Source: Bryobacterales bacterium
GTDB taxonomy: Bacteria > Acidobacteriota > Terriglobia > Bryobacterales > UBA6623
Direction of reading: 5' to 3'
Length of the DNA stretch: 64,000 bases
Assembly (NCBI GenBank): GCA_965116065.1
Contig: OZ220485.1
Location: 3,312,347-3,376,346 of the forward strand
The notes beneath the pieces were generated by a model. That model did no database searches. It saw only the letters and a list, made by a program, of their open reading frames with translations, and had not been told where the DNA came from. Below, piece by piece: positions 1 through 64,000 of the stretch. A program made the position numbers and the translations under genes. Numbering within the stretch: the stretch's first letter is position 1; each line of letters starts with the position of its first letter.

Positions 1-935
1 AGTGGAATCTCAGCGTGCAGCGGCAGCTCAATCAGTCGATGGCACTGACGACGGCCTATGTGGGATCATCCTCGACGAACATCCAGTTCGACTACAACAT
101 CAACGCGCCGGGAATCGGTCCGTCAAGCACCGAAGTGGAACGTCGGCTGTACTTCCCTTCCCTGAACGGGTTGACCTACCGCAGCCCGGCCGCTCACGCC
201 TCCTATCACGGACTGGAGGCAACACTGACCAAGCGGTTCTCGAAGGGCTTCACCTTCACGAGCGCCTATACATGGTCGCGTGCGATGAGCCAGACGCAGG
301 AACTGTTCGTCGCTGGCGACAACGGCGGTCCGCAGGACAAGACCTGTTTCGCGTGCGAGCGCGGTCCCTCCTCCAACGACACCAATCACCGCCTGGTGAA
401 CAGCTACATCGTGAACCTGCCGTTCGGCCGCGGCCAGAGGTTCCTGGATCGTGGAGGCATCGTGAACGCCATCTTCGGCGGCTGGCAGATGACGGGCATC
501 CTGAGCCTGCAGTCGGGCCAGTACTTCGATCTCACGCTGGCCAACGCCTTCGCGAACCTCGGCACCAACGGCGTAGGGGCGTGGCGTCCGAACGTGATCG
601 GCGATCACCGGCTGAGCAACCCGACACCGGATCTATGGCTGAATCCGGATGCCTTCGAGATGCCGGTGGACGCCAGTGGCAACCCGACATTCGGGAATCT
701 GGGGCGCAACTCACTGCAAGAAGACGGAATCTTCAACTGGGATGTCGGTCTGATGAAGAACTTCCGCGTTACCGAGCGGGTTCAGCTGCAGTTCCGATGG
801 GAAGCGTTCAACGTTACCAATCATCCGTCGTATGGAACCCCTAACACGAACCTCTCCAGCCCGGATGTCGGGAAGATCACCAGCACGTTGGGTCTGCCGC
901 GGCAGCAGCAGCTCGGATTGCGGGTGACCTTCTAG
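1..935 (+). CDS. TonB-dependent receptor, C-terminal portion (5' end outside window)
   Basis: Frame of ORF 15..935 is open to the window edge. Gly/Asn/Thr/Ser-rich beta-strand pattern, ending ...QQQLGLRVTF with a terminal aromatic residue typical of outer-membrane beta-barrels. Confidence 0.8.
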   Translation, partial: WNLSVQRQLNQSMALTTAYVGSSSTNIQFDYNINAPGIGPSSTEVERRLYFPSLNGLTYRSPAAHASYHGLEATLTKRFSKGFTFTSAYTWSRAMSQTQELFVAGDNGGPQDKTCFACERGPSSNDTNHRLVNSYIVNLPFGRGQRFLDRGGIVNAIFGGWQMTGILSLQSGQYFDLTLANAFANLGTNGVGAWRPNVIGDHRLSNPTPDLWLNPDAFEMPVDASGNPTFGNLGRNSLQEDGIFNWDVGLMKNFRVTERVQLQFRWEAFNVTNHPSYGTPNTNLSSPDVGKITSTLGLPRQQQLGLRVTF

Positions 936-1037
936 TCGCCAGCAGGACATTGCCCGCAGGAATCTGGCTCGCGCAGATCCGGTAACGCCTCGGTCTCCTG
1001 GCGAGAGGTCAGCAACTGCGGGAGGATAGGTGGTGCC

Positions 1038-2402
1038 ATGCCGATCGGCCGCCGCACATTCTTCGGATCCGTCTCAACTCTTGCAGCACCGCAGGTTGCA
1101 AGGCCGGCAGAGCCCGTACTCGAGACGGAACTGCTGCGTGCCATCGAGTCGATCCCTCTCGTCAACACACACGAGCACATCATCCCGGAAGAGGAACGGA
1201 CGTCTTCTCGGATCGACTTCTTCACTCTCGCGGGACACTACGCCATCAACGATGTGATCTCCGCCGGGCTCGCGGGAGACGATCTGGATGTCGTGCGCAA
1301 TCCGGATGCATCGCCGGAGCGCCGCTGGCGTGCATTCGAGCCATTCTGGAACTCGGCCCGCCTGACAGGCTATGGCCAAGCACTGCGCATCGCGATTCGC
1401 GACATCTACGGAGTCGATCGGATCTCGCGCACTTCTTTGCAGACAATCAACCGCGAAATCGAAGCCGCGAACCGGCCCGGCCTGTACGAGGAGATACTCA
1501 TCCGCCGCTCGAACATCGCCTACGCGGTACTGGACGACTACTGGAACGCCAAGCCCGTCCGTCCGGATCCGAGGTTCTTCGTGTGCGCCCGCAAGTTCGA
1601 CCGATTCATCGCCCCGCAGTCCGCTTCCGACATCCGGAACCTGGAACGGCTCACCGACGTTTCCATCACGGACCTCGCCGGGCTCAAGCGGGCGATGGAG
1701 ACCAGCTTCGAGCAGAGCCTCGACATCGGCATGGTCACGGTCAAGTCGACACTGGCCTACAACCGGGAAATCCACTATGCCGAAGTACCGGAACGGGATG
1801 CGGAGTCCAGCCTGGAGTCGATGCTCAAGGCGACATCCGTTCCTTCCGCTGACTTCCGATCGCGTGTCGAGCGGCCCTTCCGTCCGCTCGAAGACCACAT
1901 GTTCCATCATCTGATCGGCCTGGCGGCAGCCCACGACGTGCCGGTGCAGATCCACACTGGTCTACATGCGGGGAACGGCAACTTCATCGAGAACTCCAAA
2001 CCGACCCACCTGACGAACCTCTTCTTCCTGTTTCCGCAGGTGCGGTTCGACCTCTTTCACATGAGCTATCCCTACCAAGGGGAGGCGGCGGCGATCGCGA
2101 AGGTCTTCGCCAACGTGTACATCGACCTTTGCTGGGCCCATATCATCTCGCCCAGCGCTTCGAGACGCGCTCTTCACGAAATGCTGGATACGGTTCCCGC
2201 CAACAAGATCTTCGGCTTCGGCGGGGACTATCGGTATCCCGAACTCAGCTACGCACACGCCAAGATGGCACGGCAGAACATCGCACGGGTACTGGCCGAG
2301 AAGGTAGGCGAGGGCTCCTGCTCGGAGGAGGAGGCCCTTGAGCTCGGACGCAAGCTCCTGCACGACAATCCGGACGCACTCTTCAGAGGTAACGATGGCT
2401 AG
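1038..2402 (+). CDS. Amidohydrolase-family TIM-barrel metal hydrolase (Amidohydro_2-like), Tat-type signal
   Basis: 454-aa ORF. N-terminus MPIGRRTFFGS is twin-arginine-like. Has 'NTHEHII' metal-ligand-like motif and a C-terminal 'FGFGGDYRYPE' block, as in Amidohydro_2/uronate-isomerase-like proteins. Confidence 0.7.
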   Translation: MPIGRRTFFGSVSTLAAPQVARPAEPVLETELLRAIESIPLVNTHEHIIPEEERTSSRIDFFTLAGHYAINDVISAGLAGDDLDVVRNPDASPERRWRAFEPFWNSARLTGYGQALRIAIRDIYGVDRISRTSLQTINREIEAANRPGLYEEILIRRSNIAYAVLDDYWNAKPVRPDPRFFVCARKFDRFIAPQSASDIRNLERLTDVSITDLAGLKRAMETSFEQSLDIGMVTVKSTLAYNREIHYAEVPERDAESSLESMLKATSVPSADFRSRVERPFRPLEDHMFHHLIGLAAAHDVPVQIHTGLHAGNGNFIENSKPTHLTNLFFLFPQVRFDLFHMSYPYQGEAAAIAKVFANVYIDLCWAHIISPSASRRALHEMLDTVPANKIFGFGGDYRYPELSYAHAKMARQNIARVLAEKVGEGSCSEEEALELGRKLLHDNPDALFRGNDG

Positions 2403-3861
2403 AGTCTCATCCGAAATGAACAGGAACGCCCGACTGCGGGCACGGATGCGGTGGGCCCATCTCACGATCCTCCTCGTCCTCTCGGCTACCGTCACTTTCG
2501 CCCAGAAGCCGAACTTCGTCGTGATATTCGCTGACGATCTCGGATACGGCGATCTGGGCGTGTACGGGTCCGAGACGATCCGGACTCCCAATCTGGACCG
2601 CATGGCGGCAGAAGGCATGCGTTTCACCGACTTTTATGCATCGGCGCCTTTCTGCAGTCCGTCAAGGGCTTCCCTGCTGACGGGTCGGTACCCGGTCCGC
2701 GCGGGAGTGCCATACGTGCTGTTCCCGACCGAACAGACCGGCCTGGCACAGGCGGAGATCACGATCGCCGAAATTCTGTCCGACGCGGGATACGCCACCG
2801 CGGCAATCGGCAAGTGGCACCTTGGCTGGCCCAGGCCGTTCCGCGCCCAGCGCCATGGATTCGACTTCTTCTACGGTCTGCCGTACTCCAACGACATGCT
2901 CAAGTGGAAGGCCACCGAGATCCTGCGTGCGCAGCACGCCTTCTGGGAGCTACCGCTGCTGAACGACGATGAAACCGTGGAGGCTCCGGTCAACCAGCAC
3001 ACCCTCACCAAGCGGTATACGGAGAGGGCTGTCCGGTTCATCAAGGAGAACCGGAACCGGCCGTTCTTCCTGTATTTCCCGCACACCTTCCCGCACAATC
3101 CTCAGTACGCATCGGAAGACTTCGAGGGACATTCTCCCCACGGACTGTACGCCGACACGGTGGAGGAACTGGACTGGAGCGTGGGAGAGATACTGCGCAC
3201 ACTCCGGGAACTCGACCTGGACGAGAAGACCCTGGTCGTCTTCACATCGGACAACGGACCGACCAGAGGCGGAGGCGGACGCTGGGGACACCGCAGTTCG
3301 GGTGGAAGCGCCGGCGGGCTGCGTGCCAACAAGGGGACCACGTTCGAGGGCGGGATGCGAGAACCGGGCAACTTCCGGTGGCCCGGCAAGATCACCGCCG
3401 GAACCGTATCGAGCCAGTTGGCCTCGATCCTCGACCTGCTGCCGACTCTGGCCGAACTGGCGGGTGTCGATGCTCCCGACGATCGGGTGATCGACGGACG
3501 CTCGATCGCGGACCTGTTGCTGGGAACCAAGGACTCACTCGCCGAGGAACCGTTCTTCTACTACTTCGGAACGCAACTGCAGGCGATCAGGCTGGGGCGC
3601 TGGAAGCTCTTCCTCGCCCACGCCGAACCTCCCGAGATGTCGGCATCGCTGTGGTACCTGCAGAATCCCCAGCTCTTCGAACGCCACCACAGAGTGCTCG
3701 ACGCACCACAACTGTATGACCTGCACGCTGATCGCGCAGAGTCTCGCAACGTCGCAGCGCAGCACCCGGAGATCGTCGAACGGCTGGATGGGATTGCCCG
3801 ACGCTTCGATGAAGAGATGCAGCAAGACAAGCGCCAACCTGTATATCTGGACGGACAGTGA
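2395..3861 (+). CDS. Sulfatase (formylglycine-dependent arylsulfatase family)
   Basis: ORF 2338..3861. Start taken at ATG 2395 (GAGG just upstream, overlaps the upstream stop); ATG 2416 is an alternative. Signal peptide, then PNFVVIFADDLGYGDLG and active-site motif FCSPSRASLLTGRY. Confidence 0.9.
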   Translation: MARVSSEMNRNARLRARMRWAHLTILLVLSATVTFAQKPNFVVIFADDLGYGDLGVYGSETIRTPNLDRMAAEGMRFTDFYASAPFCSPSRASLLTGRYPVRAGVPYVLFPTEQTGLAQAEITIAEILSDAGYATAAIGKWHLGWPRPFRAQRHGFDFFYGLPYSNDMLKWKATEILRAQHAFWELPLLNDDETVEAPVNQHTLTKRYTERAVRFIKENRNRPFFLYFPHTFPHNPQYASEDFEGHSPHGLYADTVEELDWSVGEILRTLRELDLDEKTLVVFTSDNGPTRGGGGRWGHRSSGGSAGGLRANKGTTFEGGMREPGNFRWPGKITAGTVSSQLASILDLLPTLAELAGVDAPDDRVIDGRSIADLLLGTKDSLAEEPFFYYFGTQLQAIRLGRWKLFLAHAEPPEMSASLWYLQNPQLFERHHRVLDAPQLYDLHADRAESRNVAAQHPEIVERLDGIARRFDEEMQQDKRQPVYLDGQ

Positions 3862-4015
3862 GCAACCTGAACATGCGGTGCCACACTGCAGCAAGTGAAG
3901 CAGCAGAGGCAGCCACCGGGCCCAGAAGCGGAGGAGCGACCATCATCGACAGGATGAGTGTGACCCGTACGGGCTCGATTGATTATCGGCAAGTCGTGGC
4001 CGAGAGGGTCTTCTG

Positions 4016-4540
4016 GTGACCACCAACAAGAAGATAGTGATCATCGCCGGCCCCAACGGAGCAGGAAAAACGACATTCGCGACCGAGTATCTGCCCAATG
4101 AGGCGGACTGCCCGACCTTTGTCAACGCTGATTTGATCGCTTCTGGGCTGAGTCCGTTTCGTCCGTCTTCCGTCGCGATCCGAGCTGGTCGACTGATGAT
4201 CGAGATGCTGCGCGGATTCGCAGCGAAAGGCGAGAGTTTCGCCTTCGAGACGACACTGAGCGGCCGCAGCCATGCCCGCCTGATTCCGCTGTGGAGGAAA
4301 CAGGGCTATCATGTGATACTGTACTATCTGAGGTTGCCGACGCCGGAAACTGCGGTTGCCCGCGTGTGGCAGCGAGTGTCGGAGGGAGGCCACGACGTGC
4401 CTGAGGAGATCATTCGTCGCCGGTTCGAAGCCGGATGGCACAACTTCGAACGGATATATCGCGAGATGGTCGACGAATGGGCGGTTTACGACAACTCAGG
4501 GTCGGTCCCGATTCGGCTGACGGAGGGAAGAAAACTATGA
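4016..4540 (+). CDS. Zeta-toxin-like P-loop kinase/ATPase (COG4185-type)
   Basis: 174-aa ORF with GTG start. Walker A 'IIAGPNGAGKTTF', 'FAFETTLSG' and 'SEGGHDVPEEIIRRRF' blocks are typical of zeta-toxin-family/predicted ABC-type ATPases. Confidence 0.8.
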   Translation: MTTNKKIVIIAGPNGAGKTTFATEYLPNEADCPTFVNADLIASGLSPFRPSSVAIRAGRLMIEMLRGFAAKGESFAFETTLSGRSHARLIPLWRKQGYHVILYYLRLPTPETAVARVWQRVSEGGHDVPEEIIRRRFEAGWHNFERIYREMVDEWAVYDNSGSVPIRLTEGRKL

Positions 4541-4755
4541 AACCGGTCGATCTCAAGAACGAAGGATCAAGTACGCCATCCCACGACCCGGGTTTCGTTG
4601 GGGCGACAGCGGCGATGCGAAGGGCCGCCCTGCGGGCGCGCCGTCGTGCGGCGAACAACGGCACCCCGATCGCGGTATTCATGGACGGCAAGGTCGTCTG
4701 GCTGCAGCCTGATGACGAAGTGTTCTCCCAAGGCCATCAAGATCCGGAAGCCTGA
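4537..4755 (+). CDS. Small partner protein of the zeta-like gene (putative antitoxin-like, 72 aa)
   Basis: ATG 4537 overlaps the zeta-like stop (ATGA at 4537-4540). Sequence MKPVDLK...AMRRAALRARRRAANNGTPIAVFMDGKVVWLQPDD resembles small proteins I have seen paired with toxin genes. The function is inferred from context only. Confidence 0.45.
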   Translation: MKPVDLKNEGSSTPSHDPGFVGATAAMRRAALRARRRAANNGTPIAVFMDGKVVWLQPDDEVFSQGHQDPEA

Positions 4756-5018
4756 GTCGCACACGAGGGGACATCTGTGGCAGCGGATGTGAACCTAGCC
4801 GCCACTGCAATGCAATAGCGACGGAGAACTTGCACCCGCCACTATTCCACGGGCTGAAGCAGGATCCATTCGTCAAGTCTCGCCCCAAGACCGAACGTGG
4901 CGATGAGAATCGCTATGATGTGCGCTCTGTAGCATAGTGACAGAAGGCCCTCCGAGTCCATTTCGATAGCTCCCAGTGCCTGTTGCACTAGCAAGTGCGA
5001 CACCAGATATGGTGGTAG

Positions 5019-5240
5019 GTGTCCAAGGTGGACTATCATATTGGAAAAACTACCTTGGCACAGACCTACCACCAACTGCGGCACGACGAGCGCTGCCATA
5101 TCCACGCACGGCACAGGCAAGGAGCCTCGGCCCGCATCATCTCGGCCCAACTCCACGTGCGCCTTCCTCCCGGTCCTTGCCCCTGCGGACTGTCCCTACC
5201 GACCGGAACTCGCCCACTCCAGCCCTCAAGGGGCCTCTAG
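5019..5240 (+). pseudogene. IS30-family transposase N-terminal HTH remnant
   Basis: ORF 5019..5240 reads ...YHQLRHDERCHIHARHRQGASARIISAQL. This follows the IS30 N-terminal pattern (x-L-T-x-x-ER-x-x-I-x-x-x-x-x-x-G-x-S-x-R-x-IA-x-x-L). The expected 'RSPSTISRE..RN' continues only in another frame (APSSRSLPLRTVPTDRN in ORF 4976..5350). No DDE domain follows. Confidence 0.4.
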
Positions 5241-5383
5241 CCCCCTTGACACACCCACACCCTCTCCCCTACACTCTCGCTGAACTCTTCCTTCGCACCT
5301 TCCTCCAGCATCCCTACCTGTCGCACTTCGTTGTTCAATTGGCATGTTGAGAGTTCCTACACCACCGCCGAGGGCAAGTCTTC

Positions 5384-5914
5384 GTGTGGGCGTGGGTTCG
5401 TGGATGGGGCGGGCCCTACGACTTGGTTCTTGAACATGACACGAGAGTCGATTCAATCATATGGAGTAAGATCCGGTTGACAACCACTCAAGGTGGATCG
5501 TATGATAGAGACTATGGGGCTGGAGACACCCCCAACGAACGCCAAGACGGTGGACTTGGTGTTGATGCCGCCACTAGGGACCAGTTGGCCCGCCTCGCTC
5601 GCAACAGGAAGCGGAGGACGGTGGGTCGCAGCGGGCCCGACATTCGCTCCAGATGGTACCCGGAGGAGGTTCCCAATCCGAATGGAGTCTTTGAAGGCGA
5701 GTGCTTCACGGGTCCAACAGCGTGGGAGTTCATTGCATCGAGGCTGGATGCTGGCGAACACGTCAAGAAGGTCCGACTTCACTCACCAAAGGGCAAGTGG
5801 GGATACGAAATGAAGATTGATCTCGGACCCGGCTTGCTACTGTACGTGAAGCTGCGATTGCCGAGTTCCAAGTGCATCATCGGAAGAAGCTTCCATCTAA
5901 GCGACGAAACATGA
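5384..5914 (+). CDS. Putative MqsR-like toxin (ORF limits given; a real start is likely internal, e.g. GTG 5621, giving 97 aa)
   Basis: C-terminal half ...FTGPTAWEFIASRLDAGEHVKKVRLHSPKGKWGYEMKIDLGPGLLLYVKLRLPSSKCIIGRSFH ends with the 'YxKLxx...xxSFH/K' pattern of MqsR-type toxins. Its stop overlaps the start of a YgiT zinc-finger/HTH gene (ATGA 5911-5914), the toxin-first order of mqsRA. Confidence 0.4.
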   Translation: MWAWVRGWGGPYDLVLEHDTRVDSIIWSKIRLTTTQGGSYDRDYGAGDTPNERQDGGLGVDAATRDQLARLARNRKRRTVGRSGPDIRSRWYPEEVPNPNGVFEGECFTGPTAWEFIASRLDAGEHVKKVRLHSPKGKWGYEMKIDLGPGLLLYVKLRLPSSKCIIGRSFHLSDET

Positions 5915-6526
5915 AACAGGACAACACTTCCCTCTCTTCAGTGCATTCCACTGCCAACGACTTCGAGTGTCCAGTCTGCGATAGCAAGGCCGTCGACACG
6001 CATTGGCGTACCGAGACATTCAGTTACGGTCTCCCCGATTCGGCAGTCATGTTGCGGGTCGAACTGCCTTTGCGCCACTGTTCGACCTGCGAGTTTGAGT
6101 TCATCGACGACGAGGGAGAGCAACTCAAGCACGCGGCGGTCTGTCGGCACCTCGGAGTTTTGACCCCGGCCGAGGTGCGAGCGGCCAGGGAACGCCACAA
6201 GATGACTCGGACCGCCTTCGCCGAGGCCACGGCCCTCGGTGAAGCCACGGGAAGCCGGCGCAGTGATCCAGAACCGGGCCTACGATTTCTACCTGCGGCT
6301 AGTCCGCATGCCTGGGGTCATGTCGATTCTCCAGAGATTTTCGACCTTGAGGTCCAAGCCATCCGATGTCGTTAGGATTGGGATGGCGGACCCGCAACTC
6401 CCACATTCGGATCTCAGCGACCAGTTCCCTCACTTGGAAATTAATGCGAATGTATGCTCGGCGGAGAAGAATTTCCATCTCTGGAAGGAATCGTTCGAAC
6501 CGGCTAGCGAACTCCAATGTATGTAA
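5911..6526 (+). pseudogene. MqsA-family (YgiT-type zinc finger + HTH) antitoxin, frame-shifted near 6240
   Basis: MKQDN...FECPVCDS...HCSTCEFEF is a paired-CxxC zinc finger. It is followed by LTPAEVRAARERHKMTRTAFAEATALGEAT (HTH helices) in frame 1 (ORF 5872..6375). The rest of the HTH (EAGAVIQNRAYDFYLRLVRMPGV) lies in the +1 frame (ORF 6239..6526). Confidence 0.6.
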
Positions 6527-8406
6527 CAACGTTTTACTCCTTCAAGGGTGGCGTAGGACGGAGTATGGCGCTTGCCAATGTTGCCGTCGAGTTGGCACAA
6601 CGGGGGCGACGAGTGCTAGCCGTCGATTTCGATCTGGAAGCACCGGGGCTTGAGATGTTCGATCTCCCTCGTCCCGAGGAAGTAACGCCCGGGATCGTCG
6701 ACTTTGTCAGTGAGTACTTGATTTCAGACCAAGCTCCTGCTGTCGATAGATTCATATTCGAATCACCCGGCGTCGGAAGGAATGGTGGAGGTCTCTGGAT
6801 GATGCCGTCAGGTGCACCTGCCCAAGACTACGCAAACAATCTAGCGAGTATTAACTGGGGAGAACTCTATGAGCGACGCCACGGTTACCTTCTATTCGAA
6901 GACCTAAAAGAACAATGGAAGAACGTTGTGATGCCAGATTATGTATTCATAGACTCTCGGACCGGACACACCGATGTCGGTGGCATCTGCACGCGGCAGC
7001 TTCCCGATGCCGTCGCAATTTTTTTCTTCCCAAACACTCAAAATCTACGTGGACTGACCAAAGTCGTGAAAGATATTCGGTCGGAAAAAAAAGTGTCCAA
7101 CAACGAGGTTATTCATCTGCATTTCATCATATCGAACGTGCCAGATTTAGATGATGAGGACCAAATTCTGGAGAAGAGTATAGACTCGTTTAAAACAGAT
7201 CTAGAGTTCAAGAATCATCTCACCATTCATCGATACGACAGCCTATCGCTACTAAATCAGGCGATATTCACAAAAGATCGTCCAAGAAGTCGCCTTGCTA
7301 AGGAATACAAGGATGTCGTAACAGAGGTCGTTCGTAACAATCCACAGGATCGTGAAGGAGTACTTGATTCACTTGCAAGTCATGATTCAATGCGACAGTA
7401 TCCAACAAATCCAGAAGATTGGGTCAGGCAGCAGGACAAATTCAACAAATACTTGGAGATTGCTGAAGAGAATCTTCGAAATGATGGAGAAGTTCTATTT
7501 CAGATCGGAGTGTATCGCAATCGTCTCAATCGCTCCGTTGAAGCCTTGGAACTGTTCGATCAAGCGATCGCGAACGGGTTCCGAGAACCCGAAGTCTACC
7601 TCAGTCGTGCTAGATCGCGGCAAATCAATGGAATAAATGGCGCAAGTGAGGACGCCAAGAAGGTGATAAATACTCCCAATTCATCTCCTCATCATGTACT
7701 TCGTGCACTGTATATTCTTCACGAAATTCTTGGCGATGAGAACCTGATAGATATCGTGCAGTCAACTGATTTCTTATCAAAGGCACCAGAAACAAGAGTT
7801 TGGATCGCTCAGCAACATGGCTTGACCACAAGATCTAAAGCGGAGATCATATTGGCCATAGTTAGCCCGCTATCCGTCGAAATCGAGTTGCATGAGGCCG
7901 AAATTGCAAGACATCTTTTGGTTCTTTGCTCAATATCGTTAGGAAAATTCTCGGAGGCTATCGAAGTCATTCGGGCCGAAGAACCGGACGTAAAAGCAAT
8001 GAGTATTGAAACGGCTTTCAATTACGGAATGGCGCTCTGGGGAGAAACTGAGCAAATCGTTTGCGGACCATTTGCACGTGCAATCAGTTGCTTTATGGCG
8101 AAGGAAAGCCAGTACATGACGGCGAATAATCTGCAGTGCATGGCAATTGCTCATTGGGCGACTGGAAAGAAGAAGGAAGCACACGATCTAGCGCACAGAG
8201 CGCTCGTCAAGATTCGATCTCGCGGACGACGAAGAGAATTCAGTTGTTGGCGATATCTCGAAGTTCAAGCAGATGAATTCGAGCAGGATATGAACGAAAT
8301 TTTTGGGTTGATTGATGGCAACGAAACCATCAAACCGCGCTTCTTTTCGCCATTGCAGGGCAAGCAAGATACACGATCTGCCTTCGCACTAGAACCAATC
8401 ACTTGA
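6517..8406 (+). CDS. ParA/MinD-like ATPase with KGGVGR P-loop variant fused to a TPR-like helical-repeat domain (629 aa)
   Basis: N-terminus MYVTTFYSFKGGVGRSMALANVAVELAQRGRRVLAVDFDLEAPGL has a deviant Walker A whose second Lys is replaced by Arg. Walker-B-like DYVFIDSRTGHTD follows. The C-terminal ~330 aa are helical, with TPR-like units (EALELFDQAIANGFREPEVYLSRA; MAIAHWATGKKKEAHDLAHRAL). The gene is visibly AT-richer than its flanks. Confidence 0.75.
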   Translation: MYVTTFYSFKGGVGRSMALANVAVELAQRGRRVLAVDFDLEAPGLEMFDLPRPEEVTPGIVDFVSEYLISDQAPAVDRFIFESPGVGRNGGGLWMMPSGAPAQDYANNLASINWGELYERRHGYLLFEDLKEQWKNVVMPDYVFIDSRTGHTDVGGICTRQLPDAVAIFFFPNTQNLRGLTKVVKDIRSEKKVSNNEVIHLHFIISNVPDLDDEDQILEKSIDSFKTDLEFKNHLTIHRYDSLSLLNQAIFTKDRPRSRLAKEYKDVVTEVVRNNPQDREGVLDSLASHDSMRQYPTNPEDWVRQQDKFNKYLEIAEENLRNDGEVLFQIGVYRNRLNRSVEALELFDQAIANGFREPEVYLSRARSRQINGINGASEDAKKVINTPNSSPHHVLRALYILHEILGDENLIDIVQSTDFLSKAPETRVWIAQQHGLTTRSKAEIILAIVSPLSVEIELHEAEIARHLLVLCSISLGKFSEAIEVIRAEEPDVKAMSIETAFNYGMALWGETEQIVCGPFARAISCFMAKESQYMTANNLQCMAIAHWATGKKKEAHDLAHRALVKIRSRGRRREFSCWRYLEVQADEFEQDMNEIFGLIDGNETIKPRFFSPLQGKQDTRSAFALEPIT

Positions 8407-8602
8407 TCACCGTTTTGACTGCACAACGCAAGATCAACCGGAAAAACCGCTCTGAATCAAAGAGCATCTCGCGATCTTGGGGTACCGGAAGGTGCGAATC
8501 ATTGAGCGACTGAGCCGAATCTACCGGTGCTCTCGTGAGAAGATGCACTGATGTAGTCACTATTCAGTCCGCTCGATCCAGCATCAAGGAACCGCATACG
8601 CA

Positions 8603-10303
8603 ATGCCGCAATCCACTTCCTGCACCCGAAAGACCTACGACGCCGTGATCGTCGGCTCCGGCGCGACGGGTGGCTGGGCAGCGAAGGAGCTCACCGATGC
8701 CGGCCTTGATGTCGCCCTGATCGAGGCCGGATCACCCACGACTCCAGAACAATTCGGAGAGCATGTCCCCCCGTACGAACTGAAGTACCGCGACATGCGC
8801 CCCAACGGCGTGGCCTCACCCGAGATCGCCCGGCTGCGTCCCATGCATGCTCTCCAGTGGGCGTGTTCCGAGGTCAACTACCAGTGGTTCGCCAACGACA
8901 TCGAGAATCCGTACACCACCGCCGAGGGCAAACCCTTCGTGTGGGTACGGGTTCGTGCGCTGGGCGGGAGATCGCTGACATGGGGGCGGCAGAGCTATCG
9001 GCTCAGCGACCTGGACTTCAAGGCGGCGAGCCGAGACGGCGTCGGCATCGACTGGCCGTTCTCGTACAGGGATCTGGCTCCCTACTACGCCAAGGTCGAG
9101 CGGTTCATTGGAATCAGCGGACGCAGGGAAGGCCTGGCCCATTTCCCGGACGGCGAGTTCCTGCCGCCGATGGGCTTCACCTGCGGTGAACGGGCGCTGA
9201 AGCACGATATCGAGAGCCGCTTCGGCCGACCCGTGACGATCGGACGCTCGGCCGTGATCACTACGGACCATCAAGGTCGCGCGGCGTGCCACTTCTGTGG
9301 TCCGTGCAACCGTGGCTGCATCACGTACTCGTATTTTTCGAGCCCGTTCACCACACTGGAAGCCGCCAGGCAGACCGGACGACTGACGGTCATGACGGAT
9401 TCCGTGGTGTCCCACGTGACCACGGAGTCAGAGACAGGGCTGGCGTCCGGTATCGCATACATCGACCGGACCACCCGCACTCCCGGAGAAGTCCGCGCCA
9501 AGGTCGTCGTTCTCTGCGCATCCACACTGGAGTCCACCCGGATCCTCCTCAATTCCGCCAAGGGAGGCTTGGCGAACTCCAGCGGCACGCTGGGCCGTTA
9601 CCTGATGGACCACATGTATGGGGCAGCAGTCAGCGGCCGGATGCCCGAACTCGGCAAGGCCAGACCGTGGCACGGCCCTCCCCGCCGTCCCAACGGTATC
9701 TTCATTCCTCGCTTCCGCAACGTGACCCGTTCGCACACCAACGGCGTGATTCGCGGATACAGCTACCAAGGGAGTGCATCGCCGCGATTCGGCCTGGGAG
9801 CCCGGGGCTTCGGCAAGCACTTCAAGCAGGCGGTTCATGACGAGGCCTACTGGCGAGCCGGTCTGCACGGCTTCTGCGAGAGCCTGCCCAGCTACAACAA
9901 CCACGTCGAGATCGACCCGCATGGCGTCGACGCATGGGGCATACCGGTTCTCCGTATCCACATGGAGTGGGGTGACAACGAACGGGCACTCTTCCGGGAC
10001 TGTGTCGAGCAAGGAGCGGCCATGCTGGAGGCCGCCGGTGCCGTTGACATCGGTACATCTGCGACGCCCAAAGTGCCTGGAGACGGCATTCACGAAGTCG
10101 GCACAGCCCGCATGGGGTCGGATCCCAAGTGCTCCGTACTCAACCAGTACTGCCAGGCACACGACATCCGCAACCTCTTCGTCACGGACGGAGCAGCGTT
10201 CCCCAGTCTCGGGTCGGTCAACCCGACGCTCACGATGATGGCCAACACGGTCCGGGCATGCGAGTTCCTGGTCGAGGCCGGTCGGCGAGGGGAACTTGGA
10301 TAG
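8603..10303 (+). CDS. GMC-family FAD-dependent oxidoreductase
   Basis: YDAVIVGSGATGGWAAKEL dinucleotide-binding motif at the N-terminus. C-terminal HEVGTARMGSDPKCSVLNQYCQAHDIRNLFVTDGAAFPS is typical of the GMC_oxred_C domain. Confidence 0.9.
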   Translation: MPQSTSCTRKTYDAVIVGSGATGGWAAKELTDAGLDVALIEAGSPTTPEQFGEHVPPYELKYRDMRPNGVASPEIARLRPMHALQWACSEVNYQWFANDIENPYTTAEGKPFVWVRVRALGGRSLTWGRQSYRLSDLDFKAASRDGVGIDWPFSYRDLAPYYAKVERFIGISGRREGLAHFPDGEFLPPMGFTCGERALKHDIESRFGRPVTIGRSAVITTDHQGRAACHFCGPCNRGCITYSYFSSPFTTLEAARQTGRLTVMTDSVVSHVTTESETGLASGIAYIDRTTRTPGEVRAKVVVLCASTLESTRILLNSAKGGLANSSGTLGRYLMDHMYGAAVSGRMPELGKARPWHGPPRRPNGIFIPRFRNVTRSHTNGVIRGYSYQGSASPRFGLGARGFGKHFKQAVHDEAYWRAGLHGFCESLPSYNNHVEIDPHGVDAWGIPVLRIHMEWGDNERALFRDCVEQGAAMLEAAGAVDIGTSATPKVPGDGIHEVGTARMGSDPKCSVLNQYCQAHDIRNLFVTDGAAFPSLGSVNPTLTMMANTVRACEFLVEAGRRGELG

Positions 10304-10418
10304 CACCCCCGACGGTCTTGCGCCGCCTCTGGAACAGTCGCGAGAAGGTGGGACTACCAGAGACACGCCGGTGCACGCCGGACGCAGGCACCGCGCAACA
10401 GGCCCTGTTGCGGCGGAA

Positions 10419-11774
10419 TCAGACTCGGCTGAAAACGGACCCGCCGAGCGTCCCCGTGCTGTCGGCGAATGACTCCTTCTCGACACCCAGCGAGTGGAGG
10501 ATGCTCAGGTACATGTTGGCCATCCGCGACTCGCCATCGTGCCAGTAGCTCCCGTGCTGCAGGCCCATGCTGGCTCCTCCGGCGATCAGCGTCGGCAGGT
10601 TGGTCGGGTTGTGTGTGGTGCTGGCGCCGCTCCCGAACAGCACGATCGTGTTGTCCAGGACCGTGCTGTTGCGGTCCCTGTACTCGGACAGCCGCCCGAA
10701 GAAATACGCGACCTGCTGACTCAGGAAGTGGTCGTACTTCGCAAACTGCAGCTGGCCTTCCTTGTCGTTCGCATGCGACAGCTTGTGATGGGTGCGGTCC
10801 AGTCCCAGCTTCAGCGGGAACGTGTCACTGATTCCCATACCGTCCTCACGGTTCAGCATGAACGCGACACTGCGCGTGATGTCCGCATCGAACGCCAACG
10901 CGATCAGGTCGAACATCGTGCGGTAGAACTCCGCCGGTTCGCCTTCGGATGTTGCGTCAAGGTTCAGCTGGGAGTAGTCCTGCTTCTTGAGCGGGACATC
11001 GATCCAGCGCTCCGATGCGATGAGCCGAGACTCGACTTCGTTCAGCGAGGTCAGATACTGGTCCATTCGTGCACGGTCGGACCTGCCCAGACGCCGGTCC
11101 AGATCACGTGCACTCTCGGCGACGGCGTCCACGAGCTTGATGCGTCGACGGAGCATGTCGCGCTCGGATTCAAGCGAGGCCCGGTCGCCTCGAAAGAGAC
11201 GATCGAACACCCGGCGAGGGTTGTTCTCAGCGGGAATCGGCCGCCCCTCCAGGCTGTAGGAGATGGTTCCGGTCCTCGACAGGTAGCCGGTCCCTGCATC
11301 GATCGACAGCACGAGTGAGGGCTGCCGGCAGTGCTGCTTGGTATGCAGCGCAATCACCTGGTCCAGTCCGACGCTGTTGTAGGTGCCCGGCTTGGGATTG
11401 TGCAGCGGAGCACCGGTCAACCACATGTCGGAGCAGGTATGGGGATCGGCCTTGGGCCCGCTCGGGTGATGCAAACCACCCATGAAGCTGAGCTTCTGCC
11501 GGAACGGGCTGAGCGGCTCGGTGGAACGTCCGAAGACGAATTCCCCGCCCTCTTCGGCTCGCGGGAACCAACTCCACTCGTCCAACTCGTTCTCCGCCTT
11601 CGGCAGGGACATTCCGTTGGCCGTATACAGAGCGCAGAACCGACGCGGAATCTGCTCGGCGACCTCGGCCCCCATGGCATCGAGAACCGGCAGCGCCAGT
11701 GCCGCTCCCCCCATGCCATGCAGGAATGCTCGTCGGTTCATCGTGGTGCAACTATTCATGTGATCTTCTGCCAA
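10419..11774 (-). CDS. DUF1552 domain protein (Tat signal)
   Basis: [23 protein letters not shown]... (likely start ATG 11741), then [18 protein letters not shown] and a C-terminal ...GDSTGTL-like end, all characteristic of DUF1552. Confidence 0.85.
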
Positions 11775-11791
11775 GACCGTGCGGGGGCCGC

Positions 11792-14700
11792 CTATTTCTC
11801 GAGGAACAACGGACTGGCCGCCACGTACCGGACCATGTCCCGCATCCGGTAGCCGCCAGCCCTGAGCTTCAGGCCGTCCTGCTGGAGATAGTTTAGCTCA
11901 TTGTAGGTGAGGCTTCGCCCGTTCGCGTACGTCGTGAGGTGCTTGAGAACGCTGAACGCCACCTGATCCATCCGATCCTCGACAAGATAGCGTTTCAGGT
12001 CGTCCAGCCCTGCGACCTCGGTGCCATCCGGAAGCGTGGACCTGGCGTCAGGGCGGGTCGCTTTGAGGAGGCCACCCGCATCCAGTTCTTCCAGCGGCAG
12101 ACCCCATGGATCGATCTTGGTGTGACACTGCATGCACCCAGGCTGGTCACGATGCATCTCGAGCCGTTCACGGAGCGACAGGCCCTCGGTGGACTCCTCC
12201 AGGTCCGGCACGTTCGGAGGTGGCGGGTCGGGTGGTTCCGCTACGATCTTTCGCGCCAGCCAAGCTCCGCGCTTCACCGGATTCGACTCCCGACCGTCCG
12301 ACAACCCCGCCATGATCGCGGCCTGGGTCAACAGGCCCCCGAGTTCTGGACGTCCATGGCGGATCGGCTCGAATCGAAACCCGCTCTCGACCCTGTCTCC
12401 CAGCCCGTAGTAGGTGGCCACGGCTTCGTTGGCAACGACGAAGTCCGAAGCGATCAGGTGCCGGGCCGACAGGTTGTTGCGAACCAGATACCGGAGCAGG
12501 GCCGACGGCTCTTTCCGCAACTGCGCCCGCACGTCCCGAGTCAGCGTTGGGAACCTCTCGGAGTCGGATTCCAACACATCGAACTTGTCCAGGCTCAGCC
12601 AACGGTAGGCAAACTCATCCGCGAACTGCGCAAAGCGAGGATCGTCGATCATCCGGTCCACTTCCGACCCGAGATGCTCGCGCAGCTCCCGCCGTCCGGC
12701 CAGGTCCAGCAGGGTCCGGTCGGGAGGGCCGTTCCACAGGAAGTACGCAAGCTTGGACGCGAGTTCGAACTCTTCGACCGGTTCCGGCTCAGGCGTAGCG
12801 CTATTCTCGACGAGGAACAGGAACTGGGGGGACGTCAACGCCACCTGCAGGGTGTCGGCCACACTGTCGCGGAATCCCCGTCCACTATCCATGGATCGTT
12901 CGAAGACCCTCAGCAGGGCGTCCTCTTCGGACTCTTCAATCGGTCGACGGAACGCCCGTCCGACGAAGCTGCGGACGACCTCGCGGGCATAGGCGCGGGA
13001 GTCCGACTTCCGGGCGGAGTCGATGAAGATGTTCCGGTGCGTCGCGGGCGGCCAGGTCTCGTAGAGTGGACCCTCGAACTCCACGGACCGGATCAGCAGC
13101 CGGGGCATGTCGCGGCCGTCCGTATACTCGCTGCGGACGGCGATCTCTCGAACGCCAGCCAGATAGTTGACGTTGTTGGCCTCGACGTCCGGATTGGGAA
13201 AATCGCGGATGGCGCCCTCGAAGACATACTGTGCAAGTCCTCCGTCACCAACGGTCTGAGGGTGGCCAACGGGAGCGAACGTGCTACCGCAGTCCCGGCG
13301 AAAGCCGAGATGGACGCCGACTCTGGGTTGTCGCTTCTCGAAGGCGCCGAAGCGACGGGCCACAGGATGTTCGTCGGGCAGCCGTGTGAACGCGACGTGG
13401 CTCACCGGTGCCTTGCCGTCATACCGTACCGCCAGCGGAAGCCTCCCGGCGGGAAGCCGCACTGCCAGGAACGCCGGCTGGACCAGTTCCCTCGAGAATT
13501 CGCGATCTCCCAGTACCAGGGTGAGTTCCTTGGCCTCCATCGGAGGCGGCAGGGCGAAGTCCCGGCCCGGCTCGACCAGTGTCTGTACCTCGGCACCGTC
13601 AAGTGCGCGCCGGTAGAGCCGTACGTCCCGAATATCTCCCCAGAACTCCTCGGCGCCAGGAACGCGGCCAATGTGAAGGTCGGCCTCCGGATTACCGAGT
13701 TCGTCCGAGCCGATCGTTCCCGTGGTGACGGGATATCCGTTCACGTACAGCGTCACTCCATCCTTGCCGCGCCGCACGACGGCGGCGATATGCTGCCAAT
13801 CCCGAGCGCGCAGCACGGGCTGCCTCGCAGTCACGGCACCGTTCGATTCCCGGTCCGGACCTGTCGTCTGCAGACGGAGGAGCCCCCGGTTGTTGGCCAT
13901 CTCCAGGTACCAGCCCTGCGTGTACTGAAAGGCTCCGATCCCCAGCAACGCGGACTTTCTGAGTCGGTCGGGGTTGATCCAGGCCGCGACGGTGAAGTCG
14001 CCATCTCCCACATCCATGGAATCACTCCACGGCACCACAACCGAATCGCCGTCTCCGTCAAAGGACACGGCTCGACCGAGCGGGGAATCGACATATTTCG
14101 CATCGCCTTCCAGCCGAGCGGAAGAGACCCCCTCCGCGGGCCACGGCCCGACAACTCCCTCGGACAGGCGAGAGTACGGAGCGGGTTCGGGCAGCCAGTC
14201 CTCGTCGCTCTCGTGGACATCAATCTGATAGATGCCCGCAGCATCAAGGTCCACTGCTGTCGGCGCACCCGACGCCGGAAGGGCAACGGACTGCGCAAGG
14301 TCCGGGTCCTGGGGACTTTCGCCGCGGTCAAGAAGGAGGAGACCGTCGTCGTACTTCGCGGCAGTCACAGTCACCCGGAATCGCCCGAAATCCGGTAGCT
14401 CCCGCACCGAGATCTTGAAGTTGGCCATCGGACCGAACGTGCCATCGCTACGGAAGATCTCGTCCGTCGGGATCGCTGGGCGGAGCAGCAGGCCTTCCGG
14501 CACGGTGTTGTACGGGCTGCCCTTGGGATAACCCCGGCTGCCCCGCATGCAAGCGAACACCGCATGGTAGATGCTGTCGAAGTCCCGCCACCCCCGTACC
14601 GTCGCATTCCCCTTGTATCCCTCGTTGAAGCGGTACCGGGTACGCATGCGGTGGGGCTCGAATGCAAAGGTCTTCAGGAGTACGGGTTGGGTGACGACAT

Positions 14701-15439
14701 AGTCCTGAATGGGGACGAGCATGCTGTTCGCCCCGAGAATCAGCTCCTCCGAAAGCGGCTCGGGATTGATCGAAGCTCCCAGTTCGACGCGGAAGTTCTG
14801 GATCGACGGCCTGGAATCCGGATCGACGATCGAGCGCCGCAGTGCTTCGCCAGCGATCTCGAGGTAAGCTTCCATCAGGAGTGGCGAAATCTCGAGCGTC
14901 TCGGAGTTGTTGACGAACCCGTCCTCCGACACTGCATCCGGCGGGAGAATGTCGGTGAGATCGTCATCGAGCCGCAACAGCGAACGCAGGGTGTTGCGGT
15001 ACTGCGAGACGGTCAGGCGGCGTACATTGCCGTTCTTGGGCGTCGGGCGGGATCGAGCAACATGCATGGCATGCTCGATCCATTCGGACACGGCGGCTCT
15101 GGCTTTGCCGAGGGGTTGCGGGAACCCCTCGGGTGGCATGGCCCCACTGTCGATCTGATGCTGAACGACCTCCCAGAGCCGGAGATGGCGCTCCTCCAGT
15201 GCTCCGTTCAACTGGTCCAGGCGGATTCCCGAGGTCGGATTGTCCGCATTGTGGCAGACGATGCAGTTCTGCGTCAGGAAGGGCCTCATGACCTCTCCGA
15301 AGGACCGCTCGAGATCCAACTCAGGCTCCCGGGCTGCCTGCGCAGGCACTGTACGGACAGCCCATGTGAGAGCGGCCGCCGAAACGACCGCCAGGATGCA
15401 CATGCTCCATGAGCGAGACAACCGTTCCGGCACATTCAT
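11792..15439 (-). CDS. DUF1587/DUF1592/DUF1595/DUF1588/DUF1585-family protein with haem-c-like CxxCH motifs and a LamG-like insert
   Basis: ORF 11792..15517; start chosen at [19 protein letters not shown] (15439). CIVCHN near the N-terminus and [12 protein letters not shown] near the C-terminus. Central [12 protein letters not shown]...[12 protein letters not shown]...LYVNG is a LamG/ConA-like lectin signature. Confidence 0.85.
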
Positions 15440-15453
15440 GGCGAATTTGGGCG

Positions 15454-15478
15454 CCGTTCCGGCCTGCGGCCGGAACGG
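15454..15478. other. Perfect 11-bp-stem GC-rich hairpin (CCGTTCCGGCC-tgc-GGCCGGAACGG)
   Basis: Read directly from the sequence. It lies between the DUF433 gene and the DUF1592-family start on the minus strand. No T-tract follows, so a terminator role is not supported. Confidence 0.4.
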
Positions 15479-15688
15479 ACCGATACAATTATGGTACCGC
15501 CGACCAGCCGTGAGCAATCGTGGTCAGGGACGAGCAACCAAGGCCATGACTCACTCTGCCAGCAGTGGGAGCGGGTCCCTTCGCGGGATCCCGGAAGATG
15601 CTTGGAGCCCGACTGCTTCCGCACCGGAGTCCGTCGACCCGAACGATGCATGGTGACGATAGGCACGGTGAAGGGACCAGTTCGCCAG

Positions 15689-15976
15689 TCAGAGAGCGGC
15701 CAGCAAATGCCAGACACGCCCGGATGTACTCGGATCAACAAACGGACACTCGCTGAGAACGGTCTCCGCGCTGTGCCCCGCCAGCGGCTTCCCCAAGACA
15801 TGCTCGAAAGTGAGGCGCATGTCGCGGATGACCGGCTTGCCGTTGAAGATATCAGCACCCACGGTGATGCGATCAGACAGGTCGGACTCAATGGTAGGTG
15901 GATCCGGATTCGTCGCTTCAGATCGGATCCGATACGCTAGCCCACCTTGCATTGAGCGCCACGATTGAGATTTCAT
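15689..15976 (-). CDS. DUF433 domain protein (antitoxin-like small HTH protein)
   Basis: ITVGADIFNGKPVIRDMRLTFEHVLGKPLAGHSAETVLSECP matches the DUF433 core pattern (GKPxIRGTRIxVxxVLxxLxxGxSxEEIL). The C-terminus looks degenerate, and no DUF5615/PIN partner was found. Confidence 0.55.
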   Translation of the reverse strand: MKSQSWRSMQGGLAYRIRSEATNPDPPTIESDLSDRITVGADIFNGKPVIRDMRLTFEHVLGKPLAGHSAETVLSECPFVDPSTSGRVWHLLAAL

Positions 15977-16185
15977 ACACTGTTGGCAGCCGATACCAGC
16001 AAGGCAGTGGAGAGAGTCTCATGCGAGAAGCGTCGGCGCACCGGCGCCAAGATCGGTAAGGCACCCCTCCAAGCGCCTGAGCGGATTCACCCGGCTGTGC
16101 GCCAACCAAATGCGAGCAAGGACCCAAGACGGATCAGCGTGATTGTCCGAGTAATGAACTGGCCCGCTCGACCAAGGACGCGACC

Positions 16186-17316
16186 ATGACTCGACGACAG
16201 ATTCTCATGATGTCGGCTTTCGCCGGCGCTATTGCTGGCGGTCGCGCATCCGCGACTGCGACCACACAGGCCAATGCGGACGGATTCTTCACACTTGCCA
16301 GACGCTCCGGTCGCTGGTGGCTGCTCACTCCCGACGGCAGCCCCTTTTTCTCACTCGGGTTGAACCACATTGACCCCGCGAGTCTTCGCTATCCGGAGAA
16401 CATGCATATCTGGAAGGACAAGTACGGTGGCAGCACAACCAGGTGGATCAAGGAGTCGGTCGTTCCCAACCTGAAGAAGTGGGGCTTCAACACTGTCGGC
16501 TGGGTACAGGAGGTCACGGTTCGCAAGTGGCGGCATTCGCGTCCCTTCACGAACGACGAGTACCGGGCGCTCGGCATGCCGTTCTGCCATTTGCTGCCAC
16601 TCACGGAATCCCATCAGTGGGAGAAACACACGCGACATTTCGACTTCAAGGCACCGGACTGGGCGGACTGGACTGATTACGTAGCCCGCTCGCACTGCTC
16701 CGAACTGGCGGACGAACCGAATCTGATCGGATATTTCTACAGCGATTGCCCGACATGGGTTCATGAACGGCCGGACAATGCATGGCGGGGACCGATCTTC
16801 GATCCCGAACGACTCCAGAGCGAGGCGGGGCGCAAGGAGCTTTTCGAGCTTGCGAGCAGCTACTACAAGACGGCCCACGACGCCATCCGGCGCTATGACC
16901 CACACCATCTCCTCTTCGGGGACCGTTACGAGGCCAACGCAGCAATTGCCACGGAAGTTGTGGAAGCCGCCGACCCGTACGTGGACATCCTGTCGTTTCA
17001 GGACTTCCGGGACCCACTCAGACACCTTGCTGAATGGCATGAGCGAACGGGAAAGCCAGTGCTGCTGGCAGATGCGGCGAAGATCCGCCCTGCTGGCGAG
17101 GACGGCTTTGTTCCGAACGACGGAGAGTGGTACGCCGAAGTGCTGGAGGGGCTGTTCCAGAACCCCGGGTGCGTCGGCTACCACCTGTGCGGGGCCTACC
17201 AGCGGAACAAGGCCCGTCGGCGGGGACTGCTCGACGAGATGGAGCGCCCAGACCAAGCGAACGTGGACCTGATCGCGGCGGCAAACCATCGCATAGCTCA
17301 ATCGGTTCCCGAATAG
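16186..17316 (+). CDS. Tat-exported hydrolase, putative glycoside-hydrolase-like TIM barrel
   Basis: MTRRQILMMSAFAGAIAGG twin-arginine signal. 'GRWWLLTPDGSPFFSLGLNHI' and 'NLIGYFYSDCP' blocks resemble secreted GH-A-clan enzymes. Family not identified. Confidence 0.5.
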   Translation: MTRRQILMMSAFAGAIAGGRASATATTQANADGFFTLARRSGRWWLLTPDGSPFFSLGLNHIDPASLRYPENMHIWKDKYGGSTTRWIKESVVPNLKKWGFNTVGWVQEVTVRKWRHSRPFTNDEYRALGMPFCHLLPLTESHQWEKHTRHFDFKAPDWADWTDYVARSHCSELADEPNLIGYFYSDCPTWVHERPDNAWRGPIFDPERLQSEAGRKELFELASSYYKTAHDAIRRYDPHHLLFGDRYEANAAIATEVVEAADPYVDILSFQDFRDPLRHLAEWHERTGKPVLLADAAKIRPAGEDGFVPNDGEWYAEVLEGLFQNPGCVGYHLCGAYQRNKARRRGLLDEMERPDQANVDLIAAANHRIAQSVPE

Positions 17317-17737
17317 GCCGTAGCGATCGACCGCGTCAAGCGTCAAGTGGGGCCATGCTACGGATTCGACGCGGTTCAAGCTCGTCAGAGCAGTGTTCGA
17401 CACAATTGGCTCCTGAGTACTTCCGAGTGCGACAGGATCGGACACGTCACTAGCGAGGCAGCCCGATCCGTGCCCTAACGAAGATAGATTTCCCGGTGTT
17501 GGTCAAAGTTCTGAAAAGAGAGGCTGTAAACTCGGCCTGACCGATCATATGCCAAGAATATCCTCCAGTCCATTGTCGACCAACTACTCTACTCCGGCTT
17601 CGACTTATCGTGGGCTATAGCCCTTCTGAGCGAAGAGAATACGATTCTGAAAATTAAGATAGTCCTTGATTCTAGTTGCCACTTCTTAATAGTGCATTTT
17701 GTGCTAAAGAATCATGATCTCGTTCGAGATGTACTCC

Positions 17738-18706
17738 CTACACCAGTCTTGATTCATCTGTCATATTGCTCCGTCTTGGCTGCCGGATAGCAGAGTTTCG
17801 CTCCCAAAATACTCCGTCACTGTATCCTTGTATAGTCGAATCCTTCTGTGCAGCGCTAATCCGCTTTCTTGCCCAGCAAAGGTATTCGATATTTATATCG
17901 ATTCCACACCAACGTCGCCCCAATTTTTCGGCAACTACTGCGGAGGTTCCGCTTCCCAAGAACGGGTCGAATACAAGATCGTTCTCTCGTGAACTGGCGA
18001 GAACTAGTTTTGCAATCAACTTTTCCGGCTTTTGAGTTGGATGAGGTGTATTTTCCGGCATTGACCAAAACGGCACGGTCAAATCTGTCCAGATATTGGA
18101 TGGATAGGTCAATCGGAAGTTACCTTCGGCATCCTGATCCCAGTCCTTTGGATCTCCATTCACACGATAGGGTGCCAGTACCTTGCGCTTCAATTTCACG
18201 GAGTCCACATCGAAGTAATAGTCGCTGGAGTTTGTACAAAACCATATGTCTTCAGTATTGTTTTTCCAATTTCGTCTTGCCCCTCTCCCTTTTTCTCGCT
18301 CCCAAGTGATTCGATTGTGCACAAGAAATCGCTCTTCCAAGACCGGAAGTACCAATGTTGACGTCCTCCAGTCAGAACAAACATACAGTGTAGAAGTCGG
18401 CTTTAACATTGGAACGATCGCTTCTATGATCTTCTCAAACCAAGATGTATACCTCGATTCATGTAGTTTTCTGAAGTGATTCCCATTATAGTTCTTGGTT
18501 AAATTATACGGTGGATCAAGTATAAGCAGGTCAACAAAGTGATTTGGTAAGTGATCGAATATGTCAAGAAAATCGCCCTTAATTAGCCTGTACTCCAAGT
18601 CTTGGACTTCTATTGATTTTTCAACTCGAACAATACTCCTCGATAGCTCCTGTATCTCTTCTGGGGTACATGTCAGCGTCCGATTTCGTGGTGCGCGATC
18701 CGTCAT
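17738..18706 (-). CDS. Beta-class DNA methyltransferase (N6-adenine/N4-cytosine type), orphan
   Basis: Motif IV 'LILDPPYN' sits N-terminal of motif I 'DPFLGSGTSAVVAEKLGRRWCGIDI', the beta-class order. The gene and its flanks are strongly AT-shifted relative to the window. Confidence 0.9.
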   Translation of the reverse strand: MTDRAPRNRTLTCTPEEIQELSRSIVRVEKSIEVQDLEYRLIKGDFLDIFDHLPNHFVDLLILDPPYNLTKNYNGNHFRKLHESRYTSWFEKIIEAIVPMLKPTSTLYVCSDWRTSTLVLPVLEERFLVHNRITWEREKGRGARRNWKNNTEDIWFCTNSSDYYFDVDSVKLKRKVLAPYRVNGDPKDWDQDAEGNFRLTYPSNIWTDLTVPFWSMPENTPHPTQKPEKLIAKLVLASSRENDLVFDPFLGSGTSAVVAEKLGRRWCGIDINIEYLCWARKRISAAQKDSTIQGYSDGVFWERNSAIRQPRRSNMTDESRLV

Positions 18707-19019
18707 GAACTTCCCTGTACGCGTACTGGATCTCAGGTGTGTCCTAGATGCTGCATTGTATTCCGCTCACTCCTACAAGCGTATCACCTTCAACATCTCG
18801 GCTCCGGGCAGTTGTCATCTTGATGTGGACGGGACGAAGAGAATCTGGCTGGCCAGTCAACTCGCGTTGATACATGTCCAGACCTGACCAGTGGTACGAT
18901 GTTGCATGGTCTCAGATGTGGAGGCCTGTAGGTGAGAGATCTCACTCCTTGGATCCGTCGCTGTACAGGAGGAATGGCTCCCGCCCGGGACGGGGTTCCT
19001 CCCGGCCAGAGTCTACTAC

Positions 19020-21641
19020 CTATCGTGGTACTACGACGAACGTGACCGGTATCGTCCCCAGTTCGACCGGTTCCTCAGAACCTCGGGCAGGTGATGTGAT
19101 CGTCAATCTGCCCTGATGGGTGTCCGGCCGTGCACCAGCAGCATTCACCCTTACGGCAACCTCGGCCTTTGCGCCGGTGGCGATTTGCCCGCTTGCGGGA
19201 GACACGGAGAGCCACCGCTGATCGGAACTGACCACGTAACGCAGCGCCCCCCGCCCATCGTTCGCTAAGCGGATCGTCTGAGGCACAGGGTCTGCGCCAG
19301 ATGACGATACGAATGCCATGGCTCCGGGCCGGATAGTGGCAGACGGGAAGGGTGAGGGCGCCTTCTTGAGTGCAACACTGAGCGTACCGCGAACCTCGAC
19401 GCCCGGCGAAAAGACCACGAGACTGACGTAATAGGTCCTAGCTGAACTGAGTGGCGGAGTTGAGTTCCGGGAGATGACAACCGTCCCGGTGCCGTCGGCC
19501 GAGCGTTCCTGGAAGTCAGCGTGGAATTCCGGCGTACGACCATCCTCCTCGTAATTCCAACGCAGCCTGTTCGAATCAGCATTCACACCAGCGTTCACGA
19601 AAAGACCCACATCTGCACCCGGTGAGGTTGCGGCAAAGCTGATGCTCATTTCCGTAGTGTCGTCAGGAACATGTACCAGAAAACCCTCTTCCTGATCGTA
19701 GATTTGGAGATTGTAGTTCGTGGACGGTAGAGTCACATCGACAGGGTTTCCGGGCTTGAGCGAGGGAGATCGGGAGAACATCGCCTTGACATACATCGGA
19801 CGATCCATCTCGATCGTGGTGGACGGACCCTGCCCGCGGATATCGCCAGACCAGCCCACGAATTGCCAAGACGGAGCGGGCTGCGCAACTAGGTTCACGC
19901 GGGTGCCTTCCCGGTAATAACGATCCGCCGAAGCTGGATTCGCGACAATGCGACCGGATTCGGGGTTCGCCACAGAAGCGGAGAGCGGATACTCGGAGGC
20001 GAACTTGGCCGTGAGTACGCCGCCGGTCCGCGGAAGTGTCACGGAATGCGAGGCAGACCCCCCGTCGCTCCACCCTTCGAACCGGTAGCGGATCGAACCG
20101 CCTCTGGGTGGTCCCTGAACCTCCTCAACGCCAACTCCGATCTCTGTTCGGCCAATACCGGTCTGGAATGCAGTCGGCGCAAAGGTTCGGATGTCACCCC
20201 CTTGGTAGTAACCACGGACCTGCAACATGAACGGTTCGATGTTCGAATCAACGCGAAAAATGGGCCTGTTGGTAAACACAGCGCTGAAGGTCTTGTCCGG
20301 GCGATCCACCCGCCATGAGGCAGGGTTGGAAGCTCGCCCGTGATGCCCCCAGAGGATGCCATTCCACTGAAGGAATCGATAGCGACCACTCGAAGTCGGC
20401 GACGCGACCGCTTCAATGTCCGTCCCGACAGTGTAGAATCCATCCGGTGATGGAGGGCTGAGCGCTACGCTCCCGGCATTTCGGGGTTCGACGGCAGTCT
20501 CCACGTGAAATTGCTCGATGAAGTTCGCTTCCAGCCACGTTGCGTCTCGACTGGCAGTCACGCTGTGCCGACGCTGCCCGCCGTCATTCCATCGTCCGAA
20601 CAAGTACCGTGCACCGTCGAGCATCTGGGATACGGGAGCTTCAAGAACATGAGTAGTGCCAGCCGGCCATTGAACTGTCGTGGGCGTGTCCTTGCGGACG
20701 CCATCGACGATGAGGGCCAGGCCTGGAGGGTTGGTCGTGATCGTCGTCGCACTTGGAGATGAACCATAGAGTCTGGCAACGCCATCAACGTCACCTGCAG
20801 AGAGCCCCCCGGCTCGGATTCTCAATCCCGGGGGAATCGTCTCCAGTACTTCGGCACCATTTGCCGAAGACGACCTGCGACTGTAGTGCATTGCGGAAGC
20901 GAAGTCATAGGGGCCGTCGGGCGGATGCTCGGCGGAATATTGTTCGCGCACTCGCTGCTGAAGATTCTCATACAGTACTGTCACGTACTCGTCACGGTCT
21001 TCACGCTGGTGTTCGTGCCACAAACCGACGGCGTGCCCGATTTCGTGCACCACGGAATCGGCCGAACAGCCGCTGGGTGGAATGGAAACGAGTTGCTCAC
21101 CACCTCTCTTGCCAACGACTGATTGGCACGGCCCGACCGAGACACGAGCAAACCGCACGTAGTCGGGCTGCGTCGACCTCTGCACGAGCCGGAGGACAGT
21201 CTTGCTGTTCCATTCCTGAATCGCCTCGATTACATGCTGTCGCTGGTCACCCGTCACATTGCGGTCGATCACGTACGGCATGACACCATTCGGCCAAAGA
21301 TACCTGGAAGTCCTTGCCGACAGTTGGCGTGGCACCCACTCCGACTCCTTGGACTTCTTTCCTGAACCCGCCTTCCCAGAAAACGGCTGCATGTCTTCTG
21401 CACGCCCCAGAACCATGTCGCCGCCGTGGACAGCCCATCCGTCGACGACCACATACGAGAGTCTCCGGCCACGGAATTCTGTCGTGAGACTCCGCTCCGA
21501 GCGTTCTTGGACCAGCAACGGAGCCGTCTCCGCGCTCTCCCGACTGGGAGCGGGGTCCAGTACCGGGCCTTCCGGTCCCTGGGCCGATACTACAGCCACC
21601 AGCGCAACGAACATCCAGACATTGAACCCGAAACGTAACAT
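19020..21641 (-). CDS. Secreted astacin-family (M12A) zinc metalloprotease with long beta-rich C-terminal region
   Basis: ORF 19020..21671; start at MLRFGFNVWMFVALVAVVSA signal (21641). Zinc site HEIGHAVGLWHEHQREDRDEYV and Met-turn SAMHYS. The C-terminal ~600 aa are repeated beta-sandwich-like segments. Confidence 0.85.
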   Translation of the reverse strand: MLRFGFNVWMFVALVAVVSAQGPEGPVLDPAPSRESAETAPLLVQERSERSLTTEFRGRRLSYVVVDGWAVHGGDMVLGRAEDMQPFSGKAGSGKKSKESEWVPRQLSARTSRYLWPNGVMPYVIDRNVTGDQRQHVIEAIQEWNSKTVLRLVQRSTQPDYVRFARVSVGPCQSVVGKRGGEQLVSIPPSGCSADSVVHEIGHAVGLWHEHQREDRDEYVTVLYENLQQRVREQYSAEHPPDGPYDFASAMHYSRRSSSANGAEVLETIPPGLRIRAGGLSAGDVDGVARLYGSSPSATTITTNPPGLALIVDGVRKDTPTTVQWPAGTTHVLEAPVSQMLDGARYLFGRWNDGGQRRHSVTASRDATWLEANFIEQFHVETAVEPRNAGSVALSPPSPDGFYTVGTDIEAVASPTSSGRYRFLQWNGILWGHHGRASNPASWRVDRPDKTFSAVFTNRPIFRVDSNIEPFMLQVRGYYQGGDIRTFAPTAFQTGIGRTEIGVGVEEVQGPPRGGSIRYRFEGWSDGGSASHSVTLPRTGGVLTAKFASEYPLSASVANPESGRIVANPASADRYYREGTRVNLVAQPAPSWQFVGWSGDIRGQGPSTTIEMDRPMYVKAMFSRSPSLKPGNPVDVTLPSTNYNLQIYDQEEGFLVHVPDDTTEMSISFAATSPGADVGLFVNAGVNADSNRLRWNYEEDGRTPEFHADFQERSADGTGTVVISRNSTPPLSSARTYYVSLVVFSPGVEVRGTLSVALKKAPSPFPSATIRPGAMAFVSSSGADPVPQTIRLANDGRGALRYVVSSDQRWLSVSPASGQIATGAKAEVAVRVNAAGARPDTHQGRLTITSPARGSEEPVELGTIPVTFVVVPR

Positions 21642-21798
21642 CCTTGATTGATTGTAGTACGTACAGAGCACTGCGGCGACAATGACCCGTATCGGCCCAA
21701 CGCACAGGGAGCTTTACTTCGCGAACACAGCGTCCTGTCTATCGCGGCCTTGAGCCGGCCGCCAGCCAAGGCTGGAAGTACGGATGCGGCAGAACGGA

Positions 21799-23586
21799 CT
21801 ACTGCAGATCACCGGACACGAAGACGGCCTTGCCCCCCAGATACGTGCGTTCCACCTCGATTTCCTTCACTTCTTCAAGCGGGCACTCCAGGATGTCCCT
21901 GTCGATGACGATCAGGTCCGCGAGCTTGCCGACCTCAAGCGATCCCTTCTCATCCTCCGTGAACGTGATGAACGCGTTGTTCGTCGTATACAGCCGGATC
22001 GCCTCCTCCCTCGCAATGCGTTGCTCCGGCTGCATGACGTTGTCCGTCCATCGCGGGTGGCGGGTCAGGGCGATCCACATACCGAAGAACGGGTTGTACG
22101 GGTTGATCGACCGCATGCTGCCGACCTTCTGCATGTGATCGGACCCGCCCCCGACAACCACACCGGCTTCCCGTAGGCTCCTGTAGGGTTGGAAATATCG
22201 CAGCCGCGCCGGGCCGAACTGCTTGAGCAGAGTCGCGCCATCCCGCTCAAGCCAGGCCGGCTGCAAATCAGCGACGATGCCGATCTCCGCCATCCGTTCG
22301 ATGGCCTCGGGGCTCATGAAGTTGGCGTGCGTGATACACGGCCGCATGTCTCGCAACCCGAACTCGTCATTGATCTCCGAGTAGGCGTCGATCAGTGCAT
22401 GTACGGCACCGTCCCCCACGGAGTGCGCCGTCGGCTGCAGCCCATTGACCAGCGCCAGACGGGTAATCGCATACGCCTTGCCCGGCTGCACGAAGCGGAG
22501 TCCACGATAGTTCGGGTCCGTGATCGAATACACGTCGCTGACACCCCAAGGCTCACGCATGTAGGCGCTGCCTGTCAGCATTCCGCCATCCATGAAGAAC
22601 TTGATGCCTCGAAGCCAGACCATGGATTCATACCGGTGCTTCGGATGCCTAGCAAGCTTAGAAATCGCCGCTTCGATGTCCTCGAGTGGATCTTGTGCGT
22701 TGATGGCATGACTCACGAAGACCCGAACAGACAGGTCTCCCCCGTCAAGCAGGTCTTCATAAAGATCAACGGCCTCGGCACTGGCGTTCCGGTCCGCAAT
22801 GCTCGTAAGCCCAACCCTGTTGTACGCCGCAAACAGCTCCCGTAAACGATCCCGCTTGTCGCTTCGCGTCGGCCGCCTCTGACTTTCCTCGAACTTGATG
22901 AGATGGGCGCCGCTGCGAATGATGCCAGTCGGATTCCCGTCCGCATCGCGCTCGATCCGACCCAGAACCCCCTTGGGAATCCGGAAATCGCGATCAATCC
23001 CGCTGATCTGCAACGCCAGCGTATTGAGTGACGCGTCCGGTCCGGTCCGAAAATACACAGCATGGTCGGGAGCAACGCTGTCGAGTTCCTCCCTGGTCGG
23101 GTATCGCTGCTCCCGCAGCCGGGTGATGAAGACCTGCTGCAACCGGATCCAGCTACCCTCCGCAACAACCTCCGTCCTCTGTCGAAAATAGTCGAGCACA
23201 TCGGCAATCGTCTCCATCTCCGGAACTGTGTGATCGAACTCATACATCGCCGCACCCAACGGATGGGTATGAGTGTCGATGAGTCCTGGAAGTACGGTCT
23301 TCCCTGCAAGATCGATCTGCTGGGTGTCGGGTCCGGCCAGCCCCACGACCTCCACGTCATCTCCAACCGCAATGATGCGATCCCCTCGAATCGCCAGTGC
23401 TTCGGCAATGGAAAACCGCTTGTCAACAGTAACGACCTTGCCGTTGTGCAGGATCAGATCGGGCACTTGGGCCGTCACCTGTGCGGCACCTGACATCGAC
23501 GCAACAAGGACTGCGACGATCACGGCCCCACTCCCGCTGGCCCCTTCCCTAGGTGACACGCAGCCAAGTCTCGCCCAGTCCCTCAT
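21799..23586 (-). CDS. Amidohydrolase_3 (YtcJ-like) metal-dependent hydrolase
   Basis: ORF 21799..23724; start taken at MRDWARL (23586), followed by a signal-like segment. LILHNGKVVTVD..., PGLIDTHTHP, FFMDGG and GSDH motifs match the amidohydrolase 3 family. Confidence 0.85.
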   Translation of the reverse strand: MRDWARLGCVSPREGASGSGAVIVAVLVASMSGAAQVTAQVPDLILHNGKVVTVDKRFSIAEALAIRGDRIIAVGDDVEVVGLAGPDTQQIDLAGKTVLPGLIDTHTHPLGAAMYEFDHTVPEMETIADVLDYFRQRTEVVAEGSWIRLQQVFITRLREQRYPTREELDSVAPDHAVYFRTGPDASLNTLALQISGIDRDFRIPKGVLGRIERDADGNPTGIIRSGAHLIKFEESQRRPTRSDKRDRLRELFAAYNRVGLTSIADRNASAEAVDLYEDLLDGGDLSVRVFVSHAINAQDPLEDIEAAISKLARHPKHRYESMVWLRGIKFFMDGGMLTGSAYMREPWGVSDVYSITDPNYRGLRFVQPGKAYAITRLALVNGLQPTAHSVGDGAVHALIDAYSEINDEFGLRDMRPCITHANFMSPEAIERMAEIGIVADLQPAWLERDGATLLKQFGPARLRYFQPYRSLREAGVVVGGGSDHMQKVGSMRSINPYNPFFGMWIALTRHPRWTDNVMQPEQRIAREEAIRLYTTNNAFITFTEDEKGSLEVGKLADLIVIDRDILECPLEEVKEIEVERTYLGGKAVFVSGDLQ

Positions 23587-24329
23587 CGTGCTTTGCTCGA
23601 TTCCATACGTCTTGTATCGGGACAGTGTCTCGAAACCGTATCGTCTCACATGCATCGAGCCAACTCGACACAGCCCCTCGGGTCCCACGAGGTCGATGCA
23701 GAAGCGCACACGTATCGAGTTCAATGCTGTTCTCGAACGGCCGCGTTGCTGTCAATGCAGCCGTGTCAATGAACTTGTGGAGGGTATGCCATATCGTGAA
23801 CACAAGCCACGCAAACGCAGGCCTCCTGACCTCAGCAACAGGAGTCCAGCAACTTCCTGAACCGTACCCCACGTCGGGCCCGACTTGCCGGGTGTTCGTG
23901 AACATCTTGGAGTTGGGGTGCCGACGCAGCGGTGACGGGTCTTGTTGCATGCCTTGCGAGACCCTCGCAATACCTCTGCCACCGCCACGCCGCTCCGGCT
24001 TCGCGCAGGCGCACGAGAAGCGTTCCGCGATCCGGCGCAGCCAACAAGTCGCACGCTGCGAAGTTCGAGGGATAGACGATCGGACCCACGTGGGCTGCCA
24101 CACAAGACCAAGAGTCGTCAGCCTTTGACGGGCTCATGCCCAGCCCCTGCTGTCCGAAGGTCGGAACCTATGGGTCATCATGAGGATGCCCATGACTTGT
24201 GCCGTTTGCCGCTCGGCACCGTCACCGCGAGGCAGTTCGACGCTGACGACGATCGATTGCTGTGGCACTGCGGTTGGGCGTGCACTCTCGGGGTAATCGT
24301 TCCAGGAGACCCGAATGGTCCAACTTCGG

Positions 24330-24881
24330 CTAAGCGATTCCCTGGAGCCGTGCGATGAACTCGCTACCGCGATCGCAATCGACGATCCACTCGCCTATGT
24401 TCTGCAACCGGTCCGGATCGTTGATTCCGGCCAAGAGCCCGGCGACCGTCTCTGTCGATTCGGTGCCGAACTTCCTCTGGGCCAAGCGGACCAGCAACTG
24501 TCGTTCTTGCCGCAGCCCTTGCAGTAGACCCTCTTGCCGACCTTCTTGCCAACCTTCTCGCCGACCCTCGGCCCGAAACGCATCGAAGTGAGCCTGAAAG
24601 CGCTCTTCCAGCGTGGTCCGCAATTCGCCACTCTCTACCATCTGTTCCATCTTCGCCGTGTCCTCCAGAAATTCCAAATCCACCCCTGTGCGCAGCATCA
24701 ACTGACGCAACCATCCCAGAAACATCTCCCGCAACTCGCTCTGATCCCCTGCCACCACCAGCGACACCGCATCGCCGACAGGCAACTCCGCCCGCTTGTA
24801 CGCCCTCAGATTCCACCAGCGCACAAGGTAAGAGAAGCGTTCCCTCAATTCTCGGACACCAGAGAAGAGCCCCAGCCGCAA
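24330..24881 (-). CDS. Rpn-family C-terminal-domain-only paralogue (5'-truncated copy; intact 183-codon ORF, start uncertain)
   Basis: ...AYKRAELPVGDAVSLVVAGDQSELREMFLGWLRQLMLRTGVDLEFLEDTAKMEQMVESGELRTTLEERF...GEWIVDCDRGSEFIARLQGIA is collinear with the C-terminal ~200 aa of ORF 24963..26132. The PD-(D/E)xK N-domain is absent. The annotated start is TTG; the first ATG is at codon 52. Confidence 0.6.
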   Translation of the reverse strand: MRLGLFSGVRELRERFSYLVRWWNLRAYKRAELPVGDAVSLVVAGDQSELREMFLGWLRQLMLRTGVDLEFLEDTAKMEQMVESGELRTTLEERFQAHFDAFRAEGRREGWQEGRQEGLLQGLRQERQLLVRLAQRKFGTESTETVAGLLAGINDPDRLQNIGEWIVDCDRGSEFIARLQGIA

Positions 24882-24962
24882 GCTGCCGTTCTAGGCAGGA
24901 TGTAGATCACCTGGCCGGCTAGAGTGCGTACTGGAGAAGCCGAGCACGACTGGCACTGTCGG

Positions 24963-26072
24963 CTAGCCGATTCGCTGGAGCCGTGCGATGAACTCGCTAC
25001 CGCGATCGCAATCCACGATCCACTCGCCCACGTTCTGCAACCGGTCCGGATCGTTGATTCCGGCCAAGAGCCCGGCGACCGTCTCTGTCGATTCGGTGCC
25101 GAACTTCCTCTGGGCCAAGCGGACCAGCAACTGTCGTTCTCGCCGCAGCCCTTGCAGTAGACCCTCTTGCCGACCTTCTTGCCGACCTTCTTGCCGACCT
25201 TCTTGCCGACCTTCTTGCCGACCCTCGGCCCGAAACGCATCGAAGTGAGCCTGAAAGCGCTCCTCCAGCGTGGTCCGCAATTCGCCACTCTCTACCATCT
25301 GTTCCATCTTCGCCGTGTCCTCCAGAAATTCCAAATCCACCCCCGTGCGCAGCATCAACTGCCGCAACCACCCCAGAAACGTCTCCCGCAACTCCCGCTG
25401 ATCCTCCGCCGGCAGCAGCCGCCAGATCCGCTGCACCACCTTCTCACAGTCCGCCACCCCCGTGATCCGTTCCCCCGCCGCCACCAGCGACACCGCGTTC
25501 TCCGCCGGCAACTCCTCCCGCTTGTACGCCCCCAGATCCACCAGCACATACTGCTCGCCCGTGAACGCCGCCTCCCGCGGTACCCGTGCCCCCGCCGGAC
25601 GCGCTCTCGTCCCCACCAACTCCGCCATGCTCCGTGCCGCCCGCCAGCGCCCCTTCCCGTTGTAGATCACCACCGCCAGCACCGGTGGCAACCGGTCGCC
25701 CTCCCGCGGTTTCTGGCCCCGCTTCAGGCTCCAGTACAGCCCCACCGCATATTCCTGCACCCGCACCGCCATCCACCAGACCACCTCCGACTGGAACTCC
25801 AGGATCACCAGCAGATGCAGCCATTCCTCCCCCTCGTCCGCATCCCGGAAGCGGATGCGCCAGACCATGTCGCACTGCCGCAGCCGGAAGTCCCTATGGA
25901 TCTGCTCCGTCGGCAGCGGTTGCAGGGTCGAGAAATCCAGACTCTTGATCCACTCCACGCCCCCTTCGATCTGCTGGGCGACAAACTCGCACAACAGGTC
26001 GGTCAGCAACCTCGGGAACCCGAACAGGGCCTTGTACGATGCGTCATGCGGCATGTTCTTGCGCGTCTTCAT
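24963..26072 (-). CDS. Rpn-family recombination-promoting nuclease / putative transposase (YhgA-like PD-(D/E)xK)
   Basis: ORF 24963..26132; start at MKTRKNMPHDASYKALFG (26072). DMVWRIRF...EEWLHLLVILEFQSEV nuclease core, and a C-terminal (EGRQ)5 repeat plus a DUF4351-like tail. Confidence 0.85.
   Translation of the reverse strand: MKTRKNMPHDASYKALFGFPRLLTDLLCEFVAQQIEGGVEWIKSLDFSTLQPLPTEQIHRDFRLRQCDMVWRIRFRDADEGEEWLHLLVILEFQSEVVWWMAVRVQEYAVGLYWSLKRGQKPREGDRLPPVLAVVIYNGKGRWRAARSMAELVGTRARPAGARVPREAAFTGEQYVLVDLGAYKREELPAENAVSLVAAGERITGVADCEKVVQRIWRLLPAEDQRELRETFLGWLRQLMLRTGVDLEFLEDTAKMEQMVESGELRTTLEERFQAHFDAFRAEGRQEGRQEGRQEGRQEGRQEGLLQGLRRERQLLVRLAQRKFGTESTETVAGLLAGINDPDRLQNVGEWIVDCDRGSEFIARLQRIG
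25166..25225. repeat. 12-bp tandem repeat cttgccgacctt x5, encoding (EGRQ)5 on the minus strand; 3 diverged units at 24532-24567 in the duplicate
   Basis: Counted directly in the sequence. Confidence 0.9.
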
Positions 26073-26536
26073 GCGATGATCCCCGCCGATTGTCGCAGAT
26101 CGTGCCTCGGTCTGTCCACTGCCACCGAGCATGCCACTCTGCCGATCGGCTCCGGAGCCTCTGCACCGTCATCAGGTGGAACCACCCGCTCCGCCAGTCA
26201 ACCGAGCGCCCGCCACAGGAGAGGATGGCGGGGTCTCGCCGCTCATGTGGTGAAGAACTTCGTCCAATCCAGACTCCACCGAGACTGAAGTCGGCATCAT
26301 GGAACACCTCGTGCAGATGCCTCCATACCGATGAAGACGCTCGCGTGTCGCGTGCAACCTTCACGAAATGGTCCGGGATGCGGTGACCAACGGAAGCACT
26401 GTCGAGTCTGAGCCGATACCTACGAACTGGCGTCTCGCGGATACTCTAGTGAACATTCAGGGAAACGAAGGAAGATTTTGGCAGAAGCAACGTGCGAACG
26501 AACTGGCAGCCGACCCCCACTGGGTATCGACCTTGA

Positions 26537-28669
26537 TTACCGCGAACGGTCCCACCTGCCGAATGTGCTTCCCTGCCTTGCCAACTCAAGGAGAAGTGGG
26601 GCTGGACGCCACCAGTGACCGTGTGCGACGTGAAACTCCTCGATGCGGGCGATCACCTTGTTCAGGCCTACCGTATCGGCATAGAACATCGGCCCACCCC
26701 GGTAGGCCGGGAACCCGTAGCCGTACAGGTAGATGATGTCGATGTCGGACGAACGAAGTGCGTGTCCCTCCTGCAGGATCCAGGCCCCTTCGTTGACCAG
26801 AGCGTAGATCACCCGGTCAAGGATTTCGCTGTCGGAGATCGAACGTTGTTCGATGCCGGCCTCTCGGGCGACACGCTTGAGCAGGGCGTCCACTTCCGGA
26901 TCCTCGTTCCGCGTGCGGTCGTCACCGTATCGATACCAACCCGCTCCCGTCTTCTGCCCGTACCGGCCAAGCGCACAGAGAGCGTCCTCTGCAAGCGGGC
27001 GTCGCGTGCCTGGAGGGTACAGGTCGGGCGCTTCCTTCCGGATCTTCATTCCCACGTCGAGACCGGCCAGATCCCCGACCGCCATGGGCCCCATCGCCGC
27101 ACCGAACTCATAGAGCACACGGTCGATGTGCGCCGGCTTCGCGCCTTCTTCCGCGAGGAACTGCGCCTCCCGCCGATACGGGTGGAACATGCGGTTGCCG
27201 ACGAATCCGAAGCAGTTGCCAACAAGGACGCCCACCTTCCGGAGCCGCCGGGCCAGAGCCATGGACGTGGCGACGACCTCCTTGCTGGTCTCGGCGCCTC
27301 GAACGATCTCCAGCAGGCGCATGACGTTCGCCGGGCTGAAGAAGTGATGCCCGATCACGTCCTCCGGGCGCGAGGTCGCGGACGCGATCTCATCCACGTT
27401 GAGGCTGGAAGTGTTGGTCGCCAGCACCGCGCCCGGCCGTGCAACGTCATCGATCTGCCGGAACACCTCCTTCTTCAATGCCATGTTCTCGAACACCGCC
27501 TCGACGATGATGTCGGCGGTGTCGAAGCCGTCCCAGTCCGTCTGCGGGGTGATCATCGACATGCGTTGCTCGGCATACTTGGACGTGAAGCGCCCCCGCG
27601 TGACGGATCGCTCGTAGTTGCGACGGATCATCTGGACACCCTTGTCCAGCGCTTTCTGGCTGACCTCCTTCAGAATCACGGGAATGTCGGCATTCACATA
27701 GGACATGGCGATTCCGACACCCATCGTGCCAGCACCGATCACTGCCGCTGACCCGATCTGGCGGGTGGGCGTCTCCTTGGGCACGTCCGGGATCTTCCGC
27801 ACCTCTCGCTCGGAGAAGAAGGCGTGGATCAGGGCTTTGCACTGCGTCGAGGCCAGGCATTCGCTGAAGATCTCCGCTTCCCGCCTGATGCCTTCTGCAA
27901 ACGGGAGCGACACCCCGGCCTCGATTGCTTCAATGGCCTTCAGTGGTGCCTGATGGCCGCGCCACTTGCGCCGCACCAGTGCACGGGCCTGCTCGCAGAG
28001 CTGTGCGGTCTCCTCCGGCGTTCCGAGCTTCTCGCGACTCTGGCTGGCCTTCGGATGAGGACCGCCGTGGTCAGCCATCTGGCGGGCGAATCCCGAGGCT
28101 CCCACCAGCAAGGCATCGTACCCTTCGCCATCGATCACCCGGTCGACGATTCCGAACCGATACGCCTCGTCCGCTGAAATCGGATCGCCGAGTGCACACA
28201 TCTCAAGGGCCTTCTCCACGCCAGCCAGGCGTGGCAGGCGCTGTGTGCCGTGCGCCCCGGGGATGAGGCCCAGCTTGACTTCCGGCTGTCCGAGCTGCGC
28301 GGATCCCAGTGCCACGCGGTAATGGCAGGCTTGGGCGACCTCCAAGCCACCGCCGAATGCGGTCCCATGGATCGCAGCAACAACGGGCTTGGAAGAACTC
28401 TCCAGCGCATCGATGACATTGACAAGCCTGGTGCCGCTTCGTGCCTGTCCGGACCGGATCTTCTCGAACTCCCGGATGTCGGCCCCGGCGATGAAGGTCT
28501 GGTTGGCTCCGATCAGCACGATCGCTGTCACAGCGTCGTCCTTGGCGAACCGATCGAGGCCGTCGAGGATTCCCTCCGGGACGCCACGGCTCAGTGCGTT
28601 GACGGGCGGATTCTGCACCTTGATCACACCGATTCGGTCCACGATGGTCGATTCGACGAGGTTCGTCAT
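26537..28669 (-). CDS. Bifunctional enoyl-CoA hydratase / 3-hydroxyacyl-CoA dehydrogenase (FadB/FadJ-like)
   Basis: N-terminal crotonase fold ([14 protein letters not shown]...[10 protein letters not shown]...[14 protein letters not shown]). This is followed by an NAD-binding block [16 protein letters not shown] and the HAD C-terminal domains. Confidence 0.9.
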
Positions 28670-29272
28670 GATGTCCTCCAACTGTCTGCGTCAGTGACTC
28701 ACCAGGCTTTGCGGGGCCTGCTGCGTCCTGAGCCACTCACCGAGTCCTCGGCACTCAAGTCCACCCTCATGGTACTGAAGGGGCCCGATGGTATCCGCCG
28801 TTCGGGCCGACCGATCCTTGCGTTCCCCGACCAGGACTCGGGATCGCTCGGAGGGGCCGAAGGGACCCGGAGGCATATCGGCAAATCGTCTTCGGCGGCA
28901 AGGGACCGTCGACACCCCGGACCGTGACCTGCGCCGGCCATCCTCATCTCCTTGCGCTGCGACTGGCGCGACGGTATCGAACGCAACGTCATCGGAATCG
29001 GAACGAGGCACCGGCGAGGACACCGGATGATGGCTGCCGACCGCAGCGCGAAATCTCTGCCATGGACGATGGCATCGGAGTGCTCCGCCCGATATCGCGC
29101 TCCGATGCCGATCGCTCTGGTTTGTGCAGGCCGGCCCACTGAACGGGATTCCCCTACAATCAGGGGCTGTGGCGGGAAGAACCATCGCGTCCGAGAACGA
29201 GTATCGACGGAGACCAGCATGTGCGACGAAATGACCAGCGCTGACAACGAGCGATTCCTACGTGCCAAGGAC

Positions 29273-30085
29273 ATGACGAGACGGCAGTTCGGAACCGGGT
29301 CGGCCGGAGCCGGATTGGCGGTGCTCATGCCCCGGGCGTCAAGCGCCCAGGCCGTTACCGAGTCCGCAGTCGACATCGAGACTCCGGATGGCGTGGCGGA
29401 CGGCTATTTCGTGCACCCGGCGAGAGGGAGCCATGCCGGTGTGCTGATATGGCCCGATGCCTTCGGTTTGCGGCCGGCAATGAAGCAGATGGCGAAACGT
29501 CTGGCCGGATCGGGGTACTCGGTCCTGGTCGTGAACCAGTACTACCGACTCAAGAGGCCACCGATCGTCAGCAGCACGGACTTCGCCAAGGTGCGAGAGA
29601 CGGTCCGCCCCCTGATGGCATCCCTGACTCCGGAAACTCACGTCGTCGACGCGAGAGCATTCGTGGCCTTCCTGGACAGCCAGCCGTCGGTTGATCGCAG
29701 CCGCAAGGTCGGCACGATGGGCTACTGCATGGGCGGGCCGATCACGATGCGCACGGCGGCTGCCGTGCCCGAACGGGTCGGTGCCGGGGCTTCGTTTCAT
29801 GGTGGCGGCCTGGTGACGGACCGCCCGGACAGCCCGCATCTTTTGGTGCCGAAGATGAAGGCCCACTACCTCTTCGCGATTGCCGAGAACGACGACCAGC
29901 GCCAGCCGGAAGCGAAGGATGTTCTGCGCGCAGCATTTGCCAGAGCCGGGCTGCCTGCGGAGATCGAGGTCTACGACGGTGCGATGCACGGCTGGTGTCC
30001 AACCGACACGCCGGTCTACAACGAGGCCCAGGCAGAGCGGGCGTGGAGCCGCTTGCTCGCACTGTTCGAGCGTGCACTCGCCTGA
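29273..30085 (+). CDS. Dienelactone hydrolase family protein (Tat signal)
   Basis: ORF 28952..30085; start at MTRRQFGTGSAGAGLAVL (29273). GVLIWPDAFGLRP, GYCMGG nucleophile elbow and GAMHGW at the C-terminus. Confidence 0.8.
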   Translation: MTRRQFGTGSAGAGLAVLMPRASSAQAVTESAVDIETPDGVADGYFVHPARGSHAGVLIWPDAFGLRPAMKQMAKRLAGSGYSVLVVNQYYRLKRPPIVSSTDFAKVRETVRPLMASLTPETHVVDARAFVAFLDSQPSVDRSRKVGTMGYCMGGPITMRTAAAVPERVGAGASFHGGGLVTDRPDSPHLLVPKMKAHYLFAIAENDDQRQPEAKDVLRAAFARAGLPAEIEVYDGAMHGWCPTDTPVYNEAQAERAWSRLLALFERALA

Positions 30086-30455
30086 CCCCAAGGTCGCGAT
30101 CGGGTCGCAGCGTGATACCGGTTTTTGCCCGATCCGGCATGCGGTTACACGATTCCCCACCGGAAGAACGCCCCTTGGCAATCCCCACCAATACATGCGG
30201 TGCGTCGTTGATCACATCGCACGCCCGTCGACTTCGTCTCAAGCCCTGTAGTTGGGAGGCTTGGACATCGCTGGTCGGCATCTAGCCTGAGGTGGGCCGG
30301 CATCGTCGCCAAGCGCCGAGACCCTCCCCCACCGCAATTCCTGAGCGGTGTTCATAGTTCCCTGCATGGGGCTTCACGTCTCCGCAGTCGATCCATCGCC
30401 GTCGGCCTGCTCGGCCCTTGAGTATCGCGCATATGGACCTGATAGAGTGACCCGA

Positions 30456-30908
30456 GTGCAGGATCTGTCGATTCGCCCCCTTGCAGCAAGCGACGAGCCC
30501 GGGTGGCGAAGGCTCTGGACGCTGTATCTGCAGTTCTACGAAAGCTCCGTTACTGAGGTGGTCTACCGAACCACGTTCTCGAGGCTACTGTCCGGAGACC
30601 CCCAGGAGTATCGATGCCTGGTCGCCACCCGGGCAGACCGGACAATCGGAATCGCGCATTTCCTGTTCCATCGACATTGCTGGAGCGTGGAGAATGTCTG
30701 CTACCTGCAGGATCTCTACGTGGATGCGGGGGACCGCGGAACCGGAGTCGGACGCGCCCTGATCGAGGGTGTCTACGCGGCGGCCGACGCCGCGGAATGT
30801 CCCAAGGTGTACTGGACGACCCAACACTTCAATACAGTAGGGCGTCACCTCTACGACCGCATCGGAGTGCTCACGCCGTTCATCCGCTATGAACGGCGTG
30901 GAGACTGA
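30456..30908 (+). CDS. GNAT-family N-acetyltransferase
   Basis: ORF 30348..30908; the start is probably an internal GTG (30447 or 30456). LYVDAGDRGTGVGRALIEGV is the acetyl-CoA-binding motif A (Q/RxxGxG/A). Confidence 0.75.
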   Translation: MQDLSIRPLAASDEPGWRRLWTLYLQFYESSVTEVVYRTTFSRLLSGDPQEYRCLVATRADRTIGIAHFLFHRHCWSVENVCYLQDLYVDAGDRGTGVGRALIEGVYAAADAAECPKVYWTTQHFNTVGRHLYDRIGVLTPFIRYERRGD

Positions 30909-31005
30909 CGCTTGGCGACCGGGATTGGGCCACCCGGTGGGGTGGCGGACCGGGTACTCGCCACAGCGGAGAACGGCATGCGGGAACCCCGGACTGTGCC
31001 AGACT

Positions 31006-32061
31006 ATGGCAATGACCTGCACTCGACGTGAATTCGCCGGCGCGAGTCTCGGACTTCTGGCGCCGGCGGCGACGGGCAGGCCGGCCGCTCCAGACCAGGG
31101 TATGGGAGTCGGAACGGCCGCCTACATGCAGCGCGCAAGGGCGGATCGTGACCTTGCCCCGTCGCAACGATTCACCGAAACACTGCGATTTCTCGAGCAT
31201 TGCGGGACGCTGGGAGCTCGGGGCATCCAGGCACCTCTGGTTTCACTGGACGAGGACTATTGCTCGAGACTCCGGGAGAAGGCGTCCGAGTACGGCATGT
31301 ACATCGAGGTCTCGTCCCGGCTGCCCCTGGACAGCGAGGGACTCGAGCTCTTCGAACGGACGGTACGGGCAACCCGGACCGCAGGCGCTTCCGTAATCCG
31401 GACCGTGATGCTCGGAGGTCGCCGATACGAGACATTCAAGACGCTCGCAGACTGGAACGAGTTCGCCCGGTCGAGTTGGAAATCCCTGACCCGGGCGGAA
31501 CCGATCCTCCGGAAGCACGGTATTCGGCTCGCCATCGAGAATCACAAGGACTGGCGTATCGACGAAATGCTGGGGATCCTCAAGCGCATCGACAGCCCGT
31601 TCGTCGGGGTGACCATTGATACCGGAAACAACCTCTCGCTGCTCGAGGATCCCCTGGACACGGTGCGGGCCTTCGCACCGTATGCGAACTCCGTTCACTT
31701 GAAGGACATGGGGCTCGAATCCTACGAAGACGGATTCCTGCTCTCGGAAGTTCCGTTCGGGGACGGCTGTCTCGACCTCAAGGCCGTCGTGGAATCAATC
31801 CGGTCGGTGCGCCCGGAGGTGCGGTTCACGCTGGAGATGATCACGCGGGACCCGCTGAAGGTACCCTGCTTGCAGGACGACTACTGGACAACGATGGGAC
31901 GGGTGCCCGGGCGCGACCTCGCATCGACCATGCGGACTGTTCGCGAGAAAGGGAAACCCCTCCCTCGCGTCAGCCACCTGCCACCCGAGGAGCAGATTCG
32001 AATCGAGGAGCAGAACAACCGCGACTGCCTGGAGTACGCCAGTTCGCACCTGGGACTCTGA
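31006..32061 (+). CDS. Sugar phosphate isomerase/epimerase (xylose-isomerase-like TIM barrel), Tat signal
   Basis: ORF 30889..32061; start at MAMTCTRREFAGASLGLLAPAA (31006). RLAIENH, TIDTGN and HLKD blocks of the AP_endonuc_2 fold. Confidence 0.8.
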   Translation: MAMTCTRREFAGASLGLLAPAATGRPAAPDQGMGVGTAAYMQRARADRDLAPSQRFTETLRFLEHCGTLGARGIQAPLVSLDEDYCSRLREKASEYGMYIEVSSRLPLDSEGLELFERTVRATRTAGASVIRTVMLGGRRYETFKTLADWNEFARSSWKSLTRAEPILRKHGIRLAIENHKDWRIDEMLGILKRIDSPFVGVTIDTGNNLSLLEDPLDTVRAFAPYANSVHLKDMGLESYEDGFLLSEVPFGDGCLDLKAVVESIRSVRPEVRFTLEMITRDPLKVPCLQDDYWTTMGRVPGRDLASTMRTVREKGKPLPRVSHLPPEEQIRIEEQNNRDCLEYASSHLGL

Positions 32062-32279
32062 GCAGTCGTTCGGACAGCGGGCGAACGCGGCCGTCCGTGC
32101 CCATACTCCTCTTCGTTGCTCCTTGTGGGATCAGTGTCCCGCTCCGAGCGAGAATAGGAATTGTCGCTTCCGTCCTCCGCCAGCGATCGACGCGATGTAA
32201 CTGGCGAACCAAAGGGTGCTGTCTGGAGAGTCCCTTCATATGGGATGGGATCGGTCCAGAGTCGCTGTAGGCACCGACG

Positions 32280-33119
32280 GTGAGACCGGATCCAACAGTC
32301 CTGCTCAGTGGATACGCAGTGGCCATCGTGCTCGCTGCGTTCCTCGGAATCTGGCTGGAGCACATCCTTCGCCTCACGCACACACGCATCCAGCTGGCCA
32401 TGAGCTTCGTCGCGGGCTTCATTCTGGGAGTGGCCCTGTATCACTTGCTGCCTCACAGCGTCGTACGGCTCCCTGGCTCCGACGCCCTTGAAGTGGCGAT
32501 CCAGTGGACAGCCTCGGGAACGATCCTGATGGTTCTACTCTTGCGCGTGTTTCGCTTCCATCAGCATGATGCCGGTTATGGAGCGTTCGCAGATCACGGC
32601 GACCATCGTCATGGCGGGTTCAAGGGTCACTCGTTCAGTTGGATCGGCGTCTGCGCAGGCATGGCGATCCACACCCTGACGGAAGGCACCGCTCTGGGTG
32701 CGTCCGTGCGGAGTGGCTTGCACGACCAGTACGGCCACTCCGCACTGGTTAGCTTTGGCATCTTTCTTTCGATCGTGCTGCACAAACCGCTCGACTCACT
32801 CTCGCTACTGGGACTGATGCGGATCTCGGGCATGCAGCACAAGCCCGCCATGGTCGTCACGGCCATGATTGCGCTTCTCTGCCCGCTCAGTGCCATTGCA
32901 ACCTACTGGGGAATCGGCCTGTTCGGGGCCGCAGAAGCGGACGCGATCGGTCGTGCTCTGGCATTCGGGGCGGGGGCGCTGCTCTGCATTGCGCTCAGCG
33001 ACTTGCTGCCCGAAATCCAGTTCCACGGCCACAACCGCTTTCTGCTGACCGCAGCTTTCGTGGTCGGAACTTTACTTGCGTACGCTCTACGCTATCTGGA
33101 AGGGCCACTGCTTCGGTAG
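32280..33119 (+). CDS. ZIP-family divalent metal transporter
   Basis: Polytopic membrane protein with HTLTEGTALG and HKPLDSLSL motifs. A His-rich cytoplasmic loop (FHQHDAGYGAFADHGDHRHGGFKGH) is typical of ZupT/ZIP transporters. Confidence 0.85.
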   Translation: MRPDPTVLLSGYAVAIVLAAFLGIWLEHILRLTHTRIQLAMSFVAGFILGVALYHLLPHSVVRLPGSDALEVAIQWTASGTILMVLLLRVFRFHQHDAGYGAFADHGDHRHGGFKGHSFSWIGVCAGMAIHTLTEGTALGASVRSGLHDQYGHSALVSFGIFLSIVLHKPLDSLSLLGLMRISGMQHKPAMVVTAMIALLCPLSAIATYWGIGLFGAAEADAIGRALAFGAGALLCIALSDLLPEIQFHGHNRFLLTAAFVVGTLLAYALRYLEGPLLR

Positions 33120-33535
33120 GCATATCGGCTGATCGAGTTGCATCCCGAGTTCGATGAGGTCGCTGAGATCGTGGGCCAGCCAGTCGAACTTCCAGATCAC
33201 AGGGGAGTCGGTGGCCCGCGGGAAATCGCGGGTAGTCTCGCAACCAGTGCAGTGATCAGTGAAGCTCCTATCACTGTCGTGCTTCTGCAGGCCCTTCTTC
33301 GGACATTCGCGGCATACCGCCCTGCCCGGCGTCGGGCGGGCAGGACGATGCCGGTGGCACCGAGGATGCGGGCGCTCTCAATGGGATCCTGGGATCCTCG
33401 TGGGCTCAGTGGGACCGGCGATGCCTGGGGCAGGCAGAACGGCCCGTCACCTGCGTCGCTGGGAGCGAGCTCCGGAGCAGGTCCTGGTCGCGTTACGCTA
33501 CCATTCCGTACAATGATGTTGTACAGGTTTAAACC

Positions 33536-34195
33536 GTGCATATGGACATGACGAGTTCGAACAGGATCATCGACCGTTCCAACTTGGTGCTGGCAGCTTT
33601 GGCAAGTGGGGGCGAGGGAACCCGCGTCAATGCAGTGCAGTTGCTGAACCTGATGCTGTTGATCGACCGTGAAATCGCGGACGATATCGGGGGACCGCAT
33701 TTCACGTTCGAACCGTACCCGTACGGACCGTACGATGCGGCGGTGCTGGAGACCGTCGAGAGTCTGGCAAGCAACGGCCATGTGTACATCGACGAAAGCG
33801 GCCCATGCTGGATGTGTCTGACGACTGAGGTCGGTTTCGGAGTGGGCCAGGAACAGTTGGCCGGGCTGCCACAGTCGGCGGCCCGGTTCGTGTCGGCGGC
33901 GAAATGGGTGCTTGAGCAGTCGTTCCGGTCCTTGCTGTCCGGCATCTACGAGCGCTATCCGGACATGGCCGTGAAGAGTAAGATTCCTCTCCGAGCATTG
34001 CGTCCTGCACGGCACTCAACACGGAAGAGGCTGCATCCCTTCCTGCGTGGCATGGCCCAGTCTGTGGGCATACTGCGGCGGCCAGGGGAATCGGACTTCA
34101 AGGACCCAGATCCGATCGCGAGCGATTGGCGGGCCGTGGGGGACGATCTGAGTTACGCGATGGAACAGGTGTCGCCGGATCTGGGGGCCGGATGA
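33536..34195 (+). CDS. YwgA / Panacea(DUF4065)-like winged-helix protein (antitoxin-domain-like)
   Basis: VNAVQLLNLMLLIDREIADDIGGPHFTFEPYPYGPYDAAVLETVESLASNGHV follows the 'KLQKLxYxxxxx...FxxxxYGPxSxxLxxxLxxLxxxGxI' pattern of YwgA/DUF4065 proteins. ATG 33542 is an alternative start. The antisense 272-aa ORF has no recognisable features. Confidence 0.5.
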   Translation: MHMDMTSSNRIIDRSNLVLAALASGGEGTRVNAVQLLNLMLLIDREIADDIGGPHFTFEPYPYGPYDAAVLETVESLASNGHVYIDESGPCWMCLTTEVGFGVGQEQLAGLPQSAARFVSAAKWVLEQSFRSLLSGIYERYPDMAVKSKIPLRALRPARHSTRKRLHPFLRGMAQSVGILRRPGESDFKDPDPIASDWRAVGDDLSYAMEQVSPDLGAG

Positions 34196-34346
34196 GCGAG
34201 GGCGATACTGCGGGCAAGGATGCTGCCCGGTCGTTCTGCAGCACGCGGAGGCGGCTGCAGACGGACGACTGAAGCCATCTGAAGGGCAAGTCGCGCCGGT
34301 TTTCTCGGCCATTGAGTACTATGCTGGGCCACTTCCGCCACCGCAG

Positions 34347-34682
34347 ATGCTGGCGCACTACGACCAGACCTTGCCGGGACTTGCCGACCGCATCGTCACG
34401 ATGGCAGAGGAGCAGTCCCGGCATCGACGTGAGATGGAGCGCGAGCAATCGCGACATGATTCCAGACTCGAATCTCGGGGGCAGATGTTCGGCTTCTCGA
34501 TCGCGCTGTTTTCGTTCGCTGCGGCGGGAGCCCTGATCGCGCTGGACAAGACGCTCTACGGGATGAGCGCGGTGGTGGCGGCTGCCGCCGGACTGTCGGG
34601 GCTGTTCGTGTGGTCCCGGTCTAGGTCGGGGCAGCAGGGGTCGGCACCGCCGGAGCGAGGCGAAGACGGTCGGAGAGACTGA
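34347..34682 (+). CDS. DUF2335 membrane protein (N-terminus possibly lost or frame-shifted)
   Basis: MLAHYDQTLPGLADRIVTMAEEQSRHRREME plus two TM helices is the DUF2335 core. The conserved 'GPLPPPQ' preceding it is encoded in-frame upstream (open from 34269) but has no start codon. Confidence 0.65.
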   Translation: MLAHYDQTLPGLADRIVTMAEEQSRHRREMEREQSRHDSRLESRGQMFGFSIALFSFAAAGALIALDKTLYGMSAVVAAAAGLSGLFVWSRSRSGQQGSAPPERGEDGRRD

Positions 34683-35464
34683 AGGGCGCTGTCCATCAGT
34701 TAAGAGGTATTGCGGCGTCCAGGTGCCGGCGACCGCCTGGGCCGATGTCGCGCCTATCCCGAGCAGGCTTTCGTACGCGGGATAGTGCTCCAAGGCGCGT
34801 CGGATCTCCGTGGCGCCGCGTGGAGGCAAGTTGCCGAAAACGAAGCACTGAGTGACGTTGCGAAGCTGGTCACGCATAGGACTGGTGCCGGCAGCTGGTC
34901 GCGTCGCCACACAACAGGAAACGAGTTCGCGTTGGGGCAGTCCAGATCCAGTTCTGCGCAATCGCCGAATACATACACGAGTTAGGCATGGCGGGGAGCA
35001 GGCTGACCGGCGCCAAGCGCTTCTCGTGGGCGTCGGTGCGACCGGTCATGGGAATATGGTGCCGTTGGCCGATGCCGGGAGCACAGGCATTCAGGACTCG
35101 GCGAGGCCGAGCGCCGAGGTCACGAACTGGATGCCGGTCATCGCAGTACAACGCGACCTCCTGGGGGGCCATTCGAGTGGTTCAGGGCTTAGTCGGCCGA
35201 CAGCCTCGTCACCCGACGGGTAACGGGGCGGGTCCTCCCGCTCACGGTGGATCCCGGCGATGCGGATGTACGTGGGCTTCTGGAGAGAGTATGGGGGACG
35301 TACTGGCGAGGGGCCGGTCAGTGGATCAAGAGGTTACGCCGGAACTGCCGTCCGCAGCGGCACCCCGGCCTTGGCAGCGGAACGCCGTCAGGGACGCGTG
35401 GCCGCACGCTGCTGGCGCCCCGTCAATCTGATCGCCCCGCGACTCCGTTCGGTTCTCGTTGTTA

Positions 35465-36205
35465 CTACTCCGTACCCGCACCCAGCACCTCGAGATCAAC
35501 CCGCATCTCGTGCCAAGGAGGCAGGCTCTGCAATGTCCCCATCGCCTGCAGTGGGACATCAATCTCCATACCTCCGTTTGGCGGCAACGGGTTGCTGATC
35601 ACCACATCGAACGTCGCCAACGGCGGCGCCTGCTCACTCGCCTCGCGGACCCGAAGCAGGGCAACGAACGCTACCGATGTCTCGTCGCGTGAGTGGTTGG
35701 TTACGTAGGCCCGTACATGCGCCTGATAGTTGTCGTCGTAGTACGGGCGAATGCCTGAGACCTCAACTGGCCCCAGCACACCGATCCCGAAGGCCTCCAC
35801 ACGAGAGACCTCGCCTTCGTCCGGCGTCTCAAGTCGGAGACCATCAATCCCATCCGACAAGATCACGGCTGCCAGAATGGCCCCGGCCAGAAGCCCGGCA
35901 AATAGGCCGGAATGCCACGGCCGTACATGCAGGGACGCACGCCGCTTCGGCGAGGCTTGGGAAGCTGCGGGCGGGGCGGGGTCGGCGTTCGCCTGCATCT
36001 CGGACTCCACCGCGGCGACGGGCGGCACTGCGCCGCGTCCCGGCTGACTCACCGACGATGCCGGGATCGCAACCGTTTCGTCGGGATCCAGAGAGTCCGC
36101 GGCCTCCGGGCGCTGCGGCGCACCGCACTGCGGGCATTGATCGGCGGCCACATCCACACTGGCACCGCATCGTGGACAGATGAAATCGAGCATATACCGA
36201 TCCAT
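35465..36205 (-). CDS. Zinc-ribbon, single-pass membrane protein (function unknown)
   Basis: N-terminal CPRCGASVDVAADQCPQCG zinc ribbon, Pro/Ala-rich linker, TM segment GLFAGLLAGAILAAVILS, then a ~110-aa beta-rich C-terminal domain. Confidence 0.6.
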   Translation of the reverse strand: MDRYMLDFICPRCGASVDVAADQCPQCGAPQRPEAADSLDPDETVAIPASSVSQPGRGAVPPVAAVESEMQANADPAPPAASQASPKRRASLHVRPWHSGLFAGLLAGAILAAVILSDGIDGLRLETPDEGEVSRVEAFGIGVLGPVEVSGIRPYYDDNYQAHVRAYVTNHSRDETSVAFVALLRVREASEQAPPLATFDVVISNPLPPNGGMEIDVPLQAMGTLQSLPPWHEMRVDLEVLGAGTE

Positions 36206-36399
36206 TCTGCCTCTTTCTGACCGTTGCAGTCACGAGCAAACCCGGACAGCCCAAGAGTCCACCCTTTTCCGCCGGATCCCGACGTGGTCGAGAGAGGCCC
36301 CGGAAACTGGACCGGCGCGCGACCTGCGACCTGTCGGTGATCCCTGGCCCGGATCGGCGCTGATAAGATGGAGTCCCGGCTCGACCCGAGCCGCCGTCT

Positions 36400-37881
36400 A
36401 TGCAAATCGTGGATGCAGGCTTGGCCGACCCGGAGACCATCGACAAGTTCGAGCCCGTGATTGGCCTTGAGGTGCATGTCCAACTCAAGACCAGGACGAA
36501 GATCTTCTCCTGTTCTACACACGCTTTCGGCAAAGCGCCGAATTCCCAGACCGACCCGGTCGTGCTCGGACTCCCGGGAGCGCTTCCGATCCTCAACCAG
36601 GAGGCAGTTTCGCTGGCCGTTCGTGCTTCCTTGGCGATCAACTGCCGAATCAACTCTCATTCCCGGTTCGCACGGAAGAACTACTTCTACCCTGACCTGC
36701 CCAAGGGCTACCAGATCTCCCAGTACGATCAGCCGTTGGCGGAGCATGGCTGGCTGGACATCCAATGGGACGGCGGGAGCAAGAGAGTCGGCATCACGCG
36801 ACTGCACATGGAGGAAGATGCCGGTAAGACCATTCATGACGGCTATCCCGACTCGGACCGGTACAGTTACGTGGACCTGAATCGAGCGGGCGCTCCGCTT
36901 TGCGAAATCGTGAGCGAGCCTGATATGCGCAGCGCGGACGAGGCAGTTGCCTATCTGAACGAGCTCAAGCAGATCATCCAGTTCTCTGGAGCTTCCGATT
37001 GCGACATGGAGAAGGGGCAGCTCCGCTGCGACGCCAATATCTCCATTCGCCCTCGCGGCGCGAGCGAGTTCGGGACGCGCTGCGAAATCAAGAATCTGAA
37101 TTCCTTCCGTTTCGTCAAGCAGGCGATCCAATACGAGATCGCCCGGCAGGCCGCTGTCGTCGAATCGGGCGGCACGATCCACCAGGAGTCCCGACTCTTC
37201 AACACGGCCACCGGCGCCACCTCCACGATGCGCGGCAAGGAGGACTCCCATGACTACCGCTATTTCCCCGAGCCTGACCTGCCGCCATTGATCGTCCCCG
37301 AGGAACGAATTCGGGCGATTCGCGACGAGATGCCGGAACTGCCGCCTGCCATGCGCACTCGGCTCGTCGGGGAATACGGCCTCTCGGACTACGACGCACG
37401 TGTCCTGACACTGACTGCCGCAACGTCCCGATTCTTCGAGCAGACAGTCCGGGCGTGCGGCAATCCTCGAGCCGCCGCGAACTGGGTGCAGGGTGAACTG
37501 ATGGGGGCGCTGAATACAGCGGGTATGGACATCGACCAGTCGCCGGTGAACGCCGAACGCCTCGGCTCCCTGCTCTCCCTGGTCGACAAGGGAACGCTCT
37601 CCGGCAAGCTCGCGAAAGATGTCTTCGCGAAGATGTTCGCCACCGGCAAGACTGCCGAGGAGATCGTCGAGGCGGAAGGGCTGCGACAGATCAGCGACAC
37701 CGGCGAACTGGAAGGGATCATCAGCAAGATTCTCGATGCGTCGCCCAAGCAGGTGGCCCAGTACCAGGGCGGAAAGAAGGGCGTGATCGGGTACTTCGTC
37801 GGGCAGGCCATGAAGGCGACCAGGGGGCAGGCCAATCCGAAACTGGTGAACGAGATGCTACGGAAGGCTCTTGACGCTTGA
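36400..37881 (+). CDS. gatB: Asp-tRNA(Asn)/Glu-tRNA(Gln) amidotransferase subunit B
   Basis: FEPVIGLEVHVQLKTRTKIF, DLNRAGAPLCEIVSEPD and a C-terminal YqeY-like tail (GKKGVIGYFVGQAMKATRGQANP) are all hallmark GatB blocks. Confidence 0.95.
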   Translation: MQIVDAGLADPETIDKFEPVIGLEVHVQLKTRTKIFSCSTHAFGKAPNSQTDPVVLGLPGALPILNQEAVSLAVRASLAINCRINSHSRFARKNYFYPDLPKGYQISQYDQPLAEHGWLDIQWDGGSKRVGITRLHMEEDAGKTIHDGYPDSDRYSYVDLNRAGAPLCEIVSEPDMRSADEAVAYLNELKQIIQFSGASDCDMEKGQLRCDANISIRPRGASEFGTRCEIKNLNSFRFVKQAIQYEIARQAAVVESGGTIHQESRLFNTATGATSTMRGKEDSHDYRYFPEPDLPPLIVPEERIRAIRDEMPELPPAMRTRLVGEYGLSDYDARVLTLTAATSRFFEQTVRACGNPRAAANWVQGELMGALNTAGMDIDQSPVNAERLGSLLSLVDKGTLSGKLAKDVFAKMFATGKTAEEIVEAEGLRQISDTGELEGIISKILDASPKQVAQYQGGKKGVIGYFVGQAMKATRGQANPKLVNEMLRKALDA

Positions 37882-38074
37882 CAACATTTGACGTGCAGGC
37901 CAGGGTCGGCAACCGGAAAATGCTGATAACAGTGGACGAGATTCCTTGTCGGCCCAGAGCGTCGATCTGGCAGTTCTCATGAGGCGCTGAAGGCGGTAGA
38001 CCTTAGCCATGGCAGTTCTCGGAGTCAGTAGTTACGGGCTTGACATCTGAGGGCGGACCAGCAATCATACTCGC

Positions 38075-38947
38075 ATGAGCTTGATCGATATCTTCCAGCG
38101 CTTCCCGCACCATGCGGCCTGTATCGCATACTTGGAAGCCACGCGGTGGGGCGACACTCCCACGTGTCCGCTCTGTGGCTCTGTGAGTGTCGCGCGCAAG
38201 GCAGACGGCGACCGGATCGGCCGGTGGAACTGCCATGATTGCAAGTCAAGCTTCAACGTGCTCCACGGGACAATCTTCCAGAAAACCAAGATCCCGCTGC
38301 AAAAGTGGTTCTTGGCGATCGGCCTGCTACTCAACGCCAAGAAGTCGATCTCGTCCTGCCAGCTCGCGCGCGACCTGGAGATCAACCAGAAGTCGGCGTG
38401 GTTCCTCGCCGTGCGCGTCCGCATGGCGAGCGATACGGACACGGCCCTGTTGCAGAGCATCGCTGAGGCCAATGAGTGTGACTTGGTCGGGAAGGGGCGG
38501 ACATGCAACAGGCGCGGCAGGGATCGTCCCGGCGGGCGAGGCCGGACCGAAAAGATGCCGGTCATCAGCATTGGCGAGCACGACGGTCAGGTCGTGTTAC
38601 CGCCAGCGAAGAAGTCTGAGATTATCGGGGCCAGCCTCAAGCAGTTCATCCTGGACCATGTAGATCCCGCCGGCGCGGTACTTAGATTGGATGCCTGCGC
38701 GGCCTTCAACAGCCGACATGCCGTTATGTGCCATGCGACGATCAACCACTCCGACCGGTACGTCAATCGCGAGTTCAACAACACCACTGAGTGTCTCCGG
38801 AGCTGCATCAAGCGCACACGGTACGGCTCGCATCATCACTCCAGATGCAAGGACGCCAGCCTCTATGTCGTTAAGCAGTGTATGAATTACTACGAGCGTG
38901 AGGTTGCCGACCGGTTCAAGCCGTTCCTCGTGGGGGCGGTTGCGTGA
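38075..38947 (+). CDS. IS1595-family transposase-like protein with degenerate catalytic triad
   Basis: N-terminal transposase zinc ribbon (CPLCGS...WNCHDCKSSFNVLHGTIFQKTKIPLQKWF). The ISXO2-like region reads AEANECDLVGKG where family members have xExDExYxGG (first Asp is Asn), then LRLDACAAF and FNNTTECLRSCIKR. Confidence 0.75.
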   Translation: MSLIDIFQRFPHHAACIAYLEATRWGDTPTCPLCGSVSVARKADGDRIGRWNCHDCKSSFNVLHGTIFQKTKIPLQKWFLAIGLLLNAKKSISSCQLARDLEINQKSAWFLAVRVRMASDTDTALLQSIAEANECDLVGKGRTCNRRGRDRPGGRGRTEKMPVISIGEHDGQVVLPPAKKSEIIGASLKQFILDHVDPAGAVLRLDACAAFNSRHAVMCHATINHSDRYVNREFNNTTECLRSCIKRTRYGSHHHSRCKDASLYVVKQCMNYYEREVADRFKPFLVGAVA

Positions 38948-40395
38948 ACCGCCTCTACTACGGCGACTGCCTCACCGTTATGCAGGGTATGGCGGCCGGC
39001 AGCGTCGATCTGATCTACCTGGATCCGCCTTTTAATTCGAATCGCAACTACCACAACATCTACAAGGATGAAACGGGTCGGCCACTTCCTGATCAGGTAG
39101 AGGCGTTCTGCGACATGTGGACACTCACGGCGGAACGGGAACGGGAGATCCGGCATATGCCGATTCTCGTACGGGAAACCGGGATCGATGACGAAACGGC
39201 CGAGTTCTGGAAGACATGGATGAACGCGTTGCGGAAGACCAACCCGACGCTATTGGCGTACCTGTCGTACATGGTGATCCGGCTGGCGCACATGCGGGTA
39301 CTCTTGAAGCCGACCGGGACGCTATACCTGCACTGCGACCCGACCGCGAGCCATTACATCAAGGTCATGCTCGACGGTGTGTTCGGCCATTCCGGCTTCC
39401 GGAACGAGATCATATGGTCGTATCGCCGGTGGCCTGCGAAGCAAGCCAACTTCCAGCGCATGCATGACGTGATCCTGCGCTATTCCCGTAGCGAAAACGT
39501 GACATGGAACCAGATGTACGAGCCATTGTCTCGAGAGACACTCAAGCGGTTCGGGACGAAACGGCAGGTCGCGGACTTCTCAAGCGGACGGCGACTTCCA
39601 CGGCAGACAGATGAGGAATCACGAACAGCCCCGATGCGTGACGTTTGGGAACTCAGCATTCTTGCGCCTGTGTCGAGAGAGCGAATGGGCTTCGCGACAC
39701 AGAAGCCGCTGAAGCTCTTGGAGCGCATCATCCAGGCCAGTACAAACGAGGGCGACGTTGTGCTTGATCCGTTCTGCGGGTGCGCTACGACACTGGAGGC
39801 GGCGCAGCGGCTCAATCGCAAGTGGATCGGCATTGATATTGCCATTCACGCTGTGAAGCGAGTGGCACGTATCAGGCTCACCGACCGGTGCGGACTGGTG
39901 GAGGGGCAAGACTTCGAGGTGCGGGGCGTTCCCAGAGACTTGGAAGGCGCACAGGACCTGTGGAAGCGAAGCCCGTACCAGTTCCAGAAGTGGGCCGTTG
40001 AGCAGGTCGACGGATTCGTGACGACGAAACAGACTGCGGACGGTGGTATCGACGGACGACTCTACTTCGCGCACCCCGAGCACAAGGACCTTCAGAGCAT
40101 GGTGATCGAAGTGAAGGGCGGGACGAACGTCAACATCGCCGATGTGCGCGCCTTGGGCGATGTGCTACGGCGCGACACGGCGCTGCTGGCGGGCCTGATT
40201 GTCATGGACTTGTCGCCCGGCAAGGCGAAGAACTTCGCACGCCTGATGGCTGAGGCGGGAGATCTGGATGTGCTCGGTGTGAAGTACCCGCGGATGCAGA
40301 TGATCACCGTGGCGCAGATCGTGGCCGGTGAGCGGTTCAAGACACCGAGTGTCGCGGCGCGGAGCGTCGCGGCCCCGCGCTTGCCGGGGACATGA
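38944..40395 (+). CDS. Beta-class DNA methyltransferase fused to a C-terminal Mrr-like PD-(D/E)xK endonuclease-fold domain
   Basis: GTG start overlaps the upstream stop (GTGA 38944-38947). Motif IV 'LIYLDPPFNSNRNY' and motif I 'DPFCGCATTLEAAQRLNRKWIGIDI'. The C-terminus FQKWAVEQV...ADGGIDGRLYF...MVIEVKGG is an Mrr_cat-like D...ExK pattern. Confidence 0.85.
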   Translation: MNRLYYGDCLTVMQGMAAGSVDLIYLDPPFNSNRNYHNIYKDETGRPLPDQVEAFCDMWTLTAEREREIRHMPILVRETGIDDETAEFWKTWMNALRKTNPTLLAYLSYMVIRLAHMRVLLKPTGTLYLHCDPTASHYIKVMLDGVFGHSGFRNEIIWSYRRWPAKQANFQRMHDVILRYSRSENVTWNQMYEPLSRETLKRFGTKRQVADFSSGRRLPRQTDEESRTAPMRDVWELSILAPVSRERMGFATQKPLKLLERIIQASTNEGDVVLDPFCGCATTLEAAQRLNRKWIGIDIAIHAVKRVARIRLTDRCGLVEGQDFEVRGVPRDLEGAQDLWKRSPYQFQKWAVEQVDGFVTTKQTADGGIDGRLYFAHPEHKDLQSMVIEVKGGTNVNIADVRALGDVLRRDTALLAGLIVMDLSPGKAKNFARLMAEAGDLDVLGVKYPRMQMITVAQIVAGERFKTPSVAARSVAAPRLPGT

Positions 40396-40734
40396 TGGGC
40401 TGCCGGAGGGCGGAAAGCCCGTATCTGCTGATTCTGGCGTTTCTCCCATGCGAATGGCCAACCTCGTCCCCTGGCCCCATTTCTTACATCGCACTTGCTG
40501 GCGCAAACGGAATCTTGTAATCGCCGACCTCGTGTGGATCAGACCCGGAATCTGCGGACGGCCGCGAAGTGCGAACGGCCAGACTGGGTTTCTCTGGCAA
40601 GCGCCGCTCGTCGTCGCACGTTCGGGTAAGATGCTATCGCAAGCGGTACATGGTCGACAGCTTGCGACCACGGACGCCATGGCCATGCCGTATTCGGCAC
40701 ATCGGGTCCAGCCATCGCGGACCGATTGGATCGC

Positions 40735-42258
40735 ATGGAGATGACACCCCGGATTCTGGCCGGCGCGGCCATGCTGATCACGCTAACGGACTGCTCGACT
40801 CCGGAGTCGGTCCCAGACTCAGGCTTCGGGGTCAGGCCCAACATCCTCGTGATCGTCTCCGAGGACAACGGTCCGGAAATCGGAGCATACGGCACCCCTC
40901 ATGTATCTACGCCACACCTGGACGCGCTGGCAGCTGGCGGCGTGCGCTTTCAGAATGCCTATGTGCCACAAGCCGGGTGCAGCCAGTCGCGGGCGGCCTT
41001 GCTGACAGGGCTCTACCCCCACCAGAACGGTCAGATCGGACTGGCTACGTGGAAGTTCGGCCTGTACGACAGCGAGACGCCCAACATCGTGCGCAGCTTG
41101 CAGCAAGTCGGCTACCGCACCGGCATTATTGGCAAGCTGCACGTCAATCCGGCGGACGCGTTCCCGTTCGACTTCGCCGCGATTTCCTCGTCCAACTTTC
41201 GACGGGAGGGCATGGCACGCTACGCTACCTTCGCGGCCGAATTCATGGGATCGGCGGAGCAGCCATTCTTCCTGTCGGTGAACTACCCCGACGCCCACCG
41301 GCCGTTCCTGCCCCAGGTGGACGGCATCCCGGAGCAGCCGCTCCAGGGAGCGGATGTCGAGCCGCTGCCATACATGGGGATTGACTCCGAGGTGTTGCGG
41401 AACGACACGGCAAACTACTACAACTCGATCAGCAGGCTGGACCGCTTGGTGGGAGATCTGCTGCAGGCTCTCGCGGACTCGGGCAAGGCCGAGGAAACGC
41501 TTGTGATCTATCTCGGTGATCACGGCGCGGATCTGCTGCGTGGCAAGCGAACATCCTACGAAGGCGGAGTGCGGATTCCGCTGATCATTCGTTGGCCGGG
41601 CCTGCAGCGGGCAGATCAGGTACGGGAGGAACTGGTCTCGACACTGGACCTGATGCCAACGTTCCTGGAGGCGGCCGACGCGAAAGAGGTCCCCGGCCTC
41701 GCAGGCCGCTCATTGAGTCTGCTGGTCGCTGGCCAGAGTCCGTCCTGGCGGGAGTATCTCTTCACGGAATACCACCTGCACTCGAACCACAATTACTATC
41801 CGCAGCGCACGGTCCGCGACCGGCGGTACAAGCTGATCCGCAACCTGATGCCGAACACGGTGAATCCGGGACACGCTTTCACCATCGAAAGATTCGTGGG
41901 CAAGTCTGAGCTGCTGCAAGCGGTGAACAGAGCTCCCGAGCGAGTCCGCATGGCGTACCAGACCATGGCCAAACCCCCGGAGTACGAACTGTACGATCTT
42001 TCCGCCGACCCCCATGAATTCGACAACCTTGCGTCCGACCCGGCCCACGAGGATGCCTTCGAGCGGCTGAAGGCTAGACTGCAGCAGTGGCGTGAGCAGA
42101 CCGAGGATCCTTTCCTCGATCCCGCCAACACGACCCGCCTGCAGGCCGAGATTGCATCCACGCTCAAGAACGGCAAGTACGAGCGCCCCGAGAGCTGGAA
42201 CTATCCCGCCTACCTTGCGCCGGACAAGCCAGCCTCGGCCGCGAGCATCGAACGGTGA
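40735..42258 (+). CDS. Sulfatase (active-site motif variant CSQSR)
   Basis: ORF 40726..42258 (TTG); first ATG at 40735. PNILVIVSEDNGPEIGAYG, GCSQSRAALLTGLYPHQNG and GDHGADLLRGKRTSYEGG are sulfatase blocks. Confidence 0.9.
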   Translation: MEMTPRILAGAAMLITLTDCSTPESVPDSGFGVRPNILVIVSEDNGPEIGAYGTPHVSTPHLDALAAGGVRFQNAYVPQAGCSQSRAALLTGLYPHQNGQIGLATWKFGLYDSETPNIVRSLQQVGYRTGIIGKLHVNPADAFPFDFAAISSSNFRREGMARYATFAAEFMGSAEQPFFLSVNYPDAHRPFLPQVDGIPEQPLQGADVEPLPYMGIDSEVLRNDTANYYNSISRLDRLVGDLLQALADSGKAEETLVIYLGDHGADLLRGKRTSYEGGVRIPLIIRWPGLQRADQVREELVSTLDLMPTFLEAADAKEVPGLAGRSLSLLVAGQSPSWREYLFTEYHLHSNHNYYPQRTVRDRRYKLIRNLMPNTVNPGHAFTIERFVGKSELLQAVNRAPERVRMAYQTMAKPPEYELYDLSADPHEFDNLASDPAHEDAFERLKARLQQWREQTEDPFLDPANTTRLQAEIASTLKNGKYERPESWNYPAYLAPDKPASAASIER

Positions 42259-43754
42259 GGACAACGTTGAGTACACTCACGATGCGGCCGTGGCGTCCAC
42301 GGCATGAATTGCGGACACCAGCGGGCCCGGTCGTCCTTGTCGCGCTTGCGCTGGTCTTGTCGGCCTGCTCCGGCACGCACCCATCACCGTTCAACGTGCT
42401 CTTTCTGAGCGTTGACGACATGAACGATTGGGTTGGCGCCCTCGGCTACCAACCCGCCCAGACCCCGCACATCGACCGCCTCAGCGCGCGGGGTACCCTC
42501 TTTACCAACGCGCACGCTCCCTCTCCGAAGTGCAACCCCTCCCGCACGGCAGTACTCTCGGGGCTTCGACCATCAACGACGGGCATCTATGCCAACGGCG
42601 AATGGTGGAAGCCGAACCTGCCGGATGTCGTGATGCTGCCGCGCCACTTCAAGGACAACGGCTACTACGTGGCTGGAGGCGGGAAGGTCTTTCATCACAC
42701 GCCGGGCTTCAACCCTCCGGATTCGTGGGACGAGTACTTCGAACTCGTCACCGACCTGAGGACCGCCGGCTTCCTGGTGCCCTACCGGCGACCGGACCAC
42801 CTCACCAGCTTCGACTGGGGACCGCTGGACAAGACCGATATGGAGATGGGCGATGGCGCGACAGTGCGCTGGGCCGAGGAATTTCTCGCTCGAGACCACG
42901 ACCGTCCGTTCTTCCTGGCCGTCGGCCTGTTCCAGCCGCACCTGCCGTTCTACGCTCCACGGGCAAGGTACGAATCGGTAGGCGCGGACGGTGCTCCCGT
43001 CCCGCTCGACAAACCCGGTGATCTCGACGACGTACCGGCCGCCGGCCGCAAGCTGGCCGACTATCGGGTAGCGGATCTGGAACTGATCCTGGAGCACGGC
43101 GACCTGGGCGATGTCGTCCGCAGCTACACGGCCGGCATCCGGCACGCCGACGCCCTGATCGGACGCGTGATCGACGCATTGGATGCCAGTGCCTACCGGA
43201 GCAACACCATCGTCGTGCTCTGGTCCGACCACGGCTACCACTTCGGCGAGAAGCACCACTTGACCAAGGACACGCTCTGGGAGCGGTCCTCACACGTGCC
43301 GCTGGCGATCATCGCGCCTGGCGTCAGCACGCCGGGCGGGCGCTGTGACCGACCGGTGAGTCTGCTCAATCTGTATCCGACTTTGGTGGATCTGTGCGAC
43401 TTGCCGCCCCGGGCAGAGCTGGAAGGAGTCAGCCTGCGACCGCTGATCAAGGATCCCGCATTGCCTTGGGAGCGCCCCGCGGTCATGACCTTTGGCCGCA
43501 ACAACCATGCGGTCCGCTCGGAGCGCTACCGCTATATTCGCTACGCCTCCGGCGAAGAGGAACTCTACGACCACAGCGTGGATCCCGAGGAGTGGACGAA
43601 TCTGGCGCGTGACGCCGCCAGCGCAGCGGTCATCGCGCGCCACGAACAGTGGCTGCCCAAGGTGAATGCGCCCCAGGCGAAACGCAAGACGGCGTTCATC
43701 TTTGATCCGGACACCTACACGTGGCGGCGCCGACCCGAAGAGCCGAATCGATGA
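42255..43754 (+). CDS. Sulfatase, probable lipoprotein
   Basis: GTG 42255 overlaps the upstream stop (GTGA); ATG 42282 is an alternative. Lipobox-like LVLSAC, then FNVLFLSVDDMNDW and KCNPSRTAVLSGLRP. Confidence 0.9.
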   Translation: MRTTLSTLTMRPWRPRHELRTPAGPVVLVALALVLSACSGTHPSPFNVLFLSVDDMNDWVGALGYQPAQTPHIDRLSARGTLFTNAHAPSPKCNPSRTAVLSGLRPSTTGIYANGEWWKPNLPDVVMLPRHFKDNGYYVAGGGKVFHHTPGFNPPDSWDEYFELVTDLRTAGFLVPYRRPDHLTSFDWGPLDKTDMEMGDGATVRWAEEFLARDHDRPFFLAVGLFQPHLPFYAPRARYESVGADGAPVPLDKPGDLDDVPAAGRKLADYRVADLELILEHGDLGDVVRSYTAGIRHADALIGRVIDALDASAYRSNTIVVLWSDHGYHFGEKHHLTKDTLWERSSHVPLAIIAPGVSTPGGRCDRPVSLLNLYPTLVDLCDLPPRAELEGVSLRPLIKDPALPWERPAVMTFGRNNHAVRSERYRYIRYASGEEELYDHSVDPEEWTNLARDAASAAVIARHEQWLPKVNAPQAKRKTAFIFDPDTYTWRRRPEEPNR

Positions 43755-45238
43755 TCGATCGCCGCGAATTCCTGGCAGGTGCCATCGCTTCCAAAGGCCT
43801 GGCCGCACGGCCCGCCAGGGCAGGCGGCAGGGGCCTCAACGTACTGTTCCTGGTCGTGGACGACCTGCGGCCCGAACTGGGCTGCTATGGCAACGAAGTT
43901 GTCCATTCGCCGAATCTGGACAGACTGGCGTCCAGCAGCCTGGTGTTTCAACGCGCTTATTGCCAGTCCGCAGTCTGCGGGCCGTCCAGAGCGTCGTTAC
44001 TTACGGGTCTGCGCCCGGACACCACCAGAGTGTGGGGCAACCGCACACACTTCCGCGCAACGATACCGGACGTGGTCACGCTGCCCCAGCGCTTCAAGCA
44101 GGAGGGCTACTACACGCAGTCGATCGGAAAAGTGCTGCACGGCAACAAGGCCGACCGACCGTCATGGAGCGAGCCGGCCTGGCCGGAAGGCGGTCGACAG
44201 GCCGGCATGCAGTACATCGACCAGGAACGCTTCGCCGCGATGCGCGCGAAGATCCCCGACCGACAGTGGTCAGGTGCCGAGATCCCGACGTTGGAGTGGA
44301 CGAAGTTGTCGTCTTGGCAGGCACCGGACGTACCGGACAACGCATTGCAGGACGGCCAGGTGGCGGATCGGGCGGTGGCAGCCCTGCATCGCATGAGAGG
44401 CGAACGGTTCTTTCTCGCGGTTGGTTTCCAGAAGCCTCATCTGCCGTTCACGGCACCGCAGAAGTACTTTGGACTGTATGACCCAGCCACGCTGCCGATG
44501 CCCACCGACGCCCAGCGCCCGCTGGATACCCCCGATCTGGCATTCACCCGATCCAACGAGTTGCGCGGCTACAAGGATATCCCTGATGGAGGGCCGGTAC
44601 CGACCGAGAAGGTCCGCGAACTCATCCACGGATATTACGCCGCGACCAGCTACATGGACGCACAGGTCGGTCGGGTATTGCGGAAACTGGAGAGGCTCGA
44701 CCTGGCCGACAGCACGGTGGTGCTCCTGTTCGGCGACCACGGCTGGCACCTGGGCGAACAGACGCTGTGGGCCAAGACCACGAACTTCGAACTCGCCGCC
44801 CGCGCCCCGATGATGCTGAGAGTGCCGGGGATGCGTTCGGGAGGGCGGAACTGTGCTGGGCTGGTGGAATTGGTCGACATCTACCCGACATTGTGCAAAG
44901 CGTGCGATATCGCGGCACCCCCGATCCTGGAAGGGATTTCGATGATCCCGCTGCTGGAGGATCCGGATCGACCATGGAAAAAGGCGGCATTCAGCCAGAT
45001 CCCGCGGCCGTATCTGTCGGATCAGGACTGGGTTCACATGGGCTACAGCATGCGTACGCGTCAGTTTCGATTCACCGAGTGGATGGACCGCGACAGAACC
45101 GTCGTGGCTCGCGAACTCCATGACCTGCAGTCGGCTCGGTTCGGAACGGTGAACATCGCCGGTCGTCCCGAGAACTCGGCGCTCGTGGACTCGCTGTCAG
45201 ATCAACTTCGCGACGGATGGAGAGCGGCCCGTCCGTAG
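43751..45238 (+). CDS. Sulfatase (iduronate-2-sulfatase-like), Tat signal
   Basis: ATG 43751 overlaps the upstream stop (ATGA). MIDRREFLAGAIAS, LNVLFLVVDDLRPELGCYG, VCGPSRASLLTGLRP and FGDHGWHLGE. Confidence 0.9.
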   Translation: MIDRREFLAGAIASKGLAARPARAGGRGLNVLFLVVDDLRPELGCYGNEVVHSPNLDRLASSSLVFQRAYCQSAVCGPSRASLLTGLRPDTTRVWGNRTHFRATIPDVVTLPQRFKQEGYYTQSIGKVLHGNKADRPSWSEPAWPEGGRQAGMQYIDQERFAAMRAKIPDRQWSGAEIPTLEWTKLSSWQAPDVPDNALQDGQVADRAVAALHRMRGERFFLAVGFQKPHLPFTAPQKYFGLYDPATLPMPTDAQRPLDTPDLAFTRSNELRGYKDIPDGGPVPTEKVRELIHGYYAATSYMDAQVGRVLRKLERLDLADSTVVLLFGDHGWHLGEQTLWAKTTNFELAARAPMMLRVPGMRSGGRNCAGLVELVDIYPTLCKACDIAAPPILEGISMIPLLEDPDRPWKKAAFSQIPRPYLSDQDWVHMGYSMRTRQFRFTEWMDRDRTVVARELHDLQSARFGTVNIAGRPENSALVDSLSDQLRDGWRAARP

Positions 45239-45692
45239 GGTGCGCACCCGGACCAGTCCGGCAGGACAGAACGCCAGATCGCGGCAGTACGGAAGGTGGC
45301 GAACAGGAGGACAGGGGGCCCCAACCCCTCTCTGCGGGGGCTCGCCAGACGGAGAGCGGGACATCAAGGGTCCCCGGGCGGCGCGGGGACGGGACCGAAC
45401 TCTCGCACCCGCGTCGAGCATGTCGTTCGGCGCTACCGAGGCAGGTCTGGTGGGTGATGCGACGCTGGCGATCGACGCAACCGGAAACGCCGACATAGTG
45501 TGGGGCTGGCTGTGTTCGCTCCTGTCGATGCTGGAGGCTCCTCAGGGCAACACCCATCCCGACCAGGGACAGACGCGTGACCGATGTGACTGCAGTGGTT
45601 CCGTCCATTGCATGCGCGCCCGAAAGGGTCCCGTAGGGAAACTTCCGCCAGCAGTCTGCAGCGGGAGTCGGGCCGCCATCGGGGTCGAGGTT

Positions 45693-45799
45693 CGTCGCGG
45701 AAACCCGCCGATTTCCCGATTGCTGCAACTTGCGTGCCGGCGGGTCCGGATCTTCCGTGCGCCGTCGCGGAAACCCGCCGATTTCCCGATTGCTGCAAC
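45693..45799. repeat. Two perfect 37-bp direct repeats separated by a 33-bp unique spacer (CRISPR-like minimal array?)
   Basis: cgtcgcggaaacccgccgatttcccgattgctgcaac occurs at 45693-45729 and again at 45763-45799, counted directly. The reverse complement is GTTGCAGCAATCGGGAAATCGGCGGGTTTCCGCGACG. No cas gene is in the window. Confidence 0.35.
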
Positions 45800-45830
45800 G
45801 GCGTGCGAAGATGGACCGTAGTAGGAAGAC

Positions 45831-47015
45831 ATGAGACTCTACCGCCCCGTGCTCACTCTGCTACTTTTCGCGGTCGCTCCTCTCGCAGGCGACGTGTCAA
45901 TCATTGAGGAGATCATCGTCAAGGTCAACGGCGATATCATTCTGCGCTCCGAGTACGAACGGACCTTGCAGCAGAGTTCTCGCGAAATCCTCGCCGATGC
46001 GAGCCTGTCCGATGCCGAGCGACAGGAACTGCTCGACGAACGGGAGAGAGTTGTCCTGCGAGACATGATCGACCAACGTCTATTGGTCCAGAAAGGCCAG
46101 GAACTGGGCATCAACGTGGACGCGCAGGTTCTTCGGCAGCGCGACGAGATCATGCGGCGCAACGACATCGAGACGACCGAGGACTTCGAAGCCTGGGTCC
46201 TGGAGCGCACGGGAGAACCAGCCGAGGATCTGATGGACCGGATGCGCGAGAACTTCCTTTCACAGTCCGTTCTGGGCCAGGAGGTGTCCCGGCGGGTGGT
46301 CGTGACACGCGACGAGATCGAGCAGTACTACGAGGAGCACAAGAACGAGTACGTTCGCTCGGAAGGCGTACGGCTGAGTCAGATCCTCTTCACGGCGGAC
46401 GATGACGACGATGCCCATCGCACGGAAGCGGAAGATGTTCTCGACCGCGTCCAGCGAGGAGAGCCGTTCCCGGAGATGGCAAGGCGGTTCTCTGACGACG
46501 AGGCCACGAAGGAACTCGGCGGGGATATCGGCATCTATCGACGGGGCATGTTGCGCGCGGAAATCGAGGACGCCGTATTCGGGCAGCGGCAGGGTCACAT
46601 CACCGATCTGATCGAAGTTCCGAACGGCTTGCTGATCCTGCGCGTCGACCAGAACTTCCGTGAGGGCCTGGCGGAACTGGAAGAGGTGCAGGAAGAGATC
46701 CGGGCAACGATCAGCGGCCCGCTGTTCGAACCCGAAATCCGCAAGTACCTGGGCGAACTGCGGGGGCAGTCCTATATCGAGATCCGACCGGGTTATGCCG
46801 ACGCTGGAGCGGTCGAGGGCATCAACACCGCCTGGAGCGATCCGTCGCGGCTGGCACCACTGACCACGACCCGTGAGGAGGTCATCAAGGAGCGGCCTCG
46901 CAAGCGGGTGCTCTGGATGATTCCCCTCCCGCGCAAGAAGGTGGACGAGGACGACCAGGACGGCGAACCGACACCCGCCACACAGGAGGCATCCGCGGGG
47001 GCCGCGTCGTCATGA
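45831..47015 (+). CDS. SurA-like periplasmic chaperone / parvulin-type peptidyl-prolyl isomerase
   Basis: Signal peptide MRLYRPVLTLLLFAVAPLAG, SurA_N-like IIVKVNGDIILRSEYE, and a PPIC rotamase block FSDDEATKELGGDIGIYRRGMLRAEIEDAVFG...GLLILRV. Confidence 0.85.
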   Translation: MRLYRPVLTLLLFAVAPLAGDVSIIEEIIVKVNGDIILRSEYERTLQQSSREILADASLSDAERQELLDERERVVLRDMIDQRLLVQKGQELGINVDAQVLRQRDEIMRRNDIETTEDFEAWVLERTGEPAEDLMDRMRENFLSQSVLGQEVSRRVVVTRDEIEQYYEEHKNEYVRSEGVRLSQILFTADDDDDAHRTEAEDVLDRVQRGEPFPEMARRFSDDEATKELGGDIGIYRRGMLRAEIEDAVFGQRQGHITDLIEVPNGLLILRVDQNFREGLAELEEVQEEIRATISGPLFEPEIRKYLGELRGQSYIEIRPGYADAGAVEGINTAWSDPSRLAPLTTTREEVIKERPRKRVLWMIPLPRKKVDEDDQDGEPTPATQEASAGAASS

Positions 47016-48382
47016 CCAAGGCGAGGTCCATCAGCGATCTCAAACATCTCGAACCGAACACCCGCTTCGAAGGCACGTTCCTTGTGCAGTCGAAGGAGGT
47101 TCGCAGCAAGCGGAACGGCGTGCGGTTCCTTTCGTTGACATTGAGCGACCGAACCGGCTCGATGGACGCCAAGGTCTGGGACAACGTCGAGGAACTCGTA
47201 CGGACATTTCATGCGAACGATTTCGTTCGCGCGCAGGGCCGCGTGCACGTGTTCCACAACCGCCATCAGGCGATCGTGACGCGGTTGCGCACACTGCCCA
47301 GGGAACAGGTCGATCTGCGGAACCTCATCCCCCACACCGACCACGACATCGACGAAATGTACGGGAAGCTGCTGGCAACGGTCGACGGACTGTCGAACCC
47401 CGACCTGAAGCGGCTCATGACCTCGATCTTCGGCGACCCCGAGTTCGCCGACCGATACAAGCGAGCGCCGGCCGCGAAGACCAATCATCATGCCAGGATC
47501 GGTGGACTCCTCGAACATTCCATGAGCATGCTGCGGGCGGCCCGACTGCTGGCGACACACTACACCGACCTGGACAGCGAGCTGCTGGCATGCGGAGTGT
47601 TGCTGCATGACTGCGGCAAGGTCTTCGAGTTGAATGCCGAACAGGGATTCGAGTACACGGACAGTGGCAGGCTGCTTGGTCATGTTTCCATGGCAAGCAC
47701 GTGGGTGGAGAGAAAATGCGACGAGATCGGCAACTTCCCGCCTCGTCTCAAGACCGTCCTGCTACACCTCGTCTTGAGTCACCACGGACATGTCGCATTC
47801 GGTTCGCCACGAGTACCGCTGTTTCGAGAAGCGCTGGTGCTGCACTTGATCGACGAACTCGATTCGAAGCTCGCGATGATGCGCGAGGCGGAGAAGGACA
47901 TCGTCCCGGGTTCCGTGTGGAGCCCGTTCCACAAGGGCCTGGAACGACCTGTCCTTGACCGGAACATGTACCTACAGGCCGACACGCCTCAGCCCCCCGC
48001 TCTACGGGCTCCGGAAGAACCACGCCCACCCGACCCGGATCCCGCGCCGCGGACCATCTCGGAAGGGCGTTCGGAGCCAGCAGGCCCGGACACTCCGATG
48101 GTGGAGCAGTCGATCCGACCGAAATCGACCTGTACGTCGAAAGACGCACAGCCTGCGAGCGACGGGGCGCAGCCGCACGTACCCAAGGCAAGGCCGGACA
48201 GGGTACATGTCAAGCGGCCAGCAGCCAGTTCCAGCCTTCCGGCGGCGCCCCGGATCAGCCAGGTTGCCCCGGCACCCAGCCCTCCGCTGCCGAACCAGAT
48301 CCAGCCGGAACGCATCGTCGAAGATCCGGCCGAACACGGGACGGCATCCACTGGTGTCAATGCCGACAGCGTCCGGACATAG
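47012..48382 (+). CDS. YhaM-like OB-fold + HD-domain 3'-5' exoribonuclease with Pro-rich C-terminal tail
   Basis: ATGA overlap with the surA-like stop. OB fold FLVQSKEVRSKRNGVRFLSLTLSDRTGSMDAKVWDN, HD domain HHARIGGLLEHS...LLHDCGK...SHHG, and a ~140-aa low-complexity Pro/Ala/Ser tail. Confidence 0.8.
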   Translation: MTKARSISDLKHLEPNTRFEGTFLVQSKEVRSKRNGVRFLSLTLSDRTGSMDAKVWDNVEELVRTFHANDFVRAQGRVHVFHNRHQAIVTRLRTLPREQVDLRNLIPHTDHDIDEMYGKLLATVDGLSNPDLKRLMTSIFGDPEFADRYKRAPAAKTNHHARIGGLLEHSMSMLRAARLLATHYTDLDSELLACGVLLHDCGKVFELNAEQGFEYTDSGRLLGHVSMASTWVERKCDEIGNFPPRLKTVLLHLVLSHHGHVAFGSPRVPLFREALVLHLIDELDSKLAMMREAEKDIVPGSVWSPFHKGLERPVLDRNMYLQADTPQPPALRAPEEPRPPDPDPAPRTISEGRSEPAGPDTPMVEQSIRPKSTCTSKDAQPASDGAQPHVPKARPDRVHVKRPAASSSLPAAPRISQVAPAPSPPLPNQIQPERIVEDPAEHGTASTGVNADSVRT

Positions 48383-48471
48383 TCCACATCGAGTGGGTCG
48401 GAGAGCCCTGAACGACCATGGCAACCAGTGAGTCCAGATCGCGATGTGGCAGCGGCGAGGGTGCCGAGAGC

Positions 48472-49254
48472 ATGACGAGGACATTGGACGGCAGCGTCAT
48501 CGTCGTGACAGGATCGACACAGGGTCTCGGCGAGGAGATCGTTCGGCTCGCCGTGGCGCGGGGAGCGCATGGCGTGGTCGTCAATGGTCGTTCCCGCGAA
48601 CGCGGCAAGGATGTCGCGGCAAGGCACGCTAGCGAGCAGTGCCGAACCGTGTTCGTACACGGCGCTCTCGAGGACCCCGAGACATGCCGGCGGATCGTCC
48701 AAGCTGCCGACGAGAACTTCGGACGGCTCGATGGACTGGTCAATGCCGCCGCCTGCACGGAGCGCGGCACCCTGGAGGACACGTCCGTGGACGACTGGGA
48801 CCGGATCATGGCCGTGAATCTACGGGCCCCGTTCCTGCTCATCCAGGCGGCAGTCGGACTCATGCAGCGGGAAGGCCGAGGAGGCAGCATCGTCAACATC
48901 CTGAGCATGTCGGCTCATGGGGGAACGCCGAACCTCGTTCCCTACAGTGTGTCCAAGGGTGCGCTGTCGACCCTCACGAGGAATGTCGCCCATTCGCAAC
49001 GGCATCACCGGATCCGGGTGAACGCCCTGAACATCGGCTGGATGGCGACCCCTGCGGAACACGCCGTACAGACACTGGAAGGCCAGCCGACGGACTGGCT
49101 GGCGACTGCGGACCGCACTTCTCCGTTCGGGAGAATCCTCCGCCCGAGAGATGTCGCCGGCATGGTCGCCTACCTCTTGAGCGATGAGTCCTGCATGATG
49201 ACCGGGGCCCTGATCGACTTCGACCAGCACGTGATGGGAATCTACAGCCCCTGA
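48472..49254 (+). CDS. Short-chain dehydrogenase/reductase (SDR)
   Basis: ORF 48418..49254; start at MTRTLDGSVIVVTGSTQGLG (TGxxxGxG). NAA and YSVSKGAL (YxxxK) catalytic motifs. Confidence 0.85.
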   Translation: MTRTLDGSVIVVTGSTQGLGEEIVRLAVARGAHGVVVNGRSRERGKDVAARHASEQCRTVFVHGALEDPETCRRIVQAADENFGRLDGLVNAAACTERGTLEDTSVDDWDRIMAVNLRAPFLLIQAAVGLMQREGRGGSIVNILSMSAHGGTPNLVPYSVSKGALSTLTRNVAHSQRHHRIRVNALNIGWMATPAEHAVQTLEGQPTDWLATADRTSPFGRILRPRDVAGMVAYLLSDESCMMTGALIDFDQHVMGIYSP

Positions 49255-49623
49255 GCACAGGACTGCACGAACCGATATCGGCAGGGATTGCTGCGAATCC
49301 CACGACGGAGCTGCTACCCGGCGGCCGGAACCGATGGTTTGGGAGACTCCGCTGCATCACCCGGAGCGCAGGAGCCGCCAGGATGATACGGCTCTTGCTG
49401 GCCAGGATCCCCGAGCCGGATCGGACCACCGCCGAGATCCTGCCGATAGCACCTCTCGACGAACTTCAGCCCGGCCGGCAAGCGGCCGGGCTGAAGGCGC
49501 ATTCGATGGTGGTGCGCCGCTGCCGCCAAGGCATCCGACCGCCCGTGGTATCCTGAAATTACATATTTCTCCTATAAGCTGGCAAGAGACTTGGATAGCC
49601 CTTGCGGAGAATGGCGTGAGCAT

Positions 49624-49699
49624 GGGCGCGTAGCTCAATTGGTAGAGCAAGTGACTCTTAATCACTAGGTTCGGGGTTCGAGTCCCTGCGCGCTCACCA
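49624..49699 (+). tRNA. tRNA-Lys (anticodon CUU), CCA encoded
   Basis: Manual cloverleaf: acceptor GGGCGCG/CGCGCTC, D arm GCTC-AATTGGTA-GAGC, anticodon arm AGTGA-CTCTTAA-TCACT, variable AGGTT, T arm CGGGG-TTCGAGT-CCCTG, discriminator A, CCA. Confidence 0.93.
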
Positions 49700-50329
49700 G
49701 CCCGGTGCATCCGCACCACCACCTCATTGCGATCGGCCAAAGGTCGCCAGCATCGTTGCCGGGCGGCGGCCATCCAGTCTTTCGTTGTCCAGGGGAAACT
49801 GCCAGACCAGATGAAGCTGTCACCGGGCCCGCTGGGCGGGCTTCCGGACGCGATGGTCCCCTCATCCGGCAGTACCCGGGACTGCGTGTGCTCTTCCCCC
49901 GCTCGCCAGGGGGCTCCCGCATCGATGTCGAGCAAGTCCACCATCGTCCAGGGAGACAGGCATGGCAGGGCCTGGCGCCTGCGAGGGGAGTCTGCGACAA
50001 CCACGAAGGCTCTCGAACGTGTTGGAAGCCCGCTTGCCGATGCGATGCCAGGCCGGAACACTGAAGTCACCCCGCTCGGACACTCCGCCGGAAGTCTGCC
50101 CCTAGTCCGCTCGTTCCCCTCTGCATGCAGCCATTCCCGAGCCCGTTCGTTTCCTCGGACTCTCAAGCCCCCACCGCCCGGAGTTACCAAGCCGGTCGGC
50201 CGGAATGGAGATGGAGACGCCACCTGGCATGTCGCCGTTGACAGCCCCTTGGTTCCCGCTCACTGCACGAAGGGTCCCGCTTGCAGCGGCAGACGAGAAA
50301 GTCCCGTCATCGGGCCATACGCTTGAAGT

Positions 50330-52816
50330 GTGGGTTGTAACACTAATCTCCATCTCCGCTGCGGGATCCTTGCGCTGGCCTTGGCGCTATGGGCCCCAGC
50401 AAACGCGCAATCGAGAGGCGAACTGGTCGGCACGATCTCCATGCAGGAGACCGGTGGCCCCGTACATGGCGCCAGTGTCTTGATCGTCGAACTTGGCCGG
50501 ACCACACTCTCCGCGAGCGATGGTACGTACCATTTCGGAAACGTCCCCCCAGGTTCCTACCATGTGGTTGCCCATCTCGACCAACTGTTCACGGAAGCCG
50601 CCAAGACGGTCACGGTTGAAGCAGCCAGCGAAGCTACGCTCGATTTCCGCATTTCCTTGGTCACTCAACGCTACGAGATCACGGTAACGGCCTCGGAGAA
50701 CCACGAGACGCCGTTCGAGTCGTTCCAGGATGTCGAGTCTCTGGACGCCTACGACCTGACCGAGCTGCAGGGCTCATCGCTGGGGGAAGCACTGGATCAC
50801 CGTGTCGGGACCGGGATCGCCAAGCGCAGTTTCGGACCTGGCAGTTCACGCCCGATCATCCGTGGATTCGACGGCGACAGAGTGCTCGTCATGGAGGACG
50901 GCATCAACACGGGAACACTCTCGGCCCAATCCGGCGACCACGGAGAAGTTCTCAACGTCGGCCAGATCGCCAGACTCGAGGTCGTCAAGGGGCCGGCGAC
51001 ACTGTTGTACAGCGGCAACGCGATGGGCGGAACCATCAATGCGATCAGCCGTCACCATGAGCATCATCGCCACCCGCATGAAGGGCTGCGAGGATTCATC
51101 ACCGGCTCTGGCGGAACGACGAACGCACTCGGAGGAGGCAACGCCGGGTTTGAGTACGGCATCGGCAAGGTTCTGCTATGGGGTCAGGGCGGAGGGGTTC
51201 GCACCGGGGACTATACCGCCCCTTCCGAGGGTCAGATCTTCAACTCGCGCTCCGAACTCCTGAACGGCGGGGGCGGGTTCGGCTGGTATGGCGACAAGAT
51301 GTTCTTCAGCGCCGAAGCGAAGGTGGACCGTGGAGACACAGGCATTCCGTTCGCGCACGAATTCCACGGAGCGCATGGTCACGGACACGATGAGGACGAA
51401 GACCATGAAGGGGAGGACCACGACGACAAGGACCACGAAGGCGAGGACCATGACGACGAGGATCACGAGGGTGAAGACCACGAGGAGGAAGAAGAGCATG
51501 AAGACGAGATCGAGAGGATCTCACTTCTGAGCCGACGGTCGAGCTTTCGCGCTAACTGGGGATTGCACAACTTGGGTGGACCCATCGAGGATTTCACCTT
51601 GAAGTTGAGCTATGTCGACTGGGAACATGACGAAGTCGAGCAGTTCGAGGACGGCGACTCCGTCATCGGCACACAATTCAAGAACAGTCGCTTCACGTAC
51701 CGCGGCGTCTTCGAGCAGCAGCGACGGGGGCCGCTCGGGGGTCGATTCGGGATTTGGGGAGTGGACCGGGACTTCTCGGCGGAAGGCGAGGAGGCGCTCA
51801 CGCCTCCGATCAGCCAGCGTGGTCTGGCGTTCTTCGCTCTCGAGGAACTGGACTTCGAGCGCTTCAAGCTGCAGTTCGGAGGACGCGTCGAGACACAACG
51901 CTACCGGCCGGCATACGCCGAGCGGGAAGGCCACGAAGGGCATGAGGACGACCACGCCGACGAGCACGAACATGACGAAGGCGAAGAGGAAGGCGAAGAG
52001 CACCATGAGGAGGACCACCACGACGAGGACCACGCGGCGCCGGATGCCGTCGACCGGACCTTCACGGGTGCATCCGCTGCATTCGGACTCCACGCCGACA
52101 CGTGGAACGGCGGTGCCGTCGTCGCGAACTTCTCCCATAGCTTCCGTGCTCCGGCTCTTGAGGAGCTCTACAACTTCGGACCGCATGTGGGCAACCGGGC
52201 GTTCGAGGTCGGCGACCCCAGCCTGAAGGCGGAGACAGGCAACGGAGTCGATCTTTCGATGCGTCAAGGCGAAGGACGAGTGCAAGGGGAACTGAACTTC
52301 TTCTACTACGACTTCAGGAACTTCATCTTCCCGTTCGCGACCGGCGAAGAGGTCGATGAGCTGCTCGAGATCGAGTTCACGCAGCGGAATGCACGATTCA
52401 TGGGGACGGAAGCGAACCTCAGCGTCGGTCTCGCCAGCGCTCTGCGCCTGAACGTCGGGATGGACTATGTGGACGCGCAGGATACGGACACGGGAAGCTA
52501 TCTGCCCCGCATTCCACCGCTGCGAGGCAAGTTCGGCATCGACCTGCGTGCAGGCGGATTCCGGCTGGTCCCGGAGCTGGTGCTCGCCAGCGAGCAGAAC
52601 CGAACCTTCACCGACGAAACCACGACTCCGGGGTACGCGGTGATCAACCTGAAGGCTTCCTACACGCACGCCACCCAGCACGCGGCGCACCAGTTTTCGG
52701 CCTCGGTGTTCAACATGGGTGATCGGCTGTATCGCAACCATTCGTCGTTCATCAAGGATCTCGCCCCCGAAATCGGACGTGGCGTTCGAGTCAGCTATAC
52801 GGTACGGTTCTTCTGA
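50330..52816 (+). CDS. TonB-dependent receptor (CarboxypepD_reg N-domain) with two His/Asp/Glu-rich insertions
   Basis: GTG start and signal peptide ...LALWAPANAQ. Has a carboxypeptidase-regulatory-like domain (GTISMQETGGPVHGASVLIV), a plug (ITVTASE...RGFDGDRVLVMEDG) and a barrel ending VRVSYTVRFF. Insertions are HGAHGHGHDEDEDHEGEDHDDKDHEGEDHDDEDHEGEDHEEEEEHEDE and EGHEGHEDDHADEHEHDEGEEEGEEHHEEDHHDEDH. Confidence 0.9.
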   Translation: MGCNTNLHLRCGILALALALWAPANAQSRGELVGTISMQETGGPVHGASVLIVELGRTTLSASDGTYHFGNVPPGSYHVVAHLDQLFTEAAKTVTVEAASEATLDFRISLVTQRYEITVTASENHETPFESFQDVESLDAYDLTELQGSSLGEALDHRVGTGIAKRSFGPGSSRPIIRGFDGDRVLVMEDGINTGTLSAQSGDHGEVLNVGQIARLEVVKGPATLLYSGNAMGGTINAISRHHEHHRHPHEGLRGFITGSGGTTNALGGGNAGFEYGIGKVLLWGQGGGVRTGDYTAPSEGQIFNSRSELLNGGGGFGWYGDKMFFSAEAKVDRGDTGIPFAHEFHGAHGHGHDEDEDHEGEDHDDKDHEGEDHDDEDHEGEDHEEEEEHEDEIERISLLSRRSSFRANWGLHNLGGPIEDFTLKLSYVDWEHDEVEQFEDGDSVIGTQFKNSRFTYRGVFEQQRRGPLGGRFGIWGVDRDFSAEGEEALTPPISQRGLAFFALEELDFERFKLQFGGRVETQRYRPAYAEREGHEGHEDDHADEHEHDEGEEEGEEHHEEDHHDEDHAAPDAVDRTFTGASAAFGLHADTWNGGAVVANFSHSFRAPALEELYNFGPHVGNRAFEVGDPSLKAETGNGVDLSMRQGEGRVQGELNFFYYDFRNFIFPFATGEEVDELLEIEFTQRNARFMGTEANLSVGLASALRLNVGMDYVDAQDTDTGSYLPRIPPLRGKFGIDLRAGGFRLVPELVLASEQNRTFTDETTTPGYAVINLKASYTHATQHAAHQFSASVFNMGDRLYRNHSSFIKDLAPEIGRGVRVSYTVRFF

Positions 52817-53354
52817 TGCGCACGGGACTGGGACCAATGTCCTTCAAGTGCACGAGTTCCAGTGCAATGTGCTTCGAAAGGAATGACGTTCGAAGTGGTA
52901 CCGGTTGTTCGGACTCGAAGAGGGAACCAAGAAGAACTCCACCGTGCGACTGACGGAGACGGAACCGAAGGCCTGCCAGTAGGCCATCAGGAAGCGCAAG
53001 GGCAGCAGCCAGAAGGCACTCCGGGCATGCGTCTTGGGTGCAGGTGCATCCAAGCGCCGGCAGGCCGATTGATCGCGCGGTATCGGGCCGGCATTTCCTC
53101 GCCAGCAGTCTTGCCGGTGCATCGTACCGAGGAAAGGGGCTGTCTGGCCCGGGCGCAAGGACTCCTCAGCCTGCATCGAACCGGCAATCAACCGTCGTCG
53201 ATGCCCGGAGCCAACGCCTTGCCGGCCACCGGAGACGTTTGGCCCGGCGCTCCATCCGGCCGCCCCCATGCCCGATGCCTGGCTGATCGCCGACATCCTG
53301 CCGACGCATGTGAGACACCCCCCGTGGAGGGCGCGCTCCACGGCCGACACGCTC

Positions 53355-54230
53355 CTAGGCCACTTCGAAGTGGCCGACTGCGAAGATGTCGGGAAGCTCG
53401 TAGGGGGTGGACTCCAGATCGTCCCTGTAGGCCGCGGACAGGTCGACCATCCGAACGTTCTCCACGGTCCTGAAGCCAGCGTCCGCCACAAGGTCGCTCA
53501 TCCCGCGCATGGAGTACGAACTGCGCATGGGCTCACCGCGCCTCCGAACGAAACTGTGCAGTTCCTGTCGCACGCTCTCGGTGTCCGGACCGCAGGATTC
53601 CGGCCGCAGCAGATAGTCGACCACCATGCGTGTACCCGGCTGCATGCCCCGGCTCAATGCCCGCAGGGTGAACCTCAGGTCGTTTTCGGTGAGGTAGTAG
53701 GAAACACCCAGCAGGGAGAAGAATGCCGGTTCCGAAGTATCGAACGGTGTAGGCGCAAGTGCATCGAAAGGCGACACATCAGACAGATCGGCCACGACGA
53801 AGTGATGATTCGGCACGACATCCAGACCCGCGCGACGTACGCGTCGCAGTTTCTTGGCCTGCGTCACGGGGTGGTCGACCTCAAAGAGCTGGATCCGTTG
53901 CATCAGATCGCGCCGACGGAATCCGAATGAGTCCATACCGGCACCAAGGATGACGTACTGTCGCATCCCTTGGTCGACGAGAGCATCAAGGCAGTCCTCC
54001 GTGTAGCGGGCGCGCAGGAGCACGCACAGGCTGGCCGGCATGATCGGCTTCAGCGCAACCCGGAACACCAGGCGGGTCAGGGGGCCGAACGCCTGGACGA
54101 TGTTCAGGATGCGCCCGGACAGGGCCCGAGCGTACGGATCCTCGAACACCGGCATCGTATTGCGGAGGTGCCAGTCCCTTGCTGCCGCCACCCAGTCAGC
54201 GGTCGAGACCCTGTATCGCGAAAGGGGCAT
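53355..54230 (-). CDS. Class I SAM-dependent methyltransferase (LCMT / TIGR00027-like O-methyltransferase)
   Basis: This is the C-terminal 291 codons of ORF 53355..55427, starting MPLSRYRVSTADWVAAARDWH. FEDPYARAL, QYVILGAGMDSF (SAM motif I) and LFEVDHP. The upstream part of that ORF is antisense to the ADH gene and was discarded. Confidence 0.8.
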   Translation of the reverse strand: MPLSRYRVSTADWVAAARDWHLRNTMPVFEDPYARALSGRILNIVQAFGPLTRLVFRVALKPIMPASLCVLLRARYTEDCLDALVDQGMRQYVILGAGMDSFGFRRRDLMQRIQLFEVDHPVTQAKKLRRVRRAGLDVVPNHHFVVADLSDVSPFDALAPTPFDTSEPAFFSLLGVSYYLTENDLRFTLRALSRGMQPGTRMVVDYLLRPESCGPDTESVRQELHSFVRRRGEPMRSSYSMRGMSDLVADAGFRTVENVRMVDLSAAYRDDLESTPYELPDIFAVGHFEVA

Positions 54231-54382
54231 TTCCGACGCAGTGCGTGGATCCGATGGTAGCAGCAGCCTGCCTGCGGAAGCGGCCCGCTGAAAGCCTGTT
54301 GCGTCCCGTTGGCCGGCAAGGTATTCTATGAGCGGCGGGATCGGTGCGCATTTGACAGACGCCGGTCCGGTTTTCTTGTACA

Positions 54383-54388
54383 GGAGGA
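54383..54388 (+). promoter_or_regulatory. Shine-Dalgarno (AGGAGG) for the following gene
   Basis: AGGAGG lies 5 nt upstream of ATG 54393. Confidence 0.5.
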
Positions 54389-54392
54389 ACAA

Positions 54393-55583
54393 ATGGCATC
54401 GAATCGAGGAGTTGCCTATATCCGGCCCGGCGTGGTGGAAGTCCAGTCGATCGACTTTCCCAAGCTTGCTCTCGGGGACCGGAAGTGCGAACACGGCGTG
54501 ATCCTGCGGGTCGTCTCCACCAACATCTGCGGGAGCGACCAGCACATGGTGCGGGGACGGACCACAGCGCCAGAGGGACTCGTGCTCGGCCATGAAATCA
54601 CGGGAGAAGTGATCGAGGCTGGCCGGGATGTCGAGTTCATCAAGGCCGGGGATCTCGTGTCGGTGCCGTTCAACATCGCTTGTGGACGCTGTCGCAACTG
54701 CAAGGAGCGGAACACCGGCATCTGCCTTGAGGTCAACCCTGCCCGCCCCGGAGCGGCCTACGGATACGTGGACATGGGCGGATGGGTCGGTGGGCAAGCC
54801 GAGTACGTCATGGTGCCCTATGCAGACTTCAACCTCCTCAAGTTCCCGGACCGGGACCAGGCAATGGCCAAGATCAGGGATCTCACGCTTCTCTCGGACA
54901 TCTTCCCGACTGGCTACCACGGAGCAGTCACGGCCGGAGTCGGACCTGGAACGATCGCCTATGTGGCGGGGGCCGGGCCGGTGGGACTCGCCTGCGCACA
55001 CGCCTGCCAGTTGCTCGGAGCGGCCTGCGTGATCGTCGGTGACATGATCGGGGAACGGCTCGAACAAGCCAGGAGCTTCGGGTGCGAGACCGTGGACTTG
55101 CGGCAGGATGCGACGCTCGGCGAACAGATCGAGCAGATCGTGGGCGTGCCGGAAGTTGACTGTGGTGTGGATTGCGTCGGATTCGAGGCCAGAGGGCACG
55201 GCAGGGACGCCGTTGTCGAGCGCCCCGCTACCGTGCTCAACGCCCTCATGGAGGTCACTCGCGCCGGAGGCGGCATCGGCATTCCCGGCCTCTACGTAAC
55301 CGGCGACCCCGGCGGGATCGATGAGAACGCCAAGATCGGTAACCTCGGTATCCGCATCGGTCTGGGATGGGCCAAGTCGCACCACTTCATGACGGGCCAG
55401 TGTCCTGTCATGACCTACCATCGGCAACTGATGCAGGCGATCCTCTACGGAAAGGCCACGCCGGCCACAGCGTGTAACGTGACCGTGATCTCGCTCGACA
55501 GTTCACCACAAGGCTACCGGGACTTCGACAAGGGCGCGGCCCGCAAGTACGTGATTGACCCCCACGCCATGATCGCGGCCTGA
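54393..55583 (+). CDS. Zinc-dependent alcohol-dehydrogenase family, glutathione-independent formaldehyde dehydrogenase-like
   Basis: ORF 54309..55583; start at MASNRGVAYIRPG (54393). NICGSDQHMVRG, GHEITGEV, the structural-zinc cluster CGRCRNCKERNTGIC and GAGPVGL NAD motif. Length and N-terminus resemble FdhA-type enzymes. Confidence 0.8.
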   Translation: MASNRGVAYIRPGVVEVQSIDFPKLALGDRKCEHGVILRVVSTNICGSDQHMVRGRTTAPEGLVLGHEITGEVIEAGRDVEFIKAGDLVSVPFNIACGRCRNCKERNTGICLEVNPARPGAAYGYVDMGGWVGGQAEYVMVPYADFNLLKFPDRDQAMAKIRDLTLLSDIFPTGYHGAVTAGVGPGTIAYVAGAGPVGLACAHACQLLGAACVIVGDMIGERLEQARSFGCETVDLRQDATLGEQIEQIVGVPEVDCGVDCVGFEARGHGRDAVVERPATVLNALMEVTRAGGGIGIPGLYVTGDPGGIDENAKIGNLGIRIGLGWAKSHHFMTGQCPVMTYHRQLMQAILYGKATPATACNVTVISLDSSPQGYRDFDKGAARKYVIDPHAMIAA

Positions 55584-55652
55584 ACGGCCGTAAGCGGGGA
55601 AAATGGGCCCCGTGCCGGATCCCGACCGGTATGGGGCCTATACTGTGGGGTG

Positions 55653-56588
55653 ATGCGACACCGACTCTCAAGACGTAACATCCTGCGGACTGGCGCGGCG
55701 GCGGGAGCCGGTGCCATTTGCGCAATTCCGGAACCAGCACCAGGGGCCCCGACCATGGGCAGGCGAATTCGTCTGGGTGTCTCGACGTACTCCTATTGGC
55801 ACTTCACCAAGGAGAAATACCCGATCGAAGATGTCATCGACCACGCCGCCGAACTGGGGTTCGATGGCGTCGAGATCCTGCACCGCCAGATGCAGGACGA
55901 ATCGACCACCTACATGAACGACCTGAAGCGCCGAGCCTGGGAGTCCGGATTGGATCTGATCATGCTTTCCATCCACCAGGACTTCGTGGACCCGAGCCCG
56001 GACAGGCGCAAGGAAGCCATCGACCACACAAGGCACTGCATCGACCTGGCCCACCAGATGGGAATTCCCGCAATCCGACTCAACACCGGCCGATGGGGAA
56101 CGATTCGCTCCTTCGACGACCTGATGGCGGCAAACGGACAGGAGCCCGCGCTGGATGGATACACGGATGAGGACGCGATCGGATGGTGCGTGGATTCGAT
56201 TCAGGAGTGCCTGCCACACGCAGCCGAAGCCGGCGTCGTCATGGCTCTGGAGAACCACTGGGGTCTGTCCACGAAGGTCGACACGCTGCTTCGGATCTAC
56301 CGCGAGGTGGACGATCCTTGGCTCGGCATCAACATGGACACCGGCAACTATGTGGGCGACCCGTACCCCCAGATAGAGCAGCTCGCGCCCCACTCGACGA
56401 TCATCCAGGCCAAGACCTATCCCGGTGGCGGGGTCTGGTACACGCTGGACCTGGACTATGAACGGATCGCCGGCATCGTCAAGAACGCCGGCTTTCAGGG
56501 CTACGTCTCGCTGGAGATGGAAGGCAATGCCCCCGCCAAGGAGGCAGTCGCCGAGAGCTACCAGACACTAAGGCAGGCGTTCGGGTAG
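55653..56588 (+). CDS. Sugar phosphate isomerase/epimerase (xylose-isomerase-like TIM barrel), Tat signal
   Basis: [22 protein letters not shown] signal. [21 protein letters not shown] and YVSLEME blocks. Confidence 0.8.
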
Positions 56589-56738
56589 GATCGCATCCTG
56601 GAACGGTCGCAATTCTCGGCCACTTGTATCGCGCAAGCGACGAAGCGGACCGATCTGCTATCGGGAAGGCACCCTGCGAATGTCGGGCCCACGAGGCGTA
56701 CAAGGCCAGGCCGGGCATCCGCGATGCTGATCTGCCGC

Positions 56739-56784
56739 CCGATTCTGCCATGTTCGTGCAGCCGATTCTGCCATGTTCGTGCAG
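56739..56784. repeat. 23-bp perfect tandem duplication (ccgattctgccatgttcgtgcag x2)
   Basis: Counted directly; located in a ~700-bp region with no convincing ORF. Confidence 0.9.
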
Positions 56785-57056
56785 CAAGGAGCGGCGGCTT
56801 TTCGGTGGACTGCGGCAGGGTGCGGAGGTGTGCCGCTGGCCCCGTCGTGAGGACAGGGCGGAGAGGGTGTCGTGGCTGCCGCCCTACCGCAATGCACTTC
56901 AACCGGAGCAGGACAAAGATGTCGTCGATACGCTTGCAGTGGCGCAGGCAACGGCCGGCCTTTGGTACTTCATTGCGCTGCCCGGAAGCCCGGTAGATGG
57001 AAGACGACCTGTCGAATTTCCGCACCGGCAAGGCCAACCCGTGACATGATCCTGGC

Positions 57057-57145
57057 ATTGATTCCGTGCACGATGGGGCCAGCCGCAGACGCGCTGGCGC
57101 TGGTCTCGACGGACGGTATTGATTCCGTGCACGATGGGGCCAGCC
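57057..57145. repeat. 28-bp perfect direct repeat (attgattccgtgcacgatggggccagcc) at 57057-57084 and 57118-57145
   Basis: Counted directly, with a 61-bp period; 150-240 bp upstream of the cytochrome c start. Confidence 0.9.
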
Positions 57146-57294
57146 ATCCAGCATTCGCGGACCGATCCACTGGCCGGGTCCAGTCAAGTCTGTCCACGCA
57201 AGAGTCTCCGCATGATGCGGGTGCCAAAACTGTAGCGAGCGATGATCTGCTCGAACCGGGTGCTAGACTTGGGCAGGATTTGGTGCATCCGGCC

Positions 57295-58089
57295 ATGCAG
57301 ACGATTCGGTACCTGACATTCCTGGTCTGGCTGCCACTGGTTCTACAGGCCGCGCGAACCCACGAAACGAACCCATTGCATTCCCCGAAAGACCTAGCCA
57401 AAGGGCAGCGACTGTATCGGATCCACTGTGGCGTCTGTCACGGGATGGAAGGCAAGACGGGACGCGGAGCCCGGCTGGCCAAGCGTTCGTACGTGCGAGG
57501 CGATTCCGATGCCGATCTGTTCGACCTGATCGAGAGCGGCATCCCGGGTACGGATATGCCCGGGCTGTGGATGGATGAGGACGATATTTGGAGAATCCTG
57601 CTCTTTGTGCGAACGTTCGCAGCGACCGCAGGCGGGTCCTGTGAACCCGGAACAGGAGACCCCGTGGCCGGCAAGGATGTGTTCACGAACAAGGGAGCGT
57701 GCCTTGCATGCCACACGGTCGGAATGGCGGGGGGCAGGCTGGGTCCGGACATGAGCTACGCAGGGGTGACGTTCTCCAACGAGCAGTTGCTCAAGGCGCT
57801 TCTCGAACCGCATGCAGACATCGCAGACCGCTACCGGACCGTCCGAATCGTCACGGCAGACGGCGAACGCGTCGAGGGTGTCCGCATGAACGAGAACGGA
57901 TACCACATCTTCGTGATGGATCGCTCGGAGGCAATCCGCTCGTTCCGCAAGCACGGTCTGGAATCCATCGAGCAGCCGGCCGAATCGCTCATGCCCGCCT
58001 ACGGAGACCTGCTCAGCGACAGTGAGACCGCGGACCTCGTCGCCTACCTTTGCACGCTGCGCGGACCGAGCAAGGAGAACGAGCGTTGA
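57295..58089 (+). CDS. Di-haem c-type cytochrome
   Basis: ORF 56872..58089; start at MQTIRYLTFLVWLPLVLQA signal (57295). Two haem-binding sites, CGVCHG and CLACHT, each followed by a distal Met region. Confidence 0.8.
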   Translation: MQTIRYLTFLVWLPLVLQAARTHETNPLHSPKDLAKGQRLYRIHCGVCHGMEGKTGRGARLAKRSYVRGDSDADLFDLIESGIPGTDMPGLWMDEDDIWRILLFVRTFAATAGGSCEPGTGDPVAGKDVFTNKGACLACHTVGMAGGRLGPDMSYAGVTFSNEQLLKALLEPHADIADRYRTVRIVTADGERVEGVRMNENGYHIFVMDRSEAIRSFRKHGLESIEQPAESLMPAYGDLLSDSETADLVAYLCTLRGPSKENER

Positions 58090-59699
58090 GAAGCCCCTTC
58101 GCACTATCGACACTCTCCGGAGCTCTGCTGGCTGCTGGCCTGCTGGCCAGCGAGGTCACGAACGAGGACCTTGGCCGCGACGAGCTGGACGCATCGAACT
58201 GGCTCAACTACCACGGCGGCTACTCCGGTCAACGACACAGTCTGTTGGACCAGATCGATACCGCCAATGTCCGGGAACTCCGTGTCGAGTGGATCTTCCA
58301 GGAGAAGATCAGCGAGAAATTCGAGGTCACTCCCCTGGTCCATGAAGACATCATGTACATCACGGTCCCGCCCGGCGACGTGTATGCGCTGGATGCGGAG
58401 ACCGGTACCCGCCTCTGGCGCTATTCCCGGCGCCTTCCGGGCAAGCTCATAGCGTGCTGCGGATTGGTGAACCGGGGCTTGGCCATCCTCGGCGACCGAC
58501 TCTTCATGGCCACCCTCGACGCGTATGCGATTGCACTCGATCGCAAGACCGGGCGGCTGCTTTGGGAGACGGAACTCATCGACTATTCGCTCGGCTACTC
58601 GGGCACGCTGGCTCCCCTGGTGGTGAAGGACATGGTCATGGTCGGCACAGCCGGTGGCGAATACGGAATCCGCGGATTCATCGATGCCTTCGACGTGGCA
58701 AGCGGGGAACGGCGGTGGCGGTTCTATACCGTGCCGGGACCGGGTGAGTTCGGTCACGGGACCTGGGCCGGAGACTCCTGGAAATCCGGCGGAGCATCGA
58801 TCTGGCTGACTCCGACCCACGACCCGGAACTGAACCTCGTGTACTGGGGCGTGGGCAATCCGGGGCCGGACTGGAACGGCGATGTCCGCCTCGGCGACAA
58901 CCTGTTCTCGGATTCGGTCGTGGCCCTCGACGCCGACACCGGCGAGCGACGGTGGCATTTCCAGTTCACCCCCCACGACGTCCACGACTGGGACGCCACG
59001 CAGGTCATGGTGCTGATGGACAAGCAGTACCGAGGTCAGCTCCGCAGACTGCTCGTCTCGGCCAACCGCAACGGCTTCATCTACATGCTGGATCGCGAGA
59101 CGGGCGAGTTCCTGCGGGCCACCCAGTTCGTGAAGCAGACCTGGGCGGTCGGCATTTCCGAAGAAGGGCGGCCCATCCGCCGTCCGGGCATGGAGCCGTC
59201 CGCCGAGGGCGTGGAAGTGTTCCCGGCAGTGGCCGGCGGCACGAACTGGATGTCACCGACATACAGTCCGGACACCGGCCTGCTGTACGTCTCGTGTCGC
59301 GAAGGCAGCAGCACGTACTTCAAGGGCGAAACGGAGTACCGTCCGGGCACCCGATATTGGGGAAGCATGTTCGTGAACGAGCCCACCATGCACAACTGGT
59401 ACGGGGCGGTCCGGGCCTTCGATCCGGTCACGGCAGAACTGCAATGGGAACACAGACTGTTCCAGCCAGCCTGGGCCGGCCTGGTGTCAACGGCCGGCGG
59501 CCTGGTCTTCGCAGGAACCTCCGACGGGTTCTTCAAGGCGCTCGACGCTCGCTCGGGCGACGAACTCTGGCGCATCAATCTTGGCGGAGCCGTCCAGGCA
59601 AGCCCCATGGCGTTCGAGGCCGACGGGCGGCAGATGATGGCGGTGGCGGCAGGAGGAGGACTCTTTGTCTTCGCCCTGCCGCGGTCCGAGAGCGACTGA
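58050..59699 (+). CDS. PQQ-dependent dehydrogenase, methanol/ethanol (quinoprotein ADH) family
   Basis: Start is ATG 58050 or in-frame TTG 58086, which overlaps the cytochrome stop. NWLNYHGGYSGQRHS, vicinal Cys pair IACCGLVNRG, GGEYGIRGF, TPHDVHDWD and NRNGFIYMLDRETGE; eight-bladed propeller W-motifs throughout. Confidence 0.9.
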   Translation: MHAARTEQGERALRSPFALSTLSGALLAAGLLASEVTNEDLGRDELDASNWLNYHGGYSGQRHSLLDQIDTANVRELRVEWIFQEKISEKFEVTPLVHEDIMYITVPPGDVYALDAETGTRLWRYSRRLPGKLIACCGLVNRGLAILGDRLFMATLDAYAIALDRKTGRLLWETELIDYSLGYSGTLAPLVVKDMVMVGTAGGEYGIRGFIDAFDVASGERRWRFYTVPGPGEFGHGTWAGDSWKSGGASIWLTPTHDPELNLVYWGVGNPGPDWNGDVRLGDNLFSDSVVALDADTGERRWHFQFTPHDVHDWDATQVMVLMDKQYRGQLRRLLVSANRNGFIYMLDRETGEFLRATQFVKQTWAVGISEEGRPIRRPGMEPSAEGVEVFPAVAGGTNWMSPTYSPDTGLLYVSCREGSSTYFKGETEYRPGTRYWGSMFVNEPTMHNWYGAVRAFDPVTAELQWEHRLFQPAWAGLVSTAGGLVFAGTSDGFFKALDARSGDELWRINLGGAVQASPMAFEADGRQMMAVAAGGGLFVFALPRSESD

Positions 59700-59744
59700 G
59701 ACCCCGGTCAGGACCGCAACAGCCGGCCGTGGGCCGGAAAGGCC

Positions 59745-61055
59745 TCAGCCCTGGATCAGATCGATGACCAGCTCCCGCGCCGGTGGCTCCTGTGCGGAGA
59801 TGCGGAATGCACCTTCGACGAGCTGCTGTGCCTCTTCCAGGTTCGCGTCATCGTTGTAGTAGATGGCGCACAGCCCGGTGTTGCTGAACACCTGCTGGCC
59901 GACTTTTGCGTCGATCACGACCCCGACGGCAGGATCGTGCAGCTTGTTGGGTCCTGGCCGTCCAGCACCGAGCAGCACGGCCGCCCTTCCGATATCCTCC
60001 GCATCAATGCGGCTGACGAACCCATCGCGGGGAGACGGGATGGGAAGGTAGCCTTGGGGATTCGGCAGTTTCTCGAAGTCCATGAGCACCTCCGGATCGC
60101 CACCCTGGGCTGCGATCACGCTCCCCAGGACCTGCAGCGCCGACCCGTCCGCAATCACCGCCTGCGCCTTCTCGCGTGCACCTTCGATCGAGATGCTGGT
60201 GTCCGCCAAGTAGATCATCCGCGCAGCAATCTCGATGGCCAGGCCGCGCAGATCCGGCGACCCCTCGCCCCGCAGCACCTGCGCGACTTCCATGATTTCC
60301 AGCGCATTGCCCACGGTGGACCCGATGGGCTGCTCCATGTCCGTCAACAGGACCTGCACCTTGACATCCAGCTTGCGCCCGATCGCAATCAACTGCTGCG
60401 CCAGCCTGCGAGCCTCGGTCCGTCCGGAAACCAGCGAGCCGCGGCTCACCTTGACATCGGCGATCAAGCCGTTGAGGTCCTCGGCCAGTTTCTTCGACAT
60501 GGCCGAGGCCGCGATCAGTTCCAGCGATTCGACCGTCGCCGTCTGGTCGCGCAGTTCGAACAGGCGCTTGTCGGCCGGCGCGAGCGCGTTGCTCTGTTCC
60601 GCAAAGGCAAGGCCGTACTCGGTCACCAGGTCGGCGAAGTCATCGACCCCGAGTTCGGTCCGCATCCCGGGAATCGACTTGAGCTTGTCCAGCGAACCGA
60701 TGATATGCCCCGTCCCGTGCTCGACGATCATCGGAACAGCGACACCTGCCGCCGCGGCGATGGGCGCCGCGACGAGCGGGGTCTTGTCGCCCACGCCACC
60801 GGTGGAATAGCAGTCCACCCGCATCGCATCGATCTGGCTGAGATCCAGCTTCTCGCCACACCGCAGCATGGCGGTGGTCAGATACGCGGACTCGGCGGGA
60901 CTGAAACCGTTGCACACTCCCGCCATGAGGAACGCGCCCATCTGGGCGTCCGGAATCTCGTTTAACGTAAAGCCGTTGATTAGCCGTTCGAAGTCCTCGA
61001 GGGTAATCTCTCCGCCGTCTCGCTTAGTTCGAATCAGGTCTACGATGCGATCCAT
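59745..61055 (-). CDS. Thymidine/pyrimidine-nucleoside phosphorylase family protein
   Basis: IRTKRDGGEITLEDFERLINGF..., YSTGGVGDKT and GSLDKLKSIPG blocks, plus a C-terminal PYNP_C-like domain. The phosphate-loop region is somewhat diverged. Confidence 0.8.
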   Translation of the reverse strand: MDRIVDLIRTKRDGGEITLEDFERLINGFTLNEIPDAQMGAFLMAGVCNGFSPAESAYLTTAMLRCGEKLDLSQIDAMRVDCYSTGGVGDKTPLVAAPIAAAAGVAVPMIVEHGTGHIIGSLDKLKSIPGMRTELGVDDFADLVTEYGLAFAEQSNALAPADKRLFELRDQTATVESLELIAASAMSKKLAEDLNGLIADVKVSRGSLVSGRTEARRLAQQLIAIGRKLDVKVQVLLTDMEQPIGSTVGNALEIMEVAQVLRGEGSPDLRGLAIEIAARMIYLADTSISIEGAREKAQAVIADGSALQVLGSVIAAQGGDPEVLMDFEKLPNPQGYLPIPSPRDGFVSRIDAEDIGRAAVLLGAGRPGPNKLHDPAVGVVIDAKVGQQVFSNTGLCAIYYNDDANLEEAQQLVEGAFRISAQEPPARELVIDLIQG

Positions 61056-61221
61056 TTCCAGTTGCCGGGCCCTTCCACGTATGCCGAGCCGGACCGCTCA
61101 GGATCGGCCTCGAAACGGTGGCACACGACTCCCGCACAAGAATTCCAAGATACCACAGCCGATCACTGCTCGGACCATACTTCGCAACAGGCCGCAGTCC
61201 GGCCCTCGTGGCGGCAGCGCG

Positions 61222-62076
61222 TCACGGCAGGAATCTGGTTCGCGCGCGCCAGGATCCGCTCCCGAGACTCGGGAGCGGAATGCGGGCATCGCCCCTCGCA
61301 ACGTCGGCGAACATGTCAAGCAGCCCCTGGGTGACTTGGCCGTTCGTGGCGACCATCGGTCCCTGACCGGGTTGATAGCGCGCTCCCTGGAAGTCGCTGT
61401 ACTCGCCACCCGCTTCGGCGAGGATCACCAGTCCTGCGCCCACATCCCACGATTGGAGTCCGATTTCCCAAAAACCCTCGAAATGCCCCTGGGCAACAGA
61501 GCATAGGTCCAGCGCGGCCGATCCGGTCCGGCGCACGCCGTGCGTCCGCATCGCGACCTGGTGAAAGTAGTGGAGATTCGGGTTCGTCTGCCGAATCGAA
61601 CTCGGGAACCCGGTCGCGAACAGCCCCTTTTCGATGTCGGCCACTTCCGACACGCGGATTCGCCGCGCATTCAGGTAGGCTCCGGACCCGCGCTCGGCGG
61701 TGAACAGGTCGTCCCTGACGGGGTCGTACACCACGCCCGCCAAGCCCTCTCCGCGCCCCCAGACACCAATACTCACGCAGAATCGAGGCAGACCGTGGGC
61801 GAAGTTCGTCGTGCCGTCCAGGGGGTCGACATACCAGACGAACTCGCCTGCACCGGTGTGTCCTCCGCCCTCCTCGGCAACGATGGAATGGGACGGAAAC
61901 CGGGATCGGATTCGCTCGACGACCCAGCGCTCCGAGGCCCGGTCAGCCACCGTGACCGTGTCGAATCGCCCCTTGTACTCGACGCTCACGCCGAGGTAGT
62001 GCTGCATGAGAATCGCGCCGGCACCGCGGGCCAGCTCAGCGGCAAACGGGATGTAGTCGTCGGCAAGGGTAGGCAC
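61222..62076 (-). CDS. Inositol monophosphatase family (SuhB-like)
   Basis: IVAEEGGG, WYVDPLDGTTNFAHG and WDVGAGLVILAEAGG motifs. Confidence 0.9.
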   Translation of the reverse strand: MPTLADDYIPFAAELARGAGAILMQHYLGVSVEYKGRFDTVTVADRASERWVVERIRSRFPSHSIVAEEGGGHTGAGEFVWYVDPLDGTTNFAHGLPRFCVSIGVWGRGEGLAGVVYDPVRDDLFTAERGSGAYLNARRIRVSEVADIEKGLFATGFPSSIRQTNPNLHYFHQVAMRTHGVRRTGSAALDLCSVAQGHFEGFWEIGLQSWDVGAGLVILAEAGGEYSDFQGARYQPGQGPMVATNGQVTQGLLDMFADVARGDARIPLPSLGSGSWRARTRFLP

Positions 62077-62111
62077 ATCACAGGCTAACAGCCCTGCGCT
62101 ACAACCGCCTG

Positions 62112-63269
62112 TCAGGGCCTGATGATTCCCGGCCTTGGTCTCCCGTCCGGTCGGCCGCGCTTCTTCTGCGCAGGCGGGGGATGCGGCGGTGTCTCGACTT
62201 CCCCGCCCGGCGACCGGGCCTGCGGCAAGCGCCGCAAGTTCGCAGGCTTCTCGCGTCCGGAAGGACGCTCCACCGCCTGGGCATCCAGATCGGCATAATA
62301 CCCGGAACGGGCGAACACCTTGGCTCCTGACCGCTTTACGCGAATATCGATGTTGCGGAATATCTCCTTGCGCTGCACTCCGTCCAGTCGCGGATAGAAT
62401 CCAAGGTAGTACTGGGTCCGGAGGTTGACAAGCACCCGGTCGAACGCCTCGTCGAGGCTGGCCGCTCCATGCTGGACGAACGTCTCACCGCCCGTGTTGC
62501 CGGCTAGCGTGATCAGTGCATGCTCACCACCCCGATTCCGTCCCGCGTCGCTGCGGATCGGAAGCACGATCAACGGGTAGATCGCAATCTCGGCATCATG
62601 GGCCGCCCTCATCGCATCCGCAAAACTCCTGTGGCTGGTTGTGTCACCGCCATCCGTGATCAGGACGATGACCCTGCGTGTGTCGCGCCGGGCGAGTTCA
62701 CCCGAAGCCAGGTGGATGGCATCGTAGACGGACGTTCCGGACTCGGGCCGCACCCGGCCCAAGGCCGACGCAAGCGCGGCTTGGGCCCGAGTGAACGGCT
62801 GGAGAACCTCGACGTCGGACGAGAACGAGAATATCGCCATGCTGTCCCGCGACTGCGCACCCGGTCCGAGCAGCCCCCCGATGAATCGTCGGGCGGACTC
62901 GCGCTGGTAGCGCAACTCGATGGCCGTGCTCAGGCTCGCATCCAGCATGAGCACGACGGATACAGGCCTGTCCGTGTGTCTTTCGAAGACGGCCAGGTCC
63001 CTCTGGACCCCTTCCTCGAAAACCTCGAACTCGGCCCGGTCCAGATCGCCTACGGGAACCCCATCAGCATCCTTGACCGTGACCGGCAGCGTGACCAGAC
63101 GCACATCGGTCGTGAACACCACATCCTCGTCCTGCTGCGCTTCGACCGGCACGGCGGCCCCTAGCAGGAACGTGACCAGACAGCCTGTCAGGCCGCTGTA
63201 CGTGGCACGGACTCGTCCCACTGGCCCTCCACCCAGACTTCGCCGTCCGCGAAGTGCTCTTTCTTCCAC
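62112..63269 (-). CDS. VWFA-related Acidobacteria-type domain protein (TIGR03436-like)
   Basis: FTTDVRLVTLPVTVKDADGVPVGDLDRAEFEVFEEGVQRDLAVFE, then VVLMLDASLS (MIDAS DxSxS) and TDGGDT. The GTG 63269 start overlaps moaDE by 82 nt, so GTG 63221 or a later start is possible. Confidence 0.85.
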   Translation of the reverse strand: MEERALRGRRSLGGGPVGRVRATYSGLTGCLVTFLLGAAVPVEAQQDEDVVFTTDVRLVTLPVTVKDADGVPVGDLDRAEFEVFEEGVQRDLAVFERHTDRPVSVVLMLDASLSTAIELRYQRESARRFIGGLLGPGAQSRDSMAIFSFSSDVEVLQPFTRAQAALASALGRVRPESGTSVYDAIHLASGELARRDTRRVIVLITDGGDTTSHRSFADAMRAAHDAEIAIYPLIVLPIRSDAGRNRGGEHALITLAGNTGGETFVQHGAASLDEAFDRVLVNLRTQYYLGFYPRLDGVQRKEIFRNIDIRVKRSGAKVFARSGYYADLDAQAVERPSGREKPANLRRLPQARSPGGEVETPPHPPPAQKKRGRPDGRPRPGIIRP

Positions 63270-63916
63270 ACCGGCACCTTGCGCTTGACTGCATTGATCG
63301 CTTCCAGACTCGCCTCATAGGCCGGCCGGCGGTGAGCAGCCGCCACGACGATCGAGACACTCGCCTCACGAATCTGGAGGCGGCCCACACGATGCACGAG
63401 CGCGATGCCGTCCACCGCGTGCGTGTCGAGCACGCTGCGGCCGATCTCCTCCAGTTGCCGCAACGCAAGCGGCACGTAGCACTCGTAGTCCAGATACAGC
63501 GTCCGCCGACCACCGGAGTTGTTCCTGACCACTCCGTCGAAGGTAATCAGGGCGCCGTCGCCGTCGCCTTGTGTGCGAACGGCCAACGCTCTGCTGTCGA
63601 TCGGTGCACGGGTCACGGCCGCGAACACTCCGTTCCCCTCGGAACTCGCCAGCCATCCGGTGCCACCGCTCACCGGCGGCATGATCGCCACCTCATCGCC
63701 GTCCTCGAGCACTTCATCCGGACGGGCAAACTGGAGGTTCCGCGCCATCGCGATGCTACCGGCCATTTCGGCGAGCCTCGGCCTTTGAGACGAGTAGTGG
63801 CGGAAGAGCGTTTCGAGAGACGAACCGTCAGGCAGGTCGAGCTCGTCGCTCGAGCGTCCGACCAGATCCCTGAGCTGCCCGAAGAAGAGTACCTGGACAC
63901 GCATGACCGCCTTCAT
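63188..63916 (-). CDS. Fused molybdopterin synthase MoaD-MoaE
   Basis: ORF 63188..63982; start at MKAVMRVQVLFFGQLRDL (63916 or 63904). The MoaD part ends ...EVAIMPPVSGG. It continues directly into MoaE (ITFDGVVRN...LDYECY...VHRVGRLQIREASVSIVVAAAHR...VPVWKKE). Confidence 0.85.
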   Translation of the reverse strand: MKAVMRVQVLFFGQLRDLVGRSSDELDLPDGSSLETLFRHYSSQRPRLAEMAGSIAMARNLQFARPDEVLEDGDEVAIMPPVSGGTGWLASSEGNGVFAAVTRAPIDSRALAVRTQGDGDGALITFDGVVRNNSGGRRTLYLDYECYVPLALRQLEEIGRSVLDTHAVDGIALVHRVGRLQIREASVSIVVAAAHRRPAYEASLEAINAVKRKVPVWKKEHFADGEVWVEGQWDESVPRTAA

Positions 63917-64000
63917 TCTCGCAAGCCCCGCCGATTCGCCAACCGAAGACCTCCGCCGATGCCGGGTCAGCGCTCCAGGCACCTCTCCCAGGCCTCGAGA

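Follow-up and report, generated by a model that had tools for sequence, protein, structure and literature searches.

The analysed window, a 64,000-nucleotide stretch of a Bryobacterales bacterium genome (GCA_965116065.1, contig OZ220485.1, positions 3,312,347 to 3,376,346 of the forward strand), holds a partly decayed copy of a three-gene operon, located between a sulfatase gene and a GMC gene. Gene 1 encodes a small toxin-like protein, gene 2 an MqsA-type antitoxin with an extra tail, and gene 3 a 629-residue variant ParA-like ATPase fused to TPR repeats. The features are listed in Table 1.

Table 1. Features of the three-gene cassette (positions in the window)
Position	Strand	Feature	Remarks
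5477..5506	+	Promoter-like site, TTGACA-18 nt-TATGAT	11 of 12 matches; collinear with the promoter upstream of gene 1 in homologues
5497..5506	.	10-bp near-palindrome ATCGTATGAT (consensus ATCATATGAT)	Overlaps the -10 box; candidate operator for the MqsA-like HTH
5384..5914	+	Gene 1, toxin-like small protein of a new family	Conserved part from about 5558 (GVDAAT…) to 5911; canonical start position 5521-5523 reads TGG instead of ATG
5911..6248	+	Gene 2, N-terminal part in frame A	Zn ribbon (Cys20, Cys23, Cys57, Cys60 = 5968-6090) and first half of the HTH
6248..6249	+	Site of an 11-nt deletion in gene 2	Removes the L-(G/S)-R-W codons of the HTH and shifts the frame by +1
6251..6526	+	Gene 2, remainder in the +1 frame	Rest of the HTH and C-terminal extension (about 6376-6526); F-H-L-W at 6473-6484 corresponds to the consensus F-x-L-R-x-A-A-COOH; tail 11 residues longer than in homologues
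6517..7194	+	Gene 3, N-terminal KGGVGR-variant ParA/MinD-like P-loop domain	Walker A FKGGVGRS, switch VDFDLEAP, Walker B DSRTG
7195..8406	+	Gene 3, linker and C-terminal TPR-like helical repeat domain	

The three observations made in the sequence-only reading, namely the overlap of genes 1 and 2, the continuation of the HTH in the +1 frame up to gene 3, and the AT-rich composition of the distal part, were all confirmed. The gene 1 ORF ends with GRSFHLSDET and TGA at 5912-5914, whereas ATG 5911-5913 starts the zinc-finger/HTH ORF, forming an ATGA overlap at 5911-5914. Frame A of gene 2 runs to a stop at 6375, and the +1 frame (ORF 6239..6526) continues the HTH sequence (…EAGAVIQNRAYDFYLRLV…) to TAA 6524-6526, overlapping ATG 6517 of gene 3 by 10 nt. 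A DNA alignment with four homologues showed that the frame break is the 11-nt deletion. A homopolymer sequencing error or a programmed frameshift was rejected, because four conserved codons are removed and every homologue has a single ORF. The GC content was 0.41-0.54 across about 6300-8550, against 0.58-0.66 in the flanks. GC3 was 0.42-0.53 in gene 3, 0.73 in gene 2, and 0.77-0.78 in the flanking sulfatase and GMC genes.

Gene 2 belongs to the MqsA family. Intact orthologues scored 70.2, 65.7, 59.6, 67.3, 72.1 and 64.0 bits on TIGR03830, so that 5 of 6 passed the curated cut-off of 61.8 bits, whereas the broken window product scored only 33 bits (4.2e-08) because of the deletion. The match covers only about residues 20-140 of about 190, and the conserved C-terminal extension of about 55 residues, which carries its own motifs, lies beyond the model. 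The zinc-binding pattern CPxCG…C..C is conserved across 88 sequences. In MqsA, the Zn domain binds and neutralises MqsR, and the HTH binds DNA (PMC2791442). The HTH is interrupted in the window but intact in orthologues.

The N-terminal 190-226 residues of gene 3 matched NCBIfam NF047398 AAA_KGGVGR (172.4 bits against a cut-off of 90, E 1.3e-50) and the PADLOC candidate model PDC-M28B (3.6e-35). Pfam CbiA/AAA_31 and weak TPR hits were also obtained, but no recognisable effector domain. KGGVGR[TS] is present in 87 of 88 gene 3 proteins, meaning that the P-loop lysine of canonical ParA/MinD proteins (KGGxxGK[ST]) is replaced by arginine, although the signature lysine (KGG…) is retained. This change may mean weak or absent hydrolysis, so the name ATPase is nominal. 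All equivalog models scored far below their cut-offs, and similarity to solved structures was confined to about the first 40 residues, with weak hits to ParA, MinD, Soj and ParF (E about 1e-4). The TPR domain diverges fast, with 33-50% identity to homologues, compared to 66-75% for the ATPase domain.

Gene 1 is a new family. Searches of Pfam (including PF15723 and PF14076), NCBIfam, PADLOC and PDB sequences returned no match, and neither the window protein nor any of the 61 family members tested gave a PF15723 hit at E <= 1. A first AF2 model built from 7 sequences was poor (pLDDT 60), whereas a model from 61 sequences reached pLDDT 86. Foldseek searches with the latter against PDB and BFVD found nothing at E <= 0.001, the weak hits being NTF2-like sheets and BrnT at E 0.44. 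Comparison by hhalign with a 25-sequence MqsR alignment gave only 5.8% probability over 19 aligned columns in the last hairpin. In this weak alignment, the invariant residues Y124, K126, S139, F140 and H141 correspond to the invariant MqsR residues Y81, K83, S94, F95 and K96 (R138 is also invariant; numbering follows the 146-residue construct 5474-5911). Tyr81 is essential for MqsR catalysis (PMC9636575), but no counterpart of the catalytic Lys56 was identified. Gene 1 is not demonstrably a RelE/MqsR-fold protein. The label "MqsR-like" is therefore unproven, although a toxin role is plausible, since gene 1 is the member most often broken in other genomes (7-8 of 88 loci, against none for gene 2 and 1-2 for gene 3).

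The three genes are not a chance neighbourhood. In all 88 distinct homologous loci first surveyed, plus 4 looked up later, they lie in the same order and on the same strand. This holds for all 80 genome loci, 4 IMG/VR loci with only 34-39% ATPase identity, 2 metagenome loci, 3 loci found from gene 1, 2 found from distant gene 1 relatives, and 2 plasmid loci. The hosts span Acidobacteriota, Spirochaetia, Binatia, Latescibacterota, and Alpha-, Beta- and Gammaproteobacteria; other copies lie on plasmids, one beside repA and an integrase, and one copy lies in a prophage, beside phage tail genes. At least 523 species-representative genomes matched. In most loci the gene 2 stop lies 4-5 nt before the gene 3 start. 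The flanking genes differ, and no fourth conserved gene was found: among 501 neighbouring proteins the largest cluster had 7 members and 360 were singletons. The immediate neighbours are mostly metabolic genes, with only a handful of defence or mobile genes among the 142 considered without a control set. The upstream promoter and palindrome are conserved in 77 of 87 loci, the palindrome lying within about 140 nt upstream of gene 1 with at most one mismatch; all 1.2 Mb of locus DNA holds 133 matches in total.

The sequence-only reading, which proposed a tripartite toxin-antitoxin-NTPase module with an RNase-like toxin as effector and the ATPase-TPR protein acting on the antitoxin tail, was partly supported. 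The conserved, tightly packed cassette, the MqsA-type antitoxin with its tail, and the KGGVGR ATPase-TPR protein without an effector domain agree with it, and the condition set beforehand as refuting it, that homologues are never adjacent to toxin-antitoxin genes, failed decisively. The MqsR-like assignment of gene 1 was not supported by the profile searches, and a defence function remains a hypothesis. That reading also missed that the window copy is degenerate and compositionally mosaic, hence a poor template for cloning. Intact copies exist on Rhizobium and Massilia plasmids (for example, Rhizobium gallicum pRgalR602b and the Massilia forsythiae plasmid).

We consider it somewhat more likely than not that the window carries a decaying, mosaic copy of a self-contained, horizontally mobile operon acting as a tripartite toxin-antitoxin module. 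The intact operon would comprise a sigma-70-like promoter with the palindrome over its -10 box; gene 1 (about 125 residues), a predicted alpha/beta protein whose invariant C-terminal hairpin (Y-x-K … R-S-F-H) resembles the catalytic hairpin of MqsR/RelE-type RNases; gene 2 (about 190 residues); and gene 3 (about 610 residues). In this view, gene 1 would be a growth-arresting toxin, neutralised by the Zn domain of gene 2, whose HTH would repress the operon at the palindrome. Gene 3 would bind the antitoxin extension and control its stability or activity, the role played by the SecB-like chaperone in toxin-antitoxin-chaperone (TAC) systems. A trigger, such as a phage protein bound by the variable TPR domain or a change in nucleotide state, would release the tail, upon which the antitoxin would be lost and the toxin freed; trigger-induced antitoxin loss has a precedent among TAC systems (PMC11980606). 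Synteny, spacing, composition, family matches, sequence motifs, the pattern of broken genes and the weakly supported residue correspondence with MqsR come directly from the comparisons above, whereas toxicity, neutralisation, operator binding, the contact between the tail and gene 3, nucleotide hydrolysis and phage defence are inferred from sequence and analogy. In the window the system is probably inactive, as gene 1 has lost its canonical start codon and gene 2 is truncated. We must also note that a broken antitoxin beside a seemingly full-length toxin ORF is awkward unless the toxin is silent.

TAC systems (HigBAC, MqsRAC, HicAB-SecB and CmdTAC-type defence) share with the cassette three genes in one operon, an antitoxin extension absent from two-gene relatives, and a third protein without a toxic domain, positioned to act on the antitoxin; some use MqsA-type antitoxins (PMC5105189, PMC3581621, PMC11980606). 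Here, however, the third protein is a KGGVGR variant P-loop protein with TPR repeats and not a SecB-like chaperone, and the toxin-like protein is of a different, unannotated family. With the E. coli mqsRA and DUF4258-MqsA modules, the cassette shares the toxin-first order, the CxxC…CxxC Zn ribbon, a C-terminal-type HTH, a palindrome in the promoter, and, with MqsR, the Y-x-K…S-F-(K/H) pattern, but the antitoxin is about 55 residues longer, the putative operator sequence differs, and a third gene is obligatory. The NF047398 and PDC-M28B models describe only the ATPase domain. The PDC-M28B profile (438 positions) has an extra N-terminal region and no TPR, and matches the size of the 438-residue ATPase on an Enterobacter plasmid. 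Genes 1 and 2 matched no PDC-M28 model, and no PDC-M28A-type partner was detected. Neither the databases searched nor literature searches on the KGGVGR domain, PDC-M28, MqsA-like proteins and tripartite or ParA-like ATPase-TPR defence systems, in an incomplete library that cannot exclude a prior description, returned an account of this cassette as a unit.

Other readings appear less likely. Gene 3 might be a sensor-switch of the NLR/Avs type, whose TPR domain senses a phage protein and which, after nucleotide-dependent dimerisation, strips or inactivates the antitoxin or activates gene 1 directly, the tail being a docking site and not a protected degron. This is compatible with the fast TPR divergence beside a conserved NTPase domain, the fusion of the same KGGVGR domain to a TIR domain in a Sinorhizobium plasmid protein, the PDC-M28B match, and the prophage and plasmid copies. 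Nevertheless, we regard it as unlikely, since the NTPase is of the ParA/MinD (SIMIBI) and not the STAND class, the P-loop lysine is replaced, no enrichment in defence islands was shown, and there is no functional data. Still more doubtful is a combined partition and addiction unit, in which gene 2 would bind the palindrome as a centromere-like site and stimulate a ParA-type gene 3 through its arginine-containing tail (F-x-L-R), as ParG or ParB peptides stimulate ParF or ParA, and gene 1 would be a post-segregational killer. The ParA/MinD resemblance, the palindrome and the plasmid copies suit this model. However, most copies are chromosomal, sit among metabolic genes and have no other mobile-element genes conserved nearby, the 330-residue TPR domain and the Lys-to-Arg P-loop are not features of partition ATPases, and a single palindrome over the -10 box is typical of an operator rather than a repeat-rich centromere.

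It is similarly improbable, though not excluded, that gene 1 is not a toxin and that the cassette is a regulatory module of an HTH regulator, a co-factor and an NTPase-TPR signalling protein. The absence of a significant fold or family match and the full-length gene 1 ORF beside a broken gene 2 would fit, whereas the toxin-first pairing with an MqsA-family protein (PMC11980606), the hairpin correspondence with functional MqsR residues, the preferential inactivation of gene 1 and the loss of its canonical start codon in the window speak against it. Assembly of the three genes by unrelated insertions, with the AT-rich part as a scar, is refuted as an explanation of the architecture by the synteny in every locus examined, across many phyla and with different flanks. 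The window does show a sharp GC3 step (0.73 to 0.44) inside the gene 2 tail, so that gene 3, and probably the tail, differ in codon composition from genes 1-2. The step is specific to the window (0.28, against a mean of 0.05 and sd of 0.06 in 88 loci) and is better explained by recombination between two cassette alleles. This inference rests on GC3 only, as ranking homologues per gene revealed no clear change of nearest relatives.

Tentatively, the cassette may be a previously undescribed class of tripartite toxin-antitoxin or abortive-infection system, in which the variant NTPase with its rapidly evolving TPR sensor guards the antitoxin tail and so gates a new family of RNase-like toxins, spreading horizontally across at least seven bacterial classes. 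If confirmed, it would add a third solution to the control of an antitoxin by a third protein, alongside SecB-like chaperones and the HipBST type of split system, define a new toxin family, and give a function to the KGGVGR domain. The cassette is common, carries its own conserved promoter and putative operator, and occurs in cultivable hosts, so it can be tested directly. It appears especially common in MAGs of several phyla whose names and bin labels point to sponge microbiomes, which would also make it a marker of horizontal exchange within that community.

No homologues were found in the phage record collection. Within 3500-9000 there was no Rfam family at gathering score, no credible tRNA and no direct repeats bounding the cassette. 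A repeat search of 5230-5520 reported no inverted repeat, and the 10-bp palindrome emerged only by comparison with homologues. The lower GC content of the cassette relative to its flanks was observed in 83 of 85 loci.

We first re-examined the three sequence observations underlying the sequence-only reading, namely the overlap between the first two ORFs, the continuation of the HTH in a second frame that runs into the third gene, and the AT-rich character of the distal part of the cassette, and all of them held. The stop codon of the first ORF (gene 1) overlaps the ATG of a zinc-finger/HTH ORF (gene 2). The latter stops early in frame A, but its HTH continues in the +1 frame, which ends 10 nt inside the 629-aa gene that follows (gene 3). 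GC falls to 0.41-0.54 over the AT-rich segment, against 0.58-0.66 on either side. In profile searches, the 629-aa protein matched NCBIfam NF047398, the KGGVGR-motif variant AAA ATPase (172 bits, cut-off 90), as well as Pfam CbiA/AAA_31, with weak TPR hits and a match to the PADLOC candidate PDC-M28B over the ATPase domain only. The product of gene 2 weakly matched TIGR03830, the MqsA family, at 33 bits, whereas that of gene 1 matched nothing in Pfam, NCBIfam or PADLOC. The interpretation built on these observations, a coupled MqsR-like, MqsA-like and ATPase-TPR cassette, was partly supported: the cassette is a conserved unit, but the MqsR-like label of gene 1 could not be demonstrated. Coordinates are collected in the table below.

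Features of the window, and of three homologous or related records, that are discussed in the text
Record	Coordinates	Feature	Remarks
Window	3858..4019	Small ORF	Overlaps one end of the kinase gene
Window	4016..4540	Zeta-toxin/AAA_33-like P-loop kinase gene	Pfam PF06414 at 2.6e-11
Window	about 4537..4755	Small ORF	Overlaps the other end of the kinase gene
Window	5019-5240	Short ORF	Weak HTH_38/transposase-type HTH similarity (E 0.005)
Window	5384..5914	ORF of gene 1	TGA at 5912-5914
Window	5477-5506	Promoter-like element	Conserved upstream of gene 1 in homologues
Window	5477	TTG	Only nearby in-frame start for gene 1; lies inside the -35 hexamer
Window	5497-5506	Palindrome ATCGTATGAT	Over the -10 box
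Window	5514	ATG	Out of frame with gene 1
Window	5521-5523	TGG	Aligns with the ATG of gene 1 in homologues
Window	5911 to 6375	Gene 2, frame A	ATG at 5911; stop at 6375
Window	6239..6526	Gene 2, continuation in the +1 frame	TAA at 6524-6526
Window	between 6248 and 6249	11-nt deletion in gene 2	Relative to four homologues
Window	about 6300-8550	AT-rich segment	
Window	about 6400-6520	Inferred recombination junction	Near the gene 2 tail
Window	6517	ATG of gene 3	629-aa product; gene 2 and gene 3 were compared over 5911-8406
Window	10419..11774	451-aa ORF	Minus strand
Window	10593-10685	tRNA-Ala(GGC), 93 nt, reported by ARAGORN	Inside the region of the 451-aa ORF; probably a false positive
L089 (IMG/VR contig)	172-5052 and 15369-17618	Phage minor tail (tape-measure-like) and baseplate hub genes on one side of the cassette, a ParB-like gene on the other	
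L096; L097 (plasmid loci)	L096 3489-5693; L097 2566-5896	KGGVGR ATPase domain fused to a TIR domain (Sinorhizobium chiapasense plasmid) and as a 438-aa ATPase (Enterobacter IncF plasmid)	

A search with the product of gene 1 found only six clusters, and each of the three that were looked up lay directly upstream of an intact 187-193-aa MqsA-like gene and a 593-619-aa ATPase gene, with different flanking genes. We then searched one genome per GTDB species with an alignment of ATPase-TPR homologues. At least 523 loci encode a relative, of which the best 80 were retrieved. HMMs of gene 1 and gene 2 hit every one of these 80 loci, immediately upstream, on the same strand and in the same order, and in most of them the gene 2 stop lies 4-5 nt before the ATPase start. 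The same arrangement was present in four IMG/VR contigs, whose ATPase is only 34-39% identical, in two metagenome contigs, and in two loci reached from distant relatives of gene 1. It was also present in two plasmid loci, Rhizobium gallicum pRgalR602b and a 23-kb Massilia forsythiae plasmid, where RefSeq names gene 2 a type II TA system antitoxin MqsA family protein and gene 3 an AAA family ATPase or a ParA family protein. R. phaseoli and Polymorphobacter plasmids gave full-length ATPase hits as well.

The hosts include Acidobacteriota (Bryobacterales, Vicinamibacterales, Thermoanaerobaculia), Spirochaetia, Binatia, Latescibacterota, and Alpha-, Beta- and Gammaproteobacteria. The closest 80 loci come almost entirely from MAGs and span at least seven classes. 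Many of these MAGs have names or bin labels, for example Poriferihabitans and Spongia_Bin9, that look sponge-associated, suggesting, on the names and labels alone, horizontal spread within one habitat. Further features mark the cassette as an autonomous, horizontally moving operon. No fourth conserved gene was found, as among 501 neighbouring proteins the largest similarity cluster has 7 members and 360 are singletons. The cassette has lower GC than its flanks in 83 of 85 loci, by 7 points on average. Moreover, in the IMG/VR contig L089 the cassette lies between phage tail genes and a ParB-like gene, so this copy sits in a (pro)phage.

Upstream of gene 1 the homologues share TTGACA-N17/18-TATGAT, with the 10-bp palindrome ATCATATGAT lying over the -10 box (among others in the homologous loci L001, L003, L005, L013, L014, L058 and L091). 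A copy of the palindrome with at most one mismatch lies within about 140 nt of gene 1 in 77 of 87 loci, whereas all 1.2 Mb of the retrieved DNA holds only 133 matches. Its presence across phyla suggests one shared operator. This is the expected place for autoregulation by the HTH of gene 2, given that MqsA binds its own promoter through its C-terminal HTH (PMC2791442).

Intact orthologues of gene 2 pass the curated MqsA-family cut-off in 5 of 6 cases. An alignment of 88 sequences shows the CPxCG…C..C zinc ribbon, the HTH (GLGEAxLxRWENG…DrYLRLL), and about 55 further residues with two conserved motifs, F-R-x-L and a C-terminal R..Q..F-x-L-R-x-A-A-COOH. The TIGR03830 match ends near residue 140, meaning that the extension lies outside the MqsA model. 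It is therefore a cassette-specific addition, analogous in position to the chaperone-addiction region of TAC antitoxins (PMC5105189, PMC3581621).

In gene 3, the Walker A motif reads KGGVGR[TS] in 87 of 88 proteins; the ParA/MinD signature lysine is kept, but the P-loop lysine is arginine. The switch-like VDFD[LVI]EAP and Walker B-like DSRTG motifs are conserved, whereas similarity to the solved structures of ParA, MinD, Soj and ParF is limited to the first 40 residues or so. The public annotation of the window protein (613 aa) starts at Met17, which omits the KGGVGR P-loop, while the 629-aa start matches all homologues. The ATPase half is 66-75% identical between the window and its relatives, but the TPR half only 33-50%, which is the pattern expected of a recognition domain. 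The same ATPase domain is fused to a TIR domain in a Sinorhizobium chiapasense plasmid protein. It also forms a 438-aa protein, possibly the PADLOC PDC-M28 candidate, between two hypothetical genes beside an integrase on an Enterobacter IncF plasmid. Both contexts are typical of conflict systems.

For gene 1, an exhaustive profile search found 466 representative clusters, all of 100-140 aa and all unnamed. In a 61-sequence alignment, Y124, K126, R138, S139, F140 and H141 are invariant. None of the 61 members hit MqsR, DUF4258 or any other toxin family in Pfam, and no PDB sequence matched. We conclude that gene 1 is not a demonstrable member of the MqsR family, although a RelE/MqsR-like RNase remains the best guess. 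Independent support for toxicity comes from gene decay, as gene 1 is interrupted or truncated in 7-8 of 88 loci, gene 3 in 1-2, and gene 2 in none. Split, truncated or interrupted copies of gene 1 were seen in the homologous loci L014, L017, L021, L045, L046, L058, L072, L087 and L093, where genes 2 and 3 usually stay intact. In L046 the two halves lie about 3.4 kb apart, separated by an insertion, and in L093 gene 3 is also truncated, to 278 aa.

The copy in the window is degenerate and mosaic. The 11-nt deletion in gene 2 removes L-(G/S)-R-W of the recognition helix and shifts the frame; this is not a homopolymer error, and no homologue needs a frameshift. The truncated product keeps the Zn domain, which in MqsA is sufficient to bind and neutralise the toxin (PMC2791442). 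The gene 2 tail is atypical, ending in …NFHLWKESFEPASELQCM, 11 residues longer than the consensus end F-x-L-R-x-A-A, which is why it overlaps the ATPase start. Gene 1 lacks a start codon at the canonical position, and of the nearby alternatives, one lies inside the -35 hexamer and the other is out of frame. The putative toxin is therefore probably not translated from the cassette promoter.

GC3 is 0.64 in gene 1 and 0.73 in gene 2, and it falls to 0.57 in the tail and 0.42-0.53 in gene 3, while host genes are at 0.77-0.78. The gap of 0.28 between gene 2 and gene 3 exceeds that in every one of 88 other loci (mean 0.05, sd 0.06). The next largest step, 0.24, is in the homologous locus L054, where the gene 2 ORF shows two HMM domains. 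The AT-rich shift is real, and it is best explained by recombination between two cassette alleles, with a junction in the gene 2 tail, and not by unrelated insertions. We must also note that ranking homologues gene by gene did not show a change of nearest relatives, so recombination remains an inference.

Our analysis establishes the operon structure, the family assignments of genes 2 and 3, the extension, the operator-like palindrome, the variant P-loop, the divergence pattern and the preferential loss of gene 1. The mechanism, in contrast, is inferred. In this view, gene 1 would be a toxin neutralised by the Zn domain of gene 2, gene 2 would repress the operon at the palindrome, and gene 3 would bind the extension and determine whether the antitoxin survives, until a trigger acting on the TPR domain or on the nucleotide state releases the toxin. 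The closest precedent is the TAC family, where displacement of the SecB-like chaperone from the antitoxin by a phage protein activates the toxin (PMC11980606). By sequence resemblance alone, the C-terminal …A-A ends of many tails recall C-terminal degradation tags. It is also possible that the cassette is an NLR-like sensor-switch, a partition-plus-addiction unit in which the tail stimulates the ParA-like protein, or a non-toxic regulatory module, whereas chance juxtaposition of the three genes is refuted.

Gene 1 has no model in Pfam, NCBIfam release 20 or PADLOC v2, and the cassette as a whole matches no PADLOC system. Full-text literature searches found no description of it, although the library searched was incomplete and prior description elsewhere cannot be ruled out. 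We regard the cassette as a putative tripartite toxin-antitoxin or defence module that differs from those already known in its third component and in its putative toxin family. Its interest is high for the family and lower for this particular decayed copy.

The cassette in the window shares a 4.7-kb island, between the sulfatase and GMC oxidoreductase genes, with the zeta-toxin/AAA_33-like P-loop kinase gene. With small ORFs overlapping both of its ends, the latter looks like a second TA-like pair. The short ORF directly upstream of the cassette is possibly the remnant of an IS30-like transposase.

Follow-up and report, generated by a model that had tools for sequence, protein, structure and literature searches.

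A widespread three-gene operon joining an MqsA-family protein to a KGGVGR-motif ParA-fold NTPase, a candidate tripartite toxin-antitoxin-like module

A 64,000-nucleotide stretch of DNA from a Bryobacterales bacterium (GCA_965116065.1, OZ220485.1:3312347-3376346), referred to here as the window, encodes three successive genes, A, B and C, behind a promoter-like sequence and a pair of palindromes (Table 1). The genes lie on the same strand and their stop and start codons abut or overlap. An initial annotation had singled out gene C as a ParA/MinD-fold ATPase with an arginine in the P-loop, fused to helical repeats and encoded by an AT-rich gene, and each of these features is borne out by our analysis; the GC content of gene C is 0.469, compared with 0.625 in its flanks. 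The window copy of the operon is partly decayed: gene B is frameshifted, gene A has no in-frame start codon, and only gene C is intact.

Table 1. Positions of the A-B-C operon and its promoter elements, counted from the first nucleotide of the window.
Feature	Position	Strand	Description
Distal operator palindrome ATCATATGGA	5456..5465	+	8/10 match to ATCATATGAT
-35-like hexamer TTGACA	5477..5482	+	Between the two palindromes
Proximal operator palindrome ATCGTATGAT	5497..5506	+	9/10 match; contains -10-like TATGAT (5501-5506)
Gene A	5514..5914	+	About 120 aa; unannotated family; candidate toxin; matched by its own HMM
Gene B	5911..6526	+	Zinc-ribbon (CxxC..CxxC), XRE-HTH and C-terminal tail; disrupted in the window
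Gene C	6517..8406	+	629 aa; KGGVGR ParA-fold NTPase and TPR-like solenoid; intact
ParA/Soj/MinD-fold NTPase domain of gene C	6517..7296	+	aa 1-260
Deviant Walker A FKGGVGRS	6541..6564	+	aa 9-16; Arg15 in place of the P-loop Lys, signature Lys10 retained
All-helical TPR-like region of gene C	7411..8220	+	aa 299-568; fast-evolving; AF2 secondary structure
Beta-hairpin near the gene C C-terminus	8236..8265	+	aa 574-583; conserved; invariant S576, W578 and Y580 ('SCWRY')

Across the six reading frames of the window KGG.G[RK][ST] occurs only once, as the FKGGVGRS of gene C, which has the arrangement first described for it, a retained signature lysine and an arginine for the lysine of GK[ST]. Residues 33-45 read VLAVDFDLEAPGL and residues 141-153 read DYVFIDSRTGHTD. 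Foldseek aligned gene C with Soj, ParA, MinD and NifH structures at TMt 0.65-0.75, the matches including Soj 6iub (TMt 0.72), ParA 8ray and MinD 6riq. With the NCBIfam family NF047398 (AAA_KGGVGR), whose cutoff is 90 bits, the protein reaches 172.4 bits (E = 1.3e-50), aa 2-187 aligning with profile positions 3-189 of 190; this is the family that the initial annotation had mentioned as a catalogued group of unassigned function. With that score and more than 6,900 homologous protein matches, the assignment is not due to chance. At the equivalog level gene C reaches 24.9 bits with ParA_partition (cutoff 180) and 24 bits with MinD (cutoff 213). A literature search for 'KGGVGR' gave no relevant match and no function for the NF047398 domain, and we found no papers on the domain, on the gene A family or on the operon.

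The motif KGGVGR[TS] is present in 87 of the 87 top homologues with a called N-terminus, and arginine occupies the P-loop position in 83 of 84 gene C loci, the remaining locus having cysteine. Arg15 is therefore neither a local substitution nor a sequencing error, two outcomes that would have counted against the initial annotation. Invariant in the family are K10, G11-G14, R15, D37, D39 and D146, of which D37 and D39 form the Walker A' motif and D146-S-R-T-G the Walker B region, and this pattern indicates that the nucleotide site is under selection. Apart from the replacement of the P-loop lysine by arginine, gene C keeps every nucleotide-binding and dimerisation residue. In P-loop ATPases a change of this lysine to arginine generally abolishes the hydrolysis cycle, as in Rad51 K191R and RecA K72R. 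The deposited protein (P0001, 613 aa) begins at an internal methionine, Met17, and so lacks the P-loop, as do 33 of 120 homologues whose calls start at the same residue. RefSeq labels gene C a 'ParA family protein'.

The C-terminal half of gene C is predicted by AF2 to be all-helical, with helices spanning aa 259 to 568 and a solenoid from aa 299 onward. Pfam TPR matches on the window protein all fall below the gathering score (TPR_2 19.9 vs 27, and others), and precomputed TPR families are present in many homologues. Mean pairwise identity across loci is 61% for the NTPase part and 32% for the C-terminal part. The gene is truncated or interrupted in 11 loci; the truncations remove the TPR region and always spare the NTPase domain, and gene A is apparently intact in most of these loci. 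Short forms ending at about aa 280, 300 or 370 were considered as an architecture of their own and rejected, since they are truncated copies that occur in a few related genomes and have unrelated genes behind them. We found no STAND family match for gene C in Pfam, NCBIfam or PADLOC, and the protein has a repeat region but no fused effector domain.

Gene B belongs, by sequence, to the MqsA family of antitoxin/repressor proteins. All 31 of 31 gene B homologues match PF15731, four of five tested reach 70-76 bits with TIGR03830 (cutoff 61.8), and the MqsA structure 3gn5 in the PDB matches homologues over its full length. Beyond the MqsA core there is a tail of about 45 aa with conserved aromatic and leucine anchors (F171, F187 and L189). 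In the window, DNA alignment with a homologous locus (L001) revealed that 11 nt are missing near 6248/6249; with this deletion the HTH loses its 'LSRW' and the reading frame shifts. The HMM match is split into two segments in different frames, 5911-6258 and 6248-6487. A coarse, low-power co-evolution test of the gene B tail with the two parts of gene C revealed no specific link (partial r = 0.04 and 0.00).

Gene A encodes a small protein that is often left uncalled in annotations. Its conserved body (5564-5908) is intact in the window and is recovered by its own HMM (E = 1.4e-31), with all the invariant residues kept (W, P, F, W, P, YxK and GRSFH). The 5' end of the window copy is probably damaged, since the only ATG after the promoter, at 5514, is 1 nt out of frame; compared with its homologues, the window is 1 nt longer in the upstream alignment and lacks an ATG where the conserved start lies, and the in-frame TTG at position 5477 coincides with the -35 box. 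Gene A had no match in Pfam, NCBIfam, PADLOC, PHROG or PDB sequences, and there were no Pfam domains among 1,341 homologues. Foldseek against the PDB and BFVD gave nothing below E 0.1, the best BECR-fold match was BrnT at E 1.2, and an hhalign comparison with E. coli MqsR was not significant (probability 0.6%). Disruptions of gene A across loci exceed those expected from its length, 10 observed vs 2.95 expected (p = 2.8e-4), or 6 vs 1.8 (p = 0.005) by a conservative count, in data that include MAGs, where some frameshifts may be assembly errors. Gene B is almost never disrupted. Over-disruption of A together with preservation of B is the pattern expected of a costly toxin and a needed antitoxin, and is indirect evidence for gene A as a candidate toxin.

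Upstream of gene A, the palindrome ATCATATGAT is found with at most one mismatch in 70 of 76 loci. Most often there are two copies, spaced by about 41 bp and typically at positions -94 and -53. The 19.6 kb of upstream sequence contain 109 such sites, whereas the remaining 1.54 Mb of these loci contain 17, so that the upstream density is 504-fold higher. The conserved pair flanks TTGACA and contains TATGAT, and thus overlaps the predicted promoter; the two hexamers of the window make an 11/12 promoter match, and TTGACA is shared by the window and loci L001, L004 and L005 in the upstream alignment. Within the window alone the palindrome is not enriched (8 matches with up to two mismatches vs 12 expected), so the evidence for an operator is its positional conservation across loci.

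The three genes form a widespread, horizontally mobile and self-contained operon. In every one of the 83 related loci, which represent many phyla, gene B lies directly upstream of gene C; gene A precedes gene B in 80 of the 83, and independent gene calls give proteins of 119, 186 and 616 aa. The three genes are co-inherited, co-diverging with Pearson coefficients of 0.81-0.86 over 61 loci. Species-representative genomes contain 566 confirmed A-B-C loci, and hosts include Acidobacteriota, Binatia, Latescibacterota, Spirochaetia, Proteobacteria, Planctomycetota and Myxococcota. The three genes have a higher AT content than their hosts, gene C being AT-richer than its flanks in 78 of 81 loci, and the nearest neighbours of the operon are unrelated genes. 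Five plasmids carry the module, one of them a 23-kb Massilia plasmid that also has a separate canonical ParA and partition determinant; most copies are chromosomal, at unrelated sites, with no replicon or integrase. A search for integration-site features (tRNA genes, att-like repeats and Rfam elements) at about 3.7-8.8 kb of the window found nothing convincing. No ParB, MinE or partition gene occurs among the neighbours, as the initial annotation had noted, nor do the neighbours that we inspected represent a core cell-division or polysaccharide-export locus. The 136 immediately neighbouring ORFs are mostly metabolic with few defence-like genes and no clear excess of defence, in raw counts without a genome baseline, and a search of phage genomes for the operon gave no match. 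For the A-B-C subfamily, a defence role is therefore unsupported.

We consider it an even prospect that A-B-C is a tripartite toxin-antitoxin-like module in which gene C, rather than being a partition ATPase, regulates or senses the antitoxin under the control of a nucleotide. Gene B would most likely neutralise gene A through its N-terminal domain, and would most likely also be the operon repressor, binding the ATCATATGAT pair over the -35 and -10 elements. Gene C may bind ATP and form a long-lived sandwich dimer with slow or no hydrolysis, and in this form it would control gene B as a regulatory or sensor subunit. In this arrangement gene C would take the place of the SecB-like chaperone in TAC modules, which consist of a HigBA- or MqsRA-type toxin-antitoxin pair and such a chaperone (Bordes et al. 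2016, PMC5105189; Mets et al. 2024 preprint). It would probably be a trigger or sensor and not an obligatory protector; the truncation or interruption of gene C in 11 loci, in most of which gene A appears intact, argues against a strict chaperone-addiction role.

A further reading, which we regard as doubtful, is that the operon founds a new class of three-component modules, for toxin-antitoxin function or abortive infection, with an Arg-P-loop ParA-type NTPase and fast-evolving TPR sensor replacing the SecB of TAC. On a cue from an invader or at the nucleotide level, turnover-free, ATP-dependent dimerisation would then capture or release the MqsA-type antitoxin via the C-terminal tail of the latter, and the freed toxin would have a fold with no solved relative. 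The wider part of the same reading is that 'KGG.GR' may mark ParA-derived pseudo-ATPase switches across conflict systems, such as TIR fusions and BREX-embedded PDC-M28. In a plasmid tblastn search, the wider KGG.GR family did occur in conflict contexts, with a caspase gene as neighbour, fused to TIR, and as PDC-M28 triads in BREX-2 loci, which speaks for the toxin-antitoxin-like reading as well. When a representative library was searched with the NTPase domain, the best 150 matches all had the same architecture.

Several other explanations account for part of these observations. Gene C could itself be the effector, a catalytically crippled MinD/ParA mimic that on release or activation poisons cell division or chromosome segregation, with gene B as antidote or regulator and gene A as accessory or sensor. 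For conflict systems, Kaur et al. (PMC7159879) place inactive MinD/ParA-like domains with the 'effector' domains related to cell division. Gene C retains K10, the residue for dimerisation, and the nucleotide pocket in full, and gene A has no toxin signature. However, the MqsA-type order of a small gene followed by an antitoxin points to A as the partner of B, and the excess of disruption over length falls on A and not on C. Truncations that spare the NTPase and remove the TPR region are also unlike the inactivation of a toxic NTPase, and gene C as effector thus appears improbable. Another alternative does without a toxin: a repressor (B), a nucleotide-dependent co-regulator (C) and a small adaptor (A) would govern only their own operon or a stress response. 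Type Ia ParA proteins do co-regulate their own operons, and an operator pair conserved over the promoter, an HTH protein and the lack of a demonstrable toxin would suit such a scheme. It is nevertheless unlikely, because there is no obvious reason for a self-regulator to become an AT-rich island that has spread horizontally over seven or more phyla, because the toxin-like excess of disruption in A would be unexpected, and because the typical MqsA-family protein is the antitoxin of a toxin-first operon.

A role in the partition or positioning of a mobile element, with gene C as ParA motor, gene B as centromere-binding adaptor and the palindromes as centromere or operator in the manner of type Ib par loci, is highly improbable. 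The ParA fold, the HTH partner with repeated palindromes upstream, the occurrence of some copies on plasmids and the RefSeq name 'ParA family protein' would all agree with it. Partition requires a hydrolysis cycle, though, and essentially all members have arginine for the P-loop lysine; the palindromes number only two; neither the order of the genes nor the additional gene A resembles par loci; the copies are mostly chromosomal at unrelated sites without replicon or integrase, and the Massilia plasmid has its own ParA/partition pair; and the ParA_partition score of 24.9 bits is far from the cutoff of 180. The initial annotation had treated gene C as a nucleotide-dependent switch or scaffold, without partner or effector domain, that echoes STAND/Avs-type immune sensors; taken as a stand-alone immune sensor on a ParA fold whose effector would lie elsewhere, this we find quite unlikely. 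The echo survives as a loose likeness of architecture, an NTPase joined to a fast-evolving repeat region, and the NTPase domain does match PADLOC PDC-M28B and has relatives that are TIR-fused or BREX-embedded. The stand-alone part of the proposal is contradicted by the operon, since gene C is never alone but closes a three-gene operon of strictly conserved make-up, with gene B before it in 83 of 83 loci. The NTPase is of the SIMIBI/ParA type with no STAND domain, the A and C components of PDC-M28 are absent, and defence genes are few among the nearest neighbours, with no clear excess in raw counts that lack a genome baseline. The interpretation that accompanied the first description of gene C is therefore partly supported.

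If the proposed toxin-antitoxin reading is true, the operon would provide a third kind of 'third component' in toxin-antitoxin biology, a natural P-loop Lys-to-Arg NTPase that serves as a switch and not a motor, and a new candidate toxin fold. The KGGVGR domain already has a database name but no function, and the module is nonetheless common. For annotation, partition ParA is the wrong name for gene C, and many deposited models lose the P-loop through the Met17 start. The reading is directly testable, because the operator sequence is defined and intact copies of the operon exist in the cultured Pandoraea pneumonica, Colwellia marinimaniae, Pyxidicoccus fallax, Rhizobium gallicum/phaseoli and Massilia forsythiae.

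Among known systems, the vWA-MoxR (VMAP) ternary systems of biological conflict described by Kaur, Burroughs, Iyer, Aravind 2020 (PMC7159879) contain inactive MinD/ParA-like domains, modules that, like gene C, are predicted to be catalytically impaired; vWA, MoxR and VMAP genes are absent around A-B-C. The PADLOC candidate PDC-M28, itself a system of genes A, B and C with triads found inside BREX-2 loci, resembles the operon in that PDC-M28B shares the Arg-P-loop ParA-like domain, with KGGVGRS at about aa 137. Its profile matches gene C over the NTPase domain only (E = 3.6e-35, profile positions 131-360), and unlike gene C it has a 130-aa N-terminal domain and no TPR. Membership of PDC-M28 was considered and rejected, as the NTPase domain alone matches and PDC-M28A and PDC-M28C are absent from the window and from A-B-C operons. 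With ParA, Soj and MinD of the SIMIBI class, gene C shares the fold, the signature lysine, the Walker A' aspartates and the Walker B aspartate; it differs in the P-loop arginine, the 370-aa TPR-like extension and the lack of a ParB/MinE partner or partition context. The N-terminal 187 aa and the defining KGGVGR are shared with NCBIfam NF047398, 'KGGVGR-motif variant AAA ATPase', which names the domain only, so that the TPR tail and the A-B-C operon lie outside its definition.

Parallels to the operon as a whole come from toxin-antitoxin loci. Gene B shares the zinc-ribbon and XRE-HTH of MqsA of E. coli MqsR/MqsA, and a palindromic operator overlaps the promoter in both, although gene A is not MqsR by sequence or profile, the operator sequence differs, and the B tail and gene C are additional. 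The toxin-first order of mqsRA and of TAC is the same as that of A-B. TAC modules also share the three-gene order of small protein, antitoxin and third factor. A Vibrio TAC MqsA has a ChAD tail at aa 136-176 (PMC5105189), and gene B is likewise an MqsA-type protein with a C-terminal extension of about 40-45 aa and conserved aromatic anchors. The A-B-C operon differs from TAC in that its first gene has no recognisable MqsR or HigB identity, in that loss of gene C is apparently tolerated with gene A intact, and in that its third gene encodes, instead of SecB, a ParA-fold NTPase with a TPR-like tail.

The ATPase gene with an arginine P-loop, here gene C, is the third gene of a conserved operon. 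A scan that took a single genome from each species yielded 566 confirmed loci, of which 80 were fetched, and the loci were compared by clustering all their ORFs and then searching with purpose-built HMMs. A homolog of gene B, which encodes an MqsA-family zinc-ribbon/HTH protein, lies immediately 5' of the ATPase gene in 83/83 loci, and a homolog of the unannotated gene A lies upstream of gene B in 80 of the 83. The observation made in the initial annotation holds and its interpretation is supported in part, but the reading of gene C as a gene on its own, a stand-alone STAND-like sensor, is made unlikely by this constancy of partners. The three genes are co-oriented, their stops and starts abut or overlap, and independent gene calls on another contig gave 119, 186 and 616 aa for A, B and C. 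No further conserved neighbor was common to more than 13 loci in the ORF clustering, and the 136 ORFs scanned as the closest flanks are mixed and mainly metabolic, with few defense-like genes.

Genes A, B and C travel together and move horizontally. Their pairwise identities correlate (r = 0.81-0.86 over 61 intact loci), gene C has a lower GC content than its flanks in 78 of 81 loci (median difference -6 points), and the hosts include Acidobacteriota, Binatia, Latescibacterota, Spirochaetia, Planctomycetota, Myxococcota and Alpha-, Beta- and Gammaproteobacteria. Full-length copies are found on five plasmids, where RefSeq names the products "type II TA system antitoxin MqsA family protein" and "ParA family protein" or "AAA family ATPase"; a search of phage genomes for gene C gave no match.

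Gene C of the window is as the initial annotation described it, an AT-rich ORF (GC 0.469 against 0.625 in the flanks, dropping to 0.41-0.50 over 6900-8500) with the deviant motif FKGGVGRS, the single occurrence of KGG.G[RK][ST] in all frames of the window. The peptides VLAVDFDLEAPGL and DYVFIDSRTGHTD are both found in the protein. Its N-terminus matches CbiA/AAA_31 in Pfam, whereas TPR matches are only sub-threshold. In the AlphaFold2 model (pLDDT 82.9, pTM 0.77) the chain begins with an alpha/beta NTPase domain, continues through about 17 helices (aa 259-568) and a short beta-hairpin (aa 574-583), and ends in one more helix. Foldseek groups the N-terminal domain, at TMt values reaching 0.75, with Soj, ParA, McdA, MinD and NifH, in agreement with the proposed ParA/MinD-like fold. 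Mean identity is 61% in the NTPase domain and 32% in the C-terminal region, where most invariant residues fall in the last ~120 aa. The protein scores 172 bits (cutoff 90) against NCBIfam NF047398, "KGGVGR-motif variant AAA ATPase", so the family half-remembered in the initial annotation exists and the KGGVGR domain is already catalogued.

The arginine is a property of the family. Among the 120 best homologs of gene C, KGGVGR[TS] is present in 87/87 with a called N-terminus; the other 33, including the deposited 613-aa model P0001, lack it because their start was called at internal Met17, and this absence is an annotation artifact. Models starting at Met17 are without any Pfam ATPase annotation. 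Over 84 loci the P-loop position is Arg in 83 and Cys in one. Invariant in a 35-sequence alignment are K10, G11-G14, R15, D37, D39, D146-S-R-T-G and NVPDLDDE, which points to selection keeping all that is predicted to be needed for nucleotide binding and a ParA-type sandwich dimer, with Arg replacing Lys. In P-loop ATPases a Lys-to-Arg change usually loses hydrolysis and keeps binding (e.g., Rad51 K191R, RecA K72R), and by analogy the gene C protein would bind nucleotide and have lost hydrolysis.

Judged by its sequence, the gene B product is an MqsA-family protein. TIGR03830 was matched at 70-76 bits (cutoff 61.8) by 4 of 5 homologs tested and PF15731 by 31 of 31, and the gene B profile matches E. 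coli MqsA (3gn5) end to end, with HigA2 also matched. The CxxC...CxxC pattern is invariant, the HTH motif is G.A..RWE, and a tail of ~45 aa past the MqsA core is weakly conserved save for the anchors F171, F187 and L189. Gene A has no match in Pfam, NCBIfam, PADLOC, PHROGs or PDB sequences, and none of its 1,341 homologs has a Pfam domain. Its confident AF2 model (pLDDT 85.6, pTM 0.80) consists of two helices and a four-stranded antiparallel sheet with an invariant GRSFH at its end. Foldseek found no significant match to this model in PDB or BFVD, the RelE-like toxin BrnT appearing only at E 1.2, and hhalign against MqsR was negative.

Upstream of gene A, the 10-bp palindrome ATCATATGAT, with at most one mismatch, occurs within 250 bp in 70 of 76 loci, usually as two copies ~41 bp apart, typically at -94 and -53. 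The 19.6 kb of upstream sequence contains 109 sites, compared with 17 in the remaining 1.54 Mb of the same loci, a 504-fold enrichment. Aligned promoters read palindrome, TTGACA, 17-18 nt, palindrome containing TATGAT, GGAGG and ATG, as in an autoregulated toxin-antitoxin promoter; the putative operator would be bound by the gene B protein.

Features of the window and of compared loci (L handles denote homologous loci or contigs; A-B-C, the three-gene operon).
Feature	Position	Strand	Remark
Zeta_toxin/AAA_33-like small P-loop kinase ORF	4016-4540; overlapping ORF 4435-4755	+	PF06414, E 2.6e-11; between sulfatase gene and A-B-C
Region with no convincing gene	4800-5380		GC skew -0.44 at 5100-5299
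Imperfect 26-nt inverted repeat	4977-5002 / 5319-5344		316 nt enclosed
Gene A ORF	5384-5914	+	
Distal palindrome	5456-5465		8/10 match
TTGACA	5477-5482		-35 box, between palindromes
Proximal palindrome	5497-5506		9/10 match
Gene B ORF	5872-6375	+	
Gene C ORF	6517-8406	+	629 aa
Segment deleted by Met17 start (MALANV...)	6517-6564	+	removes KGGVGR P-loop; P0001, P0004, P0008, others
FKGGVGRS	6541-6564	+	aa 9-16
tRNA-Ala(GGC), ARAGORN	10593-10685	+	93 nt; inside and opposite DUF1552 gene (10419-11774, -)
N6/N4 DNA methyltransferase	17738-18706	-	second AT-rich patch, GC 0.47 vs about 0.60; PF01555; PADLOC MTase_II, E 2e-62
Strongest GC skew among 1-kb bins	25001-26000		-0.326; GC 0.65
L043, Azotimanducaceae genome	8606-10001		~1.4 kb between genes B and C
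L045, Vicinamibacterales	6704-6880, 10049-11716		gene C pieces around ~3.2 kb insert, ATPase codon ~59
L083, distant KGG[VTSA]GR[ST] protein			TIR fusion, in TIR-rich locus
L085, distant KGG[VTSA]GR[ST] protein			adjoins caspase-family gene
L086, distant KGG[VTSA]GR[ST] protein			behind HTH gene
PDC-M28 sets	L087 2566-5896; L088 2629-5898; L089 2593-6007		B component is a distant KGG[VTSA]GR[ST] protein

In the window itself the operon has decayed. Compared with its homologs, gene B lacks 11 nt at about 6248/6249; this deletion removes the HTH residues LSRW and shifts the frame, so that the two halves of gene B fit the B profile in different frames. Gene A retains its conserved body (5564-5908) and every invariant residue; it has one nucleotide more than its homologs, adjoining a C5 run, its sole ATG downstream of the promoter, at 5514, misses the frame by one nucleotide, and the in-frame TTG at 5477 is part of the -35 box itself. 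Gene C is intact. Among 83 loci, gene A is undetected, or found only split or partial, in 10, gene B is disrupted in 2, and gene C is truncated or interrupted in 11, once by a 3.2-kb insertion at codon 59; truncations after aa ~280-380 leave the NTPase domain in place. Per bp, gene A is hit 3.4 times more than expected (p = 2.8e-4; p = 0.005 by a conservative count), with the reservation that assembly errors may account for frameshifts in MAGs and that part of the loci are related to each other.

The best-supported interpretation is a tripartite toxin-antitoxin-like module, in which gene A would encode a candidate toxin, gene B an MqsA-type antitoxin and autorepressor, and gene C a regulatory or sensor subunit that is nucleotide-gated and acts on B. 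The excess of gene A disruption is consistent with a first gene that is costly and an antitoxin that is retained; a regulatory module without a toxin is a rival explanation of the same operon, as is a gene C product that is itself an effector and poisons division. A partition system, the role suggested by the ParA-type fold, is opposed by the 23-kb Massilia plasmid, where a canonical ParA with a partition determinant is encoded as well, which means that the Arg-P-loop protein does not serve this plasmid as partition ATPase. Within the toxin-antitoxin-like reading, gene C is often lost though gene A still appears intact, which argues against an obligatory protector of the antitoxin, and the tolerated truncations suggest a trigger instead. 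The proposed contact of the gene B tail with the TPR-like region or the NTPase domain drew no support from a coarse co-evolution test. The interest lies in the family, with roles proposed from sequence and models, and is tempered by the decayed window copy. The literature searched appears to contain no description of the conserved operon, the operator or the partner family.

Elsewhere in the window, no antitoxin partner was identified for the Zeta_toxin/AAA_33-like ORF; given its position beside the operon, the 3.9-8.5 kb between two core-looking genes may hold two toxin-antitoxin-like modules. The region between them at 4800-5380, where no gene is convincing, may be what is left of a mobile element or of the island boundary. 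There is no restriction-enzyme-sized ORF beside the methyltransferase, which thus looks like an orphan or a remnant R-M methylase, and the tRNA-Ala(GGC) call is probably a false positive.

More distant KGG[VTSA]GR[ST] proteins were found by tblastn against plasmids, among them the B component of the PADLOC candidate system PDC-M28. This system comprises three genes, A (~180 aa), B (~440 aa, motif near aa 137) and C (~490 aa), and is found inside BREX-2 loci of Streptomyces and Thiodictyon; an Enterobacter IncF plasmid also carries it. On the Streptomyces plasmid pglW and pglX flank it, and on the Thiodictyon plasmid it is downstream of pglX genes, alongside a KAP NTPase gene and another annotated "phage resistance protein". 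PDC-M28B has only the NTPase domain in common with the window protein, and the other two components were not found in the window or in homologous A-B-C operons. A literature search for KGGVGR and PDC-M28 returned nothing relevant; predicted-inactive MinD/ParA-like domains have been described in vWA-MoxR conflict systems (Kaur et al. 2020, PMC7159879).

The closest analogy to the A-B-C operon is provided by toxin-antitoxin-chaperone (TAC) modules. HigA-, HicB- or MqsA-type antitoxins of TAC modules carry a C-terminal ChAD tail of ~40 aa, and the third gene of these modules encodes a SecB-like chaperone that binds this tail (PMC5105189); in one phage-defense TAC module a phage protein competes for the ChAD/chaperone site (2024 preprint). 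In the A-B-C operon, by contrast, the third gene is unrelated to SecB.
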